32,000 nucleotides of DNA from an uncultured Muribaculaceae bacterium (lineage in GTDB: Bacteria; Pseudomonadota; Alphaproteobacteria; Rs-D84), in contig OZ246409.1 in assembly GCA_965231035.1 (NCBI GenBank), positions 181,101 to 213,100 on the forward strand. Reading direction: 5' to 3'. The position numbers and the translations under genes are program-made. Shown here one piece after another: positions 1 to 32,000 of the stretch (its first letter is position 1; each line of letters begins with the position of its first letter). The notes beneath the pieces are model-generated. The model was given only the letters and a program-made list of their open reading frames with translations, did no database searches and was not told the DNA's origin.

Positions 1-7729: not shown

Positions 7730-8956
7730 TTATTTGAAATTTTTAATTATATCTTTGACAATTAAACGACTGGCGGTTTTCATTTTTGATTTGCGCCACA
7801 TCTTGTCTGCAGATTTTAAATCAGAAATCATTTTGTTACGAATTTCAGGGTTTGATAATTTATTTATTTCAGAAATTATTTTTTCCGGTGTTGCATTTTT
7901 GTTTCCCAACAATTCTGGGTACACGGTTTTATTCAACAAAATATTAACCAATGAAACCCATTTAATTTTCAACGCCATACGTGCCATAAAAGTTGTCAGT
8001 GGATTCATTTTATAAACAACAATCGTTGGAATATGCATAATTGCCAACTCGGCCGAAACCGTGCCACTGGCAGCAATCGCAATATCAGTTTTTTCAAAAG
8101 TTTTATATCGATTTTGGAATGAAATTAACTGTGGTTTAATTGCCCAATTTTTTATTTCGTTTCTGATAAATTTATCTGTTGTTTCTGTTACAGGAATTAC
8201 AAATTTAAATCCATTATTCTCGTATTCTTTTGAATCTGTTCCAATTTTAAATTGAATTGGATTTTCAACAAATCTTATTCCGTCCCAGTATCTTGTAAAT
8301 TTCTTTTTTGCCGTCAATTGATTCACAACTGAATGAAATACCGGTAATAATTTTTTAACCTCGCTCATACGACTGCCAGGTATTAATGCAATATTTTTAT
8401 CTTTCTTTGTTATTTTTTCTTTTTTCTTTGTTATTTGAATTAATCCATCCGCAATAGGGTGACCCACAGCAATTGTTGGCAATCCGTACCGCGTAAAAAA
8501 TGGAACTTCGAAATCAAAAAAGCAATAAAGACGATCAAATATTTTTGCAAATTTTTTAGCACGCTTAGCACCCCATGCCCAAACCTGGGGGGCAACAACA
8601 TGGTAAAATTTTATTTTTGATTTTGGATTTTTTGTTCTGACTTTTTTAATCACGCGTTTTGCAAAACCTGGTGCATCAACAGTCAGAACAACATCCGGTT
8701 TTGATTTTATAATTGCGTTTGCAGTTTCATCAATTCTTGTTGTCAAAGTTTTTGCATGTGCCAAAACTTCAAAAAATCCCATCACCGCCAAATCAGAAAT
8801 AGGGAATATTGTTTTAAGTCCCGCAGACTGCATATTTTCGCCACCAACACCAAAAAACTCAGCGTTTGGCATTTCGCGCATAATTTTTGCACCCAGGACG
8901 TCGCCTGAAACTTCGCCAGCAATTATGAATATTTTAAGATTTTTTTTATTCAGCAT
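7730..8956 (-). CDS. lpxB: Lipid-A-disaccharide synthase
   Basis: The N-terminal KIFIIAGEVSGDVLGAKIM motif, the length and the position directly downstream of lpxA fit LpxB. I chose ATG 8956 (11-nt overlap with lpxA); GTG 8977 is the alternative. Confidence 0.88.
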   Translation of the reverse strand: MLNKKNLKIFIIAGEVSGDVLGAKIMREMPNAEFFGVGGENMQSAGLKTIFPISDLAVMGFFEVLAHAKTLTTRIDETANAIIKSKPDVVLTVDAPGFAKRVIKKVRTKNPKSKIKFYHVVAPQVWAWGAKRAKKFAKIFDRLYCFFDFEVPFFTRYGLPTIAVGHPIADGLIQITKKKEKITKKDKNIALIPGSRMSEVKKLLPVFHSVVNQLTAKKKFTRYWDGIRFVENPIQFKIGTDSKEYENNGFKFVIPVTETTDKFIRNEIKNWAIKPQLISFQNRYKTFEKTDIAIAASGTVSAELAIMHIPTIVVYKMNPLTTFMARMALKIKWVSLVNILLNKTVYPELLGNKNATPEKIISEINKLSNPEIRNKMISDLKSADKMWRKSKMKTASRLIVKDIIKNFK

Positions 8957-9743
8957 TCTTAGAAGTACCAATACCACGCTTTGAACGATTTTCTATAAAA
9001 TCAATTGCGTCCATTGCATATTTATTATTTTTAACTTCTTTACGAACCTTAGTCAATCTGTCTGATACAGTACCTTCATTATCCTTGAACACAGCTGAAT
9101 ATACAGAATGAATAGCGTGCATATCTTCATTTGTAAATCCATGACGCATTAATCCAACACGGTTAATAGTTCTGTACACAGCACGTGGAGTTCCGTCATA
9201 TATTGCATATGGCAAGACATCATTACCAACACCACTCATTCCGCCAATGAAAGCATTGCGACCAATACGAACAAACTGCATAACCAAAGAACCACCGGAT
9301 AATATAACATTATCTTCTACTTCTACATGCCCAGCAACTTGAACCAAGTTAGACATAACAACACCGTTACCAACTTTGCAGTCATGTCCGACGTGTGCAT
9401 TAACCATAATCTGACAATCATTACCAATTTCAGTTCCTGTGGATGCTGGCGTTCCAGAATGAATTGTTACATATTCGCGAATGCGGCAACGTTTACCTAT
9501 TTTTAATCCGGTCATTGCTGCTTCGTCTTGCCACTTTAAATCCTGGCTCATAACGCCAAGAACAGCAAAAGGGTAAACAATTGAATCATCGCCAATGGAT
9601 GTTTTTCCACCGATAACTACGTGCGACATCAGCTCTACACGGTCGCCCAAGGTTACTTCTGGACCAACTATGCAAAAAGGTCCTATTTTACAATCTTCGC
9701 CAATTACAGCGCCTTCATGAATTACAGCTGTTGGATGTATCAT
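8946..9743 (-). CDS. lpxA: Acyl-ACP--UDP-N-acetylglucosamine O-acyltransferase
   Basis: Left-handed beta-helix hexapeptide repeats from the N-terminus (MIHPTAVIHEGAVIGEDCKIGPFCIVGP...). The C-terminal helical domain, the 265-aa length and the adjacency to lpxB also fit. Confidence 0.9.
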   Translation of the reverse strand: MIHPTAVIHEGAVIGEDCKIGPFCIVGPEVTLGDRVELMSHVVIGGKTSIGDDSIVYPFAVLGVMSQDLKWQDEAAMTGLKIGKRCRIREYVTIHSGTPASTGTEIGNDCQIMVNAHVGHDCKVGNGVVMSNLVQVAGHVEVEDNVILSGGSLVMQFVRIGRNAFIGGMSGVGNDVLPYAIYDGTPRAVYRTINRVGLMRHGFTNEDMHAIHSVYSAVFKDNEGTVSDRLTKVRKEVKNNKYAMDAIDFIENRSKRGIGTSKNAE

Positions 9744-9827
9744 TTTAACTCGCTCTTTTTATTTTATAAGGTCGGTCAAAATAATAACTCATAAGAATTG
9801 CGAATGGAATTAAAGAAATCTAACCAA

Positions 9828-10856
9828 TTATAACAAAAACTTTGATTGCTTTACCAGGTCCGAAGAATGCATATTTGTCCAATATAAAATTCCAAAAGCA
9901 GTAATTACAGGCAAAGCAGACATAATTCCAAACGAACATATCATTACCGCCCACAACTTGCTGGACAATTTTTCAGGCAAAGATTCAGAATGCCAAACAG
10001 ACATTGCAAACAGAACCGTCAATACAGCCATAAATCCCAAGAAAACTGGAACAGATTCAGTTACAACAAACAAAACCAAAGAAAGACCTGCAATTATACG
10101 ACCCAATAATTTTAATTTTTTGAATAAGCCCGTGCGAATTTTTCCGCGTGGTTTCACATTTCTTAATACAAGAATCGCAACCGCCAAAACACTGGTGAAC
10201 AAAATAAAGAACTTGTGAATAATGGTCAAATTACCCAGTTGCCCAAATCTGAAAAATTCAGGCTGCATAAGCATTACAGTGGACAAAACAAAAACCAAAA
10301 TTGAAGTAAATGATATCGGATTAAATTCTTTCTTTTTATAACGACCAACCATCAGACCTGCAAACACCGCCGCTGCTTGCATCATAAAGCCCCAAAAAGT
10401 TGGCATACCAGCAAAACCCGCCAAAGCCACAATTATCAAAATAGACGCCCAAACTGCAAACTTTCTGCGTTTTATATTTTCTAAATTTTTTGGCATATGG
10501 GGATTTATAATTTTTAATTTTTGCACAATAGAAATAGTCAAAACAAAAAGTATTCCAGAAATCACAAAAGGTAGTGAAGAATTAATATCTCGCAATGCAG
10601 CATAATTTCCATGCATTAAAATCAGCCAAGCAAACATTATTATTTCTATACAACAAACAAAACTGAAAGTTCTGGTTTTAGGATCACTAAGCGCACCCCA
10701 CTTTAACTGACTGATAAAAGTGTTACCAAATGCATAGACCAGCGCAAACAAAGGTAACATAAACAAAGCTGACCAGAAAAAAGTTGGCGCAACAATCGCA
10801 GCATTGTTAAAACTGCTGGTTGCACTTTGTACAATCATTGATGGATCTTCAAACAT
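9828..10856 (-). CDS. Polytopic inner-membrane protein (about 9-10 TM segments), unknown function
   Basis: 342-aa ORF made almost entirely of hydrophobic spans separated by short basic loops. It is on the same strand as lpxA, 84 nt upstream of it. No motif I recognise. Confidence 0.7.
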   Translation of the reverse strand: MFEDPSMIVQSATSSFNNAAIVAPTFFWSALFMLPLFALVYAFGNTFISQLKWGALSDPKTRTFSFVCCIEIIMFAWLILMHGNYAALRDINSSLPFVISGILFVLTISIVQKLKIINPHMPKNLENIKRRKFAVWASILIIVALAGFAGMPTFWGFMMQAAAVFAGLMVGRYKKKEFNPISFTSILVFVLSTVMLMQPEFFRFGQLGNLTIIHKFFILFTSVLAVAILVLRNVKPRGKIRTGLFKKLKLLGRIIAGLSLVLFVVTESVPVFLGFMAVLTVLFAMSVWHSESLPEKLSSKLWAVMICSFGIMSALPVITAFGILYWTNMHSSDLVKQSKFLL

Positions 10857-10896
10857 AAACTTGCCTTTTTATTCTGATGGATTATTATATAGCTAT

Positions 10897-11574
10897 ATGT
10901 CGCAAAAACAAGATATTTTTACTGTGATGGGCGGAATGGTTAAATTTTATCCATCTGATTACAATCCTACTTCTGATGCAGTTTGGCTTGGGGCTTTTCC
11001 AAAATCTGCCAAATGTGTTCTGGATGTTGGCATTGGTAATGGCGGCGCTGCGCTTTGTTATTTGGCACACAATACAAAAACAGTTATAACAGGAATTGAT
11101 GTTTCCAAGACTATGCTTGACCAATGTTACAAGAATACGCAATTAAATGATAAAAACATAGAATTACTTAATGCGGATATTTTTAATTGGAAGACAAACC
11201 GAACTTTTGATCTGGTAATCACAAATCCGCCTTATTTTAAAGGAACACCTGCAAAGCATGGTGCACATCATAATGTTAATATTTCCGAATGGATAGAAAG
11301 TTGTATTAAACGTGTCCGTCCCAGGGGATACTTTTGCACGATTATTGACAGTTTGGTCGTTTCAGAAGTAATATCAGTTTTATCAAAAAAATTCGGAGAA
11401 ATAACTATTTTTCCTTTGTTTGGTGCAAAAAATACCGCAGAACGTGTTTTAATCAGTGCCAGACAGAGTGTAAAAGGGGGAACAAAGCTGTTTTCTGGGC
11501 TTTCTATGAATTATAAACCAGTCTTGCGTGATGGCTTGACTATTTGGGAAGCATTGGATACACTGCACGGGTAA
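10897..11574 (+). CDS. Class I SAM-dependent N6-adenine-type methyltransferase, TrmN6/YfiC-like
   Basis: SAM motif VLDVGIGNGGAAL, catalytic DLVITNPPYF (NPPY), and N-terminal SDAVWLGAF resembling YfiC TDGILLGAW. I chose ATG 10897 because the longer ORF overlaps the divergent membrane-protein gene. Confidence 0.75.
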   Translation: MSQKQDIFTVMGGMVKFYPSDYNPTSDAVWLGAFPKSAKCVLDVGIGNGGAALCYLAHNTKTVITGIDVSKTMLDQCYKNTQLNDKNIELLNADIFNWKTNRTFDLVITNPPYFKGTPAKHGAHHNVNISEWIESCIKRVRPRGYFCTIIDSLVVSEVISVLSKKFGEITIFPLFGAKNTAERVLISARQSVKGGTKLFSGLSMNYKPVLRDGLTIWEALDTLHG

Positions 11575-12851
11575 TGTTTAATTTTATAACCAGACATTTT
11601 TCATCTTTTTGGTCGATGTTATCGACACCGTTCCGTGCATTTTGGCGGATGATTGCGCGTTTATTTCCTGAACGAGATTTTACTATAATGGATACTCCGA
11701 ATGGGAATGTTTATTCTTATCATCAAAGCAGCTTTTGGCGTTTTACAAAATTCTGCGGAACTATCAGTTTGGTAATTTGGGCGTCTTGGTCTACGTATAT
11801 TTTTACGTACCACAGGCCTTTGTTGCAGAAAAGAACTCAAGAACTGGAACAGGAAAAAGAAATCCACGCCAGACAGCTTAGCGATTTGTTGGTTTACCTA
11901 AAAAAGTATAACGATTTAGCGCGTGATCTTAATATTATTGATTATAAAGTTTTGGATTCTAAAAAAATCAGTGAATCGCAAAAAGATTCCCTTATAAAAA
12001 GACGTTTGAACACTTGGAGCGAATTGGATTTCTTGCAGACACGCTTGAACACTATGTTTTCTGATGAAAAATATATTCCAGAATTCAGAACATTGTCTGA
12101 TTTATCTGTTCAATATGATTTGGTTAAATCTGAAAACGATGAATTAAAAAAACAAAATAAAGAAATGAATGAAAATATGGTTTTGGTTTCTGATGCCGAC
12201 AACCAGATTGTAAAAGTCGTTTCAAAATTAACCAATGATAAAACTTCCGAATTACAAAGAAATCTTAAAAGAATAAATGGAACTATTGCAAATTTGGGAT
12301 TAAACCAAAACGTATTGGTTGAACGCGCCAACAGTTTCAGCAGTCAAATGGTCGGGTCTTCTTTTATTCCTTTGGATTTCGATGAAAAAATGGATCCAAA
12401 ATATCAAAAATTGGCTGACAACTTGGCACTTTGGCACGGTCTTTCACGTTTGGATACAATATTGCCATTGGGCGCACCAGTTGACAAGGTTCATATAACA
12501 TCTACGTTTGGTATGCGCACAGATCCGTTTAATGGTGAACAGAAAAAACACAAAGGTTTGGACTTTGCAGGAAAAATTGGAACCGAATTATTTGCAGTCG
12601 CACCTGGACGCGTTGTTTCTGCTGGTGAACGCGTAGGATATGGAAAAACCGTAGAAGTTGACCATGGACTTGGCTTTACAACTTTGTACGCTCACTTGTC
12701 CAGAATTTATGTAACTCGTGGTGATTGGGTACGTCCAGGAACAGTTGTTGGACTTGCCGGATCATCAGGACGCTCGACTGGTCCACATTTGCACTATGAA
12801 ATCAGATACAATGGTGCACCTTTTAACCCTGAAAAATTTGTAAAAGAATAA
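11574..12851 (+). CDS. Membrane-anchored M23 (LytM-domain) peptidoglycan endopeptidase with coiled-coil region
   Basis: C-terminal HKGLDFAG...GKTVEVDHGLGFTTLYAHLS...GSSGRSTGPHLHYEIR carries the HxxxD and HxH zinc ligands. There is an N-terminal TM span. The ATG overlaps the upstream stop as TAATG. Confidence 0.88.
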   Translation: MFNFITRHFSSFWSMLSTPFRAFWRMIARLFPERDFTIMDTPNGNVYSYHQSSFWRFTKFCGTISLVIWASWSTYIFTYHRPLLQKRTQELEQEKEIHARQLSDLLVYLKKYNDLARDLNIIDYKVLDSKKISESQKDSLIKRRLNTWSELDFLQTRLNTMFSDEKYIPEFRTLSDLSVQYDLVKSENDELKKQNKEMNENMVLVSDADNQIVKVVSKLTNDKTSELQRNLKRINGTIANLGLNQNVLVERANSFSSQMVGSSFIPLDFDEKMDPKYQKLADNLALWHGLSRLDTILPLGAPVDKVHITSTFGMRTDPFNGEQKKHKGLDFAGKIGTELFAVAPGRVVSAGERVGYGKTVEVDHGLGFTTLYAHLSRIYVTRGDWVRPGTVVGLAGSSGRSTGPHLHYEIRYNGAPFNPEKFVKE

Positions 12852-12867
12852 TCAAAGGAATAAAATT

Positions 12868-13212
12868 ATGTTGGCTTTTACTAATTCGAATGAAAAAACT
12901 TCTCCAACGATTATTGGGGCAGGTTGCAAATTGAACGGCGATATCAGAACTGATCATTCTGTTCAGATTCACGGTACAATATTTGGCACTGTTTATGCAG
13001 AAACTGTCGTTATCGGTCGCGGTGGAAAAGTTATTGGCAAAGTTGTCGCACAAAATCTTTTCTTGCACGGAACAATCGAAGGTCCAGCAACAGTTGAAAT
13101 TGCACATGTTTTTAATAATGCTCAAATGACTGGAACGTTATCTTATCGCACTTTGAACATCAGCGGTAACACGGGTCTGGAATGCAAATTATCCAAAAGA
13201 AAGGATAAATAG
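12868..13212 (+). CDS. Bactofilin (polymer-forming cytoskeletal protein, DUF583/CcmA family)
   Basis: 114 aa of repetitive beta-helix pattern (IIGAGCKLNGDIRTDHSVQIHGTIFGTVYAETVVIGRGGKVIGKVVAQNLFLHGTIEG). RBS AAGGA is present. Confidence 0.8.
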   Translation: MLAFTNSNEKTSPTIIGAGCKLNGDIRTDHSVQIHGTIFGTVYAETVVIGRGGKVIGKVVAQNLFLHGTIEGPATVEIAHVFNNAQMTGTLSYRTLNISGNTGLECKLSKRKDK

Positions 13213-13214
13213 TT

Positions 13215-13664
13215 ATGAATAAAACAATATCAAAAATTTATATTGCTGCTGATCATCGTGGTGTTGGATTGAAACTTTATTTAATCGAAATGTTGGTCGC
13301 TGCGGGATATGATAATGTCGTAAATCTTGGTGTTGATGATCCAGAAAAAATGGTTGATTTCCCAGATATTGCAAAGTCTGTTGCAGATGCAATGCTGGCA
13401 GATAAAAACTCGCGCGGAATTTTAATTTGTGGAACAGGTGCCGGAATTCAGATTGCCGCAAACAGATACCGCCACATTCGTGCATCCAGATGTGAAAGAC
13501 CCGAACAGGCACAAGATGACCGTTTTCATGATGATATAAATGTTTTGACATTGTCTGCAGATGATATTGATATCGAGGTTGCATTCTTGTGCATTCAAAC
13601 ATTCTTGGAAAGCCCATTTGATTCGTGTGAACGCAGACTTCGCAGGATAAAAGAAATTTCATAA
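13215..13664 (+). CDS. rpiB: Ribose-5-phosphate isomerase B (RpiB/LacAB family)
   Basis: KIYIAADHRGVGLK and ILICGTGAGIQIAANRYRHIRA motifs, 149 aa. The mirror ORF on the minus strand has no recognisable features. Confidence 0.85.
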   Translation: MNKTISKIYIAADHRGVGLKLYLIEMLVAAGYDNVVNLGVDDPEKMVDFPDIAKSVADAMLADKNSRGILICGTGAGIQIAANRYRHIRASRCERPEQAQDDRFHDDINVLTLSADDIDIEVAFLCIQTFLESPFDSCERRLRRIKEIS

Positions 13665-13667
13665 AAT

Positions 13668-13693
13668 AAAAAACCGTCGTTTGGCGGTTTTTT
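13668..13693. terminator. Bidirectional rho-independent terminator (rpiB / leuS convergent pair)
   Basis: Perfect 9-bp arms AAAAAACCG / CGGTTTTTT, plus two inner pairs around a GTTT loop. The 3' arm overlaps the leuS stop codon. Confidence 0.8.
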
Positions 13694-16085
13694 ATTTTAC
13701 AACAAAATTAACCATCTTATTCGGTACAACAATTGTTTTTACAATTTCACCAGTCAGGTATTTTTCTGCAACAGATTTTGCGATTGCAACTAAATCAGAT
13801 TCTGGCATTTCAACTGGTGCATCAAAATCACCGCGACGTTTTCCATTTACAGAAACAACAACTGTCACTGTTTTCTTGTTCAATTTTGATTCATCAAACT
13901 TTGGCCATGGTTCAAACACCAGCATATCCGAATGTCCCAAGTTCTCCCAAATTTCTTCGGTCAAGTGCGGCGCAAACGGATTCAAAACCTGAATCAAAAT
14001 TTCATACGCACTACGTGGCATCTTGCCCGCAAAGGCATTTATAAATTCCATCATTGCAGAAATAGCAGTATTAAATTGCATACCTTCGATTCTTTCGCCT
14101 ACATCTTTGGCCAGTTGATTTACTAATCTTTCCTGGTCAGCATCCAAAACATCTTCGGTTAAATTATCAAATAAATTTTCAACACGTTTCAGAAAACGCT
14201 GAACCCCCGCCAGTGCACCAGCACTGTAAGTAGTATTAGATGTCCAAGGTCCCAGATAAAGAACAACCATACGACTTGCATCGGCACCAACATCAGCCAT
14301 TAATTCTGACGCTTCGAATCCGTTTTTTCTGGATTTTGACATTTTGTATCCATCGCTTCCCATCAATAATCCCTGAGCTGTGCGACGCGCATACGGTTCA
14401 GAAGTTGGAACCAATCCCAAATCAAACAAAGCTTTGTGCCAAAATCTGGAATACAACAAATGTCTGGTATCATGTTCATGACCGCCATTATAATGATCAA
14501 CTGGCAACCATTTTTTCAACTGTTTTTGCGAACAAAATTCTTTGTCATTTTTTGGGTCTAAGTATCTCATATAATACCAACTGGATCCGGCCCAACCAGG
14601 CATAGTATCTGTTTCACGTTTTGCAGGTTTTCCACATACAGGGCAGGTGGTATTTACCCAATCAGTTGCACGAACCAATGGACTTTCTCCACTTTCGGTT
14701 GGCTTGTAATCCATCATATGTGGTTGAACAACTGGTAACTGATCATCAGGTACCGGAACCCATCCGCATTTTTCACAGTAAATCATTGGTATTGGTTCAC
14801 CCCAGTACATCTGACGCGAAAAACACCAATCCTTTAATTTATACTGGGTTGCAGCACGTGCAAACTTACCAGCGGCACCAATTTTTATAGCAGCAATAAT
14901 TGCATCTTCTTTATTCATACCATCCATAAATCCAGAGTTTATATGTTTGCCATCTTCTTCCCATGCAGATTTAGAAATATCGCCACCAGCCAAAACTTGG
15001 GTAATTGGTAAATTAAACTTTTTTGCAAAATCATAATCGCGTTGGTCATGTGCAGGAACCGCCATAATTGCACCAAAGCCATAATCAGCCAAAACATAAT
15101 CAGATATAAACAAAGGAATTTCCATACCAGTAAATGGATTTATTGCGGTAATACCATCTAGTTTTACACCTGTTTTTTCTTTGGTTGCATCAGTTCGATC
15201 AATTTCAGTTTTTTCGACAGATGTTTTTATATATTTACGAACTTCGGATTCATTTTTAATTTTCTTTTCGCCCAACCATTTTGCAACCAGCTTGTGTTCC
15301 GGTGCAATCACACAAAAAGTAACCCCAAAAATAGTATCTACGCGTGTTGTATAAACCGTCATAGTATCTTCACCAACACGAAAATCAACCTCGGCACCAT
15401 GGCTGCGACCAATCCAGTTTATTTGTGCGGTTTTTATTTCTTCTTGATAATCGACAGTTGCCAAATCGTCTATCAAACGATCAGCATATTTAGACATACC
15501 CAAAGTCCATTGCGACTTCATTCTTTTTTCAACAGGCCCATGACAGCGTTCGCATTTACCGTCTTCCAATTCTTCATTAGTCAAGGTAGTTTTACAAGCA
15601 GGGCACCAATTCATCGGAGAATCTGTTTTAAATGCCAGTCCTGCTTTGAAAAACTGGATAAACATCCATTGGGTCCACTTCATATATTCAGGATCCGAAG
15701 TTGCAAATATGGTATCAAAATTAACAGACCATCCAGTTTTCCCAATAACATCCGTGTAACTGGTAACTAATTCTTTGACGACATCAGCAGGGTGCTTGCC
15801 AATTTTTGTGGCATAGTGTTCGGCTGTAATTCCCATTGCATCATAACCGATCGGAAACAGAACATCAAAACCGTGACGTCTACGCCAACGCGCCATCACA
15901 TCAATACCAGAAAAAGTCAGCATATGACCAGCATGCAAACCAGTTCCGGACAAGAAGGGGAATTCTATCAAATAATAAAATTTTGGCTTACTGCCATCAT
16001 TTAATGGTACAAAGGAACAAGCTTGTTGCCACTTTTTTTGCCATTTTGCTTCGCGTTCAAGAATTCTTTTGATATTTTCGGTCAT
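13692..16085 (-). CDS. leuS: Leucine--tRNA ligase
   Basis: HIGH-type motif GLHAGHMLTF, KMSKS motif YKMSKSRKNG, and LeuS zinc knuckles WCPACKT...CERCHG and CPVCGKP. 797 aa. Confidence 0.93.
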   Translation of the reverse strand: MTENIKRILEREAKWQKKWQQACSFVPLNDGSKPKFYYLIEFPFLSGTGLHAGHMLTFSGIDVMARWRRRHGFDVLFPIGYDAMGITAEHYATKIGKHPADVVKELVTSYTDVIGKTGWSVNFDTIFATSDPEYMKWTQWMFIQFFKAGLAFKTDSPMNWCPACKTTLTNEELEDGKCERCHGPVEKRMKSQWTLGMSKYADRLIDDLATVDYQEEIKTAQINWIGRSHGAEVDFRVGEDTMTVYTTRVDTIFGVTFCVIAPEHKLVAKWLGEKKIKNESEVRKYIKTSVEKTEIDRTDATKEKTGVKLDGITAINPFTGMEIPLFISDYVLADYGFGAIMAVPAHDQRDYDFAKKFNLPITQVLAGGDISKSAWEEDGKHINSGFMDGMNKEDAIIAAIKIGAAGKFARAATQYKLKDWCFSRQMYWGEPIPMIYCEKCGWVPVPDDQLPVVQPHMMDYKPTESGESPLVRATDWVNTTCPVCGKPAKRETDTMPGWAGSSWYYMRYLDPKNDKEFCSQKQLKKWLPVDHYNGGHEHDTRHLLYSRFWHKALFDLGLVPTSEPYARRTAQGLLMGSDGYKMSKSRKNGFEASELMADVGADASRMVVLYLGPWTSNTTYSAGALAGVQRFLKRVENLFDNLTEDVLDADQERLVNQLAKDVGERIEGMQFNTAISAMMEFINAFAGKMPRSAYEILIQVLNPFAPHLTEEIWENLGHSDMLVFEPWPKFDESKLNKKTVTVVVSVNGKRRGDFDAPVEMPESDLVAIAKSVAEKYLTGEIVKTIVVPNKMVNFVVK

Positions 16086-16122
16086 TTATATGCCTTTTAC
16101 AATTCGATTTACAGAAAGTTAT

Positions 16123-16149
16123 ATTATAAGAAGAGGGCGCCCATTTCAA
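16123..16149 (-). promoter_or_regulatory. Candidate promoter TTGAAA-N15-TATAAT for leuS
   Basis: On the minus strand, -35 is at 16149-16144 and -10 at 16128-16123, about 38 nt upstream of the leuS ATG. The spacer is short (15 nt) and contains the palindrome GGGCGCCC. Confidence 0.35.
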
Positions 16150-16155
16150 GCGATT

Positions 16156-16869
16156 TTAAGATTTTATAAACAATGCTAAATATTCGACATTCCCACTGCC
16201 GCCACGAATTGGTGATTCAATAATATTACTATCATTTTTTAATCCAAACTTTTCAAAAGCATTTACGACATTATGTATAGCAGCCTGCCGATCGGCATCG
16301 GATTTTATTACACCCTTCACTTTTGAAGCAACAGATTTGGAAACTTCGAATTGTGGCTTTATCAAAGTTATAATTTTTGGAGAATTCCATTTCGCCAAAT
16401 TTTCAACTATGTTAGTTAAAGATATAAAAGAAACGTCCACAACAATCAGGTCAACTTTCTCAAACGGGGTCAGGTTTCGAATATCGGTTTCTTCCATTGA
16501 TATAACTTGTTGATTTTGCTTTAATTCTGGAATTAATTGGTCTGTTCCAACGTCCACAGCTATGACTTTTTTGGCACCCCGATTCAACAAAATCTCGGTA
16601 AATCCGCCAGTAGATGCACCAACATCCAGGCAAATAAATCCAGTAATATCAATATAAAACTGGTCCAAAGCGTGTGCTAATTTCAAACTGCCGCGACCAG
16701 AGAGATAAGGCAGGGGTCCGGTTTTTATCAAATCAGTTGTCGAAATCGATTGGCTGGGTTTTTCCGAAACAGAACCATTCACGGACACCAAACCAGATTT
16801 AATAGCTGCCACAGCTTTTGACCGGGTCAGGTAAAGGTTTCTATTAACAAGCTCTGTGTCTAATCTCAT
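16156..16869 (-). CDS. tlyA: TlyA-family rRNA (cytidine-2'-O)-methyltransferase (S4 domain + FtsJ fold)
   Basis: N-terminal S4-like MRLDTELVNRNLYLTRSKAVAAIKSGLVSVNG, SAM motif CLDVGASTGGFTE, and DLIVVDVSFISL. I chose ATG 16869; TTG 16887 is the alternative. Confidence 0.85.
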   Translation of the reverse strand: MRLDTELVNRNLYLTRSKAVAAIKSGLVSVNGSVSEKPSQSISTTDLIKTGPLPYLSGRGSLKLAHALDQFYIDITGFICLDVGASTGGFTEILLNRGAKKVIAVDVGTDQLIPELKQNQQVISMEETDIRNLTPFEKVDLIVVDVSFISLTNIVENLAKWNSPKIITLIKPQFEVSKSVASKVKGVIKSDADRQAAIHNVVNAFEKFGLKNDSNIIESPIRGGSGNVEYLALFIKS

Positions 16870-17100
16870 GATAATAAGAATAACCAATTAAAATTATTTT
16901 TCAATCCGTAAATAATCCGATTGATAAAAAAGGTATTTTCCATCTGATTGCAAAATTGTGGATTGTTTTTGGTCCCCCGTATTTTACATATACTTAACTA
17001 TACATAATATACATTATACGCCTTAATATAATAATTCAAGGTAAGAAGTACCCCACCGGGTTTTCAAGTAACAACAATCAGTTAAAGGAGAAGACCTATT

Positions 17101-17163
17101 ATGCATATAGATTCAATAATTTTACTGATAACGATACCAATATTAATTTGTTTAATTTGGTAA
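17101..17163 (+). CDS. Candidate 20-aa hydrophobic mini-protein MHIDSIILLITIPILICLIW
   Basis: AAAGGAG lies 10 nt upstream of the ATG. The peptide is a single TM-length hydrophobic stretch, and a hairpin terminator sits 22 nt after the stop. It lies in the longest intergenic gap of the window. It could be a chance ORF in AT-rich DNA. Confidence 0.3.
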   Translation: MHIDSIILLITIPILICLIW

Positions 17164-17184
17164 ATTTACCCCGTAATAAAACAA

Positions 17185-17219
17185 AACCCAACTGCTCTAA
17201 GTTTTGGGTTCAATTTTTT
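17185..17219. terminator. Hairpin terminator, usable by mscL (-) and by the mini-ORF (+)
   Basis: 7-bp stem AACCCAA / TTGGGTT with a 12-nt loop. On the + strand it is followed by CAATTTTTT, and on the - strand by TTGTTTTATT. Confidence 0.6.
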
Positions 17220-17243
17220 ATTTATGCGTATAATTAAATTAGA

Positions 17244-17849
17244 TTAATTGATTACGTCTTTGATTTTATTTAAATTTTTACTGATTTCTTTATTAAGCAT
17301 TTTTGTGGTTTTACCGATCGTTTTGGTTGTTTTGCCCAATGTTTTTGCAGTAACTTTTACTGTATTCAAAACAACTTTTTCAATGCCAGCATTGTTTCTG
17401 CTTCTTTTTGGTATCAAAACAGAACAACAATAAGGGCATTTTACAGCATCTGATGCGACATTTGTCATTTTACAATAGGGACAAGTTCTGGCGCCTGCGT
17501 GTTTTTCACGGACTTTATTAGCGGCACGAACAAACAAAAATATACCGAACATCGTTATGGCAAAACTGACCAAAGAATTAATAAAAATACCTAAATTCAA
17601 TGTAGTAGCCCCAGAAGCTTGTGCAGCCGCCAAAGTCGGATAGTACGCATCTTTTCCTTTTAATACTATAAAGAAATTGGAAAAATCCACACCGCCGACC
17701 AAAATACCAATTGGCGGCATTATTATATCTTTTACAAAGGTGTTTATGACACTTGTTATTGTGCTACCAACCACAATACCGACCGCCATATCTATGGTGC
17801 TACCCCTGGCAACAAATGCTTTAAATTCTTTTACAAAGTTATTGAACAT
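17244..17849 (-). CDS. mscL: Large-conductance mechanosensitive channel with C-terminal zinc-ribbon and Lys/Thr-rich tail
   Basis: The first ~115 aa are canonical MscL (FKAFVARGSTIDMAVGIVVG...DIIMPPIG.LVGGVDF). They are followed by CPYC-x13-CPYC and the repeats KTLGKTTKTIGKTTK. Confidence 0.88.
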   Translation of the reverse strand: MFNNFVKEFKAFVARGSTIDMAVGIVVGSTITSVINTFVKDIIMPPIGILVGGVDFSNFFIVLKGKDAYYPTLAAAQASGATTLNLGIFINSLVSFAITMFGIFLFVRAANKVREKHAGARTCPYCKMTNVASDAVKCPYCCSVLIPKRSRNNAGIEKVVLNTVKVTAKTLGKTTKTIGKTTKMLNKEISKNLNKIKDVIN

Positions 17850-18414
17850 AGCTATTTTTTCCTATTTTTTCTTTTTGATACTTCTGAATAGAGTCCCTGA
17901 CTTTTACCAATGTTTTTTGAAGACTTTCATCCCTGGTCTCAACCGTGATATCAGCTTTTGCGTATATCCCATACCGTTCATTAATTAATTTTGAAAGTAT
18001 ATTTTTGCTGTCCGCATTCAAAAGTTGTGGTCTGGTATTTCTAAAATTTGTTCTTTTTACAAGAAGTTCCAAGTCAGCTTTCAACCAAATTGTTAAAGCT
18101 TTTTTCAATACTAATTCTCTGACCTCTGGAGTTATAAACGCACCTTCTCCGGTCGATATGACTTTTAATGATGGTTCAGATTCCAATAATCTGGAAATAA
18201 CTCGTTGTTCAACCCTTCTAAATTCTTCTTCGCCATACAAAGAAAATATATCCACCACACTACAACCGGCCGCAGCTTCTATTTCCTTGTCGGAATCAAA
18301 AAAAGGCACTCCAAGTTGGCGAGCCAATGCACGCCCAATACTGGTTTTACCGGCACCCATCAGTCCCACCATTACCACTGGTTTATCTAATAAAAATTCA
18401 ATACTTTCAGACAT
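17839..18414 (-). CDS. aroK: Shikimate kinase
   Basis: Walker A VVMVGLMGAGKTSIGRALA followed by FFDSD, 191 aa. It overlaps the mscL start by 11 nt. Confidence 0.85.
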   Translation of the reverse strand: MSESIEFLLDKPVVMVGLMGAGKTSIGRALARQLGVPFFDSDKEIEAAAGCSVVDIFSLYGEEEFRRVEQRVISRLLESEPSLKVISTGEGAFITPEVRELVLKKALTIWLKADLELLVKRTNFRNTRPQLLNADSKNILSKLINERYGIYAKADITVETRDESLQKTLVKVRDSIQKYQKEKIGKNSYVQ

Positions 18415-18435
18415 TTATTCCGTTTTTATTAGGTT

Positions 18436-19500
18436 TTAATTCATATTTACTAACTGCTCTAACTGATCGGCTGCTATCAATGCGTTTATCATTTCATCCA
18501 ATCCTTCGCCACCAGCCAGAATATCATCTAATTTGTATAATGTTAATTTTATACGATGATCTGTAACACGTTGTTCTGGGAAATTATAAGTCCTGATTTT
18601 TTCACTTCTGTCCCCTGACCCCACCATACTTTTTCTTGATGCATTACTTGAATTAGCTTGTTCAAGTCTTTGTTTTTCGTATAATCTAGACCGCAAAACA
18701 TTCATTGCAAAATCTTTATTTTTTAACTGCGACCGTTCATTTTGACATGCCACAACTATACCTGTTGGCAGATGGGTAATACGAACAGCACTGTCTGTTT
18801 TGTTAACGTGCTGACCCCCTGCGCCCTGGGAACGATAGGTATCAATTCTCAAATCTTTATCTTCAATCACAACGTCAATTTCTTCCGCCTCGGGCATCAC
18901 CGCAACAGATGCCGCACTGGTATGGATTCGGCCAGAAGCCTCGGTTTCTGGAACACGCTGAACACGATGAATTCCGGATTCAAACTTCATACGACCATAA
19001 GCCCCTGCACCATCGATTTTAAAAATCACTTCCTTGTACCCACGTAAAGAGGTTGCATTTTCTTCGATAATTTCAATTTTCCAACCCAATCGCAAGGCAT
19101 AGGACTTATATTGATTAAAAAGATCCCAAGCAAAAAGTGCGGATTCTTCACCCCCGACACCCGCCCTGATTTCCATAATAACACTGTTGTCATCAGCATC
19201 GTCGCGAGGTAAAAGCGCAACTTGAAGTTTATTTTCAACTTCTGGCAATAATTTATTGAGTTCAGATAATTGTTCAACTGCTATTTCTTTTAATTCTGGA
19301 TCACTTTGCATTGCTTTTGCATCTGCAATTCCATGTTGAGTTTGAAAATATTCGGATATAATTGGCAATATTTCCGACATCCTGGAATACTCTTTGGACA
19401 GCTTGGTCAGCTCGGCCCCAGAAATATTTCCAGAATTCATCAAATTTTCTACTTCGGATGCCCTGTTCTGAATATCTTTTAATTTTTGTTCTATTATCAT
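18436..19500 (-). CDS. prfA: Peptide chain release factor 1
   Basis: GGQ motif [24 protein letters not shown] and RF1-type PxT region [22 protein letters not shown] 19500 overlaps the hisS stop as ATGA; the longer listed ORF start is rejected. Confidence 0.92.
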
Positions 19501-20798
19501 TTTGCAATCTTTAACATTTCTATAGCACAAGATAAAGTCATATTTTGCTGGTCGCCTGTATCCATATTTTTGACAGTCAACTTTTGATTTTTTACTTCAT
19601 CTTCACCAATTATTATACTGAATTTAGAATTTATTTTATCTGCAAATTCTATTTGATTTTTGAATTTTTTATCGGCATCCAGGTACGGTACGGTGACTAT
19701 TTTCGCATCGCGCAAAGCAGCCAAAATCGACATCGCATAGGGCACTTGCCCCGCCCCCATAACCAGAACCGCAACATCAATCGGTTTTTCAAAATCAGAT
19801 AAATCAATTCGTCCTGATTCCAATGCCGTCAATAACATTCTGTTTGTACCAATGGCGCAACCGCTTCCTATTACTGCAGTTTTAGAAAAACGTCCAACCA
19901 AATTTCCATAGCGACCGCCCCCGCCAATAGACCCTATTTCCGGATAACTTAATGATTCTGCCTCATAAACTATGCCATCATAATAACCTAAACCACGCAT
20001 GGTTGACATATTCAATTTAGCACGAGATACCCCCATAGATTTTAATAAAGATATAAATTCAGATAATTCTGATATTGCATCATTCAATTCCGGTGTTTTA
20101 CCATTCAAACTCTCATACCCTTTTTCAAAAACCGATATTATTTGTTTTGCTTTATCTTCCCCAACAATTTCAATCAATCCGGATTGAAAATCGGATGCGT
20201 CCAATTTAGTTTTTTTATCAATCAAAACAAAAGTATTATCAGTTTGTTCTTCGGATAAGTTCAAATACTTTGTAAAGGCATTCCAAAATGGTCTGGAACC
20301 TATATTTATAACATAATCCCCAACAATTTCTGGGATTGAATCATAAATATTTGACATCAGTTTTACAATTTCAGCGTCATAATTAACCGACAATCCCCCC
20401 AATCCCAATATATCCAAATCTAATTGATAGAATTCGCGATAACGACCTTTTTGCGGTCTTTCACCACGATATCTTTTCGAAAATTGTGTCAATCGGCAAG
20501 GAAAAGTCAAATTATTCATATTTCCAGCAACATAGCGCGCCAGACCAACCGTTCCGTCATAACGCAGCCCCATTTTGGTGTCACCCTTTTGAAAAAGGAA
20601 CATTTGTGTAGCCGTTTCAGACCAATCTGTTTCATCTGTTAATACTTCTGCCCGCTCTATTGCTGGCAAATCTATATACTCAAATCCGGCAACGCGTAGT
20701 ATTTCCTGCATTCTGCGGGTACATTCGTCAACGAACCGCTGTTGCACTGGCAACAGCTCAATAAATCCTGATAAAGGCTTGGTGGGTTTAAGTTCCAT
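19497..20798 (-). CDS. hisS: Histidine--tRNA ligase (class IIa)
   Basis: Motif 2 region [23 protein letters not shown] and motif 3 region [12 protein letters not shown]-terminal HGTP-type anticodon-binding domain is present, which argues against HisZ. Confidence 0.8.
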
Positions 20799-20851
20799 TG
20801 TAATTTCCTCTTTTTATTTATATTTCCAACCCAAAAGCATAAATATGCTTG

Positions 20852-20860
20852 ATTATATCA
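20852..20860 (-). promoter_or_regulatory. Candidate extended -10 element TGATATAAT for the hisS-prfA-aroK-mscL operon
   Basis: Exact TGnTATAAT on the minus strand, 54 nt upstream of the hisS ATG. The inverted repeat AAGCAT-N4-ATGCTT (20835-20850) sits at the predicted transcription start. Confidence 0.4.
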
Positions 20861-21033
20861 CAAAAAACTAGAAATAGCTATAATTCGCCCGCGTGGGCGT
20901 GGTGGTTCAAGGAAAAAACAATAAATTTGTTTAACATGTCTGCACCTTAGGCCAATATTTTCTTGTTTTCAAGCATTTTTTCGGGAAATTTTTCAAAAAA
21001 ACACACTTTTATTGTTTCGATTCCGTTTTACAT

Positions 21034-21042
21034 TGATATAAT
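21034..21042 (+). promoter_or_regulatory. Candidate extended -10 element TGATATAAT for the ptb-like gene
   Basis: Exact TGnTATAAT 24 nt upstream of the ATG at 21066, with RBS AAGGAAA at 21054-21060. Confidence 0.45.
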
Positions 21043-21065
21043 AAGTGTGAAAAAAGGAAATATAT

Positions 21066-21815
21066 ATGAAAAAGACTCTTGTTGTTGTTAATCCAGTTGA
21101 AGGTTACGAAAAAGTTTTTGAAACAGCGATTAAAAACGGCTTTGTTGACGAAGTTGTTAAAACCACACCTGAAAAATTTGAATCAGACTTGGAAATTGTT
21201 TTCCAAAATGAAAATTTGCCAATTTTTATGAAGGGCTTGATTGAAACCGCTGATTTTATGCGTCTGATTTTGAAACGCAAAGATTTGTACAATCCGGGTA
21301 CCCTGCTTTCGCATTGTGGGCTTTTTGATGGACGCATAATTTTGACCGACGCGGCCTTGAATTTAAATCCGGATGCTGAATCAAAATTAAAAATTTTGGA
21401 AAATGCTATTTATTTTTATAAAAAGCTGAATCCTGGGAAAACAGAAATTCCAAAAATATCTGCTCTGACCCCAGCTGGAAAACTTAATCCAAAAATTCAA
21501 TCTTCGGTGGATGCGGTTTACTTGTCCGAAAAATTGAAAAACCGTGCAGAAGTTGTATTGGACCAATTGGATACAGCTTTGTCTGACAAAGCCGCCGCAA
21601 TCAAGGGACATGGAAACAGCAGACCCGCAGATATAATTTTGTGCCATGACTTGGATTCTGGAAATATTTTATACAAAGCATTTACTTTACTGGCCGGATA
21701 TTCAGTCGCAGGATTAATAATCGGTGCAAATTATCCAATTTGCCTGACCAGCCGCGCCGACACATACGAATCAAAGTTGAAATCCATAGAATGTGCATCC
21801 AAGGTTTTGGATTAA
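21066..21815 (+). CDS. Phosphate acyltransferase of the PTA/PTB family (phosphate butyryltransferase-like, short form)
   Basis: Collinear with clostridial Ptb as I recall it: FMKGLIETADFMR, ILTDAALNLNP, DSGNILYKAF and PICLTSRADTYESKLKSIE. At 249 aa it is shorter than typical Ptb. Confidence 0.75.
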   Translation: MKKTLVVVNPVEGYEKVFETAIKNGFVDEVVKTTPEKFESDLEIVFQNENLPIFMKGLIETADFMRLILKRKDLYNPGTLLSHCGLFDGRIILTDAALNLNPDAESKLKILENAIYFYKKLNPGKTEIPKISALTPAGKLNPKIQSSVDAVYLSEKLKNRAEVVLDQLDTALSDKAAAIKGHGNSRPADIILCHDLDSGNILYKAFTLLAGYSVAGLIIGANYPICLTSRADTYESKLKSIECASKVLD

Positions 21816-22522
21816 AAATACTTATGTAATCCCTGACCATTCTTGGTCAGCCACAATTTAGCACGACCCATACCTTCGCCATACAACTGGGACACTGTTG
21901 CCCAAAAGTGTACCGAATGATCCATATATTTCATATGTGCCAATTCGTGCATAACCACATATCGCATAACTTCGTACGGTGCAAACGCCAGACGCCAAGA
22001 AAACGATATAGTTCCCGTAGAAGAGCAACTGCCCCAGCGACTGGTTGTGTCGCGAATCGCTATTTTTTTCGGTTGCAGCTCAACCGGTGCTGTTTTTATG
22101 ATTTTTTTTATTTCGGCCAAGAATTCTTGTTTTATAAAATCACGAACCCGTCGCGTTAACATATCCGATGTACCGCCAACAACCAAGGTTAATTCGCCAT
22201 TATTCGAATCGGTTGAATAGAAATTTGATTTTTTTGATGAATCATGACGAATCAGAACTCGGTTTCCCAAGAATTCAATTATATCACCGTCTTGAATTGT
22301 AACTTTTTGTGGTACGGTTGCGAAAATTCTTTCCAGCCATTTACGTTTTTGTTCAACAAATCTTATTGTACTGGCTGCAGTTGAAATCCAAGGTTTCGAA
22401 ATATGAATTTCACGTCTGGGGTTTGTTTTTGGACGCAAAGTCACATTACGCATTCCACGACGCGTTTCAATAAATATGGGAATTTCTTCACCGTTTGATG
22501 TTTTGAAAATATAATCTGTCAT
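21812..22522 (-). CDS. YgjP/DUF45-type zinc metallohydrolase (M48-like HExxH)
   Basis: C-terminal VVMHELAHMKYMDHSVHFW motif typical of DUF45/YgjP proteins, 236 aa. Confidence 0.8.
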   Translation of the reverse strand: MTDYIFKTSNGEEIPIFIETRRGMRNVTLRPKTNPRREIHISKPWISTAASTIRFVEQKRKWLERIFATVPQKVTIQDGDIIEFLGNRVLIRHDSSKKSNFYSTDSNNGELTLVVGGTSDMLTRRVRDFIKQEFLAEIKKIIKTAPVELQPKKIAIRDTTSRWGSCSSTGTISFSWRLAFAPYEVMRYVVMHELAHMKYMDHSVHFWATVSQLYGEGMGRAKLWLTKNGQGLHKYF

Positions 22523-24318
22523 TTTAATTTCTTAGAAATTTCAGCAGCGATAAATTCTGCATCAAATCCAAAACTTTTATAAACTTCATCACCGGGGCCT
22601 GTTTTTCCGAATTCATCAATTCCCATTACTGCATCCGCAAATTCAAACCAGCTGCTGGTTGCACCGGCCTCGATTGCAACAACAAAACCGGACAAAACTT
22701 TATCTTTATATTCTTTTGGTTGCTGTCTGAATTTTTCAACGGACACCATACTTACAACTTGGGTCGGGTATTTTAATTTTCTGGAAACAGATATCGCCAC
22801 AGGAACTTCGCTGCCGGTTGCAACAAGCGTAATTCTGGCGCGTTTTTCAGATGCCTGGATTACATATCCGCCTTTTTTAATACCCTGTGCGTCAGGTGTA
22901 TCGATTTGTAAAAATTCTTGCCTGGATAAAATAATTGCAGAAGGACGCGAACTTTCCGCCAACGCCATTTTCCAAGAAGCCAAAACTTCGGCACCATTGC
23001 ATGGACGAAATACATTTAAGTTAGGAATTAAACGCAATGATGCCAGATGTTCAATAGGTTGATGGTTTGGTCCATCTTCGCCAAGAGCGATACTATCATG
23101 TGTTAAAACATAAACCACTGGCAATTCCGACAATGCAGATAATCTGATTGCAGGTCGCATATAATCGCTGAATATCAAGAAAGTTCCGCCATACGGTCGT
23201 AATCCAGCAATGCAAAGCCCGTTCATAATAGCGCCCATTGCATGTTCGCGTACACCATAGTTTACAAAGTTTCCAGAGAAATCAGATGGTGTTATTTCAA
23301 AATTAAAATCTGTTTTGGTTCTTGTACTGGTTGCTAAATCTGCACTGCCCCCGATTAACAAAGGCTCGGAATCTATTAGTTTTTCAAGAACTTTTCCAGA
23401 TAATTCCCGCGTTGAAGTCATATCTTCATAAGAAGAAAATTCAACCGAATCGCAATCGCACTTTGCGGACTCTTTGATTTCAACTTTTGCAGGTTTGCGC
23501 TTTTCAACACGTTCCCACAACTTCATACCTTGGGCGGATGTAAATTTTTCTTCTAGTTTTAATAATTCTGCATCATCCAGATCTGCGGCGTGTGCATGTT
23601 CAGTTCCAGCCACACTGGATCCCAATCCAATCACAGTTTTACATTGAATGAATGATGGTTTCTTAGATTTTTGTGCTGCAATTATCGCCCGATCTAAATC
23701 TTTGAAATTATTTCCATTTGTTTCGATAACATTCCAACCTGCGGCACGCATACGGGATGGCACATCAATATCAGTCAATGCAGTCCCATCAATCGAGATA
23801 CCGTTATCGTCCCAAAACATTATTAAATTGTTCAGTTTATAAATTCCCGCAAAAGCAATTGATTCTTGGGCGACACCTTCCATTAAATCACCATCTGAAC
23901 AAAGACAATAAACAAATCCGGAATCAGATTTACGTCTGGAACTTTTTATTTTTTTACCCAAAGCAATTCCAACCGCATTTCCAACACCCTGCCCCAATGG
24001 TCCAGTGGTTGCAGTTACGCCATCAGTATGTCTTTCTGGATGACCAGGTAACCCACCAAGCTTTCTGAACATTTTCAAAGGTTGAATTTTATATCCCGCC
24101 AATTTTAATACGGAATACAATAAAGCACTGCCGTGACCTGCACTTAACACGAATTCATCCAAACCACGACGCAAATAATTAGCATAAATAGTTGTAACAA
24201 TATCCGCCGCACCCAGTGCAATACCAATATGTCCGCTGTGAGCATTGCGTATAGCATACAGGCTGCCCGCACGGACAGCATTTGACATTTCTTTCAATTG
24301 TTTGGAATCAAACTTCAT
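22519..24318 (-). CDS. tkt: Transketolase
   Basis: N-terminal [19 protein letters not shown], ThDP motif [14 protein letters not shown], and central [19 protein letters not shown]. 599 aa (short form), with an ATGA overlap with the downstream gene. Confidence 0.92.
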
Positions 24319-24354
24319 TTTGTGATAATATTATATCAGAAAAAGACAGGAAAA

Positions 24355-24783
24355 ATGATTAAAATTTATACAGATGGCAGTTGTTTAGGAAACCCCGGTC
24401 CAGGGGGATGGGCTTTTGTTGCAACAGACGGCAAAAATGTCGCAGAACGTTCAGGTGGTGAAAAAGACACTACTAATAATAAAATGGAATTAATGGCGGT
24501 TATAAAAGCACTGGGTGCAGCAGCCAAACATAAAGAAGTTGAAATCTATACCGACAGCCAGTATGTAAAAAACGGAATGCAGTCCTGGATTAAAAATTGG
24601 AAAAAGAACGGATGGAAAACTGCTGATAAAAAACCTGTTAAAAATAAAGAGTTGTGGCAGAAATTGGACGAGCTGGCACAGAGTATAAAAATTCATTGGA
24701 ATTGGGTCAAGGGGCATGCAGGTGACGAATTAAACGAACACGTTGATGAACTAGCCCGAACAGCCGCCGAAGGATTAAAATAA
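24355..24783 (+). CDS. rnhA: Ribonuclease HI
   Basis: [42 protein letters not shown] and [20 protein letters not shown] chose ATG 24355; the longer ORF overlaps the tkt start. Confidence 0.92.
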
Positions 24784-24787
24784 TCGC

Positions 24788-26083
24788 ATGCCACATAGGA
24801 TTCATAAACATCTTAATAAGTTCAAGCGCCACACCGGTATTCACACACCAACTGAATTTGTTCCTGAAAAGAAAATAAACCATCCAAAAAAATTAAAATC
24901 ATTTCTTTTTAATATGTATGCTTTTAAGTTATTCAGTGGATGTGTTTTTTTGTATCCGGTTATGTCAATTATGTTTCTAAAAAACGGTGTTTCAAACATC
25001 GAAATTTCAATTCTTTTTGCATTATGGGCATTTTTTGTATTTATCTTTCAACCATTCGTTGGAAATATCGGTGATAAATTTTCCAGAAAAAAACTTTTGC
25101 TTATTGGGCAATTTGCCAAAATGTTTTGCTTTGCAATTTTTATAATGTTTCCAAACTTCGCAGGTTATCTCATCGGCTTTGTTTTCTGGGGACTTCAATG
25201 GGCTATCGAGGCCAGTATCTGTGAAGCATTTGTTTATGACGAATTGCTTTGTTTAGACGCCAAAGAAAAATACACCGAAGTTTCAGGAAGAATGCTGGCA
25301 TTTCAACAGATTGGATTTTTCATATCTACTTTGGGATCTTTTATCGCGGCAGAATGGGGATACAACTTTGTAATGTTTATAACAATTGTAAATATGCTTT
25401 TGTCTGCAGTTTTTATACACAGAATAAAAATGATTCAACCAACATCTTTCGTAAAAAAGAAAAAAGACAGCCTGTTGAAACATATAGAAATCGGGGCAAA
25501 AACCATAGTCAAAATAAAATATTTAATTCTGACTATGTTTATATTGTCTTGTGTGATGTCAGTGGCAGAGTTGGATGATTATTTGGGATTATTGGGAACA
25601 GAAATCGGTGTTCCCATGGAATTTATTGGAATTATGTTCGCCATAGCAAATATTTCTGAAATGATTGGAGGGTTTGCTGCCAAACACTTTGCAAAATTTT
25701 CTGCCAGATCTATTTCTTCAATTATTGTAATTATGGGTTTAATTTTTGGACTTGCATCACTTTCTAATATTTATATTATTTGGCCTATTTTATTTGCTAG
25801 TTATTTTATATATGCAATTATTCGTATTTCGTTGACAACCAAGATTCAAAACGCAGTTCCTTCGAATCGCAGGTCTATGGTTTTATCGCTTTATGATATG
25901 TTGGGTCAGGCATCTATAATGATATTCTATGGACTTATTACAATTGGCTCGACGCTAAGCGGTTACAGATTGGGTTATTTATTATGTGGTTCGGCAATAA
26001 TATTCTTGGGAATTATCGGTATGATTTTTATCCACGATATCAAACCTATGAAAAATCAACCGTGTTGCAGTATTGAAAATTAA
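24788..26083 (+). CDS. MFS-type transporter
   Basis: About 12 hydrophobic spans, with a motif-A-like loop GNIGDKFSRKKLLLIG after TM2. The start is uncertain: ATG 24788 gives a basic 42-aa N-terminal extension, and ATG 24914 is the alternative. Confidence 0.75.
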   Translation: MPHRIHKHLNKFKRHTGIHTPTEFVPEKKINHPKKLKSFLFNMYAFKLFSGCVFLYPVMSIMFLKNGVSNIEISILFALWAFFVFIFQPFVGNIGDKFSRKKLLLIGQFAKMFCFAIFIMFPNFAGYLIGFVFWGLQWAIEASICEAFVYDELLCLDAKEKYTEVSGRMLAFQQIGFFISTLGSFIAAEWGYNFVMFITIVNMLLSAVFIHRIKMIQPTSFVKKKKDSLLKHIEIGAKTIVKIKYLILTMFILSCVMSVAELDDYLGLLGTEIGVPMEFIGIMFAIANISEMIGGFAAKHFAKFSARSISSIIVIMGLIFGLASLSNIYIIWPILFASYFIYAIIRISLTTKIQNAVPSNRRSMVLSLYDMLGQASIMIFYGLITIGSTLSGYRLGYLLCGSAIIFLGIIGMIFIHDIKPMKNQPCCSIEN

Positions 26084-26739
26084 ATTTTAAATCCCAGACC
26101 CACGATAAACATTTCAACAGAATCTTTGCGGGATGCAGGTGGTTTGATGTGATGAACAGATTCAAAGCGTTGCTTAATTTCTTTTAACAATTCGTTTGTT
26201 GTGCCACCTGTGAAAGATTTTGCAACAAATGTTCCACCTGGTTTCAATGCACGCTTTGCAAAGTCCCACGCGTATTCCAATAAAACCATTTGACGAATAT
26301 GATCTGTTTTTTGATGTCCCATTGTGTTTGGTGCCATATCAGAAACCACAACGTCAACATGCCCGTGTTGGGTTTCATCTGATGGTAATTTTAATTTTTC
26401 TTCCAACCATTTTAATGCTTCATCAGTTGTAAAATCACCTTGGTAAAATTCTACATTTGGGATTGGATTTATTTCCAATAAATCCATTGCAAATATTTTT
26501 GAACGCGGAAATTCACGCGCAATGTATTGTGACCAAGACCCCGGTGCAGCGCCCAAATCCACGACAACCTGACCATTGCGTAGAAATTTGAATTTTTCAT
26601 TTATTTCAATCAACTTGTATGCAGCACGGGCACGATAACCTTCCTTTTGCGCGCGTGCAACATAAGGATCATGCGCTTGACGAGTAATCCAAGCGACTGA
26701 AGAATTTTTTGCAGCAATTTTTTTATTTAATATTTTCAT
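26080..26739 (-). CDS. rlmE: 23S rRNA (uridine2552-2'-O)-methyltransferase
   Basis: RARAAYKLIEINEKFKF, VVDLGAAPGSWSQY and DVVVSDMAPNTMGH, matching the FtsJ/RlmE signature. 219 aa. Confidence 0.9.
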   Translation of the reverse strand: MKILNKKIAAKNSSVAWITRQAHDPYVARAQKEGYRARAAYKLIEINEKFKFLRNGQVVVDLGAAPGSWSQYIAREFPRSKIFAMDLLEINPIPNVEFYQGDFTTDEALKWLEEKLKLPSDETQHGHVDVVVSDMAPNTMGHQKTDHIRQMVLLEYAWDFAKRALKPGGTFVAKSFTGGTTNELLKEIKQRFESVHHIKPPASRKDSVEMFIVGLGFKI

Positions 26740-26757
26740 TTATAACAACACATTAAT

Positions 26758-27240
26758 TTACACATTTTTTGGACCGGGTATATTTTTCATTTTTTCCATT
26801 ACCGCTTCCATACCACCCATTCTTTGAACCATAGACATTTGGCGTTTCATAGTTTGATATTGTTTTATAATATGTTCAACTTCGCGTACACTTGTACCGC
26901 TGGTTTCAGCAATTCTGGTTTTGGCATTGGCAAAGATTTTTTCTGGATCATTGCGTTCTTCGGCTGTCATGGCTTCTAATATTTTTATTTGATGATCTAC
27001 GCTGCCGTCTTTGATTTTTTCTTTCATTGCACCAACAGCAGAACCCATACCTGGAACCATTTTCAACAATCCACTGAAGTTGCTCATCTTTTTAATTTGT
27101 TTCAATTGTGCCAACATATCGTTCATATCAAACTGACCAGACATCATACGTTGGGCTACTTCTTTCATACCGCTTGGGATTTTTTCTTCTATATTATTTT
27201 CTGTTGTTGTTTCTGTTTTTTTCTTTCCTAATCCAAACAT
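26758..27240 (-). CDS. Stand-alone SRP54/Ffh M-domain-like protein (no NG GTPase domain)
   Basis: The 160-aa Met-rich ORF is collinear with the E. coli Ffh M domain as I recall it. GQFDMNDMLAQLKQIKKMSNFSGLLKMVPGMG aligns with GFDLNDFLEQLRQMKNMGGMASLMGKLPGMG. TRIAETSGTSVREVEHIIKQY aligns with RRIAAGSGMQVQDVNRLLKQF. Confidence 0.75.
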   Translation of the reverse strand: MFGLGKKKTETTTENNIEEKIPSGMKEVAQRMMSGQFDMNDMLAQLKQIKKMSNFSGLLKMVPGMGSAVGAMKEKIKDGSVDHQIKILEAMTAEERNDPEKIFANAKTRIAETSGTSVREVEHIIKQYQTMKRQMSMVQRMGGMEAVMEKMKNIPGPKNV

Positions 27241-27263
27241 TTTACCACTCCTGTTATAGTTAA

Positions 27264-27833
27264 TTAAAATTTAGTACTGAAATGCAAATATGCACCACCA
27301 TCAGTTGGCTCTACTGAAACATTCGTGCTATCACTGTATCTGCTGGTAAACAAATAACCGAATCCTGTACCAATAACTGCACCACCGATTACGTCAGCCC
27401 AGTTATGTGTCTTGGAACGAATACGTGAATATCCAACAAAAGATGCCGCCGCATACATCGGTGCACCAATAGCCCACCCATATCTGCGTTGCCAATAAGC
27501 CGCACCAACAAAAGCAGACGAAGTATGACCCGATGGAAAAGATACACCACGTATTCCATCTGGCTGTCTTGGACGATCTGCATGAACTGTGTATTTCAGA
27601 ACTTCTGTGGTAACAAATGTTGACCCATAAGCTTTTGCAAACTGCCAATCACCTTCCCAATCTTTGATATATGTTGAATATGCAAGTCCAGATAAAGGTA
27701 TCGCAAATTGTAGAATGCTACCCAGGCTTTCCATTTGATGTTCGTCAATGGTCGGTGCACGGCCACGCGCAAAAGCACTTTGGGTTAATAAAATAGCCCC
27801 CAGGCCAAATAATAACGGTTTTTGTATTTTCAT
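27264..27833 (-). CDS. Secreted PAP2-superfamily phosphatase
   Basis: Signal peptide MKIQKPLLFGLGAILLTQSAFA, with the three PAP2 motifs KYTVHADRP, PSGH and SRIRSKTHNWADV. 189 aa, ending ...AYLHFSTKF. Confidence 0.8.
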   Translation of the reverse strand: MKIQKPLLFGLGAILLTQSAFARGRAPTIDEHQMESLGSILQFAIPLSGLAYSTYIKDWEGDWQFAKAYGSTFVTTEVLKYTVHADRPRQPDGIRGVSFPSGHTSSAFVGAAYWQRRYGWAIGAPMYAAASFVGYSRIRSKTHNWADVIGGAVIGTGFGYLFTSRYSDSTNVSVEPTDGGAYLHFSTKF

Positions 27834-27890
27834 ATTTTTACCCTTTGTTTTGGTCTATGGTACGTATTCTTAGATATTTATAGTAAATTT

Positions 27891-30731
27891 TCAACTTTTA
27901 AAATATTTCTTTAAATATTTTCCAGTAATTGAATTTTTATCTGCAGCAACTTGCTCTGGGGTTCCAACTGAAATAACTTTACCACCTTCGGCACCACCAG
28001 TCGGCCCCAAATCAATTACCCAATCTGCTGTTTTGATTACTTCCAGATTATGTTCAATTACGATAACGGTATTACCCTGGTCTACTAATTCCTGCAAAAC
28101 CGATAGTAGCATTTTTATATCTTCAAAATGCAATCCTGTGGTTGGTTCATCCAATATGTAAAGTGTCTGACCAGTGCTGCGTGCCGCCAACTCTTTGGAT
28201 AATTTTATGCGTTGCGCTTCACCACCAGACAAATCCAAACTGCTTTGTCCCAGTTTTATATAATCCAAACCAACGCGTTTTAATAATTCTAATCTACGGG
28301 AAATCTGTGGGACGTTTACAAAGAATCTGAATGCTTCATCCACAGTCATATCCAAAACATCTGCAATTGATTTGCCTTTGTATTTAACCGCCAGTGTTTC
28401 TTCGTTATATCTTTTGCCATGGCATTTATCACATTCGACATAAACATCTGCCAAGAAATTCATTTCGATTTTTATCTGGCCATCACCCTGGCAGGCTTCG
28501 CATCGGCCACCTTTGACATTAAAAGAAAATCTGCCTGCTGTGTAACCGCGTGTTTTGGCTTCGGGTAATTCTGCAAAGAAATCACGAATATTTGTGAACA
28601 CACCCGTATAAGTCGCAGGATTACTACGTGGGGTTCGTCCAATCGGGCTTTGGTCTATATCGACAACTTTATCAATATTTTCCATGCCTGTGATTATATC
28701 GTGGCTGCCTGCTTCCAGCTTTGAATTATAAAGTGCTCGCATTAACGAAGGATACAAAGTATCCAACAACAACGTTGATTTTCCAGATCCAGAAACACCT
28801 GTCAGCGCAATAAATTTACTCAGCGGAAATTCAACATTTATATTTTTCAGATTATTTTCGCGCGCACCTTTGATAACTATTTTTTTACCATTACCTTCCC
28901 TGCGAGATTTTGGAACGGCTATTTTTTTCGCCCCAGACAAATATTGACCAGTCAAAGAATCTTTATTTTTTATAATATCTTCGGGCGCACCAGCAGCAAC
29001 AATATGCCCACCATTCACACCAGCATTACGACCTATATCAACCAAATAATCTGCGTTGCGCATTGCATCTTCGTCGTGTTCAACAACAATTACCGTATTG
29101 TCTTTGTCACGTAACATTTTTAAAGTATCCAACAATTTATCATTGTCACTTTGATGCAGACCGATTGAAGGTTCATCCAAAACATACAAAACACCGGATA
29201 AACCACTGCCGATTTGTGATGCCAATCTGATTCGTTGTGCCTCACCACCAGAAAGCGTTCCAGCGGTCCGTGCCAGTGTCAGATATCCCAATCCTACGTT
29301 CTGTAAAAATTCTAAACGACTGGTGATTTCGCGCAGAACAATTCGTGCGATATCGTTTTCTTTTTGTGTCAGATGATTTGGCAAATCGCGGAACCAATTC
29401 AAAGATTCATTCACAGACATTGCCGAAACATCCATAATATCCAAACCATTTATCTTGATACACAAAGCCTGAATATTTAAGCGTTTACCATGACAAACCG
29501 GACAAGGCTTTTGTGCTTGGTATTTAGAAAGCTCAGACCGCATAGATTCTGATTCGGATTCACGCCAACGACGCTCTAAATTTGATATCACACCTTCGAA
29601 TGATTTTTCGTATTCAAACCCATTCCAATTAATTTTAACTGCTTCATCGCCTGTACCATACAAAACTATATTTTTATGTTCTTCGGTCAATGTATGCCAA
29701 GGCTTGCTTAATGGGATTTTATATTTTCGTTTCAAGGCTTCCAGTAAATGATCATACTGGGTTAGCATTCCGCCACGCGACCAAGGTGCAATCGCACCAT
29801 CCAAAATTGATTTACTGGGGTCTGGTATTATCAAATCAGGTGACATATTTAATTGAACACCCAAACCATCACAAGCGGCACAAGCACCAACAGGTGCATT
29901 AAAAGAAAATAAACGTGGTTCAATCTTTGGAACTGTAAATCCACTGACTGGACAAGCATAATTTTGGGAATATAAAATATCTTCGTCTGTATCAAGCCGG
30001 CGAATCAATACGGAACCTGGGACCAGTCTTAATGAACCTTCAAACGATGAATAAAGTCTGGAATTAAATTCTTCTTGTTCTTCTTTGGTTACTTTTTCTT
30101 TTGGTAAAGTCAACCTATCTACTATCACAAAAATATTATGTTTTTTATTTTTATCCAAAGCCGGAACCGAATGCAAATCATATACATCTCCGTCAACGAT
30201 TGCGCGCTGGTATCCTTGCTTGATTAGAAAAGCTATTTCTTTTCTGTATTCACCTTTGCGGTCACGAACCAAAGGCGCCATAACATAAATCTTGGTTGCG
30301 GCTGGCAGCTTCAAGGTCCAATCAACCATCTCAGCAATTGTTTGTGATTTAATTGGCAATCCTGTCACAGGCGAATAAGGAACACCAACGCGTGCCCACA
30401 ATAATCTGAAATAATCATAAATTTCGGTAACTGTTCCAACTGTGGAACGCGGATTTTTCGAAGTAGTTTTTTGTTCAATTGAAATTGCAGGAGATAAACC
30501 TTCGATAATATCTACATCAGGTTTTTTTTGCATATCCAAGAACTGACGCGCATAAGAAGATAACGATTCAACATATCTACGTTGACCTTCGGCATAAATC
30601 GTATTAAATGCCAACGACGATTTGCCCGAACCAGATACGCCAGTAAAGACCACCAATTTGTTTTTTGGTATGTCCAAGTCAATATTCTTAAGATTATTCT
30701 CACGTGCGCCGCGAATTTTAATTGTGTTCAT
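27891..30731 (-). CDS. uvrA: Excinuclease ABC subunit A
   Basis: 946 aa with two ABC modules (Walker [10 protein letters not shown] and GVSGSGKST; LSGGEAQR twice). It also has the zinc modules CPVCHGKRL and CEACQGDG...CDKCHGKRY. Confidence 0.95.
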
Positions 30732-30772
30732 AGCAAAGATTAATATAAAGAAAAAATTGAAGAATTCAATAA

Positions 30773-30799
30773 CAAAGGGGCGATTTTTTCGCCCCTTTG
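30773..30799 (-). terminator. Hairpin terminator immediately after the rodZ stop
   Basis: Perfect 11-bp stem CAAAGGGGCGA / TCGCCCCTTTG with loop TTTTT, starting 3 nt after the rodZ stop codon. The T tract on the minus strand is only moderate. Confidence 0.6.
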
Positions 30800-30802
30800 T
30801 TT

Positions 30803-31666
30803 TTAGTCTTCTGTTGGTGCAGCTGGCTGCTGAGGTTCTGCAGCTGGCATCAAACCATTCGGATTCATCAAAACACCAGATTTTCTGGCATTCACAGCAC
30901 CCAATTTTGGTGCCAATTTACCATTAACCCAAATATCTACACCGCCTGCGTTTCCAAATGTTCCCTTGTAAATATCGCCACTTGGAACATAATAAACGTC
31001 ACCAGCAACCAAAACACGACTGAAAACAGTGTTTCCACGAGCATCTTCAATCTTAACCCAAGATTCTTGGCTTGCTTGGATTATAACGTTTGCTGTTGTT
31101 GCATTTTCTGTTCCGAATTTTTCACGAACTTTTATGTTGTATTCTGGTTCTTTTACAACTGCTTCTGCGGCTTCTTCTGATTTATATTCATCAGATTGTC
31201 TTCCCAGTGACAAAACAAAAGACAAACCTGCAATCAGAATCACAAGACCTATGATTATTGAAACAATCCATCTCCAATGTTTATATGCATAAGTTGTAGT
31301 TTTTTCCAACGCCTTGCGTCCAATAGCTTTCATTTTTTTAACGCTATCGTCTGAATCTTCCATCATTTCTTCTTCGGCTTCTTCGTCAGATTCCGATTCG
31401 AATTTATCTTCGATTCCCATTTCTTTTTTTATTTTGTTAACTATTTCATCAGGGTTTAATCCCAATTCTATTGCATAGTTACGTGCAAAACCCAAAGCAT
31501 AAACTGGTTCTGGTATAGATTTATAATCGCCCTTTTCCAGCGCAGTCAAATATTCTTCGCGGATACACAACAATTTAGCAATTGTTGGAATTTCACGTTT
31601 ACGACGACCGCTGGTTCTGGCTTCTAAAAGCATCTGGGCAGCTGTTACTTCTTTACGTTCTGGCAT
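30803..31666 (-). CDS. rodZ: RodZ-like cytoskeleton protein (XRE-type HTH, TM segment, DUF4115 C-domain)
   Basis: N-terminal [40 protein letters not shown], an acidic linker, and TM span [22 protein letters not shown]. The C-terminal region is [27 protein letters not shown]... Confidence 0.8.
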
Positions 31667-31712
31667 TTGTTTTCATCCTTGGTGTGTAATTTATGATTAT
31701 TAATAATAGAAA

Positions 31713-32000
31713 TTATGTGTTATCAAAGCAATTGAAAAATTCATCAATTATATATTTCAAGGCGGTTGCCTCGGTTACTTGGTTAACGCGTATTCTGAAG
31801 TCGGCAGAATTTTTAAGCCCGGCAGAATACCAAGCCGCATGCTTTCTGAACAATGGAATTCCTGCCTTTTCGCCGTAATATTCTAGAACCAGATCCAAAT
31901 GTTCCAGTATAACTGCCCTTATATCTATTGATTCAGGTAACTTTTTTCCACTTAATTGACCCAACAACCAGGGTTTACCCAACAAAGCTCGACCTATCAT
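31713..32000 (-). CDS. tRNA-dihydrouridine synthase, C-terminal part (gene continues beyond the right edge)
   Basis: (V)MIGRALLGKPWLLGQL matches the Dus motif MIGRGALGNPW, and the helical C-domain has RKHAAWY. The apparent ATG at 32000 is internal and the frame is open to the window edge. Confidence 0.75.
   Translation of the reverse strand: MIGRALLGKPWLLGQLSGKKLPESIDIRAVILEHLDLVLEYYGEKAGIPLFRKHAAWYSAGLKNSADFRIRVNQVTEATALKYIIDEFFNCFDNT

What the first reader, a model, noticed from the sequence alone, without database searches (positions are those of the whole stretch)
26758..27240. Free-standing SRP54/Ffh M-domain protein lacking the NG GTPase domains
Seen directly: a 160-aa Met-rich ORF aligns along its length with the signal-peptide-binding M domain of Ffh. 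Its N-terminus MFGLGKKK sits where Ffh has the ILGMGD segment that ends the G domain and opens the linker. Upstream on the same strand is a PAP2 phosphatase gene only 23 nt away, so there is no room for an NG remnant and no sign of a frameshift. From established knowledge, bacterial Ffh is a single N-G-M polypeptide, and the M domain binds both 4.5S RNA and signal sequences. As I recall it, the RNA-binding motif GSRKRRIAAGSG is only partly kept here (ANAKTRIAETSG): RIA and SG are retained, but two Arg and one Gly are replaced. This could be a second, M-only paralog acting as a signal-peptide or hydrophobic-segment binding factor, or as a competitor of SRP. It could also be half of a split ffh. 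I do not know of a characterised example.
Basis: partly seen in the sequence, partly recalled or inferred. Interest (0 to 1): 0.62.

Follow-up and report, generated by a model that had tools for sequence, protein, structure and literature searches.

The report
SRP reduced to a lone M domain
[quoted passage not shown] This matches what happened to SRP in mitochondria.

Summary
Window 26758-27240 (minus strand) encodes a 160-aa, Met-rich protein that matches the whole Pfam SRP_SPB (Ffh M-domain) model (E 2.4e-24) and nothing else of Ffh.

It is neither a second paralog nor half of a split gene. It sits in the ancestral ffh slot (uvrA–ffh–rlmE) and is the only SRP remnant in the genome. No SRP-type GTPase domain (Ffh-NG or FtsY) and no 4.5S RNA were found in the 716-kb single-scaffold genome.

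The same holds across the clade (Alphaproteobacteria, order Rs-D84, Candidatus Enterousia and sister genera):
- 0 of 191 genomes that are at least 90% complete carry an SRP GTPase domain, against 17 of 17 in the other genera of the family.
- A lineage-tuned covariance model finds 4.5S RNA clearly in 11 of the 12 sampled same-family genomes with full-length Ffh, and in none of the 12 M-only genomes sampled.

The protein is under strong purifying selection (dN/dS about 0.055). It keeps the groove, finger loop and Met-rich tail, has an invariant new N-terminus (MFGFGKKK), and has lost the RNA-binding signature.

Most likely it is a GTP- and RNA-independent binder of signal-anchor or transmembrane segments. 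That makes it a bacterial analogue, of independent origin, of the mitochondrial mL105/MAP67. I found no paper describing this in bacteria.

The parts
26758..27240 (-). Coding sequence of the free-standing Ffh M-domain protein (160 aa plus stop)
   Evidence: ORF list; Pfam SRP_SPB E 2.4e-24; only SRP_SPB match in the whole genome; dN/dS 0.055 over 81 species
27248..27252 (-). Shine-Dalgarno AGGAG, 8 nt upstream of the ATG
   Evidence: Read directly from the sequence
27217..27240 (-). N-terminal motif MFG[LF]GKKK (residues 1-8), nearly invariant in the clade. It aligns with ILGMGDVV at the end of the G domain and may combine the original Ffh start (MF) with GMGD.
   Evidence: The M[FLIVW]G[LFIM]G start was found in 77 of 80 loci, nearly all MFGFGKKK. 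Alignments. All related Ffh proteins start with MF. AF2 predicts residues 1-21 as disordered.
27181..27216 (-). Low-complexity spacer of variable length (residues 9-20 here, up to ~35 aa in relatives). It replaces the first part of the G-M linker.
   Evidence: Alignment A4; pLDDT <50
26836..27135 (-). M domain proper (residues 36-135; Pfam SRP_SPB positions 1-91)
27004..27084 (-). Finger-loop region (residues 53-79, SNFSGLLKMVPGMGSAVGAMKEKIKDG), almost invariant within the clade
   Evidence: Alignments; lower pLDDT (60-61), as expected for a flexible loop
26896..26931 (-). Degenerate 4.5S-RNA-binding signature ANAKTRIAETSG (residues 104-115). All full-length relatives have [AS]-S/A-R-K-x-R-I-A-x-G-[SA]-G.
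   Evidence: Alignment: Ser->Asn, Arg->Ala, Ala->Glu and the first Gly lost, consistently in M-only proteins. Core net charge is +3/+4, against +6 to +13 in the full-length Rs-D84 relatives.
26785..26838 (-). Met-rich C-terminal helix and tail (residues 135-152, MSMVQRMGGMEAVMEKMK)
   Evidence: Conserved in the clade. It corresponds to the C-terminal segment that enters the tunnel exit in Ffh and in mL105, according to PMC7326499.
27264..27833 (-). Context: PAP2-family phosphatase gene between uvrA and the M-only gene. It is found in this genome and in G019, and in only 1 of 80 related loci.
27891..30731 (-). Context: uvrA, the conserved upstream neighbour of ffh and of M-only in the whole family
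26080..26739 (-). Context: rlmE (FtsJ methyltransferase), the conserved downstream neighbour, 18 nt after the M-only stop codon
   Evidence: Pfam FtsJ E 2e-59; present downstream in 77 of 80 loci; also downstream of full-length ffh in G019, G014 and G015

Best explanation
The gene is the in-place truncated descendant of ffh. In an ancestor within family Rs-D84, the codons for the N and G (GTPase) domains were removed. This was probably an in-frame internal deletion that joined the original start (Met-Phe) to the GMGD motif ending the G domain. What remains is an 8-residue motif MFGFGKKK, a disordered spacer, the last part of the G-M linker and the complete M domain.

Lineages that carry this allele have also lost ftsY and the 4.5S RNA gene. 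They therefore have no SRP GTPase cycle and no SRP ribonucleoprotein, but they keep SecYEG, SecA, SecB, trigger factor and YidC.

The retained protein most likely still uses its Met-lined groove and finger loop to capture signal-anchor or transmembrane segments of nascent inner-membrane proteins. It would do so without GTP or RNA, either sitting at the ribosomal tunnel exit or tethered to the membrane or translocon by its basic-aromatic N-terminus, and would pass clients to SecYEG/YidC. This is how mitochondrial mL105/MAP67 is thought to work.

Shown here: the homology, the architecture, orthology by synteny, co-loss of NG, FtsY and the RNA, loss of the RNA-binding signature, and strong purifying selection. 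Inferred: client binding, the site of action, and the deletion mechanism.
For: Identity and architecture.

Sole SRP remnant in G000:
- The only SRP_SPB hit in the genome is this ORF.
- There is no PF00448 hit.
- TIGR00959 matches only its M-domain part.
- tblastn with same-family Ffh and FtsY gives only the M-domain hit, with P-loop noise at E>0.04.
- The syntenic ftsY site is a 578-bp stretch of 26% GC with no remnant.

Clade-wide loss: an SRP GTPase domain at E<=1e-10 occurs in 0/191 genomes (>=90% complete) of the M-only genera, against 17/17 in the other genera of the family.

4.5S RNA:
- Rfam RF00169 missed the RNA in all 24 family members sampled.
- The lineage models R1 and R2 recover it clearly in 11 of the 12 sampled f1 genomes with full-length Ffh (G024 gives only a weak hit, E 0.007, in a repeat array), and in none of the 12 M-only genomes at E<=1.
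- A run with filters off over the syntenic site and the window found nothing.
- A regex for the domain-IV core matches 16/16 controls but gives only chance hits inside coding sequence in G000.

Orthology: uvrA-ffh-rlmE in full-SRP relatives corresponds to uvrA-Monly-rlmE here.

Selection:
- Median dN/dS is 0.055.
- Mean amino-acid identity is 75.5%, against 80% for RlmE and 84% for UvrA in the same loci.
- There are 893 90%-identity clusters in public data, all carrying PF02978 only.
- The M-only proteins form one clade (100/100) on a long stem with a short crown.

Motifs: the SRKxRIAxGSG signature is kept in all full-length relatives and is changed to NAKxRIAE..G in M-only proteins. Core net charge is +3/+4, against +6 to +13 in full-length Rs-D84 relatives. 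The groove hydrophobic residues, the finger loop and the Met-rich tail are conserved.

Clients and translocon remain: SecY, SecA, SecB, trigger factor and YidC are present. About 49 ORFs have >=4 predicted TM segments.

Precedent: mL105/MAP67.
Against: - No experiment or expression data supports any step.
- Nothing shows that the protein binds ribosomes. The main SRP-ribosome contact in bacteria is made by the N domain, which is gone (my own knowledge). I found no clade-specific extensions in uL23, uL22, uL29 or uL24 that could create a new docking site.
- YidC has no ribosome-binding tail in either group, so I did not identify how ribosomes would reach the membrane.
- Absence of 4.5S RNA rests on covariance models. 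A radically divergent RNA partner cannot be excluded.
- G000 has one 100-N gap, at genome position 61001.
- The organism tree (RpoB+UvrA+YidC) puts G011 apart from the other M-only genomes (AU p 0.0017). The simple 'one deletion, one loss' history is therefore not established.
- B. subtilis Ffh, which does bind RNA, also has a core net charge of +3, so the charge argument is weak on its own.
Confidence: 0.6

Rival explanations
1. Neofunctionalised groove. The M domain is conserved because its hydrophobic groove now binds something other than general membrane-protein signals. Candidates are one specific partner protein, in the way that cpSRP54's C-terminal region recruits cpSRP43, or a regulator, in the way that E. 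coli SRP recognises sigma-32. On this reading the protein has no general targeting role.
For: The stem leading to the M-only clade is long (1.47 substitutions per site) and is followed by very slow change. The finger-loop region is almost invariant and the N-terminal motif is new and invariant. Both fit adaptation to a new, specific partner. SRP recognition of sigma-32 has been reported (PMC4823717, listed).
Against: All groove-forming helices and the Met-rich character are retained. No conserved new neighbouring gene points to a partner, because the uvrA and rlmE neighbours are ancestral to the full-length gene. The mitochondrial precedent points to nascent-chain handling.
Confidence: 0.2
2. 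Still a ribonucleoprotein. The protein binds an RNA that my searches cannot recognise, either a radically diverged SRP RNA or ribosomal RNA, and works as an RNA-bound factor.
For: K107, R109, I110 and A111 of the motif are kept, and the core is still net positive. The Rfam model missed genuine 4.5S RNAs in the whole family until a lineage-specific model was built, so a negative result needs care.
Against: R2 finds 4.5S RNA clearly in 11 of the 12 sampled f1 genomes with full-length Ffh, including the closest ones, but nothing at E<=1 in 12 M-only genomes. There is no remnant at the syntenic site with filters off. The Ser, Arg and Gly residues of the signature are replaced and a Glu is introduced. 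Two GC-rich islands flagged by earlier notes are not SRP RNA.
Confidence: 0.1
3. Decaying relic. The ORF is a leftover of ffh on its way to being lost and has no function.
For: The lineage is undergoing genome reduction (0.7-1.1 Mb; PMC12306168).
Against: dN/dS is 0.055 across 81 species. The frame, start and length are intact in 80/80 loci. Conservation is similar to RlmE and UvrA. The M hit was found in 251 of 257 species of the largest genus. The Shine-Dalgarno sequence is good.
Confidence: 0.02
4. Split ffh or assembly artefact. The NG part is encoded elsewhere, or was lost through a mis-assembly, a frameshift or binning.
For: One relative (G007) has NG and M in two adjacent frames. G000 has one 100-N gap.
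Against: There is no NG or FtsY sequence in G000 or in any of 191 high-quality genomes of the M-only genera, including assemblies of only one to a few contigs. The architecture is identical in 80 independent assemblies from many hosts. The flanks on both sides are contiguous, with 23- and 18-nt spacers.
Confidence: 0.01

Closest known systems
Bacterial Ffh (SRP54 family), M domain
   Same: There is full-length homology to the M domain: Pfam SRP_SPB positions 1-91, and E 1e-16 to 1e-21 against the E. coli and B. subtilis M domains in PDB. The helical fold, the finger loop and the Met-rich C-tail are shared. The gene occupies the same chromosomal slot as ffh in sister genera.
   Different: There is no N domain and no GTPase domain. 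The genome has no FtsY partner and no 4.5S RNA. The RNA-binding signature is degenerate. The N-terminal motif and spacer are new. The score is 88 bits against the 473-bit equivalog cut-off.
mL105 / MAP67: the mitochondrial Ffh-M-domain-only protein of many protists, algae and apicomplexans
   Same: Both have an M-domain-only architecture. For MAP67 this was proposed to have arisen by an internal deletion removing the N and G domains (PMC8321541). Both work, or would work, without SRP RNA. mL105 sits at the mitoribosome tunnel exit with its C-terminal helix in the tunnel and contacts the Oxa1 insertase (PMC7326499 and PMC9576764). Foldseek retrieves 6z1p_AT with TM 0.54. Mitochondria descend from Alphaproteobacteria.
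   Different: The origin is independent. A profile of the bacterial M-only proteins hits mL105 only at E 6e-6, against 1e-21 for bacterial Ffh. mL105 is nuclear-encoded, longer (299 aa in Tetrahymena) and a stable mitoribosomal protein. The bacterial protein lives beside SecYEG, SecA and SecB, which most mitochondria lack. Ribosome association of the bacterial protein is untested.
cpSRP54 of land-plant chloroplasts (an SRP without RNA)
   Same: It is an SRP54 homologue that works without SRP RNA (references cited in PMC6244792 and PMC11427828).
   Different: cpSRP54 keeps its NG domain, its GTPase cycle and its receptor cpFtsY.
Bacteria that tolerate loss of SRP (Streptococcus mutans with YidC2; extremely reduced insect endosymbionts). 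This entry rests on my own knowledge and was not checked here.
   Same: These cells live without a working Ffh/FtsY/RNA pathway.
   Different: In those cases the whole ffh gene is deleted or dispensable, and in S. mutans a YidC paralog with a ribosome-binding tail compensates. Here YidC is single-copy with a short tail in both groups, and the M domain is specifically retained.

Membership tests
Ffh / SRP54 (NCBIfam TIGR00959 equivalog) | Whole-protein score above the curated cut-off (473 bits) | tested here: not met
   88 bits; only model positions 314-427 are matched
Ffh / SRP54 (NCBIfam TIGR00959 equivalog) | SRP-type GTPase G domain (Pfam PF00448), with the N domain in front of it | tested here: not met
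   No PF00448 hit in the genome. tblastn with same-family Ffh finds only the M part. Only 23 nt separate the ORF from the upstream gene. PF02881 was not searched on its own.
Ffh / SRP54 (NCBIfam TIGR00959 equivalog) | M domain (Pfam PF02978 SRP_SPB) | tested here: met
   E 2.4e-24, complete profile; fold confirmed
Ffh / SRP54 (NCBIfam TIGR00959 equivalog) | Partner 4.5S/SRP RNA present and the conserved RNA-binding signature (SRKxRIAxGSG) intact | tested here: not met
   No RF00169, R1 or R2 hit. The signature reads ANAKTRIAETSG. Actual RNA binding cannot be tested here.
Ffh / SRP54 (NCBIfam TIGR00959 equivalog) | Receptor FtsY present | tested here: not met
Pfam SRP_SPB domain family (PF02978) | Score above the gathering threshold over the full domain | tested here: met
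   86 bits against 27; profile positions 1-91 of 91
mL105 / MAP67 (mitochondrial M-domain-only proteins) | M-domain-only architecture without N and G domains | tested here: met
mL105 / MAP67 (mitochondrial M-domain-only proteins) | Specific sequence relationship (orthology) to MAP67/mL105 | tested here: not met
   The profile of M-only proteins hits 6z1p_AT at E 6e-6, and bacterial Ffh M domains at 1e-21. The protein nests with the Ffh of its own family.
mL105 / MAP67 (mitochondrial M-domain-only proteins) | Stable association with the ribosomal tunnel exit | not testable with these tools
   Needs ribosome co-sedimentation or cryo-EM. No new extensions were seen in uL23, uL22, uL29 or uL24.

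The most novel reading that the evidence does not exclude
A widespread clade of free-living or host-gut Alphaproteobacteria (>=260 species-level genomes, including human-gut members) carries out membrane-protein biogenesis with no SRP GTPases and no SRP RNA. The retained M domain would be a constitutive, nucleotide-independent receptor for nascent signal anchors, at the ribosome exit or on the membrane. That would make it a living bacterial replay of the step that produced mitochondrial mL105/MAP67. The truncated allele may also have spread laterally between genera, each time making ftsY and the 4.5S RNA dispensable.
Probability: 0.4. Interest if true: 0.88.

Novelty: new variant of a known kind. 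Interest (0 to 1): 0.82.

Why it matters
Ffh, FtsY and SRP RNA belong to the small set of components regarded as universal in cellular life. ffh and ftsY are, as far as I recall, also used as marker genes for estimating genome completeness.

Here a species-rich bacterial clade, common in the guts of ruminants, birds and humans, has lost the whole GTPase and RNA machinery but keeps the signal-binding module under strong selection. This has four consequences:

1. It gives a natural system for asking what the M domain can do alone, and how polytopic membrane proteins reach SecYEG/YidC without an SRP cycle.
2. It provides a bacterial, alphaproteobacterial model for the origin and function of mitochondrial mL105/MAP67, whose role is still inferred from structures.
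3. It shows that NG, FtsY and the RNA are lost as a unit while M is separable.
4. If they are indeed among the markers used, marker-based completeness estimates would be biased low for these genomes. The gene is currently annotated as 'hypothetical protein' or, wrongly, as 'SRP54'.

Tried and rejected
**Compensation by YidC.** I looked for a ribosome-binding C-tail of the Oxa1/YidC2 type. YidC is single-copy, and its tail after the last TM segment is 5-10 residues in both M-only and full-SRP genomes. Rejected.

**New docking extensions on tunnel-exit ribosomal proteins.** uL23, uL22, uL29 and uL24 show no difference specific to M-only genomes.

**Hidden 4.5S RNA.**
- Rfam RF00169 was negative, but it was also negative for relatives that do have the RNA, so I built the lineage models R1 and R2.
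- Both models were still negative in all M-only genomes.
- A run with filters off over the window and over the syntenic site upstream of the G000 gene at ~136.4 kb gave only noise at <=12.6 bits.
- A regex for the domain-IV core gave 9 chance hits inside coding regions.
- Two GC-rich islands flagged in earlier scan notes turned out to be a weak T-box-like hit and tRNAs.

**ftsY pseudogene at its syntenic site.** Nothing was found.

**M-only proteins in other bacterial lineages.** Most short M-domain proteins in the 1.84-billion-representative library start at the internal Met of GMGD (MGDIVSLVEKA...) and keep GSRKRRIAxGSG. They look like fragments or mis-called starts of normal Ffh. Only one, from a marine contig, is a genuine additional M-only gene.

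**Specific relationship to mL105.** Rejected.

**Monophyly of the M-only genomes.** It was expected but not obtained: AU p 0.03, 0.010, 0.108 and 0.0017.

**Promoter and terminator scan.** Nothing above the chance expectation.

Full report
**What is there**

On the minus strand, window 27240 to 26758 encodes a 160-aa protein with 18 Met.
- It matches the entire Pfam SRP_SPB model: E 2.4e-24, 86 bits against a cut-off of 27, residues 36-135.
- It matches the NCBIfam ffh equivalog only over model positions 314-427 (88 bits against 473).
- phmmer against PDB sequences aligns residues 24-144 with the M domains of B. subtilis and E. coli Ffh, finger loop included.
- An AlphaFold2 model built from a 32-sequence alignment (pLDDT 74) has a disordered N-terminus (residues 1-21) followed by eight helices. 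Its best Foldseek matches are SRP54/Ffh M domains.
- An AGGAG lies 8 nt before the ATG. The upstream PAP2 gene ends 23 nt away and rlmE starts 18 nt after the stop codon.

**Organism**

The window lies in a 716,531-bp single-scaffold genome with one 100-N gap, 36.6% GC and 91% estimated completeness. Record titles of the closest loci place it in Alphaproteobacteria, GTDB order and family Rs-D84, next to Candidatus Enterousia. A 2025 paper describes these as uncultured bacteria of 0.7-1.1 Mb from ruminant, bird and human guts (PMC12306168). That paper, and every other paper I found on these organisms, says nothing about SRP.

**The rest of SRP is missing**

In the window's own genome:
- The only SRP_SPB match is this ORF.
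- There is no SRP-type GTPase domain, so neither Ffh-NG nor FtsY is present.
- There is no Rfam 4.5S RNA.
- tblastn with Ffh and FtsY from the same family finds only the M domain; the rest is P-loop noise.
- Where relatives have ftsY (next to the gene that maps to G000 289358-290530), G000 has 578 bp of 26%-GC spacer with no remnant.

Across the family:
- Genera g1, g3, g8, g10, g14, g15 and g17 have a short M-only frame (about 150-270 aa; E 1e-21 to 1e-26).
- Genera g2, g4-g7, g9, g11-g13 and g16, and the other five families of the order, have full-length Ffh plus FtsY.
- Among genomes at least 90% complete, an SRP GTPase domain at E<=1e-10 is found in 0 of 191 genomes of M-only genera and in 17 of 17 genomes of the others.

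**4.5S RNA**

Rfam's model missed the RNA in all 24 family members sampled, including those with intact Ffh. I therefore built a covariance model from the order's own RNAs (R1) and then a second one that includes family sequences (R2). R2 finds a 4.5S RNA clearly in 11 of the 12 sampled f1 genomes with full-length Ffh, at E 1e-6 to 1e-17; G024 gives only a weak hit (E 0.007) inside a repeat array. It finds nothing at E<=1 in the 12 M-only genomes sampled.

A run with filters off over the syntenic site and the whole window found only noise. A regex for the domain-IV core found only chance hits. Rfam scans of two GC-rich islands noted by earlier readers found no SRP RNA. NG, FtsY and the RNA are therefore absent together, and only M is kept.

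**Orthology and origin**

In full-SRP relatives the gene order is uvrA-ffh-rlmE, with PAP2 between uvrA and ffh in G019. M-only loci have uvrA-Monly-rlmE: rlmE is present in 77/80 loci and uvrA in 73/80. The gene is therefore ffh truncated in place.

Its N-terminus MFG[FL]GKKK aligns with ILGMGDVV at the end of the G domain. Every related Ffh starts with Met-Phe. An in-frame deletion joining codon 2 to GMGD is thus a simple model. This is an inference, resting on very few residues.

All M-only proteins form one clade (100/100) on a long stem (1.47 substitutions per site) with a short crown.

**Selection and sequence features**

- Across 81 species, median dN/dS is 0.055.
- Identity to the G000 protein averages 75.5%, against 80% for RlmE and 84% for UvrA in the same loci.
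- Public databases hold 893 90%-identity clusters of these short proteins. All carry PF02978 only and are named 'hypothetical protein' or 'SRP54'.
- The hydrophobic residues of the groove helices, the finger-loop region and the Met-rich C-terminal helix are conserved, and the finger loop is nearly invariant.
- The RNA-binding signature [AS]SRKxRIAxGSG is kept in all full-length relatives. In M-only proteins it becomes ANAKxRIAE-x-[SA]-G. The core net charge is +3/+4, against +6 to +13 in the full-length Rs-D84 relatives.

**Cellular context**

G000 keeps SecY, SecA, SecB, trigger factor and one YidC. It encodes roughly 49 ORFs with four or more hydrophobic segments, so SRP-type clients still exist. 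There is no YidC tail extension and no new extension on uL23, uL22, uL29 or uL24 that separates M-only genomes from the rest.

**Comparison with what is known**

Foldseek also retrieved mitoribosomal proteins of Tetrahymena and Toxoplasma. According to the literature:
- mL105 of the ciliate mitoribosome is an Ffh-M-domain homologue without NG. It sits at the tunnel exit with its C-terminal helix in the tunnel (PMC7326499).
- In Polytomella it contacts the Oxa1 insertase (PMC9576764).

The bacterial protein is not its ortholog: the profile scores E 6e-6 against mL105 and 1e-21 against bacterial Ffh. This is a parallel, independent reduction within the bacterial class that gave rise to mitochondria. 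I found no report of an M-only Ffh, or of a natural SRP-GTPase-less clade of this kind, in bacteria. The library does not hold every journal.

**Unresolved**

- Organism trees place the M-only genome G011 (genus g8) beside G012, which has full SRP. They place the main M-only clade beside G009 and G010, which also have full SRP. In the RpoB+UvrA+YidC tree (2838 columns), the AU test against monophyly of the M-only genomes gives p 0.0017.
- Given the single origin of the gene, there are three possibilities. The truncated allele replaced ffh laterally and ftsY and ffs were then lost twice; or an old paralogy was followed by differential loss; or G011's long branch misleads the trees.
- A 2.6-kb marine metagenome contig carries uvrA followed 13 nt later by a 138-aa M-only gene (MGLFGKKK...; motif NAQKERIAADSK; 46-47% identity). 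The architecture therefore extends beyond gut lineages.

**Verdict**

The feature is real and conserved. It is the sole survivor of the SRP system in a large bacterial clade. Function as a GTP- and RNA-independent binder of nascent signal-anchor or TM segments is the best-supported mechanism (about 0.6) and remains inferred.

Noticed in passing
L013 (G007:C66, about 1037-2048): In one full-SRP relative, ffh is read as two adjacent frames. NG (329 aa) ends '...ENLMNRF*' and M (152 aa) begins '...NRFFSGEF'. This is a frameshift exactly at the G-M linker. It could be an assembly error in a 100-contig MAG, or a natural split intermediate. This genome still has FtsY and 4.5S RNA.
   Followed up: partly
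G024 (genus g5): This genome (92% complete, 10 contigs) has a full-length Ffh. It shows no FtsY-type second GTPase hit and only a weak 4.5S-model hit (E 0.007), which lies inside a tandem-repeat array at C9:4881-5640. Its congeners G008 and G303 have both. This may be an intermediate stage, or just a gap in the assembly.
   Followed up: no
L173 (ENA ERZ23486243, marine metagenome contig, 259-675): A divergent 138-aa M-only gene lies 13 nt downstream of uvrA, with rpsP on the opposite strand. Its N-terminus, MGLFGKKK, resembles the N-termini of the short FtsY proteins of this family (MGIFKKIK..., MGLFSRLG...).
   Followed up: partly
It lies next to two tRNA genes. It is not an SRP RNA.
   Followed up: partly
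window 27264-27833 (-): The PAP2 phosphatase gene inserted between uvrA and the M-only gene is found in only 1 of 80 related M-only loci. It is also present upstream of full-length ffh in G019, so its distribution is patchy.
   Followed up: partly
Family Rs-D84 4.5S RNAs (for example L131-L135, positions 1501-1592, minus strand): The 4.5S RNAs of this family are 55-61% GC in ~37%-GC genomes. They have a shortened apical stem (CAGGG-GGAA-ACCAGCAGCC) and fall below the Rfam RF00169 threshold. Standard annotation would report them as missing.
   Followed up: yes
G000 genome position 61001-61100: There is a run of 100 N, which is a scaffold gap or a withheld stretch, in the otherwise single-contig genome.
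   Followed up: no
window 24298-26083 (+): An RNase H-like ORF (161 aa) is followed directly by a 431-aa ORF that looks like a multi-pass, MFS-type membrane transporter (read by eye from the translation; not scanned against Pfam). The transporter is an example of a polytopic protein that would normally be an SRP client.
   Followed up: no
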